The notes under the pieces are model-generated. The model was not told the DNA's origin. It saw only the letters and a list, made by a program, of their open reading frames with translations, and ran no database searches. The translations under genes and the position numbers were made by a program. This document shows, in pieces, positions 1 to 63,371 of a DNA stretch of 63,371 nt (positions are counted from its first letter, which is position 1; each line of letters opens with the position of its first letter). The stretch spans positions 1 through 63,371 of the forward strand of contig DATGJX010000159.1 in NCBI GenBank assembly GCA_035294905.1, in the 5' to 3' direction. This DNA is from Vulcanimicrobiaceae bacterium (GTDB lineage Bacteria; Vulcanimicrobiota; Vulcanimicrobiia; Vulcanimicrobiales; Vulcanimicrobiaceae).

Positions 1-2
1 AG

Positions 3-512
3 TTGAACAAATATTATTTCAACGGCGAGGTGCCGGTGTGCCGAATTCGTTACAACGCGCGCTTTTCGAATTCTGCGGGGCGTATCACCTACAGCGAGAG
101 GCCGCTGCTCATCGAGTTGTCGCCCAAACATTTCAAGACGCAGCCGGAAGCGCTGCGTGAAACGCTGCTGCACGAAATGATTCACGCGTGGCTCTACGAT
201 CGCACGGGTGACACCGGGCACGGTGCGGATTTCCGCCGCAAAATGCGCGAATGCGGCATGACGTCCATCTATCACGATCTCGGCAACGTGCGTCCGTACA
301 ACGAGAGCGTGAAGCGCTACATTCTGCGCTGCGAGAAGTGCACGTTGGAGCTACTGCGCAGGCGTTTGCCCTCTGCCGCCATGAGTTGCGGACGCTGCAG
401 CAAGCGCGGTTACGATCCGCGCTTTCCGCTCACCGTCTTCGAAGTGTTGGAAACGCGGGAAGTCGGCTTGACCACCGGTACGAAACAAGCGGCCAGATCC
501 GGCCGTATATAA
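3..512 (+). CDS. SprT-like zinc metallopeptidase domain protein, probably 5'-truncated by the window edge
   Basis: HExxH motif (HEMIHAW). SprT-type N-terminal region (YFNGEVP..RIRYNARFSNSAGR). C-terminal CxxC..CxxC ribbon (CEKC, CGRC). Confidence 0.7.
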   Translation: MNKYYFNGEVPVCRIRYNARFSNSAGRITYSERPLLIELSPKHFKTQPEALRETLLHEMIHAWLYDRTGDTGHGADFRRKMRECGMTSIYHDLGNVRPYNESVKRYILRCEKCTLELLRRRLPSAAMSCGRCSKRGYDPRFPLTVFEVLETREVGLTTGTKQAARSGRI

Positions 513-536
513 CGGCAACCTTCAGGAGGGTGTATT

Positions 537-3170
537 TTGAGGAGCATCGCTGCAGCCGCACTAGCCAGTGCGGCGATTGCCTTATCCGCTGCGCCGGCCG
601 CGGCGCGCGTGAGCCCCGCTCAGGCACCGGGGCCGCTGCCCAAAACCGTCATCCCGCTGCGGTACGACATCCACGTCGCACCGGACACGACGACAATGAA
701 GATTGCCGGCGACGAACGCATCACGGTGCGCGTGCTGGCTCCGGTTCGCCGTATCGTTCTCAATCAATTGCAGAGCACGATTGCGTCTGCAACACTCGAC
801 GGCAAGCCCGTTGCGTCCACAGCCGTAAGCGAGAAGACGCAGACGGCGACGTTTACCTTTGCAAAGCCGGTCGCCGCCGGCGTGCACACGCTCGCGCTGC
901 GTTATACCGCGACGGTGCAGTCGACTTCGCAAGGCTTGTTCGTGCAAAAATATCTGGACGCCCAAGGCAAGCCGGCACGGATGATCGGCACGCAAATGGA
1001 GGCGGTGGATGCACGCCGCATGTTCCCGAGTTTCGACGAGCCGGTGTTCCGTTCGGTTTTTCACCTCACGGCCGACCTGCCCGCCGCGTGGACCGCGGTG
1101 TCGAATATGCCGGTCGAGCGTACAGTCAAGCTCTCAGGCGTCCTCAAACGCGTCAGTTTCGCTCCGACGCCGTTGATGCCGACCTACCTGCTCGTGCTGT
1201 GCGCCGGTGATTTCGACAAGCTCAGCGGATCCGCGAACGGCACCGCGGTGCACGTGTACGGCGTCAAGGGCAAAGGCCCGGAACTCCACTACGCGCTCGC
1301 TGCGCTCGAACGCTTGATTCCGTATTTCGAAGGATACTACGGCATCAAATTCCCGTTGCCGAAGCTCGATCTCGTCGCGATCCCGGGTTTTTTCGGCGGT
1401 GCGATGGAGAATTGGGGCGGCATGACGTTCAGCGAAGATACGGTCGTCTACAATCCGAAATTGCAGTCGCCGCTCACGCAGCGAGAAGTGTTCGACATCA
1501 TCGCGCACGAGACGTCCCACCAATGGAACGGCGATCTCGTGACGATGGCGTGGTGGGACGGCCTTTGGTTGAACGAAGGCTTCGCTACGTGGATGGAAAA
1601 CAAATCGACCGCAACGCTCAATCCGTCGTGGAATTGGACGTATGGCTTCGATGATGCGAACGACGGCACGATGGTGTCCGATGCACGGCGCACGACGCAT
1701 CCGGTGCAGATGCCCGTTCACAACGAGATCGAGGCGAACGAAGTTTTCGACGAACTCTCATACCAAAAAGCCGGTGCGTTCTTGCGCATGATGGAAACGT
1801 ACCTCGGTCCCGGCACGTTTCAAAAGGGGCTGCACCGGTACTTCGTTGCCAATGCGTACGGCAATACCGTTCCGTCGGATTTATGGACTTCGCTCTCCGC
1901 GGTTTCGCACACCGGCGTTGCGAGTATCTCAAATTCCTGGATCAACAAGCCCGGCTTTCCGGTCGTAGACGTGCGGGCCATTTGTTCGAACGGTAAACGT
2001 GCGCTGCATCTTACACAGCAGCGTTACACGTCCGATGGATCGCCGTCCGGATCGACGGTTTGGGCGATTCCGCTCAACGTCGAAGCCGCGCCGGGGCATT
2101 TCACTCCGTATTTATTCGATGCGCGCAGCACCGCCATACCGGGCGGTTCGTGCAGCTCGCCCCTGGTGCTCAACGGCAACGACATCGGTTACTTCCGAGT
2201 GGCGTACGATACGGCGTCGCAGCGCCTGCAGCAGCGGTTCTTGCGGACGCTCAGCGTTTCGGACCGTTTGGAATTACTCGACGACGCCTGGGTGTTTGCA
2301 GAGGACGGAAAGGCGAAGCTGGGAGACTTTCTTGCGTACATGAAGGCCGATTCCGGTGATACCGATCCGCACGTCGCCGGCGCGATGATCGGCGATCTCG
2401 GTTCGATGGAAGATTACGAGTACGGCAAGCCGGGCGAAGCCGCATACAAGCGCTACGGCATCGCGTATTTGAAGCCGGTATTGCGCGCGCTGGGCGGATG
2501 GGACGGCCCGCGCAACGATCCGGAACGCAACGCGCTTCGCGGCCGCATCCTGAGCGCGCTTGCGGAGGCGGGAGACGAAGACGCGATTGCTCAGGCACGC
2601 GCGCGTTTTGCAAACCTGAGTGCGCTCCCACCCGATGTGAAGAACACGGTTCTGGAAATCGTCGGACGCTACGCCGACGAGAAAACGTATGCGCAGCTGA
2701 TCCAGGCCGGAATGGCTTCGCGCAATCCGATTGAAATGCAGCAATACTTCCAGGCGGCGTTCACCGCCAAGGACCCTGCGCTGGCACAGAAGAGCCTGGA
2801 CATGTCGCTGCAACTTCCGCCGCAGTTCCAGTCGTTCGGACCCGTGATCGTTGCCATCGTCGGCCAAGACCATCCGGAAATGGCCTGGGCGTTTTTGCAG
2901 AAGAACACCGGCAAGCTGTTCGGAGGCATGAGCCTGTTCGACCGGCTGCCGTACGTGAGCGGGATCGCAGCGGCGTTCTGGCGCGGCGTTCCGGCCGACC
3001 AAATCGAGGCGTATCTCAAAGCCAATATGCCGGCCAGTGCCAAGCTCGACATCGACAAAGCGATGGAGTCGGTGCGGCTGAACCAGCAGCACCGGGAACG
3101 GCTTATTCCGCAGATCGACGCCTACGTTGCGACACAAGTCGCCGGCTCTTCGGGCACGGCAAGCAAGTAA
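537..3170 (+). CDS. pepN: M1-family aminopeptidase N with signal peptide
   Basis: GAMENWG exopeptidase motif and HETSHQWNGDLVTMAWWDGLWLNEGFA zinc site. AGGAGGG Shine-Dalgarno upstream of the TTG start. Ala-rich signal peptide. Confidence 0.9.
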   Translation: MRSIAAAALASAAIALSAAPAAARVSPAQAPGPLPKTVIPLRYDIHVAPDTTTMKIAGDERITVRVLAPVRRIVLNQLQSTIASATLDGKPVASTAVSEKTQTATFTFAKPVAAGVHTLALRYTATVQSTSQGLFVQKYLDAQGKPARMIGTQMEAVDARRMFPSFDEPVFRSVFHLTADLPAAWTAVSNMPVERTVKLSGVLKRVSFAPTPLMPTYLLVLCAGDFDKLSGSANGTAVHVYGVKGKGPELHYALAALERLIPYFEGYYGIKFPLPKLDLVAIPGFFGGAMENWGGMTFSEDTVVYNPKLQSPLTQREVFDIIAHETSHQWNGDLVTMAWWDGLWLNEGFATWMENKSTATLNPSWNWTYGFDDANDGTMVSDARRTTHPVQMPVHNEIEANEVFDELSYQKAGAFLRMMETYLGPGTFQKGLHRYFVANAYGNTVPSDLWTSLSAVSHTGVASISNSWINKPGFPVVDVRAICSNGKRALHLTQQRYTSDGSPSGSTVWAIPLNVEAAPGHFTPYLFDARSTAIPGGSCSSPLVLNGNDIGYFRVAYDTASQRLQQRFLRTLSVSDRLELLDDAWVFAEDGKAKLGDFLAYMKADSGDTDPHVAGAMIGDLGSMEDYEYGKPGEAAYKRYGIAYLKPVLRALGGWDGPRNDPERNALRGRILSALAEAGDEDAIAQARARFANLSALPPDVKNTVLEIVGRYADEKTYAQLIQAGMASRNPIEMQQYFQAAFTAKDPALAQKSLDMSLQLPPQFQSFGPVIVAIVGQDHPEMAWAFLQKNTGKLFGGMSLFDRLPYVSGIAAAFWRGVPADQIEAYLKANMPASAKLDIDKAMESVRLNQQHRERLIPQIDAYVATQVAGSSGTASK

Positions 3171-3266
3171 GCGCAGCCGACGGGCGTGGGGATCACACAA
3201 GATTGGTGGCCCTTCAGACGTTTATCCGGGCAGAACGGCGCTCCGTAGAGCGAAGATAACGGGGCA

Positions 3267-4697
3267 ATGACGACGACAAGCATTCCGACGAACGGGGCCA
3301 AGACGCGCGTCGAGTCCGACTCGATGGGCAAGATTGAAGTTCCCGCCGACAAGTATTACGGCGCGCAGTCGGCGCGCTCGCTCATCCATTTCGATATCGG
3401 CGAGGGCGACTGGCCGCGCGATATCATGCCTCGCCAAGTGATCAAAGCGATGGCCGTTTTGAAGAAGGCGTCCGCGCTGGTCAATCACGACCTCGGCAAG
3501 CTGGACAAAGAAAAAACCGACCTCATCGTCAAAGCGGCCGATGAAGTAGTGGCCGGCAAACTGAGCGCGCACTTTCCGCTGCGCGTGTGGCAGACCGGTT
3601 CCGGCACGCAAACGAACATGAACGTGAACGAAGTGATCTCGAATCGCGCGATCGAGATCGCCGGCGGCGAGATGGGCAGCAAAAAGCCGATCCATCCGAA
3701 CGATCACGTCAACATGTCGCAGTCTTCGAACGACACGTTCCCGACGGCGATGCACATGGCAGCGGCCGAGGCAATCGTCGACATGCTGCCTGCCGTGCAG
3801 AAACTGCGCGACGCGCTGCATCAGAAGGCGCAGCAGTGGCAGCATATCGTGAAGGTCGGCCGCACGCATCTGCAGGATGCCACGCCGCTCACGCTCGGTC
3901 AGGAGTTTTCAGGCTACGTCACCCAGCTCGATCGCGCAATGCACGCAATCAAAGCTGCGCTCGACCCACTGTACGATCTCGCGATTGGCGGCACAGCGGT
4001 CGGAACGGGCCTCAATGCGCATCCCGAGTTCGGTGAGCGTACAGCGAAGAAGATCGCGGAACTCACGGGCCTGCCGTTCCGCTCGCACCCCAACAAGTTC
4101 ACGGCGCTCGCATCGCACGACGACTTCGTCTTCGCTTCGGGCGCGCTCAAGACGCTGGCCGCGGCGCTGATGAAGATCGCAAATGACATTCGGTGGCTTG
4201 CATCCGGTCCGCGCGCGGGTATCGGCGAGTTGACGCTTCCGGAGAACGAACCGGGCTCGTCCATCATGCCCGGCAAGGTGAATCCGACGCAGTCGGAAGC
4301 GATGACGATGGTCGTGGCGCAGGTCTACGGCAACGATACGGCTATCGCGTTCGGCGCCTCACAAGGCAACTTCGAGCTCAACGTCTTCAACCCGGTGATG
4401 ATCTATAATTTCCTGCACTCGTGCAATCTGCTGCGCGACACGTGCACGATGTTCCGCGAACACGCCGTGGATGGGCTCGAGGCCAACGAAGAAACCATCT
4501 CAACGTATTTGAACGAGTCGCTCATGACGGTGACGGCGCTCTCGCCGAAGATCGGATACGACAAAGCCGCCGAGATCGCCAAACACGCGCATCACAACAA
4601 GACGACGCTCAAAGAGGCCGCCGTCAAACTCGGCCACGTCACTCCCGAAGAATTCGACAAATACGTCGTCCCCAAAGAAATGACATACCCAAAGTAA
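3267..4697 (+). CDS. fumC: class II fumarate hydratase
   Basis: [16 protein letters not shown] signature (the TQ(C/S)EA form is typical of FumC rather than AspA). Full-length 476 aa. Confidence 0.9.
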
Positions 4698-4709
4698 TGT
4701 AAGAATGAA

Positions 4710-4741
4710 AAGCCGCGACTGTTTGCCGCGGCTTATTTTTT
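4710..4741 (+). terminator. rho-independent terminator after fumC
   Basis: 8-bp stem aagccgcg/cgcggctt with a 9-nt loop, followed by a T-run (atttttt). Confidence 0.75.
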
Positions 4742-4810
4742 GTAATCGCTATTGGCACGCAACGCCTAAGGCGCGCCGTGCAGCGCGGAGCGCGGATACG
4801 CCTGTTAAAT

Positions 4811-4843
4811 GGAAACGGCCCGCCTCCCCTGCGGGCCGTTTCC
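4811..4843 (-). terminator. perfect 13-bp hairpin, likely terminator for minus-strand transcripts (small ORF or hpnK-hpnI)
   Basis: ggaaacggcccgc / ctcccct / gcgggccgtttcc. Lies 34 nt past the stop of the minus-strand small ORF. Weak U-tract. Confidence 0.45.
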
Positions 4844-4876
4844 ATAGGTGCGCCGCCGTTGCGGCGACACAAGATT

Positions 4877-5068
4877 TTAGTTCTCGCGAATCAGTACGCT
4901 GGCATAGGTCGGCCGAATGCCCGACCAGATCTTTTCGTTCCAGCGATCCGAGGCCGAACGCTCAAGACTGTACAAGTCGAGCATCCAGTCATTGAAAAAC
5001 GAGTCATCGGTATCGAGGGCTACCAAGGTCCGTCCACTCATCATGTCGCGTCCTTCCGTGTTGTCCAT
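4877..5068 (-). CDS. small hypothetical protein (63 aa, or 55 aa from the internal MM start)
   Basis: Only open frame in the 450-nt fumC/hpnI spacer. GGAAGGA Shine-Dalgarno 7 nt before the ATGATG at 5044. No recognisable motif. Confidence 0.35.
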   Translation of the reverse strand: MDNTEGRDMMSGRTLVALDTDDSFFNDWMLDLYSLERSASDRWNEKIWSGIRPTYASVLIREN

Positions 5069-5145
5069 TCACCGTTTCATATCGACAATCCGACAGCGGA
5101 CTTGCGCGAACATTGGGTCCTTCGCCCTAATGGTATACGCAATCG

Positions 5146-6303
5146 TTACATTTCTTGCGTCCCGACTGCCATTCGCCCGCCTGGACGAAGACGATAAGCA
5201 TCGCTTTTCCAGTGCACCCGCGAGCCGAAGAACGCGCTGACCCAGACACCCAGACCGAAGACGTCCCGAAGCGGAATGAGCCACGGCGTTGCACGCGTCT
5301 GAGGCGCAAATGCGATGCGGCTTTCGTAGTGCAGCCACACACGCAGTGTTGCAGCCAGCATCAACATCGCGGCCGAAAACGGTGTAGGCGAAAGCGCTGC
5401 ACATGCGGCGGCAAACGGCAGCGCATACGTAACGATCGAACCGGCATATCCCGCCGGCCGTTGCCCGAGAATCGCGCGCGACCAACGTTGCTCATGCCGC
5501 CACAGCGCCGTCAGCGTGTCGTCGGACACGCACGTCTGCACCGCGTACGGAACCAATGCAACGCGATATCCCGCTTCCGTAACGCGTTTACCGAGCAGGT
5601 AATCGTCGGCCAAATGATCCGCAAGCGCCTCGAGTCCGCCGATAAGCTCGAGCACTTCGCTGCGTACGGCCATCGTCGCGCCGAAGCAATACGTCAGCGG
5701 CTCCAGCGCGCCGGCCACCACCACCGATGGTGCGAACTGATCGTTCACGTGCATGGCGCCCAAATGCGATGCAGCCGTGCCGTTCGGAACGCCGCCGTAA
5801 ATGCACGTCGCCGCGCCGACTCGCGGATCGTCAAAGCAACCCGCGAGCGTGTGCAGGTACGCGCGTCCCACGCGTATATCGCTGTCCGCGATTGCGACGA
5901 GCGGATAGCGCGCGCGGCCGATCATGCCCAAGAGGTTGCCGATCTTCGGGTTGCCCGCGGCTGCGGCGCTTCCGGCGGCGATTTCGATCTCGCGATCCGG
6001 GAAGCGCTCCTTGACGGCGCGTGCCACGGCAAGAGCCGGATCGTTCGGATCAGCCGCGCCGAAAATCACTTGGTACTGCGGATAGTCCTGATCGCAAAAC
6101 GAGCACAGGTTCTCGAAGAGCTGCGGTTCCGCGCCGAAAAGCGGTTTGAGAATACTCACCGGAGTCGTCGAGCGCGGCGACGGATGGGCGGCAGCGGCGC
6201 GGAACCGCCGCACGCGTGCGATGGCAATGGCTGTGTAGGCGATACCCGCGACCGCAAGCGAACCTGACGCGACCGCCAGCAGCTTTGCGATGCTACTCGC
6301 CAT
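5146..6303 (-). CDS. hpnI: hopanoid-associated GT2 glycosyltransferase HpnI (ceramide glucosyltransferase-like)
   Basis: N-terminal TM helix followed by VSILKPLFGAEPQLFENLCSFCDQDYPQYQVIFG. Sits in the hopanoid cluster next to a YdjC-type gene. The ORF is open to 6354; the ATG at 6303 is preferred. Confidence 0.75.
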   Translation of the reverse strand: MASSIAKLLAVASGSLAVAGIAYTAIAIARVRRFRAAAAHPSPRSTTPVSILKPLFGAEPQLFENLCSFCDQDYPQYQVIFGAADPNDPALAVARAVKERFPDREIEIAAGSAAAAGNPKIGNLLGMIGRARYPLVAIADSDIRVGRAYLHTLAGCFDDPRVGAATCIYGGVPNGTAASHLGAMHVNDQFAPSVVVAGALEPLTYCFGATMAVRSEVLELIGGLEALADHLADDYLLGKRVTEAGYRVALVPYAVQTCVSDDTLTALWRHEQRWSRAILGQRPAGYAGSIVTYALPFAAACAALSPTPFSAAMLMLAATLRVWLHYESRIAFAPQTRATPWLIPLRDVFGLGVWVSAFFGSRVHWKSDAYRLRPGGRMAVGTQEM

Positions 6304-7219
6304 GCGCCGCCAACTCGCTAAAGGTAATCGGGCGGACGTCCGATCGCCGTGCAAGTTCGATCACGCCCGGGTCGACGAGCGCTGCAAACTCCCCCGCGAA
6401 ATCGTAGTCCGGCGGAAACGCCTGCGGCCACGAGCTGGTGGCCGGATGCACGTAGAGTTCGGAGGTGCCTTCAGGCAGATGCGCGAGGAACTTGCGTACG
6501 CGCTGCGGCGTCATATGCCCGGTGTCGTTCATGCCGAAGACGTAGTCGTTCGTCGCGATGCCGGAAAGCCGTAAGCGCAGACGCATCAGCGAAAGCCAAG
6601 GCAGGAGAAATGCGGCATTCGCGAAGCGCGCCGCGCCGTACGTGCCCATTGCGCGCCACGAAGGCCAAAACGGCTCGCGCGGAATGCGGATCGCGCGCAT
6701 GCCGTAGTCGCGTCCGAGCTTCACGATGAGAGAAAGAACCGTCGGATGCACGTGAAAATGGTTTTGCGCATTCACGTGATCCAGCGGCAAACCCGTCGCT
6801 TTGAAGCGTTCGAACTGTGCGCGAATCTCCGCTTCCAATTCGTTGCGGACGCCCGGGGTGAAAAAGTACTTCACGCCCGCGCGAAACAAATCGCTCTCGA
6901 AATTTCCGCTGCGGTTCACGACGCGCGGTATGCGCTCGGGTGGAAGTGCGGGAGTTCCGTTCACGAGCACCACGTGCAAACCGACGCGCAAGGTCGGCAA
7001 ACGTCGCGCCCGTTCGACGGCATCCGCAGTGGCCGGCGCCGCAACCATGAGACTGGCCGTCGAGAGAATGCCCTCGCGGTGCCCGCGTTCCACCGCCTCG
7101 TTCACTTCTCGGGCAAGGCCGAAGTCGTCGGCCGTAACGATGAGCTGCCGCATGCTCCGGACTAGATGCGCGAAAGGATAGCGCTGTGCCTCGAAGGCAA
7201 CGGTGACCTGTGCAGCCAA
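6293..7219 (-). CDS. hpnK: YdjC-family deacetylase HpnK
   Basis: LIVTADDFGLAREVNEAV..GILSTASLMV YdjC N-terminal motif. Paired with hpnI. Alternative ATG start at 7153. Confidence 0.75.
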   Translation of the reverse strand: MAAQVTVAFEAQRYPFAHLVRSMRQLIVTADDFGLAREVNEAVERGHREGILSTASLMVAAPATADAVERARRLPTLRVGLHVVLVNGTPALPPERIPRVVNRSGNFESDLFRAGVKYFFTPGVRNELEAEIRAQFERFKATGLPLDHVNAQNHFHVHPTVLSLIVKLGRDYGMRAIRIPREPFWPSWRAMGTYGAARFANAAFLLPWLSLMRLRLRLSGIATNDYVFGMNDTGHMTPQRVRKFLAHLPEGTSELYVHPATSSWPQAFPPDYDFAGEFAALVDPGVIELARRSDVRPITFSELAAHGE

Positions 7220-7322
7220 GCGCTCCTACCCGTTGCGCCTTGTGTAGTGAAGCAACCGGGTGGGAACGTTACCCAAAGTAAGCCGACGCCAGAAGTAGGA
7301 GCAGACCATACACCCTGATTCA

Positions 7323-8372
7323 GTGCGCCGGGCGAAGGCGCGTGCCGCCGCGGGCAACGCGGACGTCGAGCCGCTCTTGCTGAGCCGTCATCGTTCGCGT
7401 ATCTCGGAGTACATGCGCGAGCGTGCGCTGCCGTTCTCCTGGCTGTCCGGCAAGATGGTCGCCTACCACATGGGCTGGGCGGATGAAGCAGGACGTCCGC
7501 ACGCGGTCAAAACCGGCAAGCTGATCCGCCCGAGCCTCTGCCTGTGGGCATGCTCGGCGATTGGGTCGGACATTGCCGCGGCGCTGCCGGCGGCTGCTGC
7601 GATTGAATGGTTTCACAACTTCACACTAGTCCATGACGACATTCAGGACGACGATCGCCGCCGCCACGGCCGCGAAACGGTCTGGTCCCTGTGGGGCATT
7701 CCGCAGGGCATCAACGCGGGCGATGCGATGCAGGCGCTCGCGTTTCTCTCGATGGCGCGCGATGGAGAGCATCCCGATCGCGCGATTCGCGCGATTGCGG
7801 CGATCGCTTCCGCCGGTCTTACGGTGATTGAAGGGCAGTGCCTCGATCTCGAACTCGAAGGACAAGTCGATACGACGCTGCGCGCGTATTTGCGCATGGT
7901 TGCGGCAAAAACCGGCGCGCTGCTCGGCGCCAGCGTCGAAGCCGGCGCACTTCTGGCCGGAGCGGATGAGACAACGGGGGCGCAGTTCCGTCGCGCCGGG
8001 CGATTGCTCGGCACGGCATTTCAGATTCGCGACGATTGGCTCGGAATGTACGGCGATCCGTCCGTTACCGGAAAATCGAGCAGCGGCGACGCGAGCCGTT
8101 ACAAGATGACGTTCCCCGTGGTCGCGGGATTGCGGGCGATGTCTACGCTCCAGCGCCGGCGTCTGCGCGAGATATTCCGCGCCCGGCACGAGGATCCGGA
8201 GCCCAAGCTTCGTGCTCTGCTCGATGAAGTGGGATGCAACCAGATCACGCGCGAAGCTGCTCAACGGTATGCCGAAAAGGCGGTGAACGTCATCGCGCGC
8301 ACCGGCGTCGATGCCGATGCGCTCGAAGCGTTCCAGGAAGTGGCCTATTATGTTGCGACACGTTCTCGCTGA
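7323..8372 (+). CDS. polyprenyl (farnesyl/geranylgeranyl) diphosphate synthase
   Basis: First Asp-rich motif LVHDDIQDDD and second Asp-rich motif QIRDDWLG. GKLIRPSL. Confidence 0.85.
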   Translation: MRRAKARAAAGNADVEPLLLSRHRSRISEYMRERALPFSWLSGKMVAYHMGWADEAGRPHAVKTGKLIRPSLCLWACSAIGSDIAAALPAAAAIEWFHNFTLVHDDIQDDDRRRHGRETVWSLWGIPQGINAGDAMQALAFLSMARDGEHPDRAIRAIAAIASAGLTVIEGQCLDLELEGQVDTTLRAYLRMVAAKTGALLGASVEAGALLAGADETTGAQFRRAGRLLGTAFQIRDDWLGMYGDPSVTGKSSSGDASRYKMTFPVVAGLRAMSTLQRRRLREIFRARHEDPEPKLRALLDEVGCNQITREAAQRYAEKAVNVIARTGVDADALEAFQEVAYYVATRSR

Positions 8373-9541
8373 CTGGTCGCTGCGCAAGGGGGCCGAAGGC
8401 CGGGGGCCCCACGCCCCTTCGACAAGCTCAGGAGTGTGGGGGGCGTGCGGCGCGGAGCGCGGATACGCCTTTTCAAAAGAGGTGGCCTATTACGTCGCAA
8501 CTCGATCGCGATAGCGGGACGTCCTCGCGCAAGTCCGATCACATTCGTATCAACGTAGAACGTGACGTCGCAAGCAAAGGGGTCTCGAGCGGCTTCGAAG
8601 CCTACCGGCTGATCAATTGCGCGTTGCCCGAGATCGATCTTGCCGACGTGGACACGTCGTGCGCGCTGTTCGGACGAGCGCTGCGGGCACCGCTGCTCAT
8701 ATCGTGCATGACGGGCGGCACGCCGGAAGCGCGCGCGATCAATCGTGTGCTCGCGCGCGTCGCGCAAGAGCACGGCCTGGCAATGGGGCTGGGTTCGGCG
8801 CGGGCTTTACTCGAGGCACCGCAGTTGCTGGACACGTTTGCCGTGCGCGACGTAGCGCCGGATATCGCATTGCTTGCAAATCTCGGAGCCGTTCAGCTCA
8901 ACAAGGGTTACGGCGTCGAAGAGTGCCGCCGTCTGGTCGACATGCTGCAAGCGGATGCGCTGGTGTTGCATTTGAACGCGGTGCAGGAAGCCGTGCAGCC
9001 TGAAGGCGACACGTGCTTTCGCGATCTGATTCGAAAGATCGGCGTCGTATGTAAGAATCTCGGAGCGCCCGTGGTCGTCAAAGAAGTGGGTTGGGGTATT
9101 GCGCCGCACGAGGTGCGCGCGCTTTTCGACGTAGGCGCGGCGGCGATCGATCTTGCCGGCGCAGGCGGCACGTCGTGGAGCGAAGTGGAGCGCTACCGCA
9201 TCGCGGAGCCATGGCGTGCGAACGTCGCCGCCGCATTCGCGGGCTGGGGTATTCCGACGGCGGAATGCGTGCGCGGTGCAACGCAGGTTCATCCGCGCGG
9301 GTTCATCATCGCAAGTGGTGGAATCGCGGGAGGTATGGACGTGGTGAAGGCGCTCGCGCTCGGTGCCGATTTCGCCGGCATTGCGGGTCCGTTTTTGCGC
9401 GCGGCCGCACAAGGGTACGAAGCGGCATCGACGCTTGCACGCGAAATAGTCGAAGTGCTGCGCATAGCGATGTTCGCGCTCGGCGAACCGACGCTTGCGA
9501 GGCTGCATTCCACAAAGCGGATCGTCCGTGAACGAGATTGA
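8234..9541 (+). CDS. fni: type 2 isopentenyl-diphosphate delta-isomerase (FMN-dependent); true start uncertain
   Basis: RKSDHIRIN (from 8528), LISCMTGG, VVKEVGWGI, GAGGTSWSEVE. The only canonical in-frame start is the ATG at 8234, which would add about 95 Arg-rich residues read through the synthase tail and the repeat. Confidence 0.8.
   Translation: MQPDHARSCSTVCRKGGERHRAHRRRCRCARSVPGSGLLCCDTFSLTGRCARGPKAGGPTPLRQAQECGGRAARSADTPFQKRWPITSQLDRDSGTSSRKSDHIRINVERDVASKGVSSGFEAYRLINCALPEIDLADVDTSCALFGRALRAPLLISCMTGGTPEARAINRVLARVAQEHGLAMGLGSARALLEAPQLLDTFAVRDVAPDIALLANLGAVQLNKGYGVEECRRLVDMLQADALVLHLNAVQEAVQPEGDTCFRDLIRKIGVVCKNLGAPVVVKEVGWGIAPHEVRALFDVGAAAIDLAGAGGTSWSEVERYRIAEPWRANVAAAFAGWGIPTAECVRGATQVHPRGFIIASGGIAGGMDVVKALALGADFAGIAGPFLRAAAQGYEAASTLAREIVEVLRIAMFALGEPTLARLHSTKRIVRERD
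8373..8478. repeat. 106-nt insertion built from dispersed repeat boxes
   Basis: 8414-8433 ccccttcgacaagctcagga is the reverse complement of the GTCATCCTGAG..GTCGAAGGGG box. 8450-8469 gcgcggagcgcggatacgcc is identical to 4783-4802. GC-rich nested hairpins at 8386-8420. Confidence 0.7.
8479..8514 (+). pseudogene. relic copy of the polyprenyl synthase 3' end (EVAYYVATRSR*)
   Basis: Encodes the same 11 residues plus stop as 8337-8372. 9 of 36 nt differ, all at silent third positions. Confidence 0.7.
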
Positions 9542-10373
9542 CAGCGCCGACGCCTATTGCCGGTTGCTGGCGACTCGGCACTACGAAAATTTCGCCGTGG
9601 CGTCCAAGATCGTCCCGGGCCGTATCCGCAAGGATCTCATGCGCTTTTACGGTTTTTGCCGCACCACCGACGATCTCGGCGATGAGAGCGGGTCGGCGCA
9701 GATTGCGCTCTCGCGGCTGGCGCGCTGGCGCGAGGAGACGCAGGCGTTCTTCGCAGGCGCATCGCCGGTGCATCCGGTGCTGATCGCGCTGCGGGAAACC
9801 GTCGCTCATTATGCGCTCGACGAACGACCCTTTCTCGATTTGATTGCGGCAAACGAGCAAGATCAGCGCGTGCACACCTATGCGAATTGGCCGCAGCTCG
9901 AGGCGTATTGCATGCTCTCCGCCGCCCCGGTCGGACGCGTCGTGCTGCGCTTTTTCGGCATCGCAAACAGCCTGACCGAAAAGCTTTCGGACGACGTGTG
10001 CATCGGTCTTCAGCTTGCCAATCACGCACAGGACGTAAGCCGTGACGCAACGATCGGCCGCCGCTACTTGCTTGACGAGGATGTCAGCGCTTATGGCCTG
10101 CGCGGCGCCGTCCGCGCTCTCGTCGAGCGCGCGCGTTCGTTGCTTGCATCCGGCAAGACGCTTGAAACCTTGGCGCCGGGTCCGCTCCGTCTGCAACTCG
10201 CACTCTACCGCCTGGGCGGCCTCGCCATTTGTGACGAGACGGTACGTTTGGGGTATGCAACGGAAGTGACCCGTCCCTCGGTATCGAAACGGGCGAAAGT
10301 GGGGATTCTTGCACGAGCCGTTTTGGAAGCGGCCCGCCGTCGCGCTGAGGTAACCAATGCTGAAACCGCTTGA
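9528..10373 (+). CDS. hpnC: squalene synthase HpnC (presqualene-PP to hydroxysqualene)
   Basis: YCRLLATRHYENFAVASKIVP..FYGFCRTTDDLGDE, squalene/phytoene synthase fold. First of the HpnC/HpnD pair. The ORF is open from 9495. Confidence 0.8.
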   Translation: MNEIDSADAYCRLLATRHYENFAVASKIVPGRIRKDLMRFYGFCRTTDDLGDESGSAQIALSRLARWREETQAFFAGASPVHPVLIALRETVAHYALDERPFLDLIAANEQDQRVHTYANWPQLEAYCMLSAAPVGRVVLRFFGIANSLTEKLSDDVCIGLQLANHAQDVSRDATIGRRYLLDEDVSAYGLRGAVRALVERARSLLASGKTLETLAPGPLRLQLALYRLGGLAICDETVRLGYATEVTRPSVSKRAKVGILARAVLEAARRRAEVTNAETA

Positions 10374-11259
10374 CGCGGTTCGCTACATGCGCCGGCCGCA
10401 AAGCGTCGAACAAGAAGCAGAGCGGTTCTGCGGGCAGATGGCGCGCCGCGAAGCGAAGAACTTCTATTGGGGTTTCATCTCGCTGCCGCACGACCAGCGC
10501 ATGGCAATTTACGCCCTCTACGACTTCGCGCGCCAAGTGGACGATGAAGTTGACGGCGCTCCGCAGCCCGATCTCATTCCGGAGCGTTTGGCCGCGCAGC
10601 GCGATCGCGTGCGCCGCACGTTTCTGCGCGATCCCGAAGTATCGGACGACGATCCGGTCATGCAGGTTCTTTCGAAGGCGGTGCAGCGCTACGCAATTCC
10701 GGAAAGCGAGTTGCAGGAACTCATCGACGGCGTCGAACGCGACTGTACGCAAACGCGCTACCGCACCTGGGAAGACCTGCGCGCGTATTGCAGGCTCGTC
10801 GCTTCCGTCGTGGGACGAATGTGCGTGCGAATCTTCGGGTTCAACGGCGACGAGGCGCTGTTACGCGCGGACGACCTCGGCCTCGCGCTGCAACTGACGA
10901 ATATCTTGCGCGACGTGCGCGAGGATGCGGAGATGGGCCGCATCTACTTGCCGCAAGAGGATTTGGATCGCTTCGGAATTACGGAAGAGGCGATGCTGAG
11001 CGTGCAGCCCGGCGCGGGATGGGATGCGCTCGTCGCTTTCGAATCGCAGCGGGCGCGGCAGCTTTTCAAGGCCGGCTATGAAGTGTTGCGGTACATTCCG
11101 CGGCGCCCGGCCGCATGCGTCCAGACGATGGCGGGCATTTACGAACGCTTGCTGCAAAAAATCGAACGCGATCCGCAGTTGCCGCTGCGCGAACGTGCCG
11201 CGCTCTCAAAAGGCGAGAAGCTCCAGGTAGTACTCGGTTCGTGGCTGTTCCCTGTGTAG
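10357..11259 (+). CDS. hpnD: presqualene diphosphate synthase HpnD
   Basis: NFYWGFISLPHDQRMAIYALYDFARQVDDEVD and NILRDVREDAEMGRIYLPQEDL. Confidence 0.85.
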   Translation: MLKPLDAVRYMRRPQSVEQEAERFCGQMARREAKNFYWGFISLPHDQRMAIYALYDFARQVDDEVDGAPQPDLIPERLAAQRDRVRRTFLRDPEVSDDDPVMQVLSKAVQRYAIPESELQELIDGVERDCTQTRYRTWEDLRAYCRLVASVVGRMCVRIFGFNGDEALLRADDLGLALQLTNILRDVREDAEMGRIYLPQEDLDRFGITEEAMLSVQPGAGWDALVAFESQRARQLFKAGYEVLRYIPRRPAACVQTMAGIYERLLQKIERDPQLPLRERAALSKGEKLQVVLGSWLFPV

Positions 11260-12518
11260 CAGTAGTCGGCGGAGGCCTCGCCGGGCTTTCCGCAGCGGTC
11301 GAATTGAAGGATGCGGGATGGCACGTTGAACTCTTCGAGCGCAGCCGTTTGCTGGGCGGCCGAGCCACGTCGTTTGAATTGGACGGCCACGTCGTCGACA
11401 ACGGACAGCATGTATATCTCGCGTGCTGCACGGAATTCATTCGATTCGTCGAGCGCGTCGGGATGGGCAGCGCGCTGCGTACGCAGGAACGCTTCGACGT
11501 GGTCGTTTATTCGAAGGACGGCGAGCGCAGCGAGCTTCGGGCGGCCGATCTGCCCGCACCGTTTCACGTTGTTGCATCGTTCGCGGGGTACAAGCATTTG
11601 CGGGCGCGCGGAAAACTCGAGATCGCTCGCGCGCTCTTTTCGCTGCGCGTGAATCCGCGCAGCGCGCGCGAGGACTTGAGCTTCGCGCAATGGCTGCGGC
11701 TGCAGCGGCAAGGAGGGCAAACGATTCGCAGCTTCTGGGAGCCGTTCATGGTTCCGGCGCTGAACGCGCCGCTAGAACGCATGAACGCCGCGGATGCGGC
11801 GTTCGTGATTTCAACGGCTTTTTTGCGCGATCGCGATGCGGCACGCTTCGGTTACTCGGCCGTTCCGCTGGCGCAAATCATGGAGAAGGCCGCGGAGCAG
11901 TTGGACGGCGTGCACCGCTCCTCCGCAGTGCTGGTGATGGAGGCCGACGCGCAGAGCGTCGTGTTTCGCACGTCCGAAGACGAACTGCGCTTTGACGCAG
12001 CCGTGCTCGCAGTGCCGCCGCGTTCGCTCGCGAAGCTGCTGGGTGAACCAGCGCGATTCGGCGTGCCGCCGCTGGACGTCTACGAGCCGTTCGCAATCAT
12101 GGACGTGCATCTCTGGTACGAGGGACAGGTGGACGTCGGCTTCGAGTTCGCGGCCATTTTGGACTCGCCCGTGCAGTGGGTCTTCAAAAAGGGCGACGGA
12201 TATCTGTGCTGCAGTATCAGCGCGGCGGACGAGCTCGTGAGCAAGGCGACGGCCGACATGGTCGAGGTCGCTTGGCGCGAAGTGCGGGCTGCATTGCCGC
12301 AACTGGCAGGCGCCCGGCTTATTCGTGGAGCAGCCACACGTAATCCGGAGGGTACGTATCTAGCGCGGCCCGGCGCACCACGCCCGGCTGCCCGGACGAC
12401 GCTGCCCAATCTGGCCATTGCGGGCGCATGGACTGCAACCGGCTGGCCCGATACCATGGAATCCGCCGTTCGCAGCGGCATTGCCGCCGCGAACGTCTTA
12501 CTGGGAGACAAACCATAG
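11241..12518 (+). CDS. hpnE: FAD-dependent hydroxysqualene dehydroxylase HpnE
   Basis: VAVVGGGLAGLSAAVELKDAGWHVELFE dinucleotide-binding motif directly after the GTG at 11241. Position between hpnD and shc. Confidence 0.8.
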   Translation: MAVPCVAVVGGGLAGLSAAVELKDAGWHVELFERSRLLGGRATSFELDGHVVDNGQHVYLACCTEFIRFVERVGMGSALRTQERFDVVVYSKDGERSELRAADLPAPFHVVASFAGYKHLRARGKLEIARALFSLRVNPRSAREDLSFAQWLRLQRQGGQTIRSFWEPFMVPALNAPLERMNAADAAFVISTAFLRDRDAARFGYSAVPLAQIMEKAAEQLDGVHRSSAVLVMEADAQSVVFRTSEDELRFDAAVLAVPPRSLAKLLGEPARFGVPPLDVYEPFAIMDVHLWYEGQVDVGFEFAAILDSPVQWVFKKGDGYLCCSISAADELVSKATADMVEVAWREVRAALPQLAGARLIRGAATRNPEGTYLARPGAPRPAARTTLPNLAIAGAWTATGWPDTMESAVRSGIAAANVLLGDKP

Positions 12519-14404
12519 CTAGCGCGCATCTCGATCGCGCCGTCGAATGGCTGCTCGAACGTCAGCATCCCGACGGCTGGTGGACCGACGAACTCGAAAC
12601 GAACGTCACGATGACGGCGGAGCACGTGCTGCTTCTGCGTTTTCTCGGCATTTCGCACGAGCCGATCCGCGAAGGTGCGATAGCGCACATTCTGCACCAT
12701 CAACGTGAAGACGGGTCGTGGGCGCTCTATTACGACGGCCCAGCGGATTTGAGCACGACCATCGAAGCCTACGTGGCGCTCAAAGTACTCGGCGTCGATC
12801 CCGCGGTAGACGAAATGCGCCGTGCGTTGAACGTGATCCGAAAGCTCGGCGGCCTTGCCGATGCGCGCGTCTTCACCAAGATCTGGATGGCGCTTTTTGG
12901 TAAGTATCCGTGGGATGGTATTCCGACGATGCCCCCCGAGATCGTGAAATTTCCGCCGTGGATGCCGTTCAATCTCTACGACTTTGCGTGTTGGGCGCGC
13001 GGAACTGTCGGGCCGTTGTGCGTGGTCATCGCGCGCCGTCCCATTCGCGAACTCGGCGTCGACGTCGACGAGGTGATCAATCCCGGTACGCACGCGCGCA
13101 TGCACGAAGTGCCCGGCCACGGCTGGCTGTGGTGGGTCGATAAAGCGCTCAAATTGTACGAACGCTCGCCGATAAAACCGGGACGCGAATCGGCATGCCG
13201 CAAGATGATTGAATGGATCGTGGAGCGGCAAGAAGCCGACGGGAGTTGGGGCGGCATTCAGCCGCCGTGGGTGTATTCGCTCGTCGCGCTCAATCTCGAA
13301 GGGTACGCGCTCGACCATCCCGTCGTGCAAAAGGGCTTGCACGGCATGGAACGGTTTGCGTTTTCCGATGAAACGGGATGGCGTTTTCAAGCATGCATGT
13401 CGCCGGTTTGGGACACCGCGTGGGCAATTCGCGCGTTGTATCAAGCGGGACTTCGCGCCGATCATCCGGCGATGCGCAAGGCCGTCGACTGGATGCTCAA
13501 AGAGCAGATCGCCGCAAATCAGTGGGGCGACTGGCAAGTGCGCCTCAAAGGCGTTCCCAACGGCGGCTGGGCGTTCGAGTTCGACAACGACATTTATCCC
13601 GACGTCGACGACACTGCGGTCATCGTGTGCTCGCTGATCGAAGGAGCGAAACCGGAAATCGCGCGTGATGCAATCGATCGCGCGGTGACGTGGACGCTCG
13701 AGATGCGATCGTCGAACGGCGCGTGGGCGGCGTTCGATCGCGACAACACCAGCGAAATTCTGTATCGAATGCCGTTTTCGGACTTCGGCGCGATGATCGA
13801 CCCGCCCACCGAAGACGTCACTGCGCACGTGCTGGAGATGCTGGCCCTGCTGGGGCGCGACGAGCGCGATCCCGACGTCGCGCGCGGCTTGAAATATTTG
13901 CGTGAAACGCAAAAGCCTTGGGGGTCCTGGTTCGGGCGCTGGGGCGTCAATCACATTTACGGCACGTGGTGCGTCGTATCGGCGCTCGCGCAATTGCGGT
14001 TAGGCCAGGACATGTTCGCGCGAGCAGTCGAGTGGGTGATTGCCAAACAAAATGCCGACGGCGGGTGGGGCGAAAGCTGCCATTCGTACGTCGACGAGTC
14101 GTTCGCCGGCATCGGCACGAGCACGGCCTCGCAAACCGCGTGGGCCGTGATGACGCTGCAATGGGCGGGTATGGGCAACCATCCGGCAGCTGAGCGCGGT
14201 TTAGAGTTCCTGCGCGCCGCGCAGCGTGCCGACGGAACCTGGGACGAGCCCTACTGCACGGGGACGGGCTTCCCGCGAGACTTCTATTTGAACTACCATA
14301 TGTACCGGCATCTCTTTCCGACGATGGCCCTGGCTATGGACCGGGACTCGAACGAGAAGACCGATGAGGGTACGCTCTCGACAAGGCAACAGGTACCAGC
14401 GTAG
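12428..14404 (+). CDS. shc: squalene-hopene cyclase
   Basis: DVDDTAVIV (DxDD) catalytic motif. Repeated QW motifs (QxxDGSW, QNADGGWG, QRADGTW). The ATG at 12428 overlaps hpnE by 91 nt; an ATA at 12515 overlaps the hpnE TAG. Confidence 0.9.
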   Translation: MDCNRLARYHGIRRSQRHCRRERLTGRQTIASAHLDRAVEWLLERQHPDGWWTDELETNVTMTAEHVLLLRFLGISHEPIREGAIAHILHHQREDGSWALYYDGPADLSTTIEAYVALKVLGVDPAVDEMRRALNVIRKLGGLADARVFTKIWMALFGKYPWDGIPTMPPEIVKFPPWMPFNLYDFACWARGTVGPLCVVIARRPIRELGVDVDEVINPGTHARMHEVPGHGWLWWVDKALKLYERSPIKPGRESACRKMIEWIVERQEADGSWGGIQPPWVYSLVALNLEGYALDHPVVQKGLHGMERFAFSDETGWRFQACMSPVWDTAWAIRALYQAGLRADHPAMRKAVDWMLKEQIAANQWGDWQVRLKGVPNGGWAFEFDNDIYPDVDDTAVIVCSLIEGAKPEIARDAIDRAVTWTLEMRSSNGAWAAFDRDNTSEILYRMPFSDFGAMIDPPTEDVTAHVLEMLALLGRDERDPDVARGLKYLRETQKPWGSWFGRWGVNHIYGTWCVVSALAQLRLGQDMFARAVEWVIAKQNADGGWGESCHSYVDESFAGIGTSTASQTAWAVMTLQWAGMGNHPAAERGLEFLRAAQRADGTWDEPYCTGTGFPRDFYLNYHMYRHLFPTMALAMDRDSNEKTDEGTLSTRQQVPA

Positions 14405-15412
14405 ATGAGCACACCGTTCGCACAGAAACTCGAAATTGCCAAGTACATCTTCGGCAAGAAGCTCAAAGGCGAGAAAAAGTATCCGCTCGTGATGGAACTC
14501 GAGCCGCTCTTTCAATGCAATTTGGCATGCGCGGGATGCGGCAAGATCCAGTATCCGAACGACATTCTGCGCAAGCGGCTGTCGGTGGAAGATTGCATCG
14601 CCGCGATCGAGGAATGCGGCGCACCGGTCATCTCCATTGCGGGCGGCGAGCCGCTCGTCTATGAAGAGCTTCCGCGTTTGGTCGACGAGCTGATCCAGCG
14701 TAAGAAGGTCGTCATCGTCTGCACGAACGCTCTGCTGCTCGAAAAGAAGATCGACAAGTTCAAACCGCATCCGCTTTTCACGTGGATGATCCATTTGGAC
14801 GGACTCAAAGAGCGTCACGACCAGGTCGTGTGCCGCGACGGCACGTTCGACAAAGCGGTCGCCGCGATCAAAGTCGCAAAGGCCAAGGGGTTCCGCGTAT
14901 CGACGAACACGACGTTCTTCGATCCCGATGATGCGAAGACGATTCGCGCGGTGCTCGACTATCTCAACGACGACCTGCAAGTCGACTCGATGCAGATTTC
15001 GCCCGGCTACGCCTACGAGAAAGCGCCGGACCAAGAGCACTTTCTCGGCGTCGAACGTACGCGCGCGATTTTCCGAGAAGCGTTCGCCGGCGGCAAGCGC
15101 AAGAAGTGGCGCCTGAATCACAGCCCCCTGTTCCTCGATTTCCTCGAGGGCAAACTCGACATGGAATGCACCCCGTGGGGAATCCCGTCGTACTCCATCT
15201 TCGGATGGCAGCGCCCGTGTTATCTGATGTCGGATGCGCCGTACGCGAAGACGTACAAGGAACTGATCGACGAAACGGATTGGGAGCTGTACGGTCGCGG
15301 CAAGAATCCGAAATGCGCGAACTGCATGGCGCACTGCGGTTACGAACCGACCGCCGTCGTCAAGACGACGTCTTCCATTAAGGAATCTATTCGCGCTGCG
15401 ATTGCGCATTAG
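14405..15412 (+). CDS. hpnH: radical SAM adenosylhopane synthase HpnH
   Basis: CNLACAGCGKIQY CxxxCxxC cluster motif. Starts immediately after the shc stop. Confidence 0.85.
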   Translation: MSTPFAQKLEIAKYIFGKKLKGEKKYPLVMELEPLFQCNLACAGCGKIQYPNDILRKRLSVEDCIAAIEECGAPVISIAGGEPLVYEELPRLVDELIQRKKVVIVCTNALLLEKKIDKFKPHPLFTWMIHLDGLKERHDQVVCRDGTFDKAVAAIKVAKAKGFRVSTNTTFFDPDDAKTIRAVLDYLNDDLQVDSMQISPGYAYEKAPDQEHFLGVERTRAIFREAFAGGKRKKWRLNHSPLFLDFLEGKLDMECTPWGIPSYSIFGWQRPCYLMSDAPYAKTYKELIDETDWELYGRGKNPKCANCMAHCGYEPTAVVKTTSSIKESIRAAIAH

Positions 15413-15441
15413 ACCTGCGGCTTTGGCTCCCTCGCCCCTTT

Positions 15442-15474
15442 GCGCTCTCAAACGCCATCCATGGCGTAGAGCGC
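15442..15474 (+). terminator. long interrupted hairpin in the hpnH-hpnA spacer (REP-like or attenuating structure)
   Basis: gcgctct-caa-acgccat-cc-atggcgt-agagcgc. No U-tract. Confidence 0.35.
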
Positions 15475-15531
15475 AAATTCACACGCGCCCAAATGCCACT
15501 CCCTCGCGCCAAAACCTTTCGCCCATAACAC

Positions 15532-16533
15532 GTGGCTGACAAAGTATTCCTTACTGGAAGCAGTGGGTTCGTCGGCGGACATGTTCTCCGCGAACTATTA
15601 GCAGCGGGATATGAAGTAAAAGCGCTAGTGCGTCCGCGTCATCCTGAGGTATCGAAGGACCCCGAGCCTGTCGAGGGGCGCGTCGAGTTTCTCGAAGGCG
15701 ATCTTGAAAATGTCGGCGCGTGGGCGAGGGCGTTGGATGGATGCCGCTATGTCGTGCATTGTGCGGCGCTCTACTCGTTTGCGCCGCGCGATCGTGGCGC
15801 GGTGCATCGCGTGAACGTCATCGGTACGTCGGGATTGGTCGAAGCGGCGCGCGTTGCCGGGGTCGAGCGGGTTGTGCTCACGTCGAGCTCGGCGACGCTT
15901 GGTGCGGGGCGTGATGGGCGGCCGCGAACGGAAGAAGACTACGCTCCGGAAGGGCGGAGCGGCGGGTATCATCATTCAAAACTGGATCAGGAGCGTGCTG
16001 CGTTTGCTGGACGCGTGCCCGTCGTTGCATTGCTGCCAACGGCGCCCGTTGGTCCCGGTGATTGGAAGCCGACGCCTACGGGGCAGATGATTCTGGATTT
16101 TGCCCGCGGCAAGATGTTCGCGAAGCCGCCGCGCGGCGGTTTGAACCTCGTGCCGGTCGAGGACGTCGCGCGCGCGCACGTTATTGCGCTGCAGCAGGGT
16201 ATTTCGGGTGAACGCTATATTCTCGGCGGCGAGAACTTGTTGCTCGATGACGTGTGGCAACTGCTGTCCGATGTAACCGGGAAGCCGATGCCGCGCTGGC
16301 GCGTTCCCGATGCGTTGGCGCTTTCCATTGCGTATGCCGACGAAGCGCGGTGCCGCGTTCAACCGGGCGCGCATCCGTTCGTTCCGGTCGAAGGCGTACG
16401 CATGTCACGCGAACGGATGTTTGCCGACAGTTCGAAAGCGTCGCGCGAATTGGATTTCCATCCAGGCCGCGTGCGTGACGCCCTCGAACGCGCCGTACGC
16501 TGGTATCGCGAGCGCGGGTACGTATCATCGTAA
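15532..16533 (+). CDS. hpnA: hopanoid-associated NAD-dependent sugar epimerase/dehydratase HpnA
   Basis: FLTGSSGFVGGHV Rossmann motif, YHHSK catalytic YxxxK, cluster position. Confidence 0.8.
   Translation: MADKVFLTGSSGFVGGHVLRELLAAGYEVKALVRPRHPEVSKDPEPVEGRVEFLEGDLENVGAWARALDGCRYVVHCAALYSFAPRDRGAVHRVNVIGTSGLVEAARVAGVERVVLTSSSATLGAGRDGRPRTEEDYAPEGRSGGYHHSKLDQERAAFAGRVPVVALLPTAPVGPGDWKPTPTGQMILDFARGKMFAKPPRGGLNLVPVEDVARAHVIALQQGISGERYILGGENLLLDDVWQLLSDVTGKPMPRWRVPDALALSIAYADEARCRVQPGAHPFVPVEGVRMSRERMFADSSKASRELDFHPGRVRDALERAVRWYRERGYVSS
15638..15678 (+). repeat. dispersed repeat box embedded in frame in hpnA
   Basis: gtcatcctgaggtatcgaaggaccccgagc (15638-15667) is identical over 30 nt to intergenic 47722-47751. 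The following ctgtcgagggg is also related. Confidence 0.85.
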
Positions 16534-16553
16534 CAATCGTCGCCGCGACGAGC

Positions 16554-17120
16554 GTGGAAGCGCGAGCCGTGCGGCGTTTTGCTTCCGGCGGCGTTCAGGT
16601 CGTCGAAAGCGGCGTCGCACTTCGGACGCAATCCTGCGTCGAAGGCGATCTCGCAATCAGCTGCGGCCTTGCGGGGGGACTTCGCCCGGATTTACCGACG
16701 GGAGCAGTGCTGGTACCCGAGCGCGTGCTTCGACCCGACGGCGGCGAAATGCAGTGTGATGAACCTGCGGTAAACGCGCTCACGAATGCTGCTCTGCAAC
16801 TCGGACATCGCGTGATTCACGAGCCGCTCGTCACGAGTCATACGTTTGTGTCTGGGGAAGAACGCGCGATTTGGGCTGCGCGCGGTTACGCCGGCGTCGA
16901 CATGGAAACCGGCCTGTTACGCGCCTCGCGTATCGCGTGCGTGCGAGTCGTTTTGGACACGCCGCAGCGCGAGATTTCGCCCGCATGGCTGCACCCTGCA
17001 CGCGCGATCCTGCAGCCGCGCGCATGGCGCGATTTGCCGTTTCTCATGCGCGAAGGTCCGCGATGTTCCAATATCGCGGCGCAAATCGCGGCAGCTGCAG
17101 CAGACCAGCTCCAACGCTGA
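16554..17120 (+). CDS. hpnG: hopanoid-associated nucleosidase/phosphorylase HpnG (PNP_UDP family); start probably upstream and non-canonical
   Basis: GYAGVDMETG motif. The frame is open from 16479 and encodes IIVTIVAATS (first beta-strand) before the first canonical start, GTG at 16554. Confidence 0.75.
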   Translation: MEARAVRRFASGGVQVVESGVALRTQSCVEGDLAISCGLAGGLRPDLPTGAVLVPERVLRPDGGEMQCDEPAVNALTNAALQLGHRVIHEPLVTSHTFVSGEERAIWAARGYAGVDMETGLLRASRIACVRVVLDTPQREISPAWLHPARAILQPRAWRDLPFLMREGPRCSNIAAQIAAAAADQLQR

Positions 17121-17161
17121 ATTGCTTGCGCACGCGTGCCGGCACGAGTGCGACCACAGAT

Positions 17162-17341
17162 CTATTTATGCGCCTCGCAAAGCGTGACGTCGATGAGCGA
17201 ACCGGCGATGATCTCGCCCTGGCATCCGCACGGCCAGCGCCACTTGCGCACGTAGGTGCACGCGGTGTCGATGGTTCCGCGCTCAACGGTGCTGGAAGGG
17301 CTGCCCAAACGCGTGGTGACGGCGTCGGTATTTGCGACCAT
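17162..17341 (-). CDS. small Cys-rich hypothetical protein (59 aa)
   Basis: MVANTDAV..CTYVRKWRWPCGCQGEIIAGSLIDVTLCEAHK. Very high third-position GC. Lies 31 nt downstream of the GGDEF-EAL gene on the same strand. Below the 60-aa cut-off of the ORF track. Confidence 0.45.
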   Translation of the reverse strand: MVANTDAVTTRLGSPSSTVERGTIDTACTYVRKWRWPCGCQGEIIAGSLIDVTLCEAHK

Positions 17342-17372
17342 CGTAGGATTGCTTACCCACGATGGCTGAGGC

Positions 17373-19256
17373 CTATGCCTGCTGCTCGTGAAGAAGAGCA
17401 GTCATCGCTTCGGCCGCCAGCGGCCGGTGGAAATAGTGCCCTTGTCCGTGCTCGCAGCCCAGGGACAGGAGGCGCGATGCTTGCTCGGCCGTTTCGACGC
17501 CTTCTGCTGTTACGCGAAGATCGCAGGCCGCTCCCAGGCGCACGAGCATCTCGATGATTTGCGCACTTTTCTGCTGCTCGATGCCCGCGATGAATGTTTG
17601 ATCGATCTTGAAACCGTCGATAGGCAGCGATTGAATGTAGCGCAGCGACGAGTATCCGGTGCCGAAGTCGTCGATGCACAAATCCACGCCAATCGCTTTC
17701 AGGCGCCCAAGCACGCCGGCTGCTCGCGACTCGCTTTGAAGGATTGACGTCTCGGTGATCTCGAGCGTCAGTTGCCCCGGTTCGAGATGGTGCTTTTCGA
17801 TGAGCGCGGCCAAGAACTCCGGCAGATCCGACTGCAGCACTTCTTGTACGGACAAATTGACGTTCAAGGAGATTGGCGAGTCGGGCGAAAGCGCCCGCCA
17901 CTGTTCGAGCGCGCGGCACGAGCTTTCGAGCACGAAGCGTCCCACCGGAACCATGAGGCCCATCTCTTCCGCAAGCGGTAGAAACGACGCCGGGGCGAGG
18001 TGCCCTTCCTCGGGATGATTCCAGCGCAGCAGCGCTTCCACTCCCTGCAAGCGCCGGGTCGTGAGTGAAACGATCGGCTGGAAAAGCACGACGAACTGCT
18101 GCTCGTCGATCGCGCTTCGCAAATGCATGCGCAATGAAAGCCGGCGCAGCGCCTCTTCGTGCATGCTCGGGGCGAACACGGCGCTGCGGTTGCGCCCCTC
18201 ACTCTTCGCATGATACATCGCGGTATCCGCATCGCGCAGAACGTCGGCAATCGACGTATAATGCTCGTCGATCGGCGCGACGCCGATGCTCGCCGTCATT
18301 ACGATATTACGGCCGGCGATGTGGTACGGATGACGCAGCGTCTTGTGCATCTGCTCCAAAACCTGTGCGATGCGATTCGGCGCGGCATCATCGAGCAGCA
18401 CTGCGAACTCGTCGCCCGCCATTCGCGCAACCACCGACCGTTCGCCCATCACTGCGCGCAGTCGCGAAGAGGCTTCCTTCAGCACGTCGTCGCCGGCCAA
18501 GTGCCCGAGCGTGTCGTTGATCGATTTGAACTCGTCGAGGTCGAGGTAAACCACCGCACGGTGCGCGCCGTCGCCGCGCGCGACCGCTTCGAGCGCGCGC
18601 GCCAGTTCGAGTGAAAAAACGGTGCGGTTCGGCAAACCGGTGAGTGAATCGTGCGTTGCTTCGTACTGCAAACGGCTTTGCGAACGCGCGTTTTCCAGCG
18701 CCATGCCCATCAAGTTGACGAAGACCTGCATCGCGCGAAGCGTCTGCGCGCTCGGAATCTCGCCGCTCAGCGGTCCGTCCGGCGACATGTAGCCGATCAT
18801 GACGCCGTCGCGGTCGTGGAGCGTCAGCACCAGCGCGTCGCGTTCGTGCCACTGCGTGGGAAATTTGCGAGACGATTGAATGGCGGCCCCGGCGTAGATG
18901 GAGCGATCCCAGTGCGCTTCTCTTTCGGCCGGAAAGAAATAGCAGTCTTCGAAAAAGCGTACCGCATCAACGAGTAATGCGTCGAACGCTGCGCGATCGA
19001 TGCGCTCGTGAATGCGTTGGCGCGTGATTTCTTCGGGCCAGCCGAGCATCACGCGGCGGCGCAATTCGCCGTTGGGCTCCTCTGCAGCGACCATGCTGAT
19101 GTAGCGCCATCCGAAGAGGTCGAGCACGCCGCGCGCAAGCGAGGTCAGGGCGTCGTCCAGCGACGTTGCGCCAAGCACGTCTCGCGTTATCTCGAACAGC
19201 CGCTCCAGCTCACTAACAGAACCGGCTCCGGCCGAAAGCGCCCCGAGCGAATACAT
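17373..19256 (-). CDS. GAF-GGDEF-EAL cyclic-di-GMP turnover protein
   Basis: RMAGDEFAVLL (A-G-D-E-F variant). EAL motifs VEALLRW, DDFGTGYSSL, KIDQTFI, EGVET. N-terminal GAF-like region. Confidence 0.85.
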   Translation of the reverse strand: MYSLGALSAGAGSVSELERLFEITRDVLGATSLDDALTSLARGVLDLFGWRYISMVAAEEPNGELRRRVMLGWPEEITRQRIHERIDRAAFDALLVDAVRFFEDCYFFPAEREAHWDRSIYAGAAIQSSRKFPTQWHERDALVLTLHDRDGVMIGYMSPDGPLSGEIPSAQTLRAMQVFVNLMGMALENARSQSRLQYEATHDSLTGLPNRTVFSLELARALEAVARGDGAHRAVVYLDLDEFKSINDTLGHLAGDDVLKEASSRLRAVMGERSVVARMAGDEFAVLLDDAAPNRIAQVLEQMHKTLRHPYHIAGRNIVMTASIGVAPIDEHYTSIADVLRDADTAMYHAKSEGRNRSAVFAPSMHEEALRRLSLRMHLRSAIDEQQFVVLFQPIVSLTTRRLQGVEALLRWNHPEEGHLAPASFLPLAEEMGLMVPVGRFVLESSCRALEQWRALSPDSPISLNVNLSVQEVLQSDLPEFLAALIEKHHLEPGQLTLEITETSILQSESRAAGVLGRLKAIGVDLCIDDFGTGYSSLRYIQSLPIDGFKIDQTFIAGIEQQKSAQIIEMLVRLGAACDLRVTAEGVETAEQASRLLSLGCEHGQGHYFHRPLAAEAMTALLHEQQA

Positions 19257-19328
19257 ACCGCGGTTGCTATTCTTGCGGCCGGGCTGCGCCCCTATGGTGC
19301 CGCGTAAAACCCTGGCAAAGGATTGCGC

Positions 19329-20048
19329 CTACCCAATCACGTGGCGAAGCACGAGCGCAAATCCGGCGATGGTGAGCGCCACCGCGACGAACGCCATGAG
19401 ACGCTGCGATTTGAGACGCAGTGAAAGCCGCGCCCCGATGGGGCCGCCGCACAAGCCGCCCAGAACGAGCGGCACGACCAGCTCCCAATCGATGTCGTGC
19501 TGAAGGTAATGCGTGATGAAACCCACGGGCGACGTGAGCACGATGCCGAAATGCGACGTCGCGCTAATCGCATGCGCCGGCAGGTCGGAAAAGTACAGCA
19601 GCGTCGGCACGAGCACGACGCCGCCGCCGACGCCGAACAAACTCGAAATGAAGCCGACGACGAATCCTGCTGCAACCGCAGCATACCAGTGCATGCCGAC
19701 GGTGGCGCCCACGTCCGCGTGTTCGGTACGGTTTTGCAGACGCTTCTCGCGGTTTATCGCGATGTCGAACGCGACCAAAAACAAAAACGCGGCGAACGCC
19801 CAATCGAAGATGTGCGGCGGAATGCGCTTGACGACAACCGCACCCAGGATGGATCCGGGAAAACCGGCGGCAGCGATCATCAAACCGACGCGCACGTGCA
19901 CGCGCCGCTGCATCAAGTAGGTGAATGCGCCGCTGCCGCTGTTCGCGACAACCAGCGCGAGCGACGTGCCCGCCGCTTCTGCGGGTCCGAGGCCGAAGAA
20001 GAGACGCAGAACCGGAACGATGATGAACCCTCCGCCGAGGCCGACCAT
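19329..20048 (-). CDS. TSUP (TauE/SafE) family anion exporter
   Basis: Polytopic membrane protein with two-fold internal repeat. MVGLGGGFIIVPVL and FGVGGGVVLVPTLL motifs. Confidence 0.75.
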   Translation of the reverse strand: MVGLGGGFIIVPVLRLFFGLGPAEAAGTSLALVVANSGSGAFTYLMQRRVHVRVGLMIAAAGFPGSILGAVVVKRIPPHIFDWAFAAFLFLVAFDIAINREKRLQNRTEHADVGATVGMHWYAAVAAGFVVGFISSLFGVGGGVVLVPTLLYFSDLPAHAISATSHFGIVLTSPVGFITHYLQHDIDWELVVPLVLGGLCGGPIGARLSLRLKSQRLMAFVAVALTIAGFALVLRHVIG

Positions 20049-20128
20049 CGATCCGAAGATACTTGCTCCGAGCCCGGCTACGAAGAGCCAGACGTAGAGC
20101 CAAATTGTGTGGTGCGTAGCGTCGAGGC

Positions 20129-20692
20129 TTAGCTGCCGACGCGGCCGATGTAGCGGCGATCGCGCGTGTCGATGCGAATCAAATCGCCCGGATTTACGAA
20201 CAGCGGAACGTTTACGACGGCACCGGTTTCAAGCGTTGCCGGTTTGGTTGCACCGGTTGCAGTGTCGCCTTTGAATCCCGGATCAGTTTGATCGACTTTC
20301 AGTTCGACGTGCGCCGGAAGGTCGGCGCCGATCGGATTGCTGTCATGGAACTGCACGTCGACCACCATACCGTCTTTTAGGAAGTCGGCCGGGTCGCCGA
20401 TGATGTCCCGCTGCAGCGTAACGTTCTCGAACGTCTCCTGATCCATGAAATGGTAACCGTCGGAGTCGTTGTACAGCATCTGCATCTGCCGGTTGTCGAC
20501 GGTGGCGCGCTCGAGTTTTTCGCCGGCCCGAAACGTCTTCTCAACGGTCGCTCCGGTTTTCACGTTCTTCAGGCGCGTCCGCACGAACGCCGAACCCTTG
20601 CCCGGCTTGACGTGCAAAAACTCGATGACGGTCCAAAGCTGGCCGTTCTCGATGATGGTGACGCCGTTGCGAAGATCGTTCGATGAAATCAT
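20129..20692 (-). CDS. efp: elongation factor P
   Basis: MISSNDLRNG..HVKPGKGSAFVRTRLKN. The ORF extension to 20746 is rejected. Confidence 0.9.
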   Translation of the reverse strand: MISSNDLRNGVTIIENGQLWTVIEFLHVKPGKGSAFVRTRLKNVKTGATVEKTFRAGEKLERATVDNRQMQMLYNDSDGYHFMDQETFENVTLQRDIIGDPADFLKDGMVVDVQFHDSNPIGADLPAHVELKVDQTDPGFKGDTATGATKPATLETGAVVNVPLFVNPGDLIRIDTRDRRYIGRVGS

Positions 20693-20771
20693 GACCTGCC
20701 CCAATACGCAAAATGGCCTGCGGAGCCCTGGTTTGAGGGCATGCATCCGCCGGGTGCTGCGACTTTAGGAG

Positions 20772-21107
20772 CTAGCTCTTGAAGCCGTACAGGCCGTGGC
20801 CGTTCGGATTGGCGACGTATACCTTGTACGCGTGGCGCAGGCCGAGCGAAAACGAAAAGATCACGTGCACCGGCGTTCCGGGCCGCAGGTCTTTCGACTG
20901 CATGGTTTTGCCGTTGGGAAGGTTCACGAACTTCGGCCATGACAGGAACGACATGTCCGCCGGCACTCCGTCGATGCAGTGAACCCGTACGTTCTGGAGC
21001 GAGACGTGGCGCACGTATCCGTGACAGTCGTGATACCTGCCGCCGGGTGGCAAGCTGCTGGCCCCCAGCGTAGCCGTAAGAATGAGAACGGAAACGAGTA
21101 TGCGCAT
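20772..21107 (-). CDS. small secreted hypothetical protein (111 aa)
   Basis: Signal peptide MRILVSVLILTATLGASS. The ATG at 21107 was confirmed on the sequence. The upstream part of the ORF overlaps plsY. Confidence 0.6.
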   Translation of the reverse strand: MRILVSVLILTATLGASSLPPGGRYHDCHGYVRHVSLQNVRVHCIDGVPADMSFLSWPKFVNLPNGKTMQSKDLRPGTPVHVIFSFSLGLRHAYKVYVANPNGHGLYGFKS

Positions 21108-21132
21108 GATTTGACACTTCCCTCCGCGGTCT

Positions 21133-21741
21133 TTATACCCGCCGCCGAAGAAACGGTATCCCGCTTTCGCGCCCCGCACGGAGCCGCGAGATGTTTTCGC
21201 GATGCGTGTAGATGACGAGCATTGCCGCGGCCACCCCATAGCCGGTAAGCCACCAATCGCGCGTGAAATACCACAGCGCAAACGGCGCGACAATGTGCGC
21301 GAGAATCGAGCCGACGGAAGAATACGTCGTCGCGCCGGCGCCGACGGCCCAGCCTGCAATCGAAACGAGCCCGGCAGGCCACGACAGCGCGAAGATCGCG
21401 CCGAACGAGGTCGCCACCCCTTTTCCGCCTTTGAACGCAAGCCACGGCGAAAAGCAGTGCCCGATCACGGCGCAGCCGGCAACGATTGCACCGAGATGCG
21501 TGTCGTGCAAGAGCTGCATCACGCAGAGTGCGGGGATGACGCCTTTGGCGGCATCCAGAATTAGGACGGCGACCGCGCCGCCTTTTCCGAGCGTGCGAAG
21601 CGCGTTCATCGCACCGATGTTGCCGCTTCCGGATTTGCGAATGTCCGTCTTGTAAAAGAGCCGGCTTATTACCACGCCAAAGGGAATCGAGCCGAGCAGG
21701 AACGCACCGATAGCGATGCTGGCGTAGGCCCAGATGCTCAC
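21133..21741 (-). CDS. plsY: glycerol-3-phosphate acyltransferase PlsY
   Basis: SGSGNIGAMNALR motif, 5-6 TM helices. Its GTG start overlaps the der stop (GTGA). Confidence 0.85.
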   Translation of the reverse strand: MSIWAYASIAIGAFLLGSIPFGVVISRLFYKTDIRKSGSGNIGAMNALRTLGKGGAVAVLILDAAKGVIPALCVMQLLHDTHLGAIVAGCAVIGHCFSPWLAFKGGKGVATSFGAIFALSWPAGLVSIAGWAVGAGATTYSSVGSILAHIVAPFALWYFTRDWWLTGYGVAAAMLVIYTHRENISRLRAGRESGIPFLRRRV

Positions 21742-23150
21742 TCTTCCGCCTCCGCGCGCCGCGAGCGTTCGCGAAATTCGAGCGTGAGCGGCACGCCCTC
21801 GAAGTCGAAGTGCTGACGGATCACGTTCTCCAAAAAGCGCTTGTACGACGTTTGCACGAGCTCCGGGTCATTGCAATGAAAGACGAACAGCGGCGGATGC
21901 GCCGCAGGCTGCGAGCAGTAGAAGATCTTGAACGGTTTGCCGCCCGGCGCCGGCGCCGGATGCGCGAGGGTCGCGTCACGAATCACCGAGTTGAGCTGCG
22001 CCGTGGGAACGTGGCGGTCCAAGTTGTTCGCGACTTTCATCACCAGCGGCATCAAGCTGCCCAACCGCCGTCGCGTCTTCGCCGAAAGAAACGTGACGGG
22101 AGCGAAGCGCGCGAAGGGTATCTGCTCGTAGATCACGTTGATGAGCTCGCCTTGGCTATACTCGCCCTGCTCGCGCGCGAGATCCCACTTGTTGCCGATG
22201 ATGACGAGGCCCTTGCGCTCTTCGAGAATCATCCCGGCCAGACGCCGTTCCTGCGCCTGGATGCCGTGCATTGCATCGAACAGCAGCAGCGCGATGTCGC
22301 AGCGATTGATCGCCGAAATCGATCGCAGCGCCGAGTAGTATTCGATCGCGCCGTGCTGCTGCGGCTTCTTTCGCACGCCCGCCGTATCGATCAGACGAAT
22401 GCGATGTTCGTGAAATTGAAAAATCGTGTCGATGGCATCGCGCGTCGTTCCCGGAACGTCGGAGACGACGGCGCGTTCCTCACCGAGCAGCGAGTTCAGC
22501 AGCGAACTTTTGCCGACGTTCGGCCGGCCGACCAGCGCAAGCGAGATCTCACCGTGAAGATCCGGCGGAGGTGCCTGCTCGGGCAGATGTTCGACGACGC
22601 GATCGAGCAAATCGCCCGTACCTTCGCCGTGAATCGCCGATACGGCAATCGGCTCGCCGAACCCAAGCGGCGCGAATTCGCCGTACACCGATGCGGCGGC
22701 GGACGGCGACTCGGCTTTGTTGGCAACCAAGAGCACCGGTTTTCGGGTGCGGCGCAAAATGCGCGCGACGTCGTCGTCGAGCGGATTGCGTCCCGATGCG
22801 GCGTCCACGACGAAGATGATCGCATCCGATTCGTGCGCGGCGGCCTCGGCTTGCTGCCGGGCGGAACGGGCAATGTCGACGGAGCCCGCGTCGACCCCCC
22901 TCGAAGCATCCTGCTCCGGATCGATGCCCGCGGTGTCGACCAAACTGAACGTTCGCCCTTGCCATTCGCACAAGCCGTACAGCCGATCGCGCGTGACGCC
23001 CGGCGTGTCTTCCACGATTGCGAGGCGCTGCCCGATCAAGCGGTTGAACAGCGCGCTTTTGCCGACGTTCGGGCGCCCGACAATCGCGACGCCGGACGGC
23101 CGCAGCATCGCTCCGTTGCGTCGCTCCGACTGAGTGGGTTCTTGCTGCAC
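21738..23150 (-). CDS. der: ribosome-associated GTPase Der (EngA)
   Basis: Two G domains (GRPNVGKSALFNRL and GRPNVGKSSLLN) plus a KH-like C-terminus. Confidence 0.9.
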   Translation of the reverse strand: MQQEPTQSERRNGAMLRPSGVAIVGRPNVGKSALFNRLIGQRLAIVEDTPGVTRDRLYGLCEWQGRTFSLVDTAGIDPEQDASRGVDAGSVDIARSARQQAEAAAHESDAIIFVVDAASGRNPLDDDVARILRRTRKPVLLVANKAESPSAAASVYGEFAPLGFGEPIAVSAIHGEGTGDLLDRVVEHLPEQAPPPDLHGEISLALVGRPNVGKSSLLNSLLGEERAVVSDVPGTTRDAIDTIFQFHEHRIRLIDTAGVRKKPQQHGAIEYYSALRSISAINRCDIALLLFDAMHGIQAQERRLAGMILEERKGLVIIGNKWDLAREQGEYSQGELINVIYEQIPFARFAPVTFLSAKTRRRLGSLMPLVMKVANNLDRHVPTAQLNSVIRDATLAHPAPAPGGKPFKIFYCSQPAAHPPLFVFHCNDPELVQTSYKRFLENVIRQHFDFEGVPLTLEFRERSRRAEAEE

Positions 23151-23188
23151 GCGGGGAGATTCCGGGCGGCGCGGGGTATTCCCGTGCG

Positions 23189-24589
23189 GTGGCGAGCATT
23201 TACATCGAAACGTTCGGTTGCCAGATGAACGAGGCGGATTCGCAGTACATCGCGGACCGAGCCTCGTCGGCCGGCTATGCGGTCGCCGAGCGCCCCGAAG
23301 ACGCGAACATCGTCGTGCTCAACACGTGCACCGTACGCGACAACGCGGAGCGCCGCGCGTACGGGCGCATGAACCATTTCAAGGTGCTCAAGCAAGCCGA
23401 CCCCGCGGTGAAGCTCGTCGTGATGGGCTGCCTCGCGGAGCAGGATCGCGATCGCATGCAATCGATCGTGCCGCACGTCGATGCCGTGTTCGGTACGTCG
23501 GAACTGGTACAGATGGGCGATGCGCTTGCGCAATGGCGCCCACAATTCGAAGACACGGAGTTCAGCGAAGAACGCGCGCTGCTCATGCCGTTCGGTGGAG
23601 CAGCGGATTGCATTACAGACGCGTTTTCGCATTTGCGCGGTTTCGTTACGGTACAGCGCGGCTGTTCGTACTATTGCACGTTCTGCATCGTGCCGCATGT
23701 GCGCGGCCGTTTCGATCACCGTCCCGCGAACGATATTCTCGACGAGGTGCGCGAGCGCGTCGCAGCGGGTGCGCGCGAAGTGATGCTCGTCGGGCAAACG
23801 GTAAACGCGTACAAGGATCCGGCCGACGGGACCGATTTCGGCGATCTGTGCAAGCGTGCGGCGCGGATTTCGGGCCTCGAACGGCTTACGTTCATTTCCC
23901 CGCATCCGAAGGACTTCACGGAGAAGATCATTCGCGATCTCTCGCAGGTGCCGCAGCTGAATCCGAGGGTGCACCTGCCGCTGCAGTCCGCGAGCGATCC
24001 GATTCTGCGACGCATGAACCGCAAATACACCGTGGACCAGTTCCGCGAAAAAGTCGCGCTGATTCACCGGTATTTGCCGAATTGGGCGATCACCACGGAC
24101 GTCATCGTCGGTTTCCCCGGCGAAACGGAAGAAGATTTTACGGCGACGCTCGACTACGTGAAGACCGGCGTGTTCGCGAATGCGTACATGTTCATCTATT
24201 CGAAACGCCGCGGCACACCCGCCGCTCGCTGGGAGCAAGTCGATCCGGCGGTTGCGAGCGAACGGTTCAAGCGGCTTGCCGATGCTCAAAATGTTGCCTC
24301 CCGCACTTACCACGAGCGTAAGATTGGCACGACCGTGCGCGCGCTGATTCAGGGACCATCGAAAAAAGACGCCGGAAAACTTGCCGCCAAGACCACGGAC
24401 AACGCCACGGTTATTGCGCCGATGCCGCCGGATTTCGATGAAGCACTTTATGCGCGCGAGCCGTGGATCGACGTTGAAGTTCACGAAGCTTTCATCTGGG
24501 GTTGCACCGGCACGATCGCCGGGCGTGCGGAACGCTTCGACGGCACGAGCGCCCCAGTAGAGCGACCCGTCATCGACCTGCTATACTAG
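23189..24589 (+). CDS. miaB: tRNA-i6A37 methylthiotransferase MiaB
   Basis: IETFGCQMNEADS UPF0004 domain, radical SAM CSYYCTFCIVP, TRAM C-terminus. Confidence 0.9.
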   Translation: MASIYIETFGCQMNEADSQYIADRASSAGYAVAERPEDANIVVLNTCTVRDNAERRAYGRMNHFKVLKQADPAVKLVVMGCLAEQDRDRMQSIVPHVDAVFGTSELVQMGDALAQWRPQFEDTEFSEERALLMPFGGAADCITDAFSHLRGFVTVQRGCSYYCTFCIVPHVRGRFDHRPANDILDEVRERVAAGAREVMLVGQTVNAYKDPADGTDFGDLCKRAARISGLERLTFISPHPKDFTEKIIRDLSQVPQLNPRVHLPLQSASDPILRRMNRKYTVDQFREKVALIHRYLPNWAITTDVIVGFPGETEEDFTATLDYVKTGVFANAYMFIYSKRRGTPAARWEQVDPAVASERFKRLADAQNVASRTYHERKIGTTVRALIQGPSKKDAGKLAAKTTDNATVIAPMPPDFDEALYAREPWIDVEVHEAFIWGCTGTIAGRAERFDGTSAPVERPVIDLLY

Positions 24590-24594
24590 GTGGT

Positions 24595-25515
24595 ATGCTG
24601 GTCCTTGCTCCGGTTGCAGCCGCGATGACGGACCCGTACGCGATTTTCGCCGCGGCGCAGCGTCATTGGCAATCCGCCGTCTACCCGCAAAAAGTCGCTT
24701 TCGGAGTCACCGTGACGGTATCGCGCGATGCCGTGACGTCACAAGCGCACTATCACGCTTGGTATGACGCCGAACAAAATCGCGTGCGCGTGGTCGGCGT
24801 GAGCGACGAGGAACTTGCGCATCCGTATACGCCGCACGGCATTAATTTCAATCTGAGCCTGTTCGGCGGAAGTCTTCCGCTCAGCGCGCCGCAGCGAACG
24901 TTCGACTATCTCGGCGTGCCCGTCCTCGCTCCGAATTACTCGTTCGGTATCATTCCGAACGCCGCGCCGAATACGACACAGAGCGGCATGGACTTGGTGC
25001 GTGAGATTCGCAAGGAATTCCACGATCCGCTTCCGCCGCGCCGCGAACAGTCGAATCCGCAAGACTTAAAGACCATTGCGTTGGTCGTGGTGGCGCATCG
25101 TCAGTACATCATCACGCTCGACGGATTGCAGTCGTTGAAGGGGCATCCGGATTATCACCTGCTGCTGCGGCCCGTAACGGATCCGGGCGTGTATCGCCTG
25201 CGCGAGATGTGGGTCGAAACGACGACGTACGCCGTGGATCGCCTCATAACCGACGGAAACTTTACGTCGGACGGCATGGGCGGTGTACGCTGGCAAATCG
25301 ACTACGATCAGATCGGGAACGCGCCGTTCATTTCTTCGGAAACGTCCTTCGCAGGATTCAGTACGGATCGCCGGCACTACGATACGGCAACCGTTGCGTT
25401 TACCACGATCGCTCCGGTTTCGTCCATTCCATTCGAAACGTTCTCGCAGCAGTTCGTGACAAATTCCGAAACGGCGCCGGAAGTTCTGAGCGAACCCGAC
25501 AAACCTCGCCGGTAG
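24595..25515 (+). CDS. secreted hypothetical protein, possibly LolA-like fold
   Basis: Start MLVLAPVAAAM. No catalytic motif. The LolA-like assignment is a guess from sequence character only. Confidence 0.5.
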   Translation: MLVLAPVAAAMTDPYAIFAAAQRHWQSAVYPQKVAFGVTVTVSRDAVTSQAHYHAWYDAEQNRVRVVGVSDEELAHPYTPHGINFNLSLFGGSLPLSAPQRTFDYLGVPVLAPNYSFGIIPNAAPNTTQSGMDLVREIRKEFHDPLPPRREQSNPQDLKTIALVVVAHRQYIITLDGLQSLKGHPDYHLLLRPVTDPGVYRLREMWVETTTYAVDRLITDGNFTSDGMGGVRWQIDYDQIGNAPFISSETSFAGFSTDRRHYDTATVAFTTIAPVSSIPFETFSQQFVTNSETAPEVLSEPDKPRR

Positions 25516-25521
25516 CCACGA

Positions 25522-25812
25522 TTGTTGACGGTCGCATTCGCAGTCGCAGTGCTGCTCGCCGCAGTGAGTGTGAAATACGTGTCGACGATGCGGCTTTGGT
25601 CTCGATATGGGCCCGACGAGTTTGTATCATCACCGCAAGCTCGGCGATTGTTCTTGGCCGGCAAAATAACGCCGATTATCGCGTGCGCAGCGCTAGTGCT
25701 TCTCAGCTACTTCACGGGTTTGATCTGGCTCGTCATCCCCGCATGGCTCCTTTTCGGCGTAATCGTCTTAGGAGTCGCGCGGATCGTGCATCGTGAGTTC
25801 GACGCGAAGTAG
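25522..25812 (+). CDS. small membrane protein (3 predicted TM helices)
   Basis: Three hydrophobic stretches. TTG start. Confidence 0.5.
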   Translation: MLTVAFAVAVLLAAVSVKYVSTMRLWSRYGPDEFVSSPQARRLFLAGKITPIIACAALVLLSYFTGLIWLVIPAWLLFGVIVLGVARIVHREFDAK

Positions 25813-25817
25813 CCGTG

Positions 25818-26030
25818 CTAGGCAACGTCTACCGTTTCGGCGATCGTGCTCGGCGGCGGCACCGGATGTCCTTGCTCGCGAGCCACCTCAACCCAAAGTG
25901 ATATAGCCTCTTTTACGTTTTCTCGCACGTCGTCGAGCGTGTTTCCGGCAGAAGAGCGGCCCGGCAGATCGGGTACCACCGCGCCCCAAGTACCGTCCGT
26001 TGCTTGGTCGTACAGGACTGCGTATTTCAT
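25818..26030 (-). CDS. hicB: HicB-family antitoxin
   Basis: MKYAVLYDQATDGTWGAVVPDLPG..GNTLDDVRENVKEAISLW matches the HicB/UPF0150 pattern. Confidence 0.8.
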   Translation of the reverse strand: MKYAVLYDQATDGTWGAVVPDLPGRSSAGNTLDDVRENVKEAISLWVEVAREQGHPVPPPSTIAETVDVA

Positions 26031-26214
26031 TGCTTTATCCTCGGTGCCTTACGGACAACGGCCTCGACGCCGCCTGAAAGCTCCTTCTTGCCGTGCATCG
26101 GCACGATCACCCACTCGTTCGGAACACCAAGTGGGAGCTTTTACTAATGTTGCTGAGAACATAGCCGGCACCTCGCAACAGCCGCACCGCTTCCCCGGAA
26201 CTCACGCGCATCAT
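26027..26214 (-). pseudogene. hicA: HicA-family toxin interrupted by a single frameshift
   Basis: MMRVSSGEAVRLLRGAGYVLSNISKSSHLVFRTSG* continues in the -1 frame as NEWVIVPMHGKKELSGGVEAVVRKAPRIKQ*. That stop overlaps the hicB ATG (ATGA). The break lies near 26114-26124. Confidence 0.7.
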
Positions 26215-26267
26215 TTCGCGCGCGCAAACGGCAATCACAAGTCCTCTACAAGTTATCCACAGGGGAA

Positions 26268-28766
26268 GTGACGAATTGTCGAGGCGTGAGCGCCGGCTAC
26301 TCACCAATGCTCGAGCAATACTTTGGGATGAAAGCGCGTCACCCCGAAGCGGTTTTGCTCTCACGCGTCGGGGATTTCTACGAAGCCTACGGTGAAGACG
26401 CCGAAACGATCGCGCGCGCGCTTTCGATTGCGCTGACGTCCAAAGAAGCAGGCGGTGGTAAACGCGTTGCGATGGCCGGCGTGCCGCATCACGCGCTCGC
26501 ACAATATTTGGCACGTCTCGTGCAGCAGCGCTTCATCGTCGCACTTGCGGAGCAGCTGGAACTTCCACAGCCGAATAAGCTCGTGCGCCGGGACGTCGTG
26601 CGTATCGTCACGCCCGGTACGCTCATCGAAGATCAACTGCTCGACGGGAAACAGAACAACTATCTCGCTGCGCTTACGGTAGTCGATGAAACCTTCGCGC
26701 TCGCGCATGCCGACGTCTCGACCGGCCTGTGTGCTGCTACCTCGATTACCGGCGACGGCGCATTCGACGAAGTGCTCGCGGAACTTGGGCGCATCGCTCC
26801 GGCGGAAGTCGTCGCCGACGTTCCCGCCGACGTGCGAGCGGCGCTGTCCGGCGCGCTCGAGAGCATCGGCGCACGCGTGACCGCGCCGGGATTGGCGGCG
26901 GTCGAGGGCCGCTCGCGCGGTCCCATCGGGGGATTCTCGCTCGATGAATCGCTCGCAATGCACCGCGCGCTCGACGCGCTCGTTGGTTTCGTCCGTCGCG
27001 TCGGCGTCGCAGCGCAAGAGCGAGCACCACTTTCCGCGCCCCAGTTTTACCGGCATCAAACGTTTCTTGCGCTCGATCCCAGCACGCGCGAGAACCTCGA
27101 ACTCACCAAGGCACTGGGCGCGAATTCTAAGGCGACGATGCTGGCGACGCTCGACAAGTGCGCCACCTCGATGGGTTCGCGCATGCTCGCGCGCTGGATT
27201 CTCGCGCCGCTCGTCGATCGCGCCGCGATCACGCAGCGCGCCGATGCCGTTGCGGCACTGATCGGCGAGCACGTGCGCCGCGAGTCGATGCAGGAGCTGC
27301 TGCGCGGGTGTTTCGACCTCGAACGCATCACGCAGAAGGTGCGCTTCAAACGCGCGTTTCCGCGCGATCTCGCTTCGCTGCGCCGCACGCTGGAGATACT
27401 GCGCCCGCTGTGCCAGGTGGCACCGAAGGCGTTGAGCGCGCATATCGCGCGCGTGGTGGACTTCGAGGATATGCTCGTCGATTTGCAGCGCACGCTGGTC
27501 GACGAGCCGCCCGCGCAGATTGCCGACGGCGGCGTAATTCGACCCGAAGCGAGTACGGAACTTGCGGAATGCGTCGCGTTGCGAACGGACGCGCGCGGCA
27601 AACTGTCGGAACTCGAGGGGCGCGAACGCGAGCGCACGGGCATCAAATCGCTGAAGATCAAGTATGCGAGTGCCTTCGGCTACGCAATCGAAGTGAGCAA
27701 GGGTTTCGTTTCACAAGTGCCGCCCGACTACGTGCGAAAGCAGACGCTGACGACCGGCGAGCGGTTTATTACACCGGAGTTGAAGGAACTCGAGATCGCG
27801 ATTTCCAGCGCGCAGTCCCGGCAACAGCGCCTGGAAGAGCAGCTCTTCGGCGAGCTGGTCGATCGCGTCGCGCTTCGCACCGACGATTTGCTTGCCACCG
27901 CACACGTACTCGCGGAGCTGGACGTGCTGTGTTCGCTCGCGCAATGCGCGGCGGAACGGGGATACGTCCGTCCGGAGTTCATCGACGAGAGCGAAGTCGA
28001 CGTCGTAGACGGCCGGCATCCCGTGATGGAAGCGATTCTGCGCACCCATTTCGTCCCGAACGATCTGCATTTGCGCACGCCGGACCATCGATTCATCTTA
28101 CTGACCGGGCCGAACATGGGCGGCAAGTCCACGTATTTGCGTCAAGCGGCGCTCTTGACGATCATGGCTCAAATCGGTTCGTTCGTTCCGGCGAAATCGG
28201 CGCGCCTGGGCATCGTCGATCGCATCTTCACGCGCATCGGCGCGGGCGACGATCTCGCTTCGGGGCAATCCACGTTTTATTTGGAAATGGCCGAAGCCGC
28301 CAACATTCTAAGGCGCTGCACGCGGCGAAGCTTATTACTCATCGACGAAGTCGGCCGCGGTACCGGAACCATCGACGGACTGGCGATCGCGCAGGCGATT
28401 TGCGAGTTTCTGCTCGGACTCGAAGAGCACGCGCCGATGGTGCTCTTTGCGACGCATTTTCACGAGCTGGTTTCGTTGGCCGAGCATTGGAAACTCGTGG
28501 CGAACTATCACATCACCGCCGTCGAAAACACCACGCGCGACGGCGCGCCGGTTTTTTCGCATCGCGTGCTTCCCGGAAGCTCGTCGCGTTCGTTCGGCAT
28601 CGAAGTTGCGCGCATGGCCGGACTTCCCGACACTGTTATAGAGCGCGCGCAAGAAATCGCCGACGCGCTTTCGGGCCATGCCGACGTCGAGGTGCAGGTC
28701 CCGCTCAAGCGGAAACTGCCTCGCGTCGGGGCGGCAGCGCAGCTCTCGTTTTTGCAGGCGGAATGA
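26268..28766 (+). CDS. mutS: DNA mismatch repair protein MutS
   Basis: SPMLEQYFGMKARHPEAVLLSRVGDFYE, Walker A GPNMGGKST, STFYLEM, DEVGRGT. Confidence 0.92.
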   Translation: MTNCRGVSAGYSPMLEQYFGMKARHPEAVLLSRVGDFYEAYGEDAETIARALSIALTSKEAGGGKRVAMAGVPHHALAQYLARLVQQRFIVALAEQLELPQPNKLVRRDVVRIVTPGTLIEDQLLDGKQNNYLAALTVVDETFALAHADVSTGLCAATSITGDGAFDEVLAELGRIAPAEVVADVPADVRAALSGALESIGARVTAPGLAAVEGRSRGPIGGFSLDESLAMHRALDALVGFVRRVGVAAQERAPLSAPQFYRHQTFLALDPSTRENLELTKALGANSKATMLATLDKCATSMGSRMLARWILAPLVDRAAITQRADAVAALIGEHVRRESMQELLRGCFDLERITQKVRFKRAFPRDLASLRRTLEILRPLCQVAPKALSAHIARVVDFEDMLVDLQRTLVDEPPAQIADGGVIRPEASTELAECVALRTDARGKLSELEGRERERTGIKSLKIKYASAFGYAIEVSKGFVSQVPPDYVRKQTLTTGERFITPELKELEIAISSAQSRQQRLEEQLFGELVDRVALRTDDLLATAHVLAELDVLCSLAQCAAERGYVRPEFIDESEVDVVDGRHPVMEAILRTHFVPNDLHLRTPDHRFILLTGPNMGGKSTYLRQAALLTIMAQIGSFVPAKSARLGIVDRIFTRIGAGDDLASGQSTFYLEMAEAANILRRCTRRSLLLIDEVGRGTGTIDGLAIAQAICEFLLGLEEHAPMVLFATHFHELVSLAEHWKLVANYHITAVENTTRDGAPVFSHRVLPGSSSRSFGIEVARMAGLPDTVIERAQEIADALSGHADVEVQVPLKRKLPRVGAAAQLSFLQAE

Positions 28767-29263
28767 TCTTTCGTCACGTCGGCAGTGCGTACGGGCGTGA
28801 GATTTTCGTGAATGCCGAGCCCGAAACGGCAGAACGCGCATCGCCGCAGGGCTATTCCATTGCAGCCGTGGTGCTGAACGACGGCTGGAAGAGCGGCGAC
28901 ATCGGGTCGCTGCTCAATCAGCTGTATGGCGCGCTCGACGACTGGACGGAGTTCAATTCCGATGCGGGTGCACGCTCGTTCGTGTTCTACGGCGAGCGTG
29001 CGGAAGAGGCGAGCGACCTCTGCGACGCGTTCGCGTACGCGTGGACCAAGGGCGCGGAATCCGAATACAACGACGTCATCGCCTCCTCTAACGATGCGCC
29101 GAATCTCGATGCATTCGTCGAAGGGATGATCTCCGGTGAAATCGCCGTCGGCGACGCGTACGCGGAAAAGATGCAAAACGTGCTCTTCGCGACGCAGGAC
29201 GAAGAGCCGGATAGACTCGCAGCAATCGTTACGGAAGCGGTGCAGCGCCATCACTTTGACTAG
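28763..29263 (+). CDS. uncharacterised acidic 166-aa protein between mutS and mutL
   Basis: Its ATG overlaps the mutS stop (ATGA) and its stop overlaps the mutL TTG start by 8 nt. Codon third positions are GC-rich like neighbouring genes. No recognisable motif. Confidence 0.6.
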   Translation: MIFRHVGSAYGREIFVNAEPETAERASPQGYSIAAVVLNDGWKSGDIGSLLNQLYGALDDWTEFNSDAGARSFVFYGERAEEASDLCDAFAYAWTKGAESEYNDVIASSNDAPNLDAFVEGMISGEIAVGDAYAEKMQNVLFATQDEEPDRLAAIVTEAVQRHHFD

Positions 29264-30944
29264 TACCATTCATCTGCTCGACCCGCAAACGATCGGACAG
29301 ATTGCCGCAGGCGAAGTCATCGAGCGGCCGCTCTCGGTGGTGAAAGAGCTGGTCGAAAATGCCGTCGATGCGGGTGCCACGCGCATTGCGGTTTCATTGC
29401 AAGACGGCGGCATCGCGCTCGTCGAGGTGGTCGATGACGGCATCGGCATAGAACCAGCCGATTTGCCGCTCGCGGTACGGCGCCACGCGACGAGCAAGCT
29501 CGCCGTCGCGACCGACTTGGAATCGATCGACTCGCTCGGCTTTCGCGGTGAGGGTCTGGCCAGTATCGCTGCGGTTGCGCAGTTGGAAATCCTCTCGCGT
29601 CAAGCCGATGCGCAGATCGGCTCGCGCATCGTTGCGCACGCGGAAGAAGCCGGCGAAGTGGAACCGGCTCCGTCGGCCATTGGAACGACGGTTCGCGCGC
29701 GCGATCTCTTTGCGAACGTACCGGTGCGGCGCGAATATTTGCGCTCGCCGAGTGCCGAGTTCAATCGCATTTCGGGATGGCTCTCGACGTTCGCGCTGGC
29801 GTATCCCGGAATCACGTTCTCGCTGCTTCATGACGGTAAAGACGTGTGGACGATGCCGGCGAGTTCGGACGAAACCGCGCGTTTGGCGACGGTGTTCGGC
29901 AAAACCGCCGCGGAAACGCTGATGCCGCTGAGTCCGGAAGCAGCGCGCGGTCTTCAAGGCTCGCTAAGCGGATTCATCAGCGCGCCCGGAAATGACCGCG
30001 CCGATCGGCGCATGCAGCTGCTCTTCGTGAATGGACGTCTACTGCGCAGCACGCTGCTGGCAGGTGCGTGGACTGCGGGGTATTCGACGTTTGCGATGAT
30101 CGGGCGTCAGCCGTACGGCGTGCTCTTTCTGACGCTGCCTCCCGAGCACGTCGACCCGAACGTTCATCCCACGAAAAGCGACGTGCGCTTGCGCTACGGT
30201 CACCAGGTCTTCGATGCGGTGAAACGCGCGATTGCAACTACGCTGCGCCATCACGCGACGGCCCGCTTTCGAGATGCCGTTACCGTTTCGCCCGCGCCGC
30301 AAGCAATGGATGCGGCGCTGCCACAGGTGCAATCGCTGTTTGCGCACTCCGCAACGGAAGAAGAAGCGTCGTCGAATGCAGCGCCCGGCGGTCTGCGCGT
30401 GCTGGCCCAGCTCGACAACACGTTCATTCTCGCAACCGATGGACGCGCGCTCGTGCTCGTCGATCAGCATGCCGCGCATGAGCGCATCGGGTACGAAAGA
30501 ATCGTCGCCGCTGCGCAGCAACGTGCACCCGGAGAGGCGCTGCTCGTGCCGCTGACGTTCGAGTTGGGTCCGTCGGAGAGTGCCGCACTCGATCGCATGT
30601 TGGAAATTTTGCGCGAAGGCGGCCTGGACGTCGAACCATTCGGCGAGCGGACGTATCGCATCGTTGCGACACCTGCAGGCTATCGTTCGCGGCCCTTCGA
30701 CGTCACCGGGTTTTTGGAGGATCTGACCGAAGAGCCCAAGCAGCGCGACGTGCGCGAGCGCGTCTGGGCATCGCTTGCATGCCATTCGGTCACCCGCGCG
30801 GGCGAGCGGCTCGACATGGCGGAGATGGCGACGCTCGTCGAACGCTTGCAGCGCTGCGAGAACCCCATGCATTGCCCGCACGGACGCCCGACCATCGTAC
30901 GCATGGACAGCGAAGCGATTCAGAAACTTTTCAAAAGGATATAG
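29256..30944 (+). CDS. mutL: DNA mismatch repair endonuclease MutL
   Basis: IHLLDPQTIGQIAAGEVIERP GHKL ATPase N-terminus. DQHAAHERIGYERI endonuclease motif. CPHGRP. Confidence 0.9.
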   Translation: MTSTIHLLDPQTIGQIAAGEVIERPLSVVKELVENAVDAGATRIAVSLQDGGIALVEVVDDGIGIEPADLPLAVRRHATSKLAVATDLESIDSLGFRGEGLASIAAVAQLEILSRQADAQIGSRIVAHAEEAGEVEPAPSAIGTTVRARDLFANVPVRREYLRSPSAEFNRISGWLSTFALAYPGITFSLLHDGKDVWTMPASSDETARLATVFGKTAAETLMPLSPEAARGLQGSLSGFISAPGNDRADRRMQLLFVNGRLLRSTLLAGAWTAGYSTFAMIGRQPYGVLFLTLPPEHVDPNVHPTKSDVRLRYGHQVFDAVKRAIATTLRHHATARFRDAVTVSPAPQAMDAALPQVQSLFAHSATEEEASSNAAPGGLRVLAQLDNTFILATDGRALVLVDQHAAHERIGYERIVAAAQQRAPGEALLVPLTFELGPSESAALDRMLEILREGGLDVEPFGERTYRIVATPAGYRSRPFDVTGFLEDLTEEPKQRDVRERVWASLACHSVTRAGERLDMAEMATLVERLQRCENPMHCPHGRPTIVRMDSEAIQKLFKRI

Positions 30945-30946
30945 CC

Positions 30947-31414
30947 GTGCTTCACAACGAGCACCACTTCACGGTTTCGCTGACGTGGACCGGAAACCGC
31001 GGAAACGGCACCAGCGATTATCGTGCTTACGGACGCGATCACGAGATCTCGGCAAGCGGCAAGTCCGTCGCGATTCCGGCATCGTCGACGCCCGTCTTTC
31101 GTGGCGACAAGGACCGCTACAATCCGGAAGAATTGCTCATCGGTGCGCTTTCCGGGTGCCACATGCTCTGGTTCTTGCATCTGTGCGCCGAAGCCGGCAT
31201 CGTGGTGACGGCCTATAGGGATGAAGCGGATGGCACGATGCAGCTCAACCCCGACGGCTCCGGTAAGTTCACCGACGTCGTGCTGCGGCCGCACGTCGAA
31301 TATGCGGAAACGCCGCCGCGCGAGAAGACCGAAGCCCTGCATCACCGCGCGCACGACTTGTGCTTCATTGCGCGATCGGTGAACTTTCCGGTCCGGTGCG
31401 AACCGGCGTATTAG
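30947..31414 (+). CDS. OsmC/Ohr-family peroxiredoxin-like protein
   Basis: NPEELLIGALSGCHMLWF and HDLCFIARSV (the two conserved Cys regions). GTG start 3 nt after the mutL stop. Confidence 0.75.
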   Translation: MLHNEHHFTVSLTWTGNRGNGTSDYRAYGRDHEISASGKSVAIPASSTPVFRGDKDRYNPEELLIGALSGCHMLWFLHLCAEAGIVVTAYRDEADGTMQLNPDGSGKFTDVVLRPHVEYAETPPREKTEALHHRAHDLCFIARSVNFPVRCEPAY

Positions 31415-32292
31415 TTTTAGCGGGGCCGACGGGCTCGGGTAAGACCGATCTGGCGATTTCGCTCGCAAAACGTTTCGATGCGGAGATCGTCGGTGCGGAT
31501 TCTCGGCAAATCTATCGCGGCATGCCGATTGGCACGGCGGCGCCGACGCCCGAACAGATGGCGGCGGTTCCGCATCACCTCATTGGCTTTCTGGATCCGC
31601 ACGAGCGGTACTCGGCTGCACGTTTTTCCACCGATGCGATACGCGCGATCGAAGAAATTCACGCGCGCGGAAAGCGCGCTATCGTTGCCGGCGGGACCGG
31701 GTTCTACGTTCGGGCACTGACCGGCGCCGTAGAACTCGCGCCGCAATACGATGAAAGCCTTCGCGAGCGCCTCGCGCATGAAGCGAAGCTTCACGACCCG
31801 CAGTTTCTGTACGACTGGCTGACGGTGCGCGATCCGAAGCGCGCGGCGATGCTGCACGCCGGGGATGCGTACCGCGTGCTGCGCGCCCTCGAAGTGGCGC
31901 TTGCACCTCCGCAATCGACGTTGCGCGCGGAACCGCTGCGCTCGCTCGCGAGCAGCGGCATACCGTTTCTAAAAGTATTTCTGGAGGTCGATCTCGCCGA
32001 GTTGGATCGGCGCATCGAAGCGCGCACCGACGCGATGCTTCAGAGCGGCTTGCTCGATGAAGCGGAACGCGTCGGCGGCGATGCGGTCGCGGCGAGCGCC
32101 GTCGGATATCCGCAAGCATTGGCGTATGTACGCGGCTGGTGTACCTACGACGAACTTCGCATGCTGTTGGTTCGTGCAACCCGCCGCTATGCCAGGCGGC
32201 AGGCCACGTGGTTTCGTTCGGAGCCGCAGACGCAGAGCGCGCACGCCGATGAGCTTGAGCGTTTGGCAAGGGAAAAGCTCGGGTGGGTTTGA
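31396..32292 (+). CDS. miaA: tRNA dimethylallyltransferase MiaA
   Basis: LAGPTGSGKTDLAISLAKRFDAEIVGADSRQIYRGMPIGTAAPT. The ORF is open from 31360. Confidence 0.9.
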   Translation: MRTGVLVLAGPTGSGKTDLAISLAKRFDAEIVGADSRQIYRGMPIGTAAPTPEQMAAVPHHLIGFLDPHERYSAARFSTDAIRAIEEIHARGKRAIVAGGTGFYVRALTGAVELAPQYDESLRERLAHEAKLHDPQFLYDWLTVRDPKRAAMLHAGDAYRVLRALEVALAPPQSTLRAEPLRSLASSGIPFLKVFLEVDLAELDRRIEARTDAMLQSGLLDEAERVGGDAVAASAVGYPQALAYVRGWCTYDELRMLLVRATRRYARRQATWFRSEPQTQSAHADELERLAREKLGWV

Positions 32293-32564
32293 AGCCCGCA
32301 TTCATGCCGGGCAGCCTGCAAGATACATACTTGGCCGAAATCAAGCGGCAGGGCGTTCCCGTGACCGTCTACTTGGTCAACGGTTTTCAATTGCGCGGCA
32401 TCGTCAAAGGGTTCGATCCGTTCACGATTCTGATCGAATACGAGCGTAAGACGCACCTCATCTACAAACACGCCGTCTCGACGATCTCGCCGCAGGGCCC
32501 GTTCGCGAATCCCGAACCTGCGCCCGCGCCAGCGAACGAGCGCGCCGAGGTCACCTCAGGCTAA
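32283..32564 (+). CDS. hfq: RNA chaperone Hfq
   Basis: LQDTYLAEIKRQGVPVTVYLVNGFQLRGIVKGFDPFTILI..HLIYKHAVSTI Sm1/Sm2 motifs. Alternative start at 32304. Confidence 0.9.
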   Translation: MGLKPAFMPGSLQDTYLAEIKRQGVPVTVYLVNGFQLRGIVKGFDPFTILIEYERKTHLIYKHAVSTISPQGPFANPEPAPAPANERAEVTSG

Positions 32565-33328
32565 TGTCCGCCGTCGCCGTGACGAAGATGCACGGCACGT
32601 TCAACGATTTCATCATCCTCGACCAGCGCCCGCCGTCCGTCGCGAATATTTTTGCGTTTGCGAAAGGCGCATGCGACCGCCGGGGCGGTATCGGCGCGGA
32701 CGGCCTCATCGTTCTGCTCGAGTCCGATCGCGCCGACGTGCGTATGCGCATCATCAATGCGGACGGCAGCGAAGCGGAGATGTGCGGCAACGGCGCGAGA
32801 TGTGCCGCGCGATTCCTGGCCGATCGCGGCGAAGGCAGGCGCGTCCGGTTCGAAACGCTCGCCGGCATTATCGCCGCGGACGTTTTCGATGACGGCAGCG
32901 TGCGCTTGACCATGGGCGTTCCACGCTTCGAGAACCAACCGCTTCCGTTCGCGGATGCCTCGTTCGTATCGATGGGAAATCCGCACGTCGTCATCTTCGC
33001 GGGCTCGCTGGACGACGTTGACATCGAGGCGCTCGGCATCGCGAATCCCGACGTCAACGTGCACGTCGCGGTTGTAATCGATCGCTCGCACATGCGCGTT
33101 CGGCACTTCGAACGCGGCGTCGGCATTACGTATTCCTGCGGCACCGGAGCTGTTGCAAGCGCAGCGGCCGCGATGAAGCGCGGTCTGGTGGACTCGCATG
33201 TCGATGTGAACGTTCCCGGCGGTCACGTGATTGTGGAATGGGACGGCGAGCATGAGGCATTCCTTACTGGGCCGACCGCTCGCGTCTTCGATGCGACGTT
33301 CGAGGAAGTGCATGCAGTCGCCGTCTAG
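32564..33328 (+). CDS. dapF: diaminopimelate epimerase
   Basis: MHGTFNDFIILD and the two catalytic Cys regions MCGNGARCAARF and YSCGTGAVASA. Its ATG overlaps the hfq TAA (TAATG). Confidence 0.9.
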   Translation: MSAVAVTKMHGTFNDFIILDQRPPSVANIFAFAKGACDRRGGIGADGLIVLLESDRADVRMRIINADGSEAEMCGNGARCAARFLADRGEGRRVRFETLAGIIAADVFDDGSVRLTMGVPRFENQPLPFADASFVSMGNPHVVIFAGSLDDVDIEALGIANPDVNVHVAVVIDRSHMRVRHFERGVGITYSCGTGAVASAAAAMKRGLVDSHVDVNVPGGHVIVEWDGEHEAFLTGPTARVFDATFEEVHAVAV

Positions 33329-33761
33329 CGAACTGGGAACGTCCGTGCGCGAAGCGATCCCCGCGGATGCGCAGCGTATTACCGCCCTTGCCGGCCAACT
33401 CGGTTACGAAGTGCCTCAAGCGCACGTCGAGCGGCAGCTGCGCCGCATGAACGACGAGCTCACGGTCTTCGTCGCGGTCGTCCCGCGCGCAGGCGTCGTC
33501 GGCTGGATTGGCGTGGGGCTCCATGAAAGCATCACCGACAGCGGGCGCGCCGACATCCATGGCTTGGTCGTCGAAGACGAATACCGGGGTAACGGCATCG
33601 GCCGGCTGCTCGTCGATGCAGCCGAAACGTGGGCACGCCGCCGCAACTGCACGTCGATGCGGCTGGTTTCAAACGTGGTGCGCGAGCGCGCGCACGAATT
33701 CTACAAGCGCTTGGGCTACACCGTACTCAAGACGCAGCACGCATTCAAGAAAACACTATGA
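33312..33761 (+). CDS. GNAT-family N-acetyltransferase
   Basis: LVVEDEYRGNGIGRLLVDAAETWAR acetyl-CoA binding motif. Overlaps dapF by 17 nt. Confidence 0.8.
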   Translation: MQSPSSELGTSVREAIPADAQRITALAGQLGYEVPQAHVERQLRRMNDELTVFVAVVPRAGVVGWIGVGLHESITDSGRADIHGLVVEDEYRGNGIGRLLVDAAETWARRRNCTSMRLVSNVVRERAHEFYKRLGYTVLKTQHAFKKTL

Positions 33762-34966
33762 TCGGACTCGCCTACTGCGACAAAGCGGGGCGCATCTACT
33801 ACGACGAAGACCTGGAACCGCTGGCGGACGGCGGCGTCATTCGGCGCATCGAACGCGATGCATTGATTCCGGCGCCGCCCGGTGTGGTGCCGATGATTCT
33901 CCCGGGACGCCGTCCACTGCTCCTCGACGGCGTTGCGAAGCGTCGCTACGCGCTTGCCGCCATGCTGCCGGCGGGCTATACGCGCTTGCTGCTGCCCGCG
34001 TACGAACGGGAAGCAGATGCGCCGCCGCTGCCGCTCTACGGCTATACGTTCGCCTGCGTCGTCGACGATGAACTGTACGTCGCCGCAATGCGCACCGACG
34101 AAAGCGAAGACTGGGAGCCCCGCCGATTCGCGGCGGGCGAACTCGAAGCGCTTTTGAACCGGCGCATCGGCGCCGACCCGGCCAATCGCGTTCTGCGTCA
34201 GGTCGCGCTGTGTTCGCGCGAATACGGCTGCTTCACCGCACAGAATGTTTTTCTGGAACGCGGCGAAGCGGCACTTCCGGTGTCGCCGAAATGTAACGCG
34301 CGCTGCGTCGGCTGCATCTCCGAGCAGGAGCCGGAAGCGGCACTGCCATCGCCGCAGCAGCGCATCGCGTTCGAAACGTCGGCGGAAGAACTGGCGCGTG
34401 TCGCCGTTCATCACCTCGAATGCGTAAGCGACGGCATCGTGTCGTTCGGCCAAGGCTGCGAAGGGGAGCCGCTGCTTCGTTCGATCACGATCGCGCGCGC
34501 GACGGAATTGATTCGCTCGGCGCACAGCAACGGAACGATAAACCTCAATACGAACGGCAGCATGCCGTCGGCGCTGCAGCGATGCATCGACGCGGGGCTG
34601 CAGGCCGTTCGGATAAGTTTGAATTCGTTTCGCCCACAGGTGTACGCCGCGTACTATCGTCCGGCCGGTTATGGCCTGGAAGACGTCTTCGAATCGATTC
34701 GCACGGCGTCGCGCGCGGGGCTGCGCGTTTCGCTGAATCTGTTGACCCATCCGGGAGTGACGGATGACGAAGACGAAGTCCTGGCGATGGAGGCGCTGCT
34801 GCGCGACGTGCGTGTCGACATGATTCAGACGCGCACGCTCAACATCGATCCCGAGTGGTACTTTGCAACGGTCGGTCGTCCAAGCCGCGCGGTCGGCATG
34901 CGGCGCGCGCTCGCCGCGATACGCGACGCCGGCGTGGCCGTCGGCAACTTCACGCACACCCACTAG
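33758..34966 (+). CDS. radical SAM protein with an uncharacterised ~190-aa N-terminal domain
   Basis: SPKCNARCVGC CxxxCxxC motif, GQGCEGEPLL, NTNGS. Its ATG overlaps the GNAT stop (ATGA). Confidence 0.75.
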   Translation: MIGLAYCDKAGRIYYDEDLEPLADGGVIRRIERDALIPAPPGVVPMILPGRRPLLLDGVAKRRYALAAMLPAGYTRLLLPAYEREADAPPLPLYGYTFACVVDDELYVAAMRTDESEDWEPRRFAAGELEALLNRRIGADPANRVLRQVALCSREYGCFTAQNVFLERGEAALPVSPKCNARCVGCISEQEPEAALPSPQQRIAFETSAEELARVAVHHLECVSDGIVSFGQGCEGEPLLRSITIARATELIRSAHSNGTINLNTNGSMPSALQRCIDAGLQAVRISLNSFRPQVYAAYYRPAGYGLEDVFESIRTASRAGLRVSLNLLTHPGVTDDEDEVLAMEALLRDVRVDMIQTRTLNIDPEWYFATVGRPSRAVGMRRALAAIRDAGVAVGNFTHTH

Positions 34967-35020
34967 AGGCGTGCCATAAAGCTCTGGCACATCGCCGCGC
35001 TCCTCGTCCTTGGAATCGCC

Positions 35021-36079
35021 GTGGGCGCGGCATTCCCGGGGAGTCTGACCGCGATCTTCGGGCAAGCAACGCTTTACGTTTTTCTGCCCGCGTTGATATT
35101 CGAGGCGGCCTGGCATCTCGATGCTCGTTTGATGCGCGGCTCCGCGCGAACGATCGCCTTGCTCGCGATACCCGGCGTTGTGCTGACGGCCGGCGTCATT
35201 GCGTTATGCGTTCACTATTTCGGTGCGTTTCAATGGAGCTCCGCGCTCGTGCTCGGCGCAATCCTGAGCGCAACGGATCCCGTCGCGGTAATTGCCGTTT
35301 TCCGGCGCCTGCCCGTACCGCGCAGGCTCGCGACGATCATCGAAAGCGAGGCGCTTCTCAACGACGCCCTCGCGGTGGTGCTGTATCGCGCGGTAATCGC
35401 CGCGCTCGTGCTTTCGTCCGACGGTGCCGGAGTGTGGAACGCGACGTGGGAGGCGCTTTTGGGCGTCGCCGCAGGTATCGCCATCGGCACGGCGCTTGCG
35501 TATACCGCCGCGCTCGCGCTGCGAGAGCGTATCGGTGCCCCGGTGCAAAGCGCGGCAACGTTGGTCGGCGCGTATGCTGCATATGGACTCGCAGAATACG
35601 GCGGCTGGTCTGGTATCTTCGCGGTGATCGCATTCGCCGTCGTGCTGCGCGAACTGGAACGGCGCCGCATCAGCGTCGCTTCTGCGGATGGCGTCGCAAC
35701 GTTTTGGGATGTCGTCGCGCTGGTTGCGAATGTCGTGTTGTTTCTTTTGATCGGCGCCGCGCTCGACTTCACGCAACTCGCGCATTCTTTGTTCGCGTCG
35801 TGCGTCACGATCGGCGCGGTATTGCTGGCCCGGGCGCTCCTCTCGTACGGGTTGCTCGCGTTGGTTCGCACGCATTTGCGGCCGTTCTGGCAGACCGTAG
35901 TTCGGATGGCAGGGATACGCGGCGCGCTCTCCCTCGCGCTCGCGCTTTCGACGCCTGCGGCACTTGTGCAGCGAACTTTGGTCATTAACGTCACGTTTGC
36001 GGTCGTCGTCGTGACGATACTCGCCGGTACCCTCACACTGACGTGGCGTCTGGAAGGGCTCGATCTCGAAGCCGAATAG
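35021..36079 (+). CDS. CPA1-type Na+/H+ antiporter (NhaP-like); start probably upstream
   Basis: SATDPVAV, LLNDALAVVLYRAV. The frame is open from 34967 and encodes a TM1-like IKLWHIAALLVLGIA before the GTG at 35021. Confidence 0.75.
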   Translation: MGAAFPGSLTAIFGQATLYVFLPALIFEAAWHLDARLMRGSARTIALLAIPGVVLTAGVIALCVHYFGAFQWSSALVLGAILSATDPVAVIAVFRRLPVPRRLATIIESEALLNDALAVVLYRAVIAALVLSSDGAGVWNATWEALLGVAAGIAIGTALAYTAALALRERIGAPVQSAATLVGAYAAYGLAEYGGWSGIFAVIAFAVVLRELERRRISVASADGVATFWDVVALVANVVLFLLIGAALDFTQLAHSLFASCVTIGAVLLARALLSYGLLALVRTHLRPFWQTVVRMAGIRGALSLALALSTPAALVQRTLVINVTFAVVVVTILAGTLTLTWRLEGLDLEAE

Positions 36080-36142
36080 GCCGCATGGCCTGTGAAAAAA
36101 AGCCCTCACACACGCGAGCCGCGATGACTTACGCTGATTTGG

Positions 36143-38287
36143 ATGCGAAACGCCGTAGGTGTGGTGTCGGCGGCGTGCGCCGTCGTATTGGCGGCGTCAT
36201 GCAGCGGACAGCATTCAAATGTTCTCGCGCCGATCGCGCAACGAAGAGCAACTTCCTCTTCGGTTCTTTCCATCGTGCAAACCGCGACGATCACCGGCTC
36301 GACCGGAGCGACGCTGCACTCACCGCCTACGAACGGTGATCTACTTATCGCCATCGCTTTCAACGGCATATCGACGATCGGCTGCGCAAGCGGCTGGACC
36401 AGCATCAGGCACGTGACCGCGAACTACGACGACGCGCAAAGTTGCTATCGCATCGCAAGCGGCGACACGGCCACGGAAACGCCGTTCTCCGGCACCGCGG
36501 GGAATATCGCGGGCGAGATTTGGGAGATCGCCGGAGAGCAAACGACTGGATTCATCGATGCCGAAACCGGCGCCGAGGCCGGTCCGCGCACCGTAACGCT
36601 CACGTTTTCACCGTCGCATAGCGGCGACCTCATCGTCGGCGCGAGCGCAATGAACACGATGCTGACCGGTGTAACGCCCACCGGCTTTACGGTTGATTCG
36701 AGTTCCTCACCGGCCGGATCGACGGGCTTCTCGGATCTTTCCGCCCACCAAAATAGTGCGCAAGCCGGCACCCAATCCGTGACGTGGACGTACAACTCAA
36801 CGACCGATACGCATCCCGTGACGGCGGACATGATTGCGATAGCCGGAACAGGTGCCACCGCGACACCGTCGCCAAGTCCGACGCCGTCGCCTACGCCGGC
36901 GCCCACACCGACGCCGACGCCCACGCCCGGTAGCGCCGTGAACTGGCCGACGATGGGTTACGACGTGAAACGCAGCGGCTACAATCCGAGCGAACACACG
37001 TTGGGCACGTCGAACGTGAGCGGCATACACAACATTTGGAGCACGTCGATCGGCGGACAGATCGGCGAGCCGATATACGCGTCGAACGTCGTTATCAAAA
37101 GCGTCAAAACGAACGTGCTGTACGTGTCCGACGGCGGCGGTACAGCGTGGGCGATTAACGCAGACACAGGCGCCGTGCTTTGGACGCACCAGATGGGCAC
37201 GTCTTCGTACATGTGCGGTACCGGAACGTACACGTTCGGAGCGAACGGTACGCCGGTGTTCGACCGAACGACGAACCGCGTCTATTTCTCCGACGGTGCC
37301 GCCAACGTTCACGCCTTCAACATGTCCACGGGCAAAGAAGTCGCCGGGTGGCCCGTGAACATCGCTACGCCGGCGAATCACAACTTCATCTACTCGGCGC
37401 TGACGTACAATCACGAAAATCACACGCTGTACGCCGAAACGTCGTCTACGTGCGATATTTCACCGTGGTACGGGCGCATTGCCGCCATCAATACGACGAC
37501 GGCCGCGATTACGAACACGTTTTATCCGGCGCAAGGTGTAAGCGGCGGCGGCATTTGGGGATTCGGGGGCGCGTCAATCGACCCATCGACGAACGACGTC
37601 TACATCGCAACCGGAAACAGTGACACGAGCAATGGCGGAAGTCAGTCAGCCGGTTACTCCGAGCAGGTCGTCTCGCTGTCGCCGGATCTGAGCACCGTTC
37701 TCGGAAACTACTACGCGCAGCTGCCGCCGGGCCCGGACAGCGATTTCGGCGCGACGCCGCTGCTGTTCAAACCGCCCGGGTGTCCGCTCCTTGCCGCGGC
37801 GGTCAACAAGTCTGGGCTGTTCGTCCTGTACAATGCCGGCAACATCAGCGCCGGTCCGCTGCAAACGATCGACATGTCCATCAGCAGCGACAACGGCGAC
37901 TTCGTCGGCGTTCCTGCGTACGATCCCGTGACGAACTACGTCTATGTCGGGCTGCCTTCCACGTTCGGCATTTATAATCCGGGCATGGGCGCGTTCGGCG
38001 TACAGTCGAACTGCACGCTCAATCCGACGCCGGTTTGGAACGCCGCCTTCGGGGCGGACGGAGCCGTGCTGGACGACGATACGCTGCGTTCGCCGATCTC
38101 CATAGCCAACGGTGTCGTGTACGTGAGCGACTACGACACGGGGGTCGCGTACGCGTTCAATGCCGCGACGGGCTCGCAGCTCTGGACACACACGCTAAGC
38201 GGAAAAGGCGTCGTCGGACCGATCGTCGCGAACGGACACCTGTATACGAGCGACATCACCGGAAAAATCCAAGCCTGGAGTCCATAA
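36143..38287 (+). CDS. lipoprotein: N-terminal ~230-aa beta-rich domain, Pro/Thr linker, PQQ-like beta-propeller
   Basis: Lipobox LAASC. PSPSPTPSPTPAPTPTPTPTPG linker (36861-36930). C-terminal ~450 aa with repeated DG..YA.NA.TG..LW propeller blades. Confidence 0.75.
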   Translation: MRNAVGVVSAACAVVLAASCSGQHSNVLAPIAQRRATSSSVLSIVQTATITGSTGATLHSPPTNGDLLIAIAFNGISTIGCASGWTSIRHVTANYDDAQSCYRIASGDTATETPFSGTAGNIAGEIWEIAGEQTTGFIDAETGAEAGPRTVTLTFSPSHSGDLIVGASAMNTMLTGVTPTGFTVDSSSSPAGSTGFSDLSAHQNSAQAGTQSVTWTYNSTTDTHPVTADMIAIAGTGATATPSPSPTPSPTPAPTPTPTPTPGSAVNWPTMGYDVKRSGYNPSEHTLGTSNVSGIHNIWSTSIGGQIGEPIYASNVVIKSVKTNVLYVSDGGGTAWAINADTGAVLWTHQMGTSSYMCGTGTYTFGANGTPVFDRTTNRVYFSDGAANVHAFNMSTGKEVAGWPVNIATPANHNFIYSALTYNHENHTLYAETSSTCDISPWYGRIAAINTTTAAITNTFYPAQGVSGGGIWGFGGASIDPSTNDVYIATGNSDTSNGGSQSAGYSEQVVSLSPDLSTVLGNYYAQLPPGPDSDFGATPLLFKPPGCPLLAAAVNKSGLFVLYNAGNISAGPLQTIDMSISSDNGDFVGVPAYDPVTNYVYVGLPSTFGIYNPGMGAFGVQSNCTLNPTPVWNAAFGADGAVLDDDTLRSPISIANGVVYVSDYDTGVAYAFNAATGSQLWTHTLSGKGVVGPIVANGHLYTSDITGKIQAWSP

Positions 38288-39789
38288 TGAAGCGGATGCG
38301 TAGAGCCGATGTGGTTTTTGTGGTGTGTGCGATCGCCTTGGCGACCGGGTGCGGCGCACGTCAATCGGGTGCCCTTGCTCCGATCGCGCAGCGCGAGACG
38401 ACGTCAAACGTAACGGCCTCGGCCAACGCGTCGGCGCCGAGCTGGCTCACGATGGGCTACGACGAGCAGCGCACCGGCTATAATCCGACGGAGCACACGC
38501 TCGGCGTTTCAAACGTCGGCGGAATACATGCGCTGTGGACGACGTCGATCGGCGGCGAGATCGGCGAACCGGTATACGTCTCTTCGGTCAGCGTCAAAAA
38601 CGTGAAAACCAGCGTACTGTACGCGACGAGCGGCAGCGGCCAAGCCGTTGCAATCAACGCGGGCACCGGTGCGATACTCTGGAGGCACCAGATGAGCACC
38701 GTTTCGTATAAGTGCGGCACCGGCACCTACAGTTTCGGAGCAAACGGCACACCGGTGATCGACCGTTCCACGAATCGCATCTACGCGACCGACGGTGCGG
38801 CGAACGTTCACGCACTGAACATGTCGACCGGCGCCGAAATTGCCGGCTGGCCGGTGAATATCGCCACGCCCGCAAATCACAACTTCATCTATTCGGCCCT
38901 GACGTACAATCATGCGAATCACACACTGTACGCAGAAACGTCGTCGACGTGTGAGATCTCGCCGTGGTATGGGCGCATCACGGCAATCGACCCGGCGACG
39001 CCGGCGATTACGAATACCTTCTTCGTGGCGCAGGGAGCAAGCGGCGGCGGCATCTGGGGGTTCGGCGGCGCGTCCGTCGACCCGTCGACGAACGACGTGT
39101 ACATCGCCACGGGGAACGGCGACACGCACAACGGCGGCAGTCAGACGGCGGGTTATTCCGAGCAGGTCGTCGCGCTATCGCCGGATCTCGGCACGGTTCT
39201 CGGACATTATTACGCAAAACTTCCGCCCGGCCATGACTCCGATTTCGGTGCGACGCCGTTACTGTTTCAGCCGCCCGGGTGCCCGCTGCTCGCCGCCGCA
39301 GTCAATAAGACCGGCCTGTTCGTCTTGTACAAAGCGAGCGATATTAGCGCAGGTCCGGTGCAGACAATCGATATGTCGATCAACAGCGACAACGGCGACT
39401 TCATCGGAAATCCGTCGTACGATCCCCTCACGAACTTCGTCTACATCGGGCTTCCCGCGACATTCGGCATCTACAAGCCGGGCATGGGCGCGTTCAGCGT
39501 CGGCTCGAATTGCACGCTCAACCCGACGCCCGTTTGGAACGCCGTTTTCGGAGCCGACGGAGCCAAACTCACCGGTGACGACACGTTTCGTTCGCCGATT
39601 TCGATTGCGAACGGCGTCGCGTACGTCAGCGATTACGACACGGGCGTCGCTTACGCGTTCAACGCGTCGACCGGTGCCGAACTCTGGAGTCACACGCTGA
39701 GCGGCAAGGGCGTCGTTGGGCCGATCGTGATAAGCGGGCGCTTGTACACGAGCGACATCACCGGAAAGATCACCGCCTGGTCGCCGTGA
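38287..39789 (+). CDS. paralogous PQQ-like beta-propeller lipoprotein lacking the extra N-terminal domain
   Basis: Lipobox LATGC. Its ATG overlaps the upstream TAA (TAATG). By eye, roughly three quarters of residues are identical to the C-terminal ~450 aa of the upstream gene. Confidence 0.75.
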   Translation: MKRMRRADVVFVVCAIALATGCGARQSGALAPIAQRETTSNVTASANASAPSWLTMGYDEQRTGYNPTEHTLGVSNVGGIHALWTTSIGGEIGEPVYVSSVSVKNVKTSVLYATSGSGQAVAINAGTGAILWRHQMSTVSYKCGTGTYSFGANGTPVIDRSTNRIYATDGAANVHALNMSTGAEIAGWPVNIATPANHNFIYSALTYNHANHTLYAETSSTCEISPWYGRITAIDPATPAITNTFFVAQGASGGGIWGFGGASVDPSTNDVYIATGNGDTHNGGSQTAGYSEQVVALSPDLGTVLGHYYAKLPPGHDSDFGATPLLFQPPGCPLLAAAVNKTGLFVLYKASDISAGPVQTIDMSINSDNGDFIGNPSYDPLTNFVYIGLPATFGIYKPGMGAFSVGSNCTLNPTPVWNAVFGADGAKLTGDDTFRSPISIANGVAYVSDYDTGVAYAFNASTGAELWSHTLSGKGVVGPIVISGRLYTSDITGKITAWSP

Positions 39790-39792
39790 CGG

Positions 39793-40209
39793 CTATGCCG
39801 GTGCGGTGATCTGCTTGCTGATGACGTCGAGAACGATCTCGGTTGACGAGATTACCGATACGGGGTTTTCCGGATCGATCGATTCGAAAATCAGCTTGTT
39901 CGCCGGATTGTTGACGCGTGCGATGCACCGCGCTTTCGCGTTCTTCTTCGCGATCAGGCATACGACCAAGTTGTCTTCGTCGTCGCCGGTATCCGCAACG
40001 ACGACGTCGGCGCGCTTGAGGCCGGCTTGTTCGAGCACGAGCGGATCGCAGCCGTCGCCGATGAGCGTCACCTTTTCTTCGATGAGTTGCTCGAGCATGC
40101 GAGTTTTACGCTCATCCTTCTCGACCATTACGACTTCATGGCCTTGCTTGAGCAGCGCACGCGTAAGGTACGAGCCGACTTTTCCGCCGCCCACGATGAG
40201 CACGAACAC
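39793..40209 (-). CDS. TrkA-N (RCK N-terminal, NAD-binding) domain protein
   Basis: MFVLIVGGGKVGSYLTRALLKQGHEVVMVEKDE. Confidence 0.75.
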   Translation of the reverse strand: MFVLIVGGGKVGSYLTRALLKQGHEVVMVEKDERKTRMLEQLIEEKVTLIGDGCDPLVLEQAGLKRADVVVADTGDDEDNLVVCLIAKKNAKARCIARVNNPANKLIFESIDPENPVSVISSTEIVLDVISKQITAPA

Positions 40210-40899
40210 TTAGAGTCCTCCGGAGGCGGCGACCGGCGCCGGACGTTCGCGATCCAAGCGGAACATCTGCGCGAATTCGGTCATGGCGTCGGGTGCAACG
40301 ATCGCGTTGATTTCGTCGCCTTCGCTCAGAATCGTGTCTTCGCCGGGCACGCGTACAGTTTTTCCGGTGCGAACCGCGGCGATGCGAATGCGTCCCGGGC
40401 GTTCGAACTCGGAAACGCGCTTTCCGGAGTCGGCGGCGCTGACGACCGCGCGAAGCGAGGTGACTTTGCCGAAATCGAACGACTGCAGCGCATCCCACGG
40501 GGCCTCGAGCAGCATGTCGCGGATCATCTTCGCACCGACGGTCGTCGGACACACCGTTTCGATGCCGAGGTCGCGATACATCATGCCGCGCGTCGGGTCG
40601 TAAATGCGCGCGACGACTTTTTTGATGTGGAACATCCGCAGCGCGATGAGCGCCGCCATCACGTTGCGGTTGTCGCCGTTGGTCACGGCGATGAATCCGT
40701 CCGCGGTTTGGGCTCCGGCGCGCTTGAGCACGTCGTAGTCGATACCGGTTCCGACGACGACGTGACCTTTGAACTTTTGCCCGAGCCGTTTGAACGCTGA
40801 GGGGTTTTCGTCCACGACGATGACCTGGTTGTTGTCGGCGTCCAGGAGTTTGGCCAGCGTTGAACCGACGCGCCCGCAGCCGACGATGAGGTATCTCAT
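40210..40899 (-). CDS. trkA: TrkA/KtrA-like K+ uptake regulatory subunit (RCK N plus C domains)
   Basis: MRYLIVGCGRVGSTLAKLLDADNNQVIVVDE. The ATG at 40899 was confirmed. The ORF extension to 41190 runs across the tRNA and is rejected. Confidence 0.8.
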   Translation of the reverse strand: MRYLIVGCGRVGSTLAKLLDADNNQVIVVDENPSAFKRLGQKFKGHVVVGTGIDYDVLKRAGAQTADGFIAVTNGDNRNVMAALIALRMFHIKKVVARIYDPTRGMMYRDLGIETVCPTTVGAKMIRDMLLEAPWDALQSFDFGKVTSLRAVVSAADSGKRVSEFERPGRIRIAAVRTGKTVRVPGEDTILSEGDEINAIVAPDAMTEFAQMFRLDRERPAPVAASGGL

Positions 40900-41007
40900 G
40901 AGTTCCTTGAGAGATTCGAATAACAACATAATACTCTTGTCGGGGGCCGAATTCGCGGGTTGGAAGGAGGGGTGCGCGACTGCCCGAACCAATGGGAGTT
41001 TTTGTGT

Positions 41008-41081
41008 CGGGGCGTGGCTCAGCTTGGTAGAGCGCTTCGTTCGGGACGAAGAGGTCGCTGGTTCAAATCCAGTCGCCCCGA
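41008..41081 (+). tRNA. tRNA-Pro (anticodon CGG)
   Basis: Hand-folded cloverleaf: acceptor cggggcg/cgccccg, D arm gctc/gagc, anticodon stem cttcg/cgaag with loop ttCGGga, T arm gctgg-ttcaaat-ccagt. No encoded CCA. Confidence 0.9.
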
Positions 41082-41089
41082 AATTTCCT

Positions 41090-41114
41090 CCCCAAATTGC
41101 CAGGCAATTTGGGG
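41090..41114 (+). terminator. 10-bp hairpin directly after tRNA-Pro
   Basis: ccccaaattg / ccagg / caatttgggg. No U-tract. Confidence 0.5.
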
Positions 41115-41220
41115 ACCCCGCTCCGTTTAACCGGCACTCCGGCGCAAGCGCCTGCGCGCCCCCCGTACGCAGAGCGCACGGGTTTCCCAAAAATACAAAA
41201 GGGCATTTGCACTAAACAAA

Positions 41221-41625
41221 TTGTTCTCAAAGTTCAGTCCTGCGTCCGGGCGCGTGCTGCGTGCCGCCGAACAAGAGTGCCGCAACCACAACCACTATTA
41301 CGTCGGAGTCGAACACCTGCTCGTCGCTCTGCTCGAGGAGGAAGACAGCGGCGTTTCCGACCGTCTGCGCACCGAGCAGGTTGACGTCAGCGACGTGCAC
41401 GCCGAGGTGCGCCGTGCGCTAGGAACCGGCGAAGACCGCATGTGGGAAGGCATCTTGGTCACCCCTCGCGTGCGCAAAGTGGTGGTGCTGGCGGAAGAGC
41501 AAGCGGGCGGCCGGGCCGTCGAACCGCGGGACTTGCTGGACGCGATCATCGCCGAGGGCGGCAGTTTGGCCGCGGAAATTTTGCGCCGCGCCAAGTCGCG
41601 CAACACCGCCGCGGCTTCGGAGTAG
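41221..41625 (+). CDS. stand-alone Clp N-terminal (Clp_N repeat) domain protein
   Basis: FSPASGRVLRAAEQECRNHNHYYVGVEHLLVALL and a second repeat TPRVRKVVVLAEEQAGGRAVEPRDLLDAII. Confidence 0.75.
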   Translation: MFSKFSPASGRVLRAAEQECRNHNHYYVGVEHLLVALLEEEDSGVSDRLRTEQVDVSDVHAEVRRALGTGEDRMWEGILVTPRVRKVVVLAEEQAGGRAVEPRDLLDAIIAEGGSLAAEILRRAKSRNTAAASE

Positions 41626-41634
41626 CACCCACAC

Positions 41635-42246
41635 GTGCACGGCTTCACCCAGTTCTTTTTGAACCTGGTTCATCATGCGGGCTACGGCGGGCTGTTCGCG
41701 GCAATGGCCCTGGCGAACGTCGGCGCTCCGGTCGGCAGCGAGGTCGTACTGCCCGCTGCCGGCTTGGCAGCGCAGGAAGGCGCGCTCTCGAGCGTATGGA
41801 TCGTCATCGTGGTCGCCGTCGTTGCCGAGCTGTTCGGGCAGAGCATCGCGTATGCCATCGGACGTTTCGGCGGACGGCCGTTCGTCGATCGCTACGGGAA
41901 ATACGTACGGTTTCATCACGCGGAACTCGAAAAAGTCGACGGGTTTTTCGCGCGCTACGGCAAGTTCGCCATCTTCATTTGCCGCTTCATTCCGGTGATC
42001 CGCGGCATCGTCGGCATTCCGGCCGGGATCGCGCAAATGTCGCTGGGCGCCTTTTACTTCTGGACGTTCTGCGGTTCGCTGATTTTCTGCGGCGGACTCG
42101 TACTCGCCGGTAATGCCCTCGGCAATCATGCGCACGAGGTGATCGGCGTGGTGCAGAAATACGCCTTGCTGATCATTGCGCTCGCCGTCGTCGCGGCGAT
42201 TCTGTTCGTGTTCCTCCAAAACCGTTATCAACGCAGACCGTCGTAG
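41635..42246 (+). CDS. dedA: DedA-family membrane protein
   Basis: GYGGLFAAMALANVGAPVGSEVVLPAAG and FICRFIPVIRGIVGIPAGI. Confidence 0.8.
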   Translation: MHGFTQFFLNLVHHAGYGGLFAAMALANVGAPVGSEVVLPAAGLAAQEGALSSVWIVIVVAVVAELFGQSIAYAIGRFGGRPFVDRYGKYVRFHHAELEKVDGFFARYGKFAIFICRFIPVIRGIVGIPAGIAQMSLGAFYFWTFCGSLIFCGGLVLAGNALGNHAHEVIGVVQKYALLIIALAVVAAILFVFLQNRYQRRPS

Positions 42247-42495
42247 CGGTCGCGTTCGAGCCGGCGCAGCACCGCCTGACGCCGTTGCATGATGCTGTCC
42301 ACGCTGGCCGATGCATTCGGTCCGCTGAAACGCTGGTCGAGGGTCGCGTGAATCTTGCGATGCACACCGAGCCGTGCGAGACGGGCGCTTGCAGTGACCG
42401 CCTCGCGAGCGCGGCGCGCCCACCAAGCATCAAACGCTTCCCGCTGCCATCGCCGCAGCGGCAACCTCCATGTTCCTAGCAAATCGAAACCTTAT

Positions 42496-42520
42496 GTCAT
42501 TCCGAGCCTGTCGCAGGGCG
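42496..42520 (+). repeat. short copy of the GTCATYCYGAG..CTGTCG..GGGCG repeat box upstream of uvrC
   Basis: gtcattccgagcctgtcgcagggcg compared with the hpnA copy gtcatcctgag[18 nt]cctgtcgaggggcg. Confidence 0.6.
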
Positions 42521-42566
42521 GTTCGAAGCACTTGGCGGCTTCGCCTCGAAGGAAAATCAGCACCAC

Positions 42567-44564
42567 ATGACCACGGACGATGTCACCCTGAGGAATCGAA
42601 GGGCGCTCGCTCAGACGCTCAGCCAAGTCCCGGATTCACCCGGCGTCTATATGATGCTGGACAAAAACGGCGACGTGCTCTACATCGGAAAAGCGGTTTC
42701 CCTGCGAAACCGCGTGCGCTCGTATTTCCAGCAGAGCGCGGATCACCATATCCGCACGCAGGCGATGGTCGAGCGGGTGGTCGACGTGCGCACGATCGTC
42801 GTCACGAACGAAGTCGAGGCGCTCATCCTCGAAGCCAACCTCATCAAACGCTATCAGCCGCCGTTCAACGTGCGACTGCGCGACGACAAGCGTTATCCGT
42901 ATCTCAAAGTGACGAACGAACCGTTCCCCCGCGTCGTGTTCACGCGCGTGGTCAAGGACGACGGCGCGCGCTATTTCGGCCCGTACACCAACGCATCGGC
43001 GCTGCGCGAACTCATCGACTTGGTGCGGCTGGTCTTCCCGCTGCGCACGTGTCCGGAGCCGATAGACGGCCGGCGCCGCCGCCCGTGCCTGCAGTACCAT
43101 ATCAAGCGGTGCATGGCGCCGTGCGTGGGATACCAAACGCAAGAAGACTACGACCGGATGATTGAGGAAGTCGTGCTGTTCCTCGAAGGCAAGCAAGATT
43201 CGCTCCTCGCGCGTCTGCAGGGTGAGATGGTCCAGTCCGCCGAGACGTACAATTTCGAAACCGCGGCGCGAATTCGCGATCGCATCGTGCACGTGCGGCG
43301 CGTAACCGAAAATCAAAAGGTCGTCTGGCGTTCGCGTTTGGACATGGACCTGATTGCCGCCGCGCGCTCGCAAGGACAAGCGTGCATGCAAGTCTTCATG
43401 GTGCGCAGCGGAAAACTGATCGGGCAGGAGCACTTCATTCTGGAGGGCGTGTACGAGCAGAGCGACGCGGAACTCTTCAGCGAATTCGTCAAGCAGTTTT
43501 ATACGGCGCGAACCGCGGCGGCACCGGAGACGCCCGGTGTGTCGCCGCTCGCGCATCTGCGAATCGCGCGGGACAATCAGGTTCCCGTTCCCGAGAAGCA
43601 ACGCCGTTCCCGCGGAAGCGCAAGCGCCATTCCAAAGGAAGTGCTGGTGCAGGCGATGCCCGAGGACACGAGCGTCATCGAGAGCTGGCTGACCGAAATC
43701 AAAGGTGTGCGCGTGCGCATGCTCGTGCCGCAGCGCGGCGATCGCGCAGAGTATATGCGCATGGTGCAGAAGAATGCCGAGCAGAATCTCAAAGCGTTCT
43801 TGGCGCACCAGGAAGTGCAGGAAACTGCGCAAGCGCGATCGCTCGCGGAACTGGCCGACGCGCTCGAATTGCCCGAGCTTCCGCATCGCATCGAGTGCTA
43901 CGACATCTCGAATATTCAAGGAACCAATTCGGTCAGCTCGATGGTCGTATTCGTCGAAGGACGCGCGAAGAAGAGCGACTATCGCAAGTTCAAAATTCAG
44001 TACGAGCGGGGCCCGAACGACTTCGCGATGATGCAGGAGACGCTGCGCCGTCGACTTCGGTATTTACGCGCGCGCACCGACAACGAAGTGACCACCGAAC
44101 AGCAGCAATTGGCCAAGAAAGAAAAATTCAACAAAAAGCCGGATCTGCTGCTCATCGACGGCGGCAAAGGGCAGCTCAACGCCGTCGTAGAGGTGCTGGA
44201 AGAGCTCGACATGACGGGCATCCCCGTTGCGGGCCTTGCGAAAGAGCACGAGTGGCTCTATCTGCCCGGGCAGTCCGAGCCGATCGTACTGCCGCCCAAC
44301 TCCGCGGCGTTGCACCTGGTCATGCGGATCCGCGACGAAGCCCACCGTTTCGCCATTACCTACCACCGGCAGCGGCGCGCCAAGGCGATGACCCATTCGG
44401 CACTGGACGCGCTTGCAGGGGTCGGCCCCGTCCGCAAGAAGCGCCTGCTTACCGCGTTCGGTTCGCTGGCCGCCATCAAGCGTGCCGGCGTCGACGAAAT
44501 CGCGGCAGTCAAAGGGATGACACCGGCTTTGGCCGCCAAGGTCAAAGCCGCATTAGGAGAGTGA
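42567..44564 (+). CDS. uvrC: excinuclease ABC subunit C
   Basis: GIY-YIG (GVYMMLDKNGDVLYIGKA), UVR domain, RNase H-like endonuclease domain and C-terminal HhH. Confidence 0.92.
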   Translation: MTTDDVTLRNRRALAQTLSQVPDSPGVYMMLDKNGDVLYIGKAVSLRNRVRSYFQQSADHHIRTQAMVERVVDVRTIVVTNEVEALILEANLIKRYQPPFNVRLRDDKRYPYLKVTNEPFPRVVFTRVVKDDGARYFGPYTNASALRELIDLVRLVFPLRTCPEPIDGRRRRPCLQYHIKRCMAPCVGYQTQEDYDRMIEEVVLFLEGKQDSLLARLQGEMVQSAETYNFETAARIRDRIVHVRRVTENQKVVWRSRLDMDLIAAARSQGQACMQVFMVRSGKLIGQEHFILEGVYEQSDAELFSEFVKQFYTARTAAAPETPGVSPLAHLRIARDNQVPVPEKQRRSRGSASAIPKEVLVQAMPEDTSVIESWLTEIKGVRVRMLVPQRGDRAEYMRMVQKNAEQNLKAFLAHQEVQETAQARSLAELADALELPELPHRIECYDISNIQGTNSVSSMVVFVEGRAKKSDYRKFKIQYERGPNDFAMMQETLRRRLRYLRARTDNEVTTEQQQLAKKEKFNKKPDLLLIDGGKGQLNAVVEVLEELDMTGIPVAGLAKEHEWLYLPGQSEPIVLPPNSAALHLVMRIRDEAHRFAITYHRQRRAKAMTHSALDALAGVGPVRKKRLLTAFGSLAAIKRAGVDEIAAVKGMTPALAAKVKAALGE

Positions 44565-44568
44565 ACCT

Positions 44569-44934
44569 ATGCACTTTCTCATCCGGCTGCTCATCAACGG
44601 AATCGCCTTTTACCTGATCGCGCGCTATGTACCGGGTATTCACGCAAACGGTTTTGGCTACGCGGTCCTCGCGGCGTTCATCTTCGGCATAGTCAACGCA
44701 ATCGTTCGTCCCATCGTCCTGCTCTTGACGCTTCCGTTCACGATTATCACGTTGGGGTTGTTCATCATCGTCGTGAACGCACTGATGTTCTGGCTTGCTA
44801 CCTGGATCTCGCCCGGCTTCAAGGTCGACGGGTTCGTGCCGGCGCTCATCGGCGGCATCATCATGGCGATTGTAGGGATGATTACAAACGCGGTTTTCAA
44901 GGAACAGGCAGACAGAGCCCCGGCAAAAACTTAA
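44569..44934 (+). CDS. phage holin family 4 / YvlD-like small membrane protein
   Basis: 121 aa, 4 TM helices. LINGIAFYLIARYVPG and IVNAIVRPIVLLLTLPFTIITLGLF. Confidence 0.7.
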   Translation: MHFLIRLLINGIAFYLIARYVPGIHANGFGYAVLAAFIFGIVNAIVRPIVLLLTLPFTIITLGLFIIVVNALMFWLATWISPGFKVDGFVPALIGGIIMAIVGMITNAVFKEQADRAPAKT

Positions 44935-44967
44935 GCTCGGAAGGCGCGCGGCCGAATAGCAGTACGT

Positions 44968-47115
44968 ATGGCAATCCAACCGTCCGTACCGGACGGCGTT
45001 TCGCGCTTTCGAGAGGCGGTCCGGCGGGCGCAGCGCGCGCAATCCCGCACCGGTTTGGCGTCCATTCCCGCGACGGTGTTGATTGCCACCATCTTCGGAC
45101 GTTTCGTCGGCAGCGAATTGGGCTGGATCGTGCTCGGCGTTGCAATCGTCGCCGGCATTGCTCTTCCCGGTGCTCATACGCTCGACCGCCGCTTTCTGCG
45201 GCCCGTGCGCAAGGCGATTGGCGACCCGAGCTCGCATGACGCCGCGCCGGCGATTTCCCGTGCGCGCCGGCTGCCGCTGCGCATCTTCACGCTCTACGTC
45301 AGCATCTACGCAATCGGATCGTTTCTGGTCGCGCCGTTCGGCAACGCGCTCGCGCATCAGCCGCTCTGGTTGAATCTCGGCGCGATATTCGGCGCGGGAG
45401 TCGTCGGCGGAATCGTCGACGGGACGCTCAACTTTTTCTCTGCCGAAGTGCTTTCCGCGCAGATCGTTGCGCTGATTTGTGAAGCGCGCGGCATGCTGCC
45501 GCCGGTATCGCAACACGCGCGCGGCGGTATTTCGCGGCGGCTCATCGCCTCGTTGATGGTCGTCATCGGCGTCACGGTGGTCGCGATGGGCGGCGGCTCG
45601 ATTCATCTGCTCATCGGCATTTCGGAAGGCGCGATCAAAACCGGCGATGCGCTGCGCCTGGGGATGCTGTACACGGTGTCCGCGCTTGCGGTCGCCGTCG
45701 TCTTTGCGTCGCTTGCGAGCAGTTTGCTGAGCAAGAGCATCGCGCGTCCGATTCTGCGCACCGTGGAGTTGATGGATCGCCTGCGCGAGGGCGATTTGCT
45801 GCACGCAAACGAGCTGTACGGCGAACCGGTGCTTGCGCACGAAGCAGGCCTGCTCGTATCGGCATTTGCCGATGCGAACATCGGCCTTGGGCGTTTGGCG
45901 AGCAGCGGCGAGCGGCTGGCATCGGGCGATCTTTCCGTTCAGGTGCGCCCGAACTCCGAGCGCGACATCGTTGCCGTGGCGTTTTCGAAAGTCGTCGAAG
46001 CGATTCGCACGGTCGTTGAAGACGTCGCGACCACGGTTCGATTGCTCGAGCAATCGTCAGGCGCGCTTTCTGCGCGTGCCGTAGAATTCTCTAGCGATGC
46101 GGGCGCGAACGCGCGCGATTTGGGTACGGCGGCGGACTCGATGCGCACGCTGGACGGCGAGGTCGCAAGCGTGACGCGCACGGCGAACGATCTTTCGCGC
46201 ATGGCCGAGCATTCGCGGGAAACCGCGGAGCGGCTTGGGCAAGCCGCACAAACCAACGCCGCGGGTTTGGAAGAGCTTGCGCAGACCGCAAAAGCGACGA
46301 TAGAGGCGGCGCATGACGTCATCGAACTCTCGGCATCCACCGGTCATAGCGCGGACGAAGCCAATCGCGCGATCGCCGCGGCCGAGCGGACCTCCGACGA
46401 AGCGGGGCGCGTCATGCACGATCTGGTGAACGCGATCGAGTCGCTGCGCGTCAGTTCCCAGCAAATCGGTTCCATCACCGAAAAGATCGACGAGATCGCC
46501 GATCAGACGAATCTGCTTGCGCTCAACGCCGCAATTGAAGCAGCTCGCGCGGGAGAACACGGGCGCGGTTTCGCGGTCGTTGCCGACGAGATTCGCAAGC
46601 TTGCCGATTCATCTGCGCAAGCGACGCACGAGATTGCAACGCTGATTCGCGCGGTGCAATCGGAAACGGATCGCGCGGTGGACGTAACGCGGCGCGGCAC
46701 GGATGCCGTAGAATCGGGCCGGCAGAAAACCTCACAAGTGACGCGCGCACTGGAAGAGATCATCACGAACATCGCATCCATGCGCATGCGCATCGATGCC
46801 GTGGTACACGCGCAGCGCGAGCAGAAGACCGCGACGGATTCGCTCGTGGACTCGACTCACGCGGTCGAGCGGCTGACGGCCGACAACGCGGACGTTGCGA
46901 AATCGCTTGCGTCGCTGGCCGCGGAATTGGAACTCTCGGCGCATTTAGGCGCGCAGGCGGTCAGCTCGACGGCAGAAGGCGTAAAGTCCGTCGTTGCGCG
47001 CGGCGAACGAATCGCCGCGACGTCGACAGAGTTGGAAACGCTGACGAAGTCACTGCGGGCGGAAGCCGAACGCATCCGTGCGGCGGTGTCCGGCTTCCGC
47101 GCGCTGTCTCCTTAG
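44968..47115 (+). CDS. methyl-accepting chemotaxis protein with multi-pass membrane N-terminus and HAMP
   Basis: [39 protein letters not shown] signalling hairpin. At least 4 N-terminal TM helices and no large periplasmic domain. Confidence 0.85.
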
Positions 47116-47603
47116 TTCATTCCGATCAGCATCAAGTTGCCGTAGTCGCCGTACTGCACAGAAATCGTGTGCCCTTGCGTCTTCACGTCGGCGTATACCG
47201 GCAGATGCTGCTCGTTCACCCAAACCGACTCACTGTAGGAGCCGTCGGCGCTCGTGACGCTGTAACCGCTCACTTTCACGCCGTCCAACGTTTTGACGCC
47301 GATTGCTTTCGTTGTGTACGTCGAACCCGCGGCGTTGAGGTTCGGTACCGGGTGCGTTGCAATTTGAACGACGAGTGCCGGGTCTAGGTTCCGGTTACCG
47401 GCGACGCGCACTTGCCCCGACGGCATCACGTCGACCGTTGCGGCGGTGCCGTCTTCGAATCGCTCGACAACGCGCACGACGCGAACTTGCTGATACGAGC
47501 TGACCATTTGGTTGAGATCGGCTGAAGGGTCGGTTTGCGCAGCACGTGCCGCCAATGGGGCGCACAGGGCTAGCGCGATGGTCACTGCGAGGACCGTTCG
47601 CAT
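47112..47603 (-). CDS. secreted hypothetical protein (163 aa)
   Basis: Signal peptide [31 protein letters not shown] Shine-Dalgarno before the ATG at 47603. The ORF extension to 47858 is translated repeat sequence. Confidence 0.65.
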
Positions 47604-47676
47604 GGTTGCTCCTCCCGAATTTTCCTGCGATGCGAATATACCCCATGCTGGCGGCCGCCTCTCAGGGCTAATCAAA

Positions 47677-47765
47677 TTGTCATCCAAGCCCTGTGCTTTT
47701 GTCATCCTGAGCCCATGCTTTGTCATCCTGAGGTATCGAAGGACCCCGAGCTCGGTCGAGGGGGG
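47677..47765 (+). repeat. three head-to-tail ~22-nt TTGTCATCC(T/A)(G/A)AGCCC..GCTT units, the last extending into the full repeat box
   Basis: Units start at 47677, 47699 and 47720. 47722-47751 is identical to 15638-15667. Confidence 0.8.
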
Positions 47766-48187
47766 CAAGCCATGCAACCAAGCCTTGCGCCTATGTGTTA
47801 TTATTAGCGACGTCAATCGCGGGGCTGAAATAGGTTCGACGGGAAGGTCCGCGGTCAACGTAAGCAGGCGGAGTTGCGAGCACTCCTAAAACGATCGCAA
47901 GCGTTATACACGCGAACACTGAATACGCACTGGCTGCTTAATCTAAGCTAGCCACCGGCGGTGAAGAGTCGGCCCGAACCACTTCGCCTTCCGGTCATGA
48001 ACTCGGGCTGGCACGCGCGGCCGACGTGACGCGCGTGCAAGATCAAGCGTCTGCTGCGAACGATAAGCCCGGCTTCGGGGCGTGCGTTCGAGTAAGTCAA
48101 ATTCGAAGCTGAGCCTGGAGAAAGCGTTGGTCCGCCTTTTCGGACTCGGGGGGCAGTACCCCGACAGCTCCACCAATTTCGTGCTGC

Positions 48188-48876
48188 ATCACAAGAATTC
48201 GATTTTTTTAGGGAGTTCTTGTGTTAAGTGCGCTTCGAGGCGATCGCCCGGGAGTAGATCAGGTTGCGAGCGCATCGACGGCGCGCGATCACGCCAGGCG
48301 TAATAGCCGCTCGTGGAAACACCGAGCAGGCTGCAAAGCGTGGAAACCCGATATTTGGCGTGATACGACTTCACGAATTCGAACGCTTGTCGGGGATCGA
48401 ATTGGTCTCCCGAGCGAACCACGCCGCGGCTCTTGACAGAATTGCGTTTTCAATCGTGAGCCGCTTACACGCACGACGCAAGCGCGACGATTCTGCGCGC
48501 GCTTCGGTCGTCAGACCATCGCTGCGAGTGCCGGCATCCAGATCGGTTTGCTTAACCCCAGTTGCGCACCGTTTGGCGCGCGAGGTCGAATTCGTGAGCC
48601 AGCTCGTCAAGGTTGCTGCCCCGTTCGAGCCAGGTCGACAACCTTCTGCCGGAAATCCGGCGGGTAGGACCGGGGGTGTTTTCGCATTGGACGGACCCTT
48701 CTCGGCTAGCCGAAAGCGTCCACCAAACCGGATCAGCTTCACGAACCCCATTATCGCCATTCTCGCAGAAGATATGGAGCGCGCGGCCGTTCCTTGAGCC
48801 TGTTCCGCCTCATTCTTGATTTAGTCCGAGCGCCTGACGCAACGAGAATTCTTCGTTTAAGCCTAATTCTTGTGAT
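48188..48876 (-). mobile_element. decayed, internally deleted IS3-family element (orfA with two frameshifts, only the first ~70 codons of orfB, no DDE domain)
   Basis: MRKHPRSYPPDFRQKVVDLARTG / SNLDELAHEFDLARQTVRNW / KQTDLDAG..SSRLRRACKRLTIENAILSRAAAWFARE in three frames from the ATG at 48687. orfB start ..YRVSTLCSLLGVSTSGYYAWRDR. 12-bp inverted repeats atcacaagaatt (48188-48199) and aattcttgtgat (48865-48876). Confidence 0.7.
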
Positions 48877-49150
48877 CCCGCCCCAATTCGCCAATTTGCT
48901 GCTGGGTTTGCCCTAAGGAATTCGATATTCCAAGCCGGCGATGAGCGCTGAACGCTCCGGACCATTCCCCTTGATTTTCCCCTCACGGCCGTCGGGCTTC
49001 GATCCGGCGTGCCGAGGCCCCGAAATCTCGGTACCGGACTCGCCGATAATTCCGTAGATCTACCGATACCACCGATTCGGCCGTCACCTATGCTGATTAC
49101 GTTGCAGATCCGCAAGGGCGGATGCGACAGTCAGAATCGGAGAAATCGCC

Positions 49151-49312
49151 ATGAATAAGCACTGCGGCTGCCCTACGTGTAGACGCGCTCGCATCCTTGC
49201 CGAACATCTCACGTTCCTCTCCATCATGGAGCGCTCGTTCCAGCCGGCGTCCACCTCGCAGGGGTTCGTGAGGAATGTCCCCGCTGCGCAGCGGCCGGGG
49301 GAGCAATCGTGA
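49151..49312 (+). CDS. 53-aa Cys-containing small protein
   Basis: MNKHCGCPTCRRARILAEHLTFLSIMERSFQPASTSQGFVRNVPAAQRPGEQS. GGAG 9 nt upstream. High GC3. Its stop overlaps the next start (GTGA). Below the ORF-track cut-off. Confidence 0.45.
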   Translation: MNKHCGCPTCRRARILAEHLTFLSIMERSFQPASTSQGFVRNVPAAQRPGEQS

Positions 49313-49452
49313 AGCAACTCAAACCCGAAAATCCGAGCGATCTCGAGTGCGCAATCGAGCTTGCGCAAGCGATTGACGACATTTCAAAGCGGCTCGACGA
49401 ATTTCGTTCGGCCGCGCTCTTTGCGCGCCCTAAAAAAGGCGGTGAATCATGA
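49309..49452 (+). CDS. 47-aa helical small protein
   Basis: VKQLKPENPSDLECAIELAQAIDDISKRLDEFRSAALFARPKKGGES. GGGGGAG Shine-Dalgarno 5 nt upstream. Its stop overlaps the next ATG (ATGA). Confidence 0.4.
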   Translation: MKQLKPENPSDLECAIELAQAIDDISKRLDEFRSAALFARPKKGGES

Positions 49453-50243
49453 ACTCGCGGCTCTACACTATCCAAAGCAACGCGTACCTCGGCCTCATTT
49501 TTGGCCTACCGGCAATAGCGGCGTTCGCGCTGTTCAAAGTCGCGGTCTCGATCCCGCTGGAGCTCCTGTTCGGAGCCTTGGCGCCTTTTGCATACGCCGT
49601 CGTCTTTGTCGCCGTCGCCGGTCTGCTGAGTATACCGCATCAGCGCGGCATTGTTCCAGGTAAGTTCCCGCGAACGCTTACGAATCCGGTCTATCGCGAC
49701 CGGCGCTTGTACGGTCTATGCTGGACGTCCGTCTACTATTTCAAGCCGGTCTATTACCTCTGCGTCACGGTGCCGGCGCTGAAGGCGTTTACGTTCCGGC
49801 TCTTCGGGTATCGCGGAAACCTGGACTTTACGATTTACGCTGATACGTGGGTACGCGACCTTCCGCTGCTCGACTTCGGACGGGGCGCATATTTGGGAAA
49901 TCGCGCGACAATCGGTTCGAACCAGTGTTTCGGAGATCGCATTCTGGTCGATCGGATAACGTTTGAAGAAGGTTCCGAACTTGGGCATCTCGCGATGGTT
50001 TCGCCCGGCGTGTACGTCGGGAAGGGCGCTGAGATCGGCGCCGGCGCGGGTGTTGGGCTGCGTGCAAAGATCGGAGCGTACAGCAACATAGGACCCTGCA
50101 GCGGCATCGGCCACGGCGTCAGGTTAGGCGATCGTGTTGAGATCGGTGCCATGTGTTACGTCGGAAACAAGTCGCTGCTTGCGGATTCAACGGTGGTTCC
50201 GGCCGGCACCATTCTAACAAAGTGTGCGCGAGATGCAGCATGA
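49449..50243 (+). CDS. membrane-anchored left-handed beta-helix (hexapeptide-repeat) acyltransferase-like protein
   Basis: About 3 N-terminal TM helices, then imperfect hexapeptide repeats (IGSNQCFGDRILV, VGKGAEIGAGAGVGLRAKIGAYSNIGPCSGIGHGVRLGDRVEIG). Confidence 0.7.
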   Translation: MNSRLYTIQSNAYLGLIFGLPAIAAFALFKVAVSIPLELLFGALAPFAYAVVFVAVAGLLSIPHQRGIVPGKFPRTLTNPVYRDRRLYGLCWTSVYYFKPVYYLCVTVPALKAFTFRLFGYRGNLDFTIYADTWVRDLPLLDFGRGAYLGNRATIGSNQCFGDRILVDRITFEEGSELGHLAMVSPGVYVGKGAEIGAGAGVGLRAKIGAYSNIGPCSGIGHGVRLGDRVEIGAMCYVGNKSLLADSTVVPAGTILTKCARDAA

Positions 50244-50252
50244 TCCGCACAT

Positions 50253-53069
50253 TCAAGCCTTAGTATTCCCGCGAGCCACGAAGGCAGCAATCTCGGCGCG
50301 GCTTGCCGCGCCGATTTTGCTCAGAATAGATGCGACGTGCGTTTCGACGGTGCGCTCGCCAACAATCAGCGTATCCGCGATAACCCGATTCGTCTTGCCC
50401 TGCGCTACCAAAGCGGCGACTTCAAGCTCACGACGCGTCAACGCGGTTTTCGGGCGGCCGCGCCGGTTGACCGGCGTGAGTACGCTCTCCACGCGGCGAG
50501 CATCGTACACATCGCCAACGGATGCGTAGATATCCAGCGCTTCCCGCCGCTTTCCAGCGAGTTCGAGTGCCTGGGCTTGCCGATAGGGACGGTGCGCAAT
50601 GCGAAATACATCCGCAGCGTCTTGCGCGAGCGCAACCGCCTCGTCCGGACGCGAATCACGTTTCGCTATCCAGGCATCGACCAGCCGAACGTGTGCCGGC
50701 ATGTCCCTGCGCGGTGAGATCGTCGACATGCGTTGCAGCGTCTCGCGCGCCCGAATGGCAGCCGCAGCATCCCCGAGCGCTGCAGCCTGCACGAAGATCC
50801 AAGGATCTGCGAGCGGAACCGGTTCCGAAGCTGCCGGTGCTTCGAGCAGTCGCGTCAGCAGCCGGCAAGAGGAGTTATGGTCGTTGCGGCTCTCGAACAG
50901 CTGGATCAGTGCGGCGCAGAAGCGTGTCAATCCCATATCTGCGTATGAATCGGCGTGCTCGAGCAAGTCCGCATCAGCAAAGCGTTCGATAATCTCTGGC
51001 TCTTGTAATGCGATTCCGACAGGAATTGCGACCGCTGCGAGTTCGGCGCGCAGCTTACGCTGAACCGGCATTGCGAGAGCGTCTCCCACCGCCCGCCGCG
51101 CTTTGCTTAGATCGCTCAGATCGTAATGTACGTTCGCGTATTGGATGAGAAACGTCGCATAAACGGTTCCGCGAATGTCGTGCGAACGAAATCCGTGCAG
51201 TGCCTTCTCAAGCGACTCGAGCGCGAGATCGCGTTCGCTCAGGTCTCCCATCATTTCGCCGAAGTTGCCCAACACGCGATTGACGGTCAACACGTCACCC
51301 AGCTCGCGCGCAACAGCCACCGCCGTCGCGCAATCTTGGGCACTTGCCTGTACCTCGCCGCGCATAGCGGTCGCAACACAGCGGTATTCGTAGTAGAACT
51401 GCTCGTCGACGCGATTGCGCTTCACCGGCAATTTGTCCGCTATGCGCAGCTGTTCCAACGCTTCGTCGTATTTTCCGAGCATCGCATGCAGACCGGCAAG
51501 GTTCGTATGGGCGGCAAAGCGTAAGGGGTTCTGAGGATAGGCTTCGACAAACGCCAGCGCCCGGTTCACCAATTCGTACGCGGTTGCCGAATCGCCGAGG
51601 TTGAAGCACAGGCGCGAGTATTCCAGGCAGGCTTGAGTCGCCGCAGCAGCCTCGCCCGTTCGCTCGTGAATCCCGATTGCGTCTTCATAAGCCCGGCGCG
51701 CGCGTTCGCCCAGGCCGCGATAGTAAAGCATTTTTGCCAGAGACTCGTACAAGCGGCCGCGTTGCGCGGCATCCGGCGTACCCTCGAGTGCCCGCTCATA
51801 GCAGCGCGAAGCGTCTTCGTAGGCGCCTAACGCCGCGGCTGCGTTCGCGGCGAGCAAGTTGTATTGCGCTGCCTTCGCAAAGTTGTGCGCCTCGTAGTAA
51901 TGATGAGCGAGATCGGCGACATGGTCGTGTGCGGTCGGGAGCGCCTCGACGATTGTTGCAATTCGCGCGTGAAGCGCTCTTTGTTCGGTGACCAGCAGTT
52001 CGTCGCGAAAAATCTCTCTGGTCAGCGCGTGGCGAAAGCCATACCGCACGTCGGCGCCGACGTCTTCGGTCAAAAGCTGCAATCCAACCGCCCTCTTAAT
52101 CACCTCCACGATCTCGTTTTCACCGCGGCCGGTAATGCGCGCGAGCAGCTCCGGAGTGCAACTGCGATCCAGAAGCGCCGCGCAGTTGAGTACGTAGCGA
52201 TCCTCCTCACCCAGTGCCGATGCGCGTTCCAGAACCGCCTGCGCGAGCGAAAGCGGCAGCTGAGTCCCTCTTGCGCCGTCGCTCGCGTCAAGCGCGCTCT
52301 TTAACAACTCTTCGGCGAAGAACGGATTGCCTTCGGCCAGGCGGCAAACCGCTTCCGATATTTCCGGCTGCAAGGCGCCCGGATCTTCCAGCGAGTACGC
52401 GATCAGCGCGAATACGTCTGCGTCATCGAGCGGCTCCAGCTCGATGCGCCAAAGATTGGCATTGCGCTCGAGCTTCGCAAGCGCCGAGCGTAGCGGATGC
52501 CGGCGGTGCAATTCGTCCGAACGATAGGTGCCGACAAGGACGATTCGCGTTGGTGCGAGCAATGGCGCGAGGTGCAGCAGCACCTCGAGGGTTCCCGGAT
52601 CCGCCCAGTGCAGATCTTCGATCGCGACCAGCACCGGAGAGCGTGCCGCAAACAATCGCAACCCATCCACGACGCCGTCGAAGAGCGTTCGCTTCCCGTC
52701 ATCGCGCGCGACTGCCGGTGCGCTGCCGTCTTCGTTCTCACGAAGAAGCGGCGCGAGCGCGCGACTCACGGCGTGCGCGGATTGCAAGACCTCGGGCGCG
52801 TTGCGGTCCAACTCGCGCAGCGCATCGGCAAACGGCGCAAAAGGCGAAGGAACATACTGATAGCACTGGCCCGTAGCGGCGCGTCCCCCGTCCCTCTCGA
52901 ACGCGATGCGTGCCTCGGCGAGGAGCCTGGTCTTGCCGATGCCGGCTTCTCCGGCAATCAGGACGGCGGAACCATGCCCGCTGCGAGCCTCGAGCGATCG
53001 CTCCAGCAGCACTTCGAGGTGCGTTCGCCTCCCAATAAAACGGCGGCAGTAGACCGGTCTTGAAATCAT
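50253..53069 (-). CDS. LAL-type (large ATP-binding LuxR family) transcriptional regulator
   Basis: Walker A GEAGIGKTRLL, long TPR-like middle region, C-terminal LuxR HTH (LTRRELEVAALVAQGKTNRVIADTLIVGERTVETHV). The ATG at 53069 is preferred over the ORF start at 53393. Confidence 0.85.
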   Translation of the reverse strand: MISRPVYCRRFIGRRTHLEVLLERSLEARSGHGSAVLIAGEAGIGKTRLLAEARIAFERDGGRAATGQCYQYVPSPFAPFADALRELDRNAPEVLQSAHAVSRALAPLLRENEDGSAPAVARDDGKRTLFDGVVDGLRLFAARSPVLVAIEDLHWADPGTLEVLLHLAPLLAPTRIVLVGTYRSDELHRRHPLRSALAKLERNANLWRIELEPLDDADVFALIAYSLEDPGALQPEISEAVCRLAEGNPFFAEELLKSALDASDGARGTQLPLSLAQAVLERASALGEEDRYVLNCAALLDRSCTPELLARITGRGENEIVEVIKRAVGLQLLTEDVGADVRYGFRHALTREIFRDELLVTEQRALHARIATIVEALPTAHDHVADLAHHYYEAHNFAKAAQYNLLAANAAAALGAYEDASRCYERALEGTPDAAQRGRLYESLAKMLYYRGLGERARRAYEDAIGIHERTGEAAAATQACLEYSRLCFNLGDSATAYELVNRALAFVEAYPQNPLRFAAHTNLAGLHAMLGKYDEALEQLRIADKLPVKRNRVDEQFYYEYRCVATAMRGEVQASAQDCATAVAVARELGDVLTVNRVLGNFGEMMGDLSERDLALESLEKALHGFRSHDIRGTVYATFLIQYANVHYDLSDLSKARRAVGDALAMPVQRKLRAELAAVAIPVGIALQEPEIIERFADADLLEHADSYADMGLTRFCAALIQLFESRNDHNSSCRLLTRLLEAPAASEPVPLADPWIFVQAAALGDAAAAIRARETLQRMSTISPRRDMPAHVRLVDAWIAKRDSRPDEAVALAQDAADVFRIAHRPYRQAQALELAGKRREALDIYASVGDVYDARRVESVLTPVNRRGRPKTALTRRELEVAALVAQGKTNRVIADTLIVGERTVETHVASILSKIGAASRAEIAAFVARGNTKA

Positions 53070-53186
53070 GGCCTGCGAAGGAGCCTTCTTCGTTCCGGCG
53101 CTCCGTACTGCCCCGGGCCAAGACTCCGTGGGGGCACGGATGTGCGGCGCCATCGGCTGCGTTAGGATCGATTCGAGGTTACCGCC

Positions 53187-54674
53187 ATGTTGCACTACGC
53201 ACGCTCTATCGCAACCCGAGTCGCCGCCGCTGCCCTTGCGGTTTGCCTGGTCGCGCGCCCCTCGTCCGGCGCTCTTGCGCACATGACCTACAATGTCCCG
53301 AAGGGCTGGCAGATGACCCGACAGGGAAGCGACACTATCTTCCGCGCGCCCGGGCGAGAGGAGGGTGTCTGGATTAGCCCGGTACCGGCCCAAGCCGTTT
53401 CGGGCGCGTCCGCTCCCGCCTTACTCGATCGCATGCTCGCACAATATCGCCGGCAATACTCGGATTTGCGGATACTCAGCCGCGAGGGCACAGCGCAACT
53501 TGCCCAGGCCGTCATACAGCACTCGGGCCCCAAGGGCGTGCTGCGCGAACGCCTTTCGATAAAGAAGGAACGTCAGGGAGGGGCAGTTATCGCCCTATTC
53601 TGGGCTCGCCCGGAGATCTTCGATCGCGAAGATCGCCTGCTGCATTCCTCGGCCGCCATCACGGCTTCGCGGGACCAGGTGCCGGCGCGCGCGGTGCGCT
53701 CGGTCCTCGTACTCCATCGTATCGGATCGCCGGACGGTACGTTTAGCATCGCTGTCCCCGCCGGCTGGCAGATGCGGGTGCAATCGACGACGCTCGGGCC
53801 GGTGATCCATATCGGACCGTCCGGCGAAGATGTCCTCGCGGTTTGGCCGCTGCTTCCAATGGATTTCCTGAATCGCCAATATCTGGCCGCGCACGCGCGC
53901 CTGGTTCAATGCAGTACGCATCCGCCGCTGTTCGGCACCGTGTTCTCGCAGTGCGTAGAGCCGTTTGTTGAAGAGCAGCTCGCGTATGGATCGCAGCGAC
54001 ACACCGCGGCTGAAGCATCGCAAGATCTGCTTTCCGTCCTTGGGCTCCAGAACGCGAATGTCGCCGAAATCTCCCCGGCCGAGGCAATCACGTCGTTTGA
54101 ATTGGTGCAAAAAGGGCGTGCACGATCAGTGTACGGCGATCTCCGCATGATCGACTTCCCGAATCCGATGCTTGGCGAAGGCGATGTGTCAAGCTTCGCG
54201 TTTCTCACCGGTTGCCAAGCGGATTCGAATCGTCTGTCCGCAGTGCGACCTACGTGCGCCGCAGTCATGGCCTCGTTCGTGCCGACGTCGCGCTGGATGC
54301 AGCCGGCTGTCGAATTCGCGCTGCAGCGCTATGCGCAAGAAAAGCAGCAGCTGCTCGGGATTGGTGGCACGATGGCTAACGGTTACTCGCGCGATTCTTC
54401 AATTATTTCACATTGGGGATCGACGATGCAGCAGATGCAGTACGAGCAGTTTGCTCGCTCGCAGGCATCCAACTTCAGCAGCCAGCAGGGCTGGATAAAC
54501 GCGCTGGGCGGCAAAGTTGACGTTTGGAATCCGAACGACCCCAGTTCCGTCTTCAATGTCGAGGATACGTCTGCGCATTACTGTCAAGACGGAGCCGGTG
54601 AAATTCACGGCTACGAGTCCACGCCGCCGGACGGCTGTACACCGATGGCGATTAGCCTGCAGCCACCACACTAA
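53187..54674 (+). CDS. secreted hypothetical protein with two VP.GWQM-type domains
   Basis: Signal peptide. YNVPKGWQMTRQG and FSIAVPAGWQMRVQS about 150 aa apart. Gln/Ser-rich C-terminus. Confidence 0.6.
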   Translation: MLHYARSIATRVAAAALAVCLVARPSSGALAHMTYNVPKGWQMTRQGSDTIFRAPGREEGVWISPVPAQAVSGASAPALLDRMLAQYRRQYSDLRILSREGTAQLAQAVIQHSGPKGVLRERLSIKKERQGGAVIALFWARPEIFDREDRLLHSSAAITASRDQVPARAVRSVLVLHRIGSPDGTFSIAVPAGWQMRVQSTTLGPVIHIGPSGEDVLAVWPLLPMDFLNRQYLAAHARLVQCSTHPPLFGTVFSQCVEPFVEEQLAYGSQRHTAAEASQDLLSVLGLQNANVAEISPAEAITSFELVQKGRARSVYGDLRMIDFPNPMLGEGDVSSFAFLTGCQADSNRLSAVRPTCAAVMASFVPTSRWMQPAVEFALQRYAQEKQQLLGIGGTMANGYSRDSSIISHWGSTMQQMQYEQFARSQASNFSSQQGWINALGGKVDVWNPNDPSSVFNVEDTSAHYCQDGAGEIHGYESTPPDGCTPMAISLQPPH

Positions 54675-54852
54675 TGTAGTGCCGACGTGCCGGGTGCGGC
54701 CCATCTCAGCGGGCATCCGGTTCAGATCTGCACCGCGCGCGGAAGCAGGCCGCCGCAGGACGGCCCCGGTCACTACCTGATTACGCCTGGTGCAACGCCT
54801 CCGGGTTAGTTGTGATCGCGCTTAGCCACCTACGTGCGCATCGCGTGCTCTT

Positions 54853-56700
54853 TTATAGGGTCAGCTCTCGCATCCGCTCGGCAATAGCGTCGGGAAGCGC
54901 GCGCAGTGCATCGGTTACGGCGAGATTCGATGCCTCGAGCGAGCGAATCGCGCCGACGATCTCCGCATTCGCGCTTTGGGTTTTTATGGTGAGGAGATCG
55001 AGCGTAACGCCGACTCCGTGTGCGAGCTGCGCAATGGCAAGCGACTCGTCCGGTGCATACGATTCGCCGCTGCGCTTGGGCCCTAGCGCCAGCGCTCCGA
55101 TCAGGTGTCCGCGAGCGACCATCGGATAGGCGAACTCCCCTCGAAGTTCCGTGTCCATAAGATGGAGATCGAAAACGTCGTGTGACGCTCGTAACGCCAC
55201 AAAGGCAGCGTCGTTTTCGCCAATACTTCCGTAGTGCCCGCGGCCGTCATACATCGCAAATTCCACTGTCGACGCGTCGGCGTGCTGCTCCAGCGTTTGT
55301 TTTGCGCGCAGCAAGACAACGTCGGGGTTCGTGATGAAAGCAACCTCTCGGGCAAATCGCTTGAGCGCCAGTTCGTCTTCGTGGCGCCTGCGAAAAAACA
55401 CATTATCGATGAGGCGATCGACACGAGTGTGTATCTGATGCAGCGACATTCCCAGTGCGAGCGCGATTGCCGCACTCACCGATACGTTGGCAATGCGCCC
55501 TGCGTCATGGAGCCAGCCGCCGAGCGCCCATTCCACGAGCGTAAACAGTCCAACCACGACAAGCGACACCGTCGTGAATACTGCTGCGCGGTTGAGGACG
55601 AATCCAACATCGAGCAGGCGGCGGCTGAGCAGTGCGTACATCAATCCGAGCGGCGCAATGAACCAGCTCGTATTGAGAATCCAGTAATATGCGAGCGGAT
55701 TCGTCGTGAAATACGACTGCACGGTGGCAATGCCGAAGAGGTAGAGAATCGCCAGCGACCCCGTTGCCCATGCGACGCGCGGGCGCTCCGCACCGCTCGA
55801 GGCGCGCACGGCGAGTAACGCGCAGAGCAACGCCATTGCCGATGGTCCGACGACGGCCGCAAAAAGCAGCAGCGGGCGCGAGATAAACCACGCGTGCAAA
55901 TCCAAGATACCGAACCATAATCCCGCGATGCCGAGCACGCCGCCCGGGCCGGGGCCACCTTGACCCGCACCGGTCCAAATCAGCGCCGATAGACTCGCTA
56001 CGGCAATGGTCAACGCCGTAAACACGCGTCGAGTGGTGGACACGGGATGCCCGAACAGCAGTGCGTAGACGGCGAAGAGTGCGACACCGGCACTGAAAAG
56101 GAATTGCGCGCAGACGTTCAGGGCGGCGTCGAAGGCGGGCCAGGGTGTGAGCCAGCCGTTAATCGGAAAAAGGTTCTCGCCGAGAACGATGAGCGCGAGC
56201 GTGAGCGAGAGCATACGCACTTCGGCGTTTGCGGGACGACGCAAGATGAGCAGCGCGGCGACGCCGAGACTGAGCGCCGAGCCCAGCCAGAATGCCCAAT
56301 CGAACAGCACCTGCGAGGAAGCGAAGAATGGGATTCCGGTGTAGACCTCCGGCGTAATCGCCAACATCCGCGTTTTACCGCTGCGCGTGAGTGCAAGATG
56401 CATCGGCTTTCCGGTGAGCAATTCATTGCGCAGGCCGTACCGTTCTGCGGGCATCATTCGCCGTAGATCGATTGCGTCACCGGCGCGAATCCCGCTGCGA
56501 GCCGCAACGGAACCGGGCACGATCGTCCGAAACGTATCTACGAACTGCGCGGAGGTCACCGGACCAAACGGCTCACCGCCGAATGCGTCACCCTCAAGGT
56601 AATAGGTTGCCCACGCGCTTTCTGCCGCCGCCAGAAGCCCGATAAGGCAAAGCATCAGCACGATTCGCTGCCAAACGCGCGTTCCGGCAGGCATACTCAA
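54853..56700 (-). CDS. membrane sensor-like protein: periplasmic PDZ, ~8 TM helices, cytoplasmic GAF, no output domain
   Basis: IVPGSVAARSGIRAGDAIDL PDZ motif, long hydrophobic core, C-terminal GAF-like region (..YPMVARGHLIGALALGPK..). Confidence 0.7.
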   Translation of the reverse strand: MSMPAGTRVWQRIVLMLCLIGLLAAAESAWATYYLEGDAFGGEPFGPVTSAQFVDTFRTIVPGSVAARSGIRAGDAIDLRRMMPAERYGLRNELLTGKPMHLALTRSGKTRMLAITPEVYTGIPFFASSQVLFDWAFWLGSALSLGVAALLILRRPANAEVRMLSLTLALIVLGENLFPINGWLTPWPAFDAALNVCAQFLFSAGVALFAVYALLFGHPVSTTRRVFTALTIAVASLSALIWTGAGQGGPGPGGVLGIAGLWFGILDLHAWFISRPLLLFAAVVGPSAMALLCALLAVRASSGAERPRVAWATGSLAILYLFGIATVQSYFTTNPLAYYWILNTSWFIAPLGLMYALLSRRLLDVGFVLNRAAVFTTVSLVVVGLFTLVEWALGGWLHDAGRIANVSVSAAIALALGMSLHQIHTRVDRLIDNVFFRRRHEDELALKRFAREVAFITNPDVVLLRAKQTLEQHADASTVEFAMYDGRGHYGSIGENDAAFVALRASHDVFDLHLMDTELRGEFAYPMVARGHLIGALALGPKRSGESYAPDESLAIAQLAHGVGVTLDLLTIKTQSANAEIVGAIRSLEASNLAVTDALRALPDAIAERMRELTL

Positions 56701-57374
56701 GAACCAGCTGCAAGCGGCGGTGACGCCGTGCTAAGCAATTGCTGCCGGAGCGCTTTTGCCTCGAGCCGGTCGTATGCCGCACCTGCAGCGTCGGCCATTC
56801 GTTCGATGAGCGAGATCTCGTCACCGTCGAAGTCGGTCCCGTTGCGGTGCGCGGCATAGAACGCGATCGCCGTCAAATCTTCATGCGAGAAGATCGGTAC
56901 GGCCATCGACGGCTCGACGCCGTGGTCGCAAAGAACTTCTGAATGCCAATAATGCGGACGAAGCGTAAGCGCCTGGCGACGCGTCGCAACGTAGGATGCG
57001 AGGCGGTCGGCGTTTTCAATCGCCGTTCCGCGTGCTATAGCTGCGCCGGCCGAACGAACGACTTCCAAGCGATCTCCGTCGAAGCGCGCCAGCACGCCGA
57101 AGGCGAGATCGAAGGCTCGCACCGGCTCCTCGATCAGCATGCGATCGACGGCGTCACGGCTCTTCAGTTGGCGAAGCGCGTCGGCGGCGAGCGCAACGTC
57201 GACGAAGCGGTCGACGCGGCCGTGCATCGAGTTCATGAAAAAGACGAGTATGAGTGCGAGCCCCACGTCAGGGTGCCCGAACGCGCGCCTGACGTCGGGA
57301 CCCCATAGCGCAATGCTGAGCAGGGAAAGCAGCGCCACGATAATTGCACGTCGATTCACGCGACTACGCTCCAA
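56697..57374 (-). CDS. TM-anchored GAF-like protein, mini-paralog of the C-terminal module of the downstream gene
   Basis: Shares the MNSMHGRVDRFVD / MSLHQIHTRVDRLID junction motif and the GAF-like body. Its stop overlaps the next start (TTGA). Confidence 0.6.
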   Translation of the reverse strand: MERSRVNRRAIIVALLSLLSIALWGPDVRRAFGHPDVGLALILVFFMNSMHGRVDRFVDVALAADALRQLKSRDAVDRMLIEEPVRAFDLAFGVLARFDGDRLEVVRSAGAAIARGTAIENADRLASYVATRRQALTLRPHYWHSEVLCDHGVEPSMAVPIFSHEDLTAIAFYAAHRNGTDFDGDEISLIERMADAAGAAYDRLEAKALRQQLLSTASPPLAAGS

Positions 57375-57471
57375 GGTGCCCCGGATTTCGGTATAGCCGT
57401 CGCCGCTACCCTGAACTTAGAGTCCCATCAGCGCGTTCGCCCTCAAAAGCGAGCGCTTGCCTGTCATCCGT

Positions 57472-58230
57472 TTAGAGCGGTCTTGCAGCGGGTCTCGGGA
57501 CGGTCACATCGCGCGCTCCGGCGTGTACAAGAAAATCTGCGACGATCCATGCGGCTGCAGCAAGCGCGAAAGTCTCCAGGCCTTCGCTCCAGTTCCCGAG
57601 TTGGCCGGGCTGCGCAATCATCAGCGGTATCCAAATCGTTACGCCGAAAATCAGCAGCATAAGCGCGAGAAGCTGCGAAGCGAGAAACGCTTTGTAGCGA
57701 ACGATGAGCGACACACCGGCGAGAGCAAACGCGATCGTCGTCACAATGGTCCAAAACGAACCGCCGAATGGAATCCATTTTGGAACCAAGCTCACCGTAC
57801 GGGCAAAGAATTCCAATTGTTCGATTGCATACGAGATATTGCACAAACCGAACACGATGACCGCGGCATTCGCAGCTCTGGCCGCCTCAGGCGCTGACGG
57901 CGAGGCTTGGCCGTATGCAGCGACCGCGCCGACAACCAGACCCAGCGCGTAAAAGACATCGCCCCAGCTCGCATACACGCGTGGTTGTGCGAAGATCTCC
58001 GGCACGAACGTGCATGCAAAAAGCACGTACACTGCCGTCAAGAGTATTGCGCCTAGGCGAGCCGAACGCCCAAAGAGGATCGCAATGCCGCCCGCAATTT
58101 GGACGGCCGCCGTGACGTCGAGAAAGACGGCGCGACCGGGTAACGTCCAGGCCGAAACGAGCTGCACGTGGAGTGCGAGGCTTGCGATACCTAATGCCAG
58201 CGCCGCGGCACCGAAGAGATAACGGCCCAT
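57472..58230 (-). CDS. polytopic membrane protein, DoxX-like
   Basis: About 8 hydrophobic helices. The DoxX-like assignment is by general resemblance only. Confidence 0.5.
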   Translation of the reverse strand: MGRYLFGAAALALGIASLALHVQLVSAWTLPGRAVFLDVTAAVQIAGGIAILFGRSARLGAILLTAVYVLFACTFVPEIFAQPRVYASWGDVFYALGLVVGAVAAYGQASPSAPEAARAANAAVIVFGLCNISYAIEQLEFFARTVSLVPKWIPFGGSFWTIVTTIAFALAGVSLIVRYKAFLASQLLALMLLIFGVTIWIPLMIAQPGQLGNWSEGLETFALAAAAWIVADFLVHAGARDVTVPRPAARPL

Positions 58231-58370
58231 GGTTTATAAACGCTCCTTTGAGCGGCGCGTGACGGCAGCCTGCCGGCGGAGGCGCGCACAACGGCGTCGC
58301 AGTCACACCGCCGCTATGTGCCTTGTTATAAGCAAGTGTGATTGGCTAAAACCAGAGCTGGAGCGACCGT

Positions 58371-59099
58371 ATGAATCGACTCGTACTTTTGCGCTTTGCC
58401 CTTCCGGCAATCGCCTTGGCATCTATTGCCGTCTTCGTCTTGCCGGCGCGCGGACAGCGCCACGTTGGGACCTACCCGAAGATGGCGCCGCTCGCGCAGT
58501 ACTTGATGGACAGGAACGCCGAGATCGCGCTGGCTCGAAGCGCTGCACCGGCGTCGATTTCGAGGGCTGCACGCGTATTGGTCTTGACCCCGTCCGGTTA
58601 CGTAACGGCGGCGAACGGCAGCAACGGCTTCACGTGCCTGGTCGACCGTAGCTGGATGTCCGCGTTCGACGATTCCCAATTCTGGAATCCCAAAGGCCGA
58701 GGCGCCGTCTGCTACAATCCGCCCGCGTCCAGAACGGTGCTCCGTTACGAATACGTGCGCACGAAAATGGTTCTATCCGGGCTTTCTAAATCCCAAATGT
58801 ACGCGCGTCTCGAGGCAATTGCCGCGAAGAACGGACTGCCTACGCCGGAACCGGGCTCCATGTCGTACATGATGTCGAAGCATCAATATCTGAACGACAG
58901 CGTCGGCAATTGGTATCCGCACCTCATGTTTCACGAACCGCAAGCGGTCGGCGCGAACGCGGGCGCAATGTGGGGAGCAAACTTGCCCGCATCACCCGTG
59001 GTAATGGATAGCGCGCACAAACTGTGGCCCGAACCGCAGACCGTTTTCTTCGTGCCGCTGAGCAAGTGGTCGGACGGTACTCCAGGCCCTCCGTTGTAG
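58371..59099 (+). CDS. secreted hypothetical protein
   Basis: Signal peptide MNRLVLLRFALPAIALASIAVFVLPARG. No motif recognised. Confidence 0.6.
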   Translation: MNRLVLLRFALPAIALASIAVFVLPARGQRHVGTYPKMAPLAQYLMDRNAEIALARSAAPASISRAARVLVLTPSGYVTAANGSNGFTCLVDRSWMSAFDDSQFWNPKGRGAVCYNPPASRTVLRYEYVRTKMVLSGLSKSQMYARLEAIAAKNGLPTPEPGSMSYMMSKHQYLNDSVGNWYPHLMFHEPQAVGANAGAMWGANLPASPVVMDSAHKLWPEPQTVFFVPLSKWSDGTPGPPL

Positions 59100-59206
59100 C
59101 AGAACACCCTGCAGCCGGACGATTTTCGGACGGACGCACGACGCTGCCTCGCTAGCATAGGGCCATCGGCTGAATCTACCGCCGATGAAGTGAGGAGCTT
59201 ATTATT

Positions 59207-59575
59207 ATGAAGACCCTAGTATACGTGGCCGTTGCAGTCCTAAGTTTTGTCAGTCAGACGATTTCGGCCGGAGCAGTTACTCATGTCGCCATTGCCGGAG
59301 CGAGCCACGGATGTACCGCTCCCGCAAGCGTCGACGGAACTCCGTATTGGCGGATGCCCACCATCGCCGAAGATGAAGGTGCAAGCGGCATCGCGCAGGT
59401 GAAGATCGATCTCACGGCCGCCGGAGATTTGGCCGGCGCAACGATTTTCTCCAGCAGCGGCAATCCCGTTCTCGACCAGGCGGCGCTCGAGTCCGCGCGC
59501 ATGACGCGCTTTACGTCGGAAGTCGCGAATTGCAAGCACGTCGGCGGTTCGTACCTGTACCAAGTCGAATTCTGA
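59207..59575 (+). CDS. secreted stand-alone TonB C-terminal-like domain protein
   Basis: Signal peptide, then GIAQVKIDLTAAGDLAGATIFSSSGNPVLDQAALESARMTRF. GAGGAG Shine-Dalgarno. Confidence 0.65.
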   Translation: MKTLVYVAVAVLSFVSQTISAGAVTHVAIAGASHGCTAPASVDGTPYWRMPTIAEDEGASGIAQVKIDLTAAGDLAGATIFSSSGNPVLDQAALESARMTRFTSEVANCKHVGGSYLYQVEF

Positions 59576-59602
59576 TAAACCAAACGTTTCCGTCCAGCAG
59601 AA

Positions 59603-59630
59603 GAAAGCCCGGCGCATTGCCCGGGCTTTC
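59603..59630. terminator. bidirectional hairpin terminator between convergent genes
   Basis: gaaagcccgg / cgcattgc / ccgggctttc. Confidence 0.6.
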
Positions 59631-59633
59631 TGC

Positions 59634-59876
59634 TCAAGGGCGCCCGAGGAACCTCAAGTAAAAGGCTAGGAACACCAAGACGACGCCGACGTTTGCGATC
59701 AGCCGTTCCAAGAAGCGGTTTCTAAAGAATGCGACATCCACACCGACGATCACCGCCATCATCACCACCACATAAAGTGCTGCAGCTATCCGTGCGCTCA
59801 TCGGTGACGCCTTGTCCTCGAACCTCATCTGTTCCTCGTCGCCGGCCTTTTCATCATTTCTTAATCGCCGGCCCAT
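59634..59876 (-). CDS. small two-TM membrane protein
   Basis: ARIAAALYVVVMMAVIVGVDVAFF and LIANVGVVLVFLAFYLRFL. Start ambiguous (several in-frame Met codons). Confidence 0.5.
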   Translation of the reverse strand: MGRRLRNDEKAGDEEQMRFEDKASPMSARIAAALYVVVMMAVIVGVDVAFFRNRFLERLIANVGVVLVFLAFYLRFLGRP

Positions 59877-59923
59877 CTTGGAGCGGTATTGTCAACCTAT
59901 CTCGCTTTCGAGGAGTCGTTTTC

Positions 59924-60259
59924 ATGAAATTCATCGCTTTTGTAATAGCGCCGGCGGTTTTGTCGGCAATGCTCGCGGTGCCGGGGCAGGCCCTTGCGCA
60001 AAGCGCTCCGATGCCGAATTCGGCGATGTCGTGCGGTGGAGGCCACGGGACCGGGGTCAATCCGATGCGTGGCATCAAACTCACTCCGCAGCAGCGCTCG
60101 GAGATTCGGACGATCCGCGAACAATTCCGGGCTGCACATCCCTGCGGCAGTCATCCCAGCGCGCAAGCTCGCGCTGCGCTTCATCAGCAGATCCTCGGCG
60201 TACTCACGCCGGCGCAGCAGGCGCAGTACCAAGCGAATTTGAGCGCGGAAAAACCCTAG
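59924..60259 (+). CDS. periplasmic Spy/CpxP-family (LTxxQ) protein
   Basis: Signal peptide MKFIAFVIAPAVLSAMLAVPGQALA. Two LTxxQ motifs (KLTPQQRSEI, VLTPAQQAQY). GAGGAG Shine-Dalgarno before the ATG at 59924. Confidence 0.7.
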   Translation: MKFIAFVIAPAVLSAMLAVPGQALAQSAPMPNSAMSCGGGHGTGVNPMRGIKLTPQQRSEIRTIREQFRAAHPCGSHPSAQARAALHQQILGVLTPAQQAQYQANLSAEKP

Positions 60260-60338
60260 ACCCGCGAGGCCTGTTCGGGGAGCCGGAACACCGGCTCCGC
60301 CGGAACGGGTCAGTTCCGTTCAAGCCGCCGCCCTGAAG

Positions 60339-63300
60339 CTAGCGAATGAGTGGTTTCAAGGGCGCAATCGTGTTCGTCATAAACTGCCGGTACTCGCGCA
60401 TCGCGGCAGCGTAACGCGCATCGAACGCTTGCGCGAATCGCAGCGTCTCCGCAGTCGGCGGAGTCGGCGAGAAACGCAAACCCGCGGGCAGGTCTTCACG
60501 GAGCGACCCCGCTTCGAGCGCGAAATCTTCTCCGTTGCGGTAGTTTGCAGTGAATGCGGCAAAGACGTTTGCCCGCTCGCGTTCTGCCGCCGCAATCCGC
60601 GTTTGAAGTGCGGCGTTGCTCACTGACGACGCCAGCGCTTTCGCGAGTGTACGTTGCAGCGCGTCGAGATTGTTGAGAACTGTATCGATACTCGACGTAA
60701 TACCGACGTATTTCTCATTGAAGCGATATGCTTGCTCGTATTCGGTTTGAGTCCACGGCGCGAGCGGATCCGTTTTCACGACGAGGTGTTGCCTCGCGGT
60801 ATGGCCGCCGGTTGTGAGTGCAAGTGTATACGTCCCGGGCGGAACGGGCGGCCCCGAACGCACGCGGAACGGCGTTGCTGCACCGTTCCATTGCTCGGCC
60901 GGCGTCGCATTCATGTCCCAGACGAAGCGGTTGAGTCCCGCTTTGTTCGGAATTTCCTTACCGGAAATCGTTCGCAGCAGGCGTCCGGACCCGTCGTAGA
61001 TGCGCGCGAGAGGTGCGGAATTTGATGCGGATGATTGATAGAACGAAATGAGCGCTCCGGTGGGTGGATTTTGACCGGAGAACCGGCCGTACAAGCCCTG
61101 CTGATCCGAATGCGAGAACCACCGGTAGGCGGGGCGCGGCGCAAACAGCATGAAGCCGCGCTGTTGCGCTTGCGTGAGTTGTTCGAGTGGTGTAATGTCG
61201 TCGAGAATCCACACGCCGCGGCCATGCGTTGCGGCAACGAGATCGCGATCGGCGGGCGCAATGCGCAGATCGCGGAAACTGACCACCGAGATGTTATTGC
61301 GAAACGGTTTCCACTGTTTGCCGCCGTCGAACGTCACGTACAATCCGCGATCCGTACCGGCAAACACGAGGTGGGGATTCACGATGTCGGGACGCACGGT
61401 CCGCACGGAGTCATCGGAAGGCAAACCGTTCACGATCTTGTGCCACGTCTTGCCGTAATCCGCGGTAACGAAGAGATACGGAGCGTCGTCTCCCGAGCGA
61501 TGCCGATCGATTGCTGCGTAGGCAGTTCCGGCAGCGAGCGGCGAAGGCGCCACCGTTTCCACGCGTCCGAAGGAAAGTACGCCGGGCGGCGTCACGTTGC
61601 TCCAATGTTTTCCGTAATCGCGCGAGAGTTGTACCAACCCATCGTCGGTGCCGACCCACATCTCACCCTTCGCGATCGGCGAACCTTCGATGTCCAAAAT
61701 CGTATCCGAGTATTCGGTGCCGAAGACGTCTTTTGTGATAGGGCCGCCGGACGGCGCTTGATGCGCCTTCACGTTCAGCGTCAAGTCAGGACTGATCGGC
61801 GCCCAATGCTCGCCGCGATCCGTACTTTGAAAAACGACGTCGCCGCCGTACCACACGACATTCGGATTCCACGGCGCGAACGCAATCGGCGAATCCCAAT
61901 TGAAGCGATACAGCGCCAGGCGCGTGTCGAAACGCTGTGCGGACGTCGCTTCGTACGGAAAGATTGGACGCATCTCTTCGTTCCGGCGATCGTAGCGCGT
62001 CAGCCAGCCGTCTTCGGAATCCGCAAAAATGTAGCGCGGGTTCGACGGATCCGGAACGGACCACATTCCGTCGCCTCCGACCGTCACGTACCAGTCGCGT
62101 CCCGTGATACCATCGCTCGACCGTGAATTCGAAGGTCCGCAGTATGCCTGGTTGTCCTGCAACGCCGCGCACACCGTATACGGATTCTCCGTTGAAATAC
62201 CGACGTGATAGACCTGCTCTATCGGCAGATTCCGCGAGAACCAAAAACTCGCGCCTCGATCGAGCGAGAGCGCGAAGCCGCCGTCGTGTCCGACGATCAG
62301 CCGTTTGCCGTCGTTGGGATCTATCCAGATAGCATGCGTGTCGGCGTGCACTTCGTTGCCGAAGCGTTTGAACGTCTTGCCGCCGTCGGTGCTGAGCGCG
62401 AGATCCATGGACAGGGTATAGACGCGATTCTGATCTTCCGGATCGACGGCGAGATGCGAGAAGTAGAAGGGCCGCTGGTTGATGAGCGTGCCCGTGAACA
62501 TGCGGGACCAATGCGCGCCTGCGTCGTCCGAACGCCACAACACGCCTTGCCGCGATTGGATAAGCGCATACACGCGGTTCGGATTACTCGGCGCAATCGC
62601 AAGGCCGATCCGTCCGGTGATTCCGCTGGGCAATCCATTGCCTTGCAAACGCGTCCACGTGCGTCCGCCGTCCACCGATTTATAGAGGCCTCCGTTCGGC
62701 CCCCCGCTCGAAAAGGACCACGGCACGCGGCGGAATTCCCACATGCCCGTGTAGAGAACGTTCGGATCTTTCGGATCCATCGCGAGATCGCAGGCGCCGC
62801 TGTCCGAAGCGAGATAAAGCGTCTTCTTCCACGTCGCGCCGCCGTCGAAGGTCACGTAGATCCCGCGCTCGTTGCTATCGCGGAACACGCTGCCGAGCGC
62901 GGCAACGACGATGTGCTTGGAATCGGTGGGATCGATCGCTATTCCTGCAATATGCCGCGTTTGCTGCAATCCCATCATCCGCCACGTTTTGCCGCCGTCC
63001 AGGCTCTGATAGATGCCGTCGCCGGCGATGACGTCGTTGCGCGGATTCGACTCGCCCGTGCCGACCCACACGTTGTTCTCGTTTTGCGGATCGATGGCAA
63101 TCGCGCCGATGGACGCAACCGGTTCCTTGTCGAACACCGGCGTCCAGGTTTGCCCGCTGTTCTCGGATTTCCAAACGCCCGCGCCGGCAGTCCCGATGTA
63201 ATACAAGAACGGATCTTGCGGCGTGCCTGCAACCGCGGGGATGCGTCCGCCGGCGGTCGCGGGACCGATGGAGCGCCACTCCATCGACGAGTAGGGTGCT

Positions 63301-63362
63301 GCACTAGCCGGCAACGCAGCGAATAATGCAAACGCAAAAGCAATGGAAACCGTACGCTTCAT
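60339..63362 (-). CDS. secreted sortilin/VPS10-like BNR (Asp-box) repeat protein
   Basis: Signal peptide. At least 10 Asp-box motifs (SENSGQTW, SLDGGKTW, TFDGGATW, SVDGGRTW, STDRGEHW, TADYGKTW and others). Confidence 0.85.
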   Translation of the reverse strand: MKRTVSIAFAFALFAALPASAAPYSSMEWRSIGPATAGGRIPAVAGTPQDPFLYYIGTAGAGVWKSENSGQTWTPVFDKEPVASIGAIAIDPQNENNVWVGTGESNPRNDVIAGDGIYQSLDGGKTWRMMGLQQTRHIAGIAIDPTDSKHIVVAALGSVFRDSNERGIYVTFDGGATWKKTLYLASDSGACDLAMDPKDPNVLYTGMWEFRRVPWSFSSGGPNGGLYKSVDGGRTWTRLQGNGLPSGITGRIGLAIAPSNPNRVYALIQSRQGVLWRSDDAGAHWSRMFTGTLINQRPFYFSHLAVDPEDQNRVYTLSMDLALSTDGGKTFKRFGNEVHADTHAIWIDPNDGKRLIVGHDGGFALSLDRGASFWFSRNLPIEQVYHVGISTENPYTVCAALQDNQAYCGPSNSRSSDGITGRDWYVTVGGDGMWSVPDPSNPRYIFADSEDGWLTRYDRRNEEMRPIFPYEATSAQRFDTRLALYRFNWDSPIAFAPWNPNVVWYGGDVVFQSTDRGEHWAPISPDLTLNVKAHQAPSGGPITKDVFGTEYSDTILDIEGSPIAKGEMWVGTDDGLVQLSRDYGKHWSNVTPPGVLSFGRVETVAPSPLAAGTAYAAIDRHRSGDDAPYLFVTADYGKTWHKIVNGLPSDDSVRTVRPDIVNPHLVFAGTDRGLYVTFDGGKQWKPFRNNISVVSFRDLRIAPADRDLVAATHGRGVWILDDITPLEQLTQAQQRGFMLFAPRPAYRWFSHSDQQGLYGRFSGQNPPTGALISFYQSSASNSAPLARIYDGSGRLLRTISGKEIPNKAGLNRFVWDMNATPAEQWNGAATPFRVRSGPPVPPGTYTLALTTGGHTARQHLVVKTDPLAPWTQTEYEQAYRFNEKYVGITSSIDTVLNNLDALQRTLAKALASSVSNAALQTRIAAAERERANVFAAFTANYRNGEDFALEAGSLREDLPAGLRFSPTPPTAETLRFAQAFDARYAAAMREYRQFMTNTIAPLKPLIR

Positions 63363-63371
63363 GGTGGGATT

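Follow-up and report, generated by a model that had tools for sequence, protein, structure and literature searches.

A 106-nt repeat within the overlap of a polyprenyl diphosphate synthase gene and fni leaves both genes intact

In a contig of a Vulcanimicrobiaceae bacterium (63,371 nt in full; hereafter the window), the last codons of a polyprenyl diphosphate synthase gene occur twice, once at the end of that gene and once across the start of fni. How can a repeat lie at a site where two genes share their DNA, and where do the two copies of the gene tail come from? The arrangement itself is plain: a short, 106-nt repeat (E) is located inside the synthase/fni overlap, and both genes stay intact.

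Two copies of the synthase tail

The synthase and the two tail copies (T1 and T2) are placed as follows:

7323 to 8372, forward strand: polyprenyl (GGPP/FPP-type) diphosphate synthase gene; open reading frame with matches to PF00348 and NCBIfam polyprenyl synthase, with T1 supplying the functional 3' end and the stop
8337 to 8372, forward strand: T1, the tail copy with which the synthase ends (EVAYYVATRSR, TGA), native in appearance over its first 14 nt and class II-like (defined below) over its last 22
8479 to 8514, forward strand: T2, the native overlap of synthase tail and fni start as judged from the junctions of relatives, today apparently only the translation initiation region of fni

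T1 reads GAAGTGGCCTATTATGTTGCGACACGTTCTCGCTGA and T2 reads GAGGTGGCCTATTACGTCGCAACTCGATCGCGATAG; they start 142 nt apart and both translate to EVAYYVATRSR*, as the earlier note had stated. They differ at 10 of 36 nt (28% diverged) rather than at the 9 counted previously, and no amino acid is changed. Eight of the differences are third positions of sense codons, which by chance would be expected with a probability of (1/3)^8 (about 1.5e-4); the other two fall in the stop codon (TGA versus TAG), one of them at its second position, so that the description of all differences as silent third-position changes holds for the sense codons only. The differences are clustered: only one of the first four codons is affected, as opposed to each of the last seven and the stop, with these differences confined to the last 22 nt of T1 (Fisher p=0.024). 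The longest exact identity between the copies is an 11-nt core, GTGGCCTATTA. T1 contains an ATG (8350-8352) and T2 an ACG (8492-8494). By gapped alignment, the duplication possibly extends to GCGCAAG (8392 / 8537), a marginal result that 312 of 5000 shuffles equal in score; the left part of E (8373-8392) may be a decayed duplicate of the 5' region of fni.

The bases at the differing sites are G, C, C, A, T, A, G, A, A, G in T2 and A, T, T, G, A, T, T, C, G, A in T1. A diversity-generating retroelement was considered and rejected: the differences are not confined to adenines, a reverse transcriptase is lacking, and hopanoid genes are the neighbours.

T2 and the native junction

The window was placed in the Baltobacteraceae of Candidatus Eremiobacterota. 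Synthase orthologues in metagenome-assembled genomes (MAGs) of Baltobacteraceae are 70-92% identical to that of the window. About 30 of these relatives lack E and end their synthase in the sequence of T2, which identifies T2 as the native junction and the resident overlap. The match is 36/36 nt in L001 and L003 and 35/36 in L045 and L004, and over 64 nt, including 28 nt downstream, the T2 region is 96.9% identical to L045 and L046. This does not agree with the proposal in the earlier note that T2 arrived as a tail attached to the fni block. In relatives without E, the synthase tail and the fni start share 23 nt. The closest relatives (89-92% identical), among them L045 with a synthase identity of 92%, have no E at the junction.

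The phylogenies of synthase versus downstream genes that had been recommended as a check for incongruence were congruent: in the trees of synthase, Fni, HpnD, and HpnK, the window groups with the same relatives, which argues that no gene block was replaced. Tail-E-tail arrangements were absent from the contigs of ten further relatives; among the about 35 lineages sampled, they occur at only two loci, those of the window and of L005.

The repeat element and its copies

E and a second copy in the window have the following structure:

8373 to 8478, forward strand: E, a GC-rich, 106-nt dispersed repeat
8391 to 8410: boxA of E
8406 to 8417 and 8440 to 8451: hairpin of E
8415 to 8432: nested fragment of a second repeat family, resembling in reverse orientation the sequences at 15638, 42582, and 47722
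8444 to 8478: boxB and terminus of E
4777 to 4811, forward strand: second, partial copy of E (boxB only), intergenic; a recurrence of 8444-8478 (nhmmer E=2e-6)

The view that the 106-nt spacer is built of dispersed repeat boxes is supported by this recurrence and by homologs in relatives, which are full-length in L005 (two copies) and L007 (two copies) and a variant in L017. At the synthase/fni junction of L005, the order is tail-E-tail-E-tail. Its two 136-nt units differ solely in the 5' part of the tail (p=0.008-0.024), and the 3' end of its outer tail has two differences to the tails of L054 and L056 versus five to its own inner tail.

E is non-coding, is open in all three frames, and lacks a site-specific recombinase and att sites. 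A repeat search recovered internal hairpins only, no terminal inverted repeats, and within the 63-kb window no transposase could be linked to E. The repeat that flanks E spans at least 36 nt and is 28% diverged, which is not a short target duplication of fixed length, and the copies at 4777 and in L017 have no flanking duplication. Neither a promoter nor an intrinsic terminator was found in E, and RNA structure at E, T2, and the ancestral junction is not unusual (z-scores of -0.4 to +0.8). Rfam searches of 8250-8600 in E-value mode returned only two eukaryotic matches at chance level (E about 2.4), and the RNA families in the entire window are limited to tmRNA and one tRNA. Scans of viral contigs for boxB and for the 3' part of T1 gave no match, and none of five matches to other Fni N-termini that might read through E covers it.

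Translation start of fni

The following features concern the start of fni:

8479 to 8484, forward strand: predicted Shine-Dalgarno sequence of fni (GAGGTG), read from the sequence
8489 to 8494, forward strand: ATT ACG, candidate non-canonical start codons of fni, from the alignment of relatives
8492 to 9541, forward strand: fni, encoding type 2 isopentenyl-diphosphate isomerase, drawn from the ACG; TIGR02151, 384 bits versus a cut-off of 281

Fni covers positions 2-336 of the TIGR02151 profile, including the N-terminal RKxxH motif, which is part of the core of the family. Structures of IDI-2 in the PDB match at E=7e-68, and the alignment of 2zru to Fni begins at NRKVEH. As already observed in the earlier note, the frame of RKSDHIRIN (from 8528) contains no ATG, GTG, or TTG between 8237 and 8623; the only canonical starts are ATG 8234, the sole one upstream (by 98 codons), and then TTG 8624. 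The 32 codons that precede the latter (8528-8623) are under purifying selection, with 12 third-position and no first- or second-position differences to L046 and with 15 third-, one first-, and one second-position difference to L045. The suggestion that translation begins at ATG 8234 with a leader of about 95 amino acids has to be abandoned, as this codon is unconserved, has no counterpart in relatives, and is an accidental product of the frame change. Also rejected was a programmed +1 frameshift yielding a synthase-Fni fusion, which neither the window nor L005 allows, since the synthase frame never extends into T2.

The insertion had been held responsible for the missing canonical start. However, at least nine relatives (L001, L003, L005, L016, L045, L046, L047, L053, and L056) likewise lack ATG, GTG, and TTG in the interval from the last in-frame stop to RKxxH; the insertion is therefore not the cause, and the alignments identify the predicted non-canonical start as an ancestral trait of the family. 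Relatives with an intact 23-nt overlap carry the same ATT ACG. The ACG at 8492 is aligned with ATG in L006, L015, L052, and L060; L016 retains only the ACG, and L056 only the ATT, behind an in-frame stop. Measurements have established that AUU and ACG initiate weakly (bioRxiv 10.1101/063800). Upstream of these codons, GAGGT is present in nearly all junctions of relatives, with a variable sixth base (GAGGTG, GAGGTA, GAGGTT, GAGGTC), and is replaced by GAAGT in four.

Ancestry of T1

Assigning the copies to lineages by alignment, as the earlier note had proposed, places T2 with the window's own relatives and the last 22 nt of T1 with the synonymous states of another Baltobacteraceae lineage, here termed class II. 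The nearest tail to T1 is that of L011 (class II), which is also its best BLAST match, with four differences versus 10-12 to the tails of its own clade; random synonymous recoding comes as close to L011 in 0.7-1.8% of simulations (p=0.007-0.018). Over the last 150 nt of the synthase, the informative sites read 111111 (class I) and then 2x2222 across the final 22 nt, so that the gene is native until codon 4 of T1. The codons TCT (2/85 Ser) and ACA (5/67 Thr) of T1 are rare in the window but correspond to those forced by dual coding in class II. Two states of T1, TAT and CGT, are private and absent from every sampled lineage.

In tests that comprise only 11 codons and were framed post hoc, with the data already seen, T1 is changed at 8 of 11 sites, and T2 at none of its 7 newly silent sites (Fisher p=0.004). 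The 8/11 changes in T1 have a probability of p=0.0016 at an assumed per-lineage rate of 0.26 and of p=0.05 at the full pairwise divergence of 44%, which disfavours a recent local duplication; the 0/7 in T2 has p=0.0002-0.017 under an old one. The contrast would fit neither, and local duplication followed by drift is an unlikely origin of T1, in line with the previous argument, now based on the class II states of T1 and the unchanged sites of T2, that the copies did not arise by neutral decay of a local duplication. Relaxed codon usage was rejected as a cause of the changes in T1, most of which lead to rare codons ending in A or T (the GC3 of the genome is 71%). A paralogue of the synthase or of fni that might have served as a conversion donor was not present within the window.

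Origin of the split junction

The account favoured here, which we consider about evenly poised between right and wrong, is that the stretch from about codon 5 of T1 through E was imported by recombination, splitting the overlap between T1 and T2. The ancestral junction would have had the 23-nt overlap, with the Shine-Dalgarno sequence, the weak non-AUG start, and the first codons of fni all contained in the final 36 nt of the synthase. The donor would have been a relative that already possessed a tail-E-tail junction with a different (class II) tail, and the crossovers would have occurred where the tail is ultraconserved, in its first 14-17 nt; both route and donor we infer. The overlap would thereby have been pulled apart, with T2 unchanged and only starting fni, T1 only ending the synthase, and E in between. 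The differences between the copies would be silent because T1 was shaped as a real synthase C-terminus and T2 is the ancestral sequence. A homeologous recombination scar, as suggested in the earlier note, is still the best reading, given the class II-like T1 and the unchanged seven freed sites of T2; its scale and direction have to be revised to those of a patch, with no gene or block replaced. The congruent flanks and the mosaic pattern of T1 are direct observations. Several points weigh on the other side: the required crossovers are confined to 11-17 nt of identity, the E of the window is closer to the one in L005, whose genome is class I, than to the one in L007, and none of the about 35 lineages sampled has E behind a class II tail, as the donor should. 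The 20 nt after the stop of T1 match the window's own post-stop sequence about as well as that of any lineage, and the post-stop linkers of class II are about 10 nt longer.

The simplest mechanism would be a local event, in which E was inserted in the overlap by template switching at microhomologies or by transposition with an unusually long target duplication, duplicating about 36-56 nt; T1 then drifted silently under purifying selection, and T2 was held by the initiation signals of fni. Purifying selection alone would explain why the differences are exclusively silent, and, beyond the stop, the duplication seemingly extends for about 20 nt into fni 5' sequence of the window itself. It also fits that in L005 the T1 and the inner tail have in common an unusual AGR arginine codon and a TAA stop, and that E-family repeats are found at the hpnE-shc junction in L007 and L017. 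Nevertheless, this scenario is rather unlikely: it requires that the seven remaining sense codons and the stop all changed (with realistic rates, p=8e-5 to 3e-3; even at saturation, 0.08) after an event that must be younger than the split from the 89-92% identical relatives, because these lack E, while none of the seven free sites of T2 changed. Moreover, the changes are directed towards rare codons and class II states, and E has no terminal inverted repeats. Even less probable is an extension in which a local duplication was followed by selection-driven recoding, with T1 keeping its Shine-Dalgarno sequence and gaining an ATG; ribosomes would cross E, end at the stop of T2, just as they did in the ancestral overlap, and begin anew at the weak fni start, while the remainder of T1 diverged. 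The reading frame in question is:

8350 to 8514, forward strand: hypothetical relay ORF of 54 codons, opening at the ATG of T1, crossing E, and closing at the TAG of T2; the geometry recurs in L005

In L005 as in the window, T1 carries ATG at the position where T2 carries ACG, and the spacing (136 and 142 nt, respectively) is 1 mod 3, so that the frame opened in T1 leads to the stop of T2. Conservation of T1 is limited to its 5' part (p=0.024), and coupling of overlapping gene pairs by termination-reinitiation is known (PMC10666635). However, an open relay ORF is uninformative in an element that is open in all three frames, the mod-3 agreement has at best a chance of 1 in 9, and the change from TAC to TAT is the sole silent option at that codon. 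T1 has a weakened Shine-Dalgarno sequence (GAAG, not GAGG), the relay peptide of L005 bears no relation to that of the window, and the class II states are left unexplained, which makes this extension very improbable.

A chimeric or mis-polished contig, in which reads from two lineages that occur together were linked at the conserved tail, deserves mention, as every relative is a MAG from a mixed soil community and the contig of L005 has a coverage of 3.7x. Yet the exact identity of T1 and T2 (11 nt) is too short for an assembler switch, the class I sequence just upstream is no more than 25 nt away from the class II-like part of T1, the private states TAT and CGT occur in no sampled lineage, and a similar architecture is found independently in L005; we consider an artefact highly unlikely. 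The replacement of the entire synthase or of the fni-hpnCDE-shc block, which the earlier note had put forward and in which T2 would be the displaced synthase tail, is scarcely credible. It would account for two tails with silent-only differences, but the trees on both sides are congruent and class I states reach as far as T1. The third-position divergence of the synthase from L045 (44% overall) contains no excess block (0.31-0.62 per 29-codon bin), and T2 with the 28 nt downstream is 97% identical to the closest relatives.

The imported patch can also be read as part of a wider, improbable scheme, in which the 142-nt unit (3' part of the tail, E, and 5' part of the tail) is an exchangeable cassette whose ATG and length keep fni coupled. 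Such a cassette may move between lineages of Baltobacteraceae by recombination at the 14-17-nt ultraconserved core. It may be tolerated in an overlapping junction because it carries a replacement gene tail, and it may stack in tandem as in L005. The ATG and the length of 1 mod 3 may create a relay ORF that restores the order of stop and restart, coupling the non-AUG fni to the synthase.

Significance

The junction represents a natural case of overlapping genes that were separated by duplication of the shared stretch, with each copy serving one gene. It illustrates that a tiny non-coding repeat can sit in a dual-coding site when it is accompanied by a spare gene tail (compare e14, below). It also reveals that, throughout this family of an uncultured phylum, fni is predicted to start at a non-AUG codon, with the consequence that public gene calls would shorten Fni by 30-60 residues. 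The annotation of hopanoid/isoprenoid clusters in Eremiobacterota should allow for ATT or ACG starts at the synthase/fni junction.

Comparison with known systems

Engineered genome refactoring duplicates overlaps and recodes them synonymously, as in recoded synthetic genomes. The junction of the window likewise has two copies of the overlap, one per gene, that differ only at silent sites; unlike the engineered cases, it is natural, has a repeat between the copies, and its recoded copy matches the natural sequence of another lineage. The start of fni resembles that of infC in Escherichia coli, which is an AUU, in that a near-cognate codon appears to be used behind a good Shine-Dalgarno sequence, in the case of fni family-wide. 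In contrast to infC, there are two adjacent near-cognates (ATT ACG), of which lineages keep one or the other, and no autoregulatory logic is known for fni.

The 23-nt overlap of the relatives, with a Shine-Dalgarno sequence and a start inside the upstream gene, recalls co-directional pairs with termination-reinitiation, and the rest of the operon in the window is also overlapping. Unlike in coupled pairs, duplication has undone the overlap in the window; ATT/ACG follow the synthase stop (8370-8372) at a distance of 116-119 nt, and coupling would need the hypothetical relay ORF. E itself is short, GC-rich, hairpin-forming, non-coding, multicopy, located at gene junctions, and sometimes read through by ORFs, like REP/REPIN, MITE, and RPE-type repeats. 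It shares with insertion sequences and MITEs the dispersed copies (4777-4811, two each in L005 and L007, and the variant in L017) but not the terminal inverted repeats or the short, fixed-length target duplication.

A further parallel is prophage e14 in the icd gene of E. coli (icd / icdC), whose excision gives a mosaic gene (PMC13626634), together with similar integrative elements that bring a new 3' end to the gene they enter. The proposed import of T1 and E would be a small-scale version of how e14 provides icd with its 3' end. In both cases, the working 3' end is on the side of the element (T1), and a displaced native C-terminal fragment lies beyond it (T2). The copies in icd also differ mostly at synonymous sites, both having been functional tails in different lineages. 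The copy in use in the window may be of foreign origin: the 3' part of T1 has class II affinity (p=0.007-0.018 on 11 codons) and the map is mosaic, but no donor was found among the about 35 lineages sampled. However, e14 comprises 15 kb with its own integrase and att system, whereas E is a member of a dispersed repeat family that has 106 nt and no gene. And where the remnant of icd is a pseudogene, the displaced T2 is probably still essential as the start region of fni.

Two copies of the synthase tail flank a repeat element

The window (G+C content, 61.5%) encodes HpnI and HpnK (divergent), a polyprenyl synthase, the type 2 IPP isomerase Fni (matching TIGR02151 at 384 bits), HpnC, HpnD, and HpnE. 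The related loci, given here by handles (L001 etc.), come from MAGs of Candidatus Eremiobacterota (Baltobacteraceae, Vulcanimicrobiota). The features at the synthase–fni junction are:

7323-8372: polyprenyl synthase ORF, ending in T1
8337-8372: T1, gaa gtg gcc tat tat gtt gcg aca cgt tct cgc tga (EVAYYVATRSR*)
106 nt between T1 and T2: element E, with a GC-rich hairpin
8479-8514: T2, gag gtg gcc tat tac gtc gca act cga tcg cga tag (EVAYYVATRSR*)

The silent double tail around a repeat, described in an earlier note, was borne out, as both copies encode EVAYYVATRSR*; its count of nine differences was not, as the copies differ at 10 of 36 nt (eight in sense codons, each at the third position, and two in the stop codon). 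The differences are skewed: one of the first four codons is affected, but every one of the last seven and the stop (Fisher p=0.024). The copies are spaced by 142 nt from start to start, and T2 therefore lies one frame over from T1. Gapped alignment prolongs their similarity by ~20 nt, up to GCGCAAG, which is marginal on its own (312 of 5000 shuffles score as high).

Searching Rfam with E gave two hits at chance level (E-value about 2.4) and nothing credible; no promoter-like or terminator-like sites were found in E, and its folding is no better than that of shuffled sequence. The E box at 8444-8478 is found again at 4777-4811, a partial boxB copy beside a hairpin that follows a gene end; adjacent to a tRNA gene (41008-41081) there is also a weak match resembling boxB (41123-41190, minus strand; nhmmer E=0.06). 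A second repeat family, represented by a piece nested within E, has further copies at 15638, 42582, and 47722. The GTCATCCTGAGGTATCGAAGGACCCCGAGCCTGTCGAGGGG copy at 15638-15678 lies in frame within an HpnA-like epimerase gene (ORF 15532-16533) and codes for RHPEVSKDPEPVEG in a loop that carries a far longer HGAQP-type insert in L060 and none in L014. More copies of the GTCAYCCTGAGG family are present at 42582-42611 and 47700-47760, with the copy at 47722 shortly before the start of the tmRNA gene (47821-48175). Elsewhere in the window (36940-39780 and 61309-62870), two segments about 1.5 kb apart share 72-79% identity, suggestive of tandem paralogues, and towards the end of the window a 44-nt motif is repeated at intervals of 750-770 nt.

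T2 represents the ancestral junction

Among the synthase–fni junctions of about 35 lineages, the spacer is absent from all but one. In spacer-free lineages, the synthase ends in the T2 sequence and fni starts inside it, so that the genes overlap by 23 nt. T2 is identical to the junctions of L001 and L003 (36/36) and nearly so to those of L004 and the closest relative, L045 (35/36; synthase 92% identical); the T2 region shares 97% identity over 64 nt with L045 or L046 (BLAST). By this match to spacer-free relatives, T2 is the resident, ancestral junction and T1 the deviating copy.

The replacement of a whole gene block, as previously proposed, is contradicted by the agreement among trees and by the absence of any block of excess in third-position divergence, and we consider it highly improbable. 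In neighbour-joining trees of both the synthase and Fni, the window's nearest neighbours are L045-L047 (all three in the synthase tree, L047 alone in the Fni tree), followed by L001. HpnK groups with L046 and L001, and HpnD (in a tree without L045-L047 and L001) falls within the same clade, the window's own (class I). Third-position divergence from L045 is 44% overall (0.31-0.62 per 29-codon bin), and no block of excess divergence was found in these bins.

The start codon of fni

The claim that the insertion left fni without a canonical start is refuted, because the start is missing also in spacer-free relatives; its absence is ancestral. The start position reads ATT ACG TCG in most relatives, as in T2, ATG in place of ACG in L006, L015, L052, and L060, and ACG TTG in the relatives of class II, another Baltobacteraceae clade with a different synthase tail. 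L001, L003, L005, L016, L045, L046, L047, L053, and L056 lack any ATG, GTG, or TTG from the last in-frame stop up to RKxxH, and in L016, L045-L047, L053, and L056 this stop is only three codons ahead of the ACG position.

Upstream of the first canonical codon (TTG, 8624), the 32 codons beginning with RKSDH (8528) evolve like coding sequence (12 third-position differences from L046, none at first or second positions), and RKxxH is part of the core both in solved structures of IDI-2 and in the TIGR02151 profile, which argues that Fni translation begins upstream of 8528. Judging from the sequences, fni in many lineages is without a canonical start and must be initiated at ATT or ACG (8489-8494 in the window), which are preceded by a Shine-Dalgarno motif (GAGGTG) at 4 and 7 nt, respectively. 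Since L016 (ACT ACG) has kept only ACG and L056 (ATT ACA) only ATT, either near-cognate codon may serve. In E. coli, initiation relative to AUG is 1-2% for AUU and 0.1-1% for ACG (bioRxiv 10.1101/063800). Because a canonical start is absent, public gene calls shorten Fni to 291-319 residues at the junction, dropping the RKxxH motif. In L056 (10940-11000) and likewise L057-L059, the Fni N terminus has a 15-nt in-frame insertion exactly at the synthase stop (CGATAA, 12 nt, CGATAG; the lineage has ATT ACA and no ACG); this may be what remains of an earlier duplication or excision.

Origin of the deviating copy

A local duplication followed by drift is a possible but rather unlikely origin of T1. 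For a duplicate formed after the split from L045, one lineage's share of the 44% predicts changes at about a quarter of third positions, but 8/11 are changed in T1 (p about 0.0016), including 7/7 in its 3' part. An old duplication should also have left changes at the seven fni third positions of T2 that became silent once freed of the synthase frame; none of them is changed (0/7, vs 8/11 in T1; Fisher p=0.004), with a probability of 0.017 down to 0.0002 at 44-70% divergence. The changes in T1 lead to locally rare codons (TCT, 2/85 Ser; ACA, 5/67 Thr) and reproduce the class II tail (L009, L010, L011, L037, L039, L055), which reads GTT GCR ACR CGA TCT CGC TGA. T1 differs from L011 by 4 nt and from all members of its own clade by 10-12 nt, and simulated random synonymous recoding of the same codons gave an equally small distance to at least one class II tail in 0.7-1.8% of cases. 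The clade-separating sites in the last 150 nt of the synthase read 1,1,1,1,1,1 and then 2,x,2,2,2,2 (by class), a pattern characteristic of a short mosaic tract, the left boundary of which falls within 14 nt (GARGTGGCCTATTA) common to all lineages.

The best explanation, to which we give about an even chance, is that a foreign tail end together with E recombined in upstream of the native T2 overlap. The overlap would have been retained for fni, and the synthase would now take the patch as its end. The recombination scar of the earlier note is partly right as an idea, but not in its scale (~130 nt only) or in the status of the copies (T2 is native). Selection for a relay ORF (8350-8514) that would preserve stop–restart coupling is improbable; the spacing of 1 mod 3 and the ATG of T1 are found in both genomes (window and L005), but these are weak arguments, made post hoc. 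Slightly less probable still is an assembly artefact.

L005, another class I lineage that is not sister to the window, has a tail–E–tail–E–tail junction with E boxes that are 95-100% identical. Three sites distinguish its two 136-nt units; these fall exclusively in the 5' tail part, and the remaining ~100 nt are the same in both units (p=0.008-0.024). The outer tails end in ACG CGC GCG AGA TAA (TRAR*), 2 nt from the tails of L054/L056 and 5 nt from the inner tail. This fits units with a foreign tail end that recombine in a conserved core, although L005 is a 3.7x contig and the shared AGR codon speaks against it. No further tail–E–tail loci were found in the additional relatives' junctions inspected. 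The hpnE–shc junction also holds E-family repeats in L007 and, as a variant, in L017; in L007 (10900-11135), the hpnE 3' end and the repeat are tandemly duplicated (period, about 113 nt), and the hpnE ORF runs into the first repeat and ends at the repeat's own TAA. At the HpnE C terminus of L012 (around 10959-11120), seven residues are duplicated in tandem (KQQSMPV KQQSMPA), a feature not shared by its close relative L002.

Comparison with known systems

As read here, the window junction combines events of known kinds, namely repeat insertion, gene-tail replacement, and non-AUG starts. Among known systems, the closest parallel is prophage e14 in icd, which supplies a replacement icd 3' end and leaves the native fragment icdC, with mostly synonymous differences, at its far side (PMC13626634). 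Unlike in e14–icd, the inserted piece is only 106 nt long and non-coding, and the displaced fragment is still functional.

What the first reader, a model, noticed from the sequence alone, without database searches (positions are those of the whole stretch)
28763..29263. Uncharacterised acidic 166-aa ORF translationally coupled between mutS and mutL
The 489-nt interval between mutS and mutL is not a spacer. An ORF starts at an ATG overlapping the mutS stop (gaATGAtc) and ends 8 nt inside mutL (TTG at 29256). Its sequence begins MIFRHVGSAYGREIFVNAEPETAERASPQGYSIAAVVLNDGWKSGDIGSLLNQLYGALDDWTEFNSDAGARSFVFYGERAEEASDLCDAF and ends AIVTEAVQRHHFD. It is strongly acidic, has gene-like GC3, and has no motif I recognise. 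The MutL here carries the DQHAxxExxxxE endonuclease motif, so this is a MutH-independent system, where strand discrimination and nuclease licensing are the least understood steps. An obligatorily co-translated third protein inside mutS-mutL is a candidate mismatch repair accessory or regulator. It could also be an unrelated passenger, for example an immunity-like or SUKH-like protein.
Basis: partly seen in the sequence, partly recalled or inferred. Interest (0 to 1): 0.66.

Follow-up and report, generated by a model that had tools for sequence, protein, structure and literature searches.

The report
Orphan gene wedged between mutS and mutL
A real, well-folded protein of unknown family is encoded between the DNA mismatch repair genes mutS and mutL in one branch of the uncultured phylum Eremiobacterota; close relatives lack it, so it is an optional add-on, and nothing yet shows it takes part in repair.

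Summary
ORF 28763..29263 (+) encodes 166 aa. Its ATG overlaps the mutS stop (ATGA) and its last 8 nt overlap the mutL TTG start. It is a real gene: GC by codon position matches its neighbours, dN/dS is 0.14-0.21, and about 60 homologues were found. AlphaFold2 gives pLDDT 85 and pTM 0.84.

It has no Pfam, NCBIfam, PADLOC or PHROG match and no significant PDB or BFVD neighbour. A profile search of 1.84 billion representative proteins found the family only in Eremiobacterota (Baltobacteraceae and relatives). There are two subtypes, A and B, 25-35% identical to each other.

In all 16 distinct loci with enough flank, the gene lies directly after mutS, and directly before mutL wherever the contig extends that far. 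It changes about 3-4 times faster than MutS. Five related lineages with equally similar MutS lack it. In three of them mutS and mutL overlap or abut. Two ORF-less lineages are sisters of ORF-bearing ones, so the gene has been lost repeatedly and is dispensable.

The same operon carries unrelated genes (osmC, miaA, hfq, dapF). My best guess, at 0.4, is an acidic, non-enzymatic modulator of MutS or MutL. An unrelated passenger gene is almost as likely, at 0.35. Moderate interest.

The parts
28763..29263 (+). ORF166. A 166-aa acidic protein (pI 4.18) of a previously undescribed family, subtype A. Predicted alpha/beta sandwich with element order b1-b2-b3-a1-b4-a2-b5-a3-b6-a4.
   Evidence: sequence and composition. 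(56 homologues; invariant G11 R12 W42 N52 G56 W61 F64 G69 R71 S72 F73 F75 G77 R79 D88 W94 and others). (AlphaFold2 pLDDT 84.9, pTM 0.84). (dN/dS 0.14-0.21).
28763..28766 (+). ATGA junction. The ORF166 start codon overlaps the mutS stop codon, a signature of translational coupling.
   Evidence: of the 11 subtype-A loci (window included), 9 have this [A/G]TGA overlap, L012 directly abuts, and in L005 the mutS frame runs about 35 nt further.
29256..29263 (+). 8-nt overlap of the ORF166 3' end (TAG 29261-29263) with the mutL TTG start at 29256.
   Evidence: In subtype-B loci the ORF stop overlaps the mutL ATG as ATGA.
26268..28766 (+). mutS. The true start is probably the Met at codon 14, about 26307, giving 819 aa as in homologues. 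All five MutS domains are present. The C-terminus ends in QLSFLQAE, which resembles a beta-clamp-binding motif, with no further C-terminal domain.
   Evidence: Pfam MutS_I-V. (homologues of 819 aa). (the tail is the same in lineages with and without ORF166).
29256..30944 (+). mutL, endonuclease type. It has the DQHAAHERIGYE motif, a MutL_C domain and a CPHGRP motif.
   Evidence: HATPase_c_3, DNA_mis_repair, MutL_C. Translation.
30779..31414 (+). OsmC-like gene packed between mutL and miaA. The real start is probably just after the mutL stop at 30944. This is a second lineage-specific insertion in the same operon.
   Evidence: Pfam OsmC, 1e-16. (present in most subtype-A loci with flank and in L025; absent in L018, L020, L021 and L026).
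31360..33328 (+). miaA, hfq and dapF. These are downstream cistrons of the same tightly packed gene string and are functionally unrelated to mismatch repair.
   Evidence: The same order is seen in all related loci.

Best explanation
ORF166 is a genuine protein-coding cistron restricted to one lineage and inherited vertically. It sits inside the mutS-mutL transcription unit of a subclade of Eremiobacterota.

Shown:
- Its start overlaps the mutS stop and its stop overlaps the mutL start.
- No promoter-like or terminator-like site lies inside it.

Inferred from this: ribosomes finishing mutS most likely re-initiate on ORF166, and ribosomes finishing ORF166 re-initiate on mutL. This would fix production at a set ratio to the two repair proteins.

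Also inferred, not shown:
- The protein is a small, strongly acidic, Rossmann-like alpha/beta domain.
- Its family-wide invariant residues look structural rather than catalytic. They include the R71/F73/F75 face of strand b4, C87-D88 on helix a2, and G69, G77 and W94.
- It therefore most likely acts by binding rather than by catalysis, as an optional modulator of MutS and/or MutL. One possibility is that it occupies a positively charged DNA-binding surface, or tunes MutL loading or nicking. The most conserved segment, LNxLYG-loop-F-loop-GAR (a1 to b4), is the candidate interaction site.
- It is an accessory, not a core component, because sister lineages run mutS-mutL without it.
For: - Real gene under purifying selection.
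- Confident fold for both subtypes.
- Exclusive linkage. The window plus 15 other distinct loci were examined: subtype A in L001-L003, L005-L008 and L010-L012, subtype B in L013, L014, L015, L020 and L023. In all of them the gene lies immediately downstream of mutS, and upstream of mutL wherever the contig extends.
- An exhaustive profile search of 1.84 billion representative proteins found no family member in any other architecture or as a fusion. A second profile search gave 62 proteins, all short stand-alone 'hypothetical' proteins.
- The position and the overlapping junctions persisted while the protein diverged to 25-35% identity.
- No promoter-like or terminator-like site lies inside the ORF.
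- Acidity is conserved across the family. Subtype A has pI 4.05-4.4, and the seven subtype-B database proteins 4.46-4.65; the L020 subtype-B copy is 4.86. MutS and MutL have pI 5.7-6.0.
Against: - Five related lineages (MutS 76-82% identical) lack the gene. In L021 and L025 mutS and mutL overlap by 4 nt, in L026 there is a 1-nt gap, in L018 a 111-nt spacer, and in L022 mutS is not next to mutL.
- L026 (without) is sister to L020 at 100% bootstrap. L021 (without) is sister to L023 at 86%. The gene has therefore been lost repeatedly without visible change to MutS or MutL.
- The MutS tail architecture is the same with and without the gene.
- No MutS or MutL residues co-vary with presence beyond label-swap controls: 6 positions against 2-4.
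- Only core residues are shared between subtypes A and B, although MutS and MutL are 70-89% conserved. That is unexpected for a fixed interface.
- The operon carries unrelated genes, including another lineage-specific insertion, osmC.
- There are no interaction data of any kind.
Confidence: 0.4

Rival explanations
1. Passenger gene. ORF166 has a cellular role unrelated to mismatch repair. It uses the constitutively expressed miaB-mutS-mutL-miaA-hfq gene string for expression. Its fixed position reflects inertia: moving it would break mutS-mutL coupling, so only a clean deletion is tolerated.
For: - The same operon holds unrelated genes (miaA, hfq, dapF) and a second lineage-specific insertion, osmC, between mutL and miaA.
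- L010 has a further insertion of about 310 nt at the ORF-mutL junction.
- The gene was lost repeatedly and cleanly in sister lineages.
- MutS and MutL show no co-variation with its presence.
- It evolves fast: dN is about 3-4 times that of MutS.
- All carriers belong to one phylum-level lineage, so the shared gene order could be by descent alone.
Against: - The family is found nowhere else and in no other context among 1.84 billion representatives. A generally useful protein might be expected to spread or to have paralogues.
- Coupling is kept at both junctions across deep divergence.
Confidence: 0.35
2. Translational relay. What is selected is mainly the act of translating a cistron between mutS and mutL, which sets the MutL:MutS ratio through two successive re-initiation events. 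The protein product is secondary.
For: - Overlapping stop and start codons at both ends.
- Lineages without the ORF couple mutS directly to mutL by ATGA.
Against: - dN/dS of 0.14-0.21, invariant core residues and a confident compact fold in both subtypes show selection on the protein itself.
- A pure relay would not need 166 conserved codons.
Confidence: 0.1
3. Selfish or conflict-related gene, such as an immunity protein, an antitoxin, a SUKH-like protein or a remnant of a mobile element inserted at the mutS-mutL junction. The model is the SpyCI islands of Streptococcus pyogenes.
For: - The mutS-mutL junction is a known integration target in S. pyogenes (PMC3430984, PMC4689407, found).
- Fast evolution and patchy distribution.
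Against: - No PADLOC, PHROG or Pfam hit for either subtype.
- No integrase, repeats or partner toxin gene. The gene is flush with its neighbours.
- GC and codon-position composition are native.
- The ORF identities to the window copy follow the main split of the MutS/MutL tree (L011 and L012 lowest, at 46-49%). The A-B divergence fits vertical descent at a constant relative rate.
Confidence: 0.05
4. Not a gene: a chance open frame in GC-rich spacer DNA.
For: Long spurious ORFs are common here. The same frame is open for 701 codons, and a 253-codon minus-strand ORF overlaps.
Against: - Conserved protein, with synonymous changes far more frequent than non-synonymous ones.
- About 60 homologues.
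- High-confidence structure predictions.
Confidence: 0.01

Closest known systems
Bicistronic mutS-mutL operon of MutH-less bacteria (for example Bacillus subtilis), within the conserved miaB...mutS-mutL-miaA-hfq gene order
   Same: - MutS has all five domains and a C-terminal QLSFL motif resembling the beta-clamp-binding QLSFF of B. subtilis MutS (motif comparison from my own knowledge).
- MutL has the DQHAxxExxxxE endonuclease motif.
- The flanking genes are the same.
- Related Eremiobacterota have exactly this two-gene arrangement, with mutS and mutL overlapping.
   Different: Here a third, 166-codon cistron of an unknown family is inserted between the two genes and coupled to both. No such component is described in the papers found.
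SpyCIM1 and related SpyCI chromosomal islands of Streptococcus pyogenes (PMC3430984, PMC4689407)
   Same: An extra genetic element sits between mutS and mutL, and so could change mutL expression.
   Different: SpyCI is a phage-like island. [quoted passage not shown] ORF166 is a single native-composition gene. It has no mobility genes, is inherited vertically, and is arranged to pass translation on to mutL rather than block it.
The mutL-miaA-hfq string as a set of functionally unrelated genes packed together
   Same: In this window mutL, osmC, miaA, hfq and dapF are tightly packed although their functions are unrelated. This is the model for the passenger reading.
   Different: ORF166 lies between the two repair genes themselves. 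Unlike miaA and hfq, it belongs to a family found only at this position.
Mur-ligase domain (MurT of the GatD/MurT complex, PDB 6h5e) and Rossmann-like alpha/beta/alpha sandwiches in general
   Same: The best structural neighbour of the subtype-B model is 6h5e_D (E 2.9e-3, TM 0.49). A MurC chain appears low in the subtype-A list (TM about 0.36). The alternation of strands and helices is of the Rossmann-like kind.
   Different: - The match is below the usual significance and TM thresholds.
- No Pfam Mur_ligase hit.
- No nucleotide-binding or ligase motifs.
- The subtype-A model has no PDB or BFVD neighbour with E below 0.01.

Membership tests
MutH / PD-(D/E)XK strand-discrimination nuclease | Sequence match to the MutH family or a restriction-endonuclease-like fold. 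| tested here: not met
   No Pfam or NCBIfam hit at E up to 10 for any of 57 members. No nuclease among the listed Foldseek PDB or BFVD neighbours except a CARF ring nuclease at TM 0.35, which is not significant.
   No Pfam match. The neighbours are always mutS and mutL, never toxin genes.
Anti-phage defence or phage-derived proteins | Match to a PADLOC or PHROG profile. | tested here: not met
   No match for the window copy (subtype A) or for four subtype-B proteins.
Duplicated domain of MutS or MutL | Profile-profile similarity to any region of the neighbouring MutS or MutL. | tested here: not met
   hhalign of the family profile against MutS and MutL alignments gave probability 0.1% and E 0.4-0.6.
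Mur ligase domain | Significant structural superposition (TM above 0.5, E below 1e-3) together with Mur_ligase sequence motifs. | tested here: inconclusive
   Subtype-B model against 6h5e_D: E 2.9e-3, TM 0.49. Subtype-A model: only TM 0.36 to MurC. No Pfam Mur_ligase hit.
Beta-clamp-binding proteins (QL[SD]LF-type motif) | An exposed, conserved clamp-binding pentapeptide. | tested here: not met
   The only look-alike is Q138-N-V-L-F142. It lies in predicted strand b6 (E137-144), and the Q is not conserved.
Class I aminoacyl-tRNA synthetase (TrpRS) fragment | Significant sequence or fold similarity, and HIGH/KMSKS motifs. | tested here: not met
   Only a 29-residue local match (LNxLYG...F...GAR) at E 0.085. 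There are no HIGH or KMSKS motifs, and no aaRS among the listed Foldseek hits.
Mismatch repair accessory subunit (functional class, not a sequence family) | Physical interaction with MutS, MutL or the beta-clamp, or an effect on mutation rate. | not testable with these tools
   Only indirect evidence is available: strict gene linkage set against repeated loss.
DNA-mimic proteins | A surface array of acidic residues that mimics the DNA backbone, and binding to a DNA-binding protein. | not testable with these tools
   Acidity is conserved across the family, with pI 4.05-4.86. Surface charge geometry and binding could not be examined.

The most novel reading that the evidence does not exclude
ORF166 is a previously unknown third component of a MutH-independent mismatch repair system. 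In this reading it is an acidic adaptor made in fixed proportion to MutS and MutL. It binds one of them, for example the positively charged DNA cleft of the MutL N-terminal domain, or the MutS tail near the clamp motif. By doing so it gates MutL loading or endonuclease licensing. Lineages that keep it would have a different repair set-point, or different control of the mutation rate, from sister lineages that lost it.
Probability: 0.3. Interest if true: 0.75.

Novelty: new variant of a known kind. Interest (0 to 1): 0.42.

Why it matters
How MutS activates the MutL endonuclease, and how the nascent strand is chosen, is still unsettled for bacteria without MutH. No dedicated accessory protein encoded inside a mutS-mutL operon turned up in the literature searched.

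If ORF166 binds MutS or MutL, it would be a new handle on that step. It comes with a natural experiment, because sister lineages with and without it could be compared for mutation spectra.

If it is only a passenger, it still defines a new, confidently folded protein family with no detectable relatives. It would also show that the junctions of this conserved operon accept inserted genes, and lose them again cleanly.

Tried and rejected
- **Profile libraries.** Pfam, NCBIfam, PADLOC and PHROG scans of the window protein, of all 57 subtype-A members (Pfam) and of subtype-B members gave nothing consistent.
- **PDB sequence profiles.** Searches with three family profiles gave only sub-threshold local matches: AddA at E 0.095 and TrpRS at E 0.085. 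I treat both as chance.
- **Foldseek.** The subtype-A model had no hit with E below 0.01 or TM above 0.42 in PDB or BFVD. The subtype-B model's best hit was MurT, E 2.9e-3 and TM 0.49. That is a lead, not a classification.
- **Origin by duplication of a MutS or MutL domain.** Rejected by hhalign.
- **ORF166 replacing a missing MutS C-terminal domain.** Rejected. The MutS tails are the same in lineages with and without the ORF.
- **Residues in MutS or MutL that track ORF presence.** Six positions against 2-4 in label-swap controls, so no signal.
- **MutS-ORF166 fusion by frameshift or readthrough.** Rejected. The frame relation and spacing between the mutS stop and the ORF start differ among loci.
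- **Clamp-binding motif in ORF166.** The look-alike QNVLF is in a predicted buried strand.
- **Metagenome scans.** The scan with the mixed A+B alignment failed for lack of a conserved stretch. The scan with the subtype-B alignment returned only two loci.
- **Complex prediction.** I did not attempt a fused-chain prediction. The structure tool reports no inter-chain confidence, so the result could not have been judged.
Full report
**1. The observation**

The sequence is as described.
- mutS ends with TGA at 28764-28766. The ATG at 28763-28765 opens a 166-codon frame that ends with TAG at 29261-29263.
- mutL can only start at TTG 29256, 8 nt before that stop. The same TTG aligns with residue 1 of MutL in several relatives.
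- The protein is acidic: pI 4.18, 30 D/E against 10 K/R.
- GC at codon positions 1/2/3 is 0.635/0.419/0.749, the pattern of the neighbouring genes.
- MutL has DQHAAHERIGYE and the MutL_C domain. MutS has all five MutS domains.

Openness of the frame is not evidence in this DNA. The same frame runs open for 701 codons back through mutS, and a 253-codon ORF overlaps on the other strand.

**2. Is it a gene?**

Yes.
- A search of 5.8 billion proteins found 56 homologues of 158-178 aa at 49-96% identity. All were unnamed or 'hypothetical'. One comes from Candidatus Baltobacteraceae.
- The alignment has 25 invariant and 33 nearly invariant columns.
- Pairwise dN/dS is 0.14-0.21 for all but the most divergent pair tested, against 0.04-0.08 for mutS and 0.08-0.13 for mutL over the same genome pairs. 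For the least saturated pair (L006/L007, dS 0.28) the values are 0.14, 0.04 and 0.10.
- AlphaFold2 with the family alignment gives mean pLDDT 84.9 and pTM 0.84. The model is a compact alpha/beta domain with element order b1-b2-b3-a1-b4-a2-b5-a3-b6-a4.

**3. What family?**

None known.
- Pfam, NCBIfam, PADLOC and PHROGs give nothing for the window copy. Pfam scans of all 57 subtype-A members, and PADLOC and PHROG scans of subtype-B proteins, add nothing consistent.
- Profile searches of PDB sequences give only sub-threshold local matches.
- Foldseek of the model finds no PDB or BFVD neighbour with E below 0.01. TM-scores are 0.42 or lower. The weak hits are assorted Rossmann-like sandwiches.
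- hhalign against MutS and MutL rules out a duplicated neighbour domain.

An exhaustive HMM search of 1.84 billion representative proteins found only 13 hits:
- the subtype-A cluster and its fragments;
- five divergent short proteins (P0057, P0059, P0060, P0062, P0065);
- four long proteins that match only in several short stretches. P0064, the one inspected, is a tandem-repeat protein, and I take these as spurious.

The divergent proteins form subtype B. They are 25-35% identical to the window copy. They share the invariant core G69, R71, F73, F75, G77, A83, C87, D88 and W94, and the nearly invariant L51, N52, L54, G56 and F64. A subtype-B model is equally confident (pLDDT 86.3, pTM 0.85) and has the same order of elements. 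Its best PDB neighbour is MurT (6h5e_D; E 2.9e-3, TM 0.49). That is a lead to a Mur-ligase-like Rossmann domain, not a classification.

**4. Genomic context**

They are.

| Subtype | Loci | Position |
|---|---|---|
| A | window, L001-L003, L005-L008, L010-L012 | directly after mutS, before mutL |
| B | L013, L014, L015 (L016 and L017 are the same sequence), L020 (Ca. Rubrimentiphilum), L023 | directly after mutS; before mutL in every locus except L013, whose contig ends first |

- Of the 11 subtype-A loci (window included), 9 have an [A/G]TGA overlap with the mutS stop; L012 directly abuts, and in L005 the mutS frame runs about 35 nt further.
- In subtype B the stop overlaps the mutL ATG as ATGA.
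- No promoter-like or terminator-like site lies inside the ORF.
- All named carriers are Eremiobacterota, also called Vulcanimicrobiota.

**5. Relatives without it**

I looked up MutS proteins that are 76-82% identical to the window's, which is the range of the subtype-B carriers.

| Locus | Organism | mutS-mutL junction |
|---|---|---|
| L018/L019 | Vulcanimicrobiaceae | 111-nt spacer |
| L021 | Ca. Meridianibacter frigidus | 4-nt overlap |
| L025 | unnamed | 4-nt overlap |
| L026/L027 | unnamed | 1-nt gap |
| L022 | unnamed | mutS is followed by an unrelated hydrophobic ORF, and mutL is elsewhere |

A six-frame HMM search of L018-L022 found the family only in L020.

On a MutS+MutL neighbour-joining tree, L026 (without) is sister to L020 at 100% bootstrap. 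L021 (without) is sister to L023 at 86%.

Subtypes A and B are homologous and sit at the same site. Their divergence is about what a constant 3-4-fold higher non-synonymous rate than MutS predicts. The simplest history is therefore one ancient gain followed by at least three or four clean losses. The ATGA present at both junctions offers an obvious route to a precise deletion; this is my inference.

**6. Does anything tie it to repair beyond position?**

No.
- MutS C-terminal tails are the same with and without the ORF. All end at a QL[ST]FL-type motif resembling the clamp-binding motif, with no further domain.
- Positions in MutS or MutL whose residues separate carriers from non-carriers number 6, against 2-4 when labels are swapped within sister pairs.
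- Only core residues are shared between subtypes A and B, although MutS and MutL are 70-89% identical across the same genomes.
- The operon is not a pure repair unit. In this window it continues into osmC, miaA, hfq and dapF. osmC is itself a lineage-specific insertion, present in most subtype-A loci with flank and in L025, and absent in L018, L020, L021 and L026.
- L010 has a further insertion of about 310 nt between the ORF and mutL.

**7. Mechanism**

Shown:
- a protein-coding cistron under purifying selection;
- start and stop codons that overlap both neighbours;
- conserved acidity across the family, with pI 4.05-4.86;
- a confident Rossmann-like fold;
- dispensability in sister lineages.

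Inferred:
- Translation is relayed from mutS to ORF166 to mutL, which would fix the stoichiometry.
- The invariant residues look structural. R71, F73 and F75 lie on one face of b4, and C87-D88 lie on the helix predicted to pack against it. This suggests a binding protein rather than an enzyme.
- The best-conserved exposed segment is the a1-loop-b4 stretch LNxLYG...F...GAR.

I commit to an optional, non-catalytic modulator of MutS and/or MutL, with confidence 0.4. The passenger reading follows closely at 0.35. Lesser rivals are a pure translational relay (0.1), a conflict or mobile gene (0.05) and a non-gene (0.01).

**8. Comparison with what is known**

- The frame is the standard MutH-less mutS-mutL operon. 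The difference is the third cistron.
- The only described 'thing between mutS and mutL' in the papers searched is the SpyCI phage-like island of S. pyogenes, which interrupts mutL expression (PMC3430984, PMC4689407). That is a different kind of element.
- The only paper in the library that mentions both Eremiobacterota and mismatch repair is about Chloroflexota lineages and names the phylum only in passing.

**9. Verdict**

This is a new protein family in a new variant of a known operon. It is confined to an uncultured lineage, its function is unproven and it is clearly dispensable. Interest is moderate, at 0.42. The most novel reading still open, a true third mismatch repair component, has a probability of about 0.3.

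Noticed in passing
window 25818..26030 (-): A 70-aa HicB-like antitoxin gene (Pfam HicB_lk_antitox, 9e-15) lies just upstream of mutS on the opposite strand. I did not look for a HicA partner.
   Followed up: partly
window 30779..31414 (+); also L001, L002, L005-L007, L010, L011 and L025: An OsmC-like gene is wedged between mutL and miaA. It is present in most subtype-A loci with flank and in L025, and absent in L018, L020, L021 and L026. It is a second lineage-specific insertion in the same operon. Its distribution is independent of ORF166: L025 has osmC but no ORF166.
   Followed up: partly
L010:5531-5838: One relative has about 310 extra nucleotides between the stop of the ORF166 homologue and the mutL start. 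They contain a minus-strand ORF of about 65 codons with no match in the other loci or the window.
   Followed up: partly
L001/L004 (CAWHMK010000001.1), mutS and mutL: Both mutS and mutL are split into two called genes by frameshifts in this 2.8-Mb contig. These are probably assembly indels rather than pseudogenes. The ORF166 homologue between them is intact.
   Followed up: no
window 28763..29263, family positions 44-72: The most conserved segment of the family (LNxLYG...F...GAR) resembles the helix-loop-strand [22 protein letters not shown] of bacterial TrpRS (PDB 8i1w; E 0.085). The match is not significant, and Foldseek does not support it.
   Followed up: partly
window 24502..25515 (+): A 337-aa ORF between the miaB-like gene and mutS has no Pfam match. 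In relatives this position holds other genes or none: an unannotated 298-aa gene in L002, a Glyco_hydro_18 gene in L022, and nothing in L018, L020, L021 or L026.
   Followed up: no
L022:6534-7169: In the one relative where mutS is not followed by mutL, the next gene is a 211-aa hydrophobic, alanine- and leucine-rich protein with no Pfam match. After it come Bestrophin-like and LytR_cpsA_psr genes. It is not related to ORF166.
   Followed up: partly
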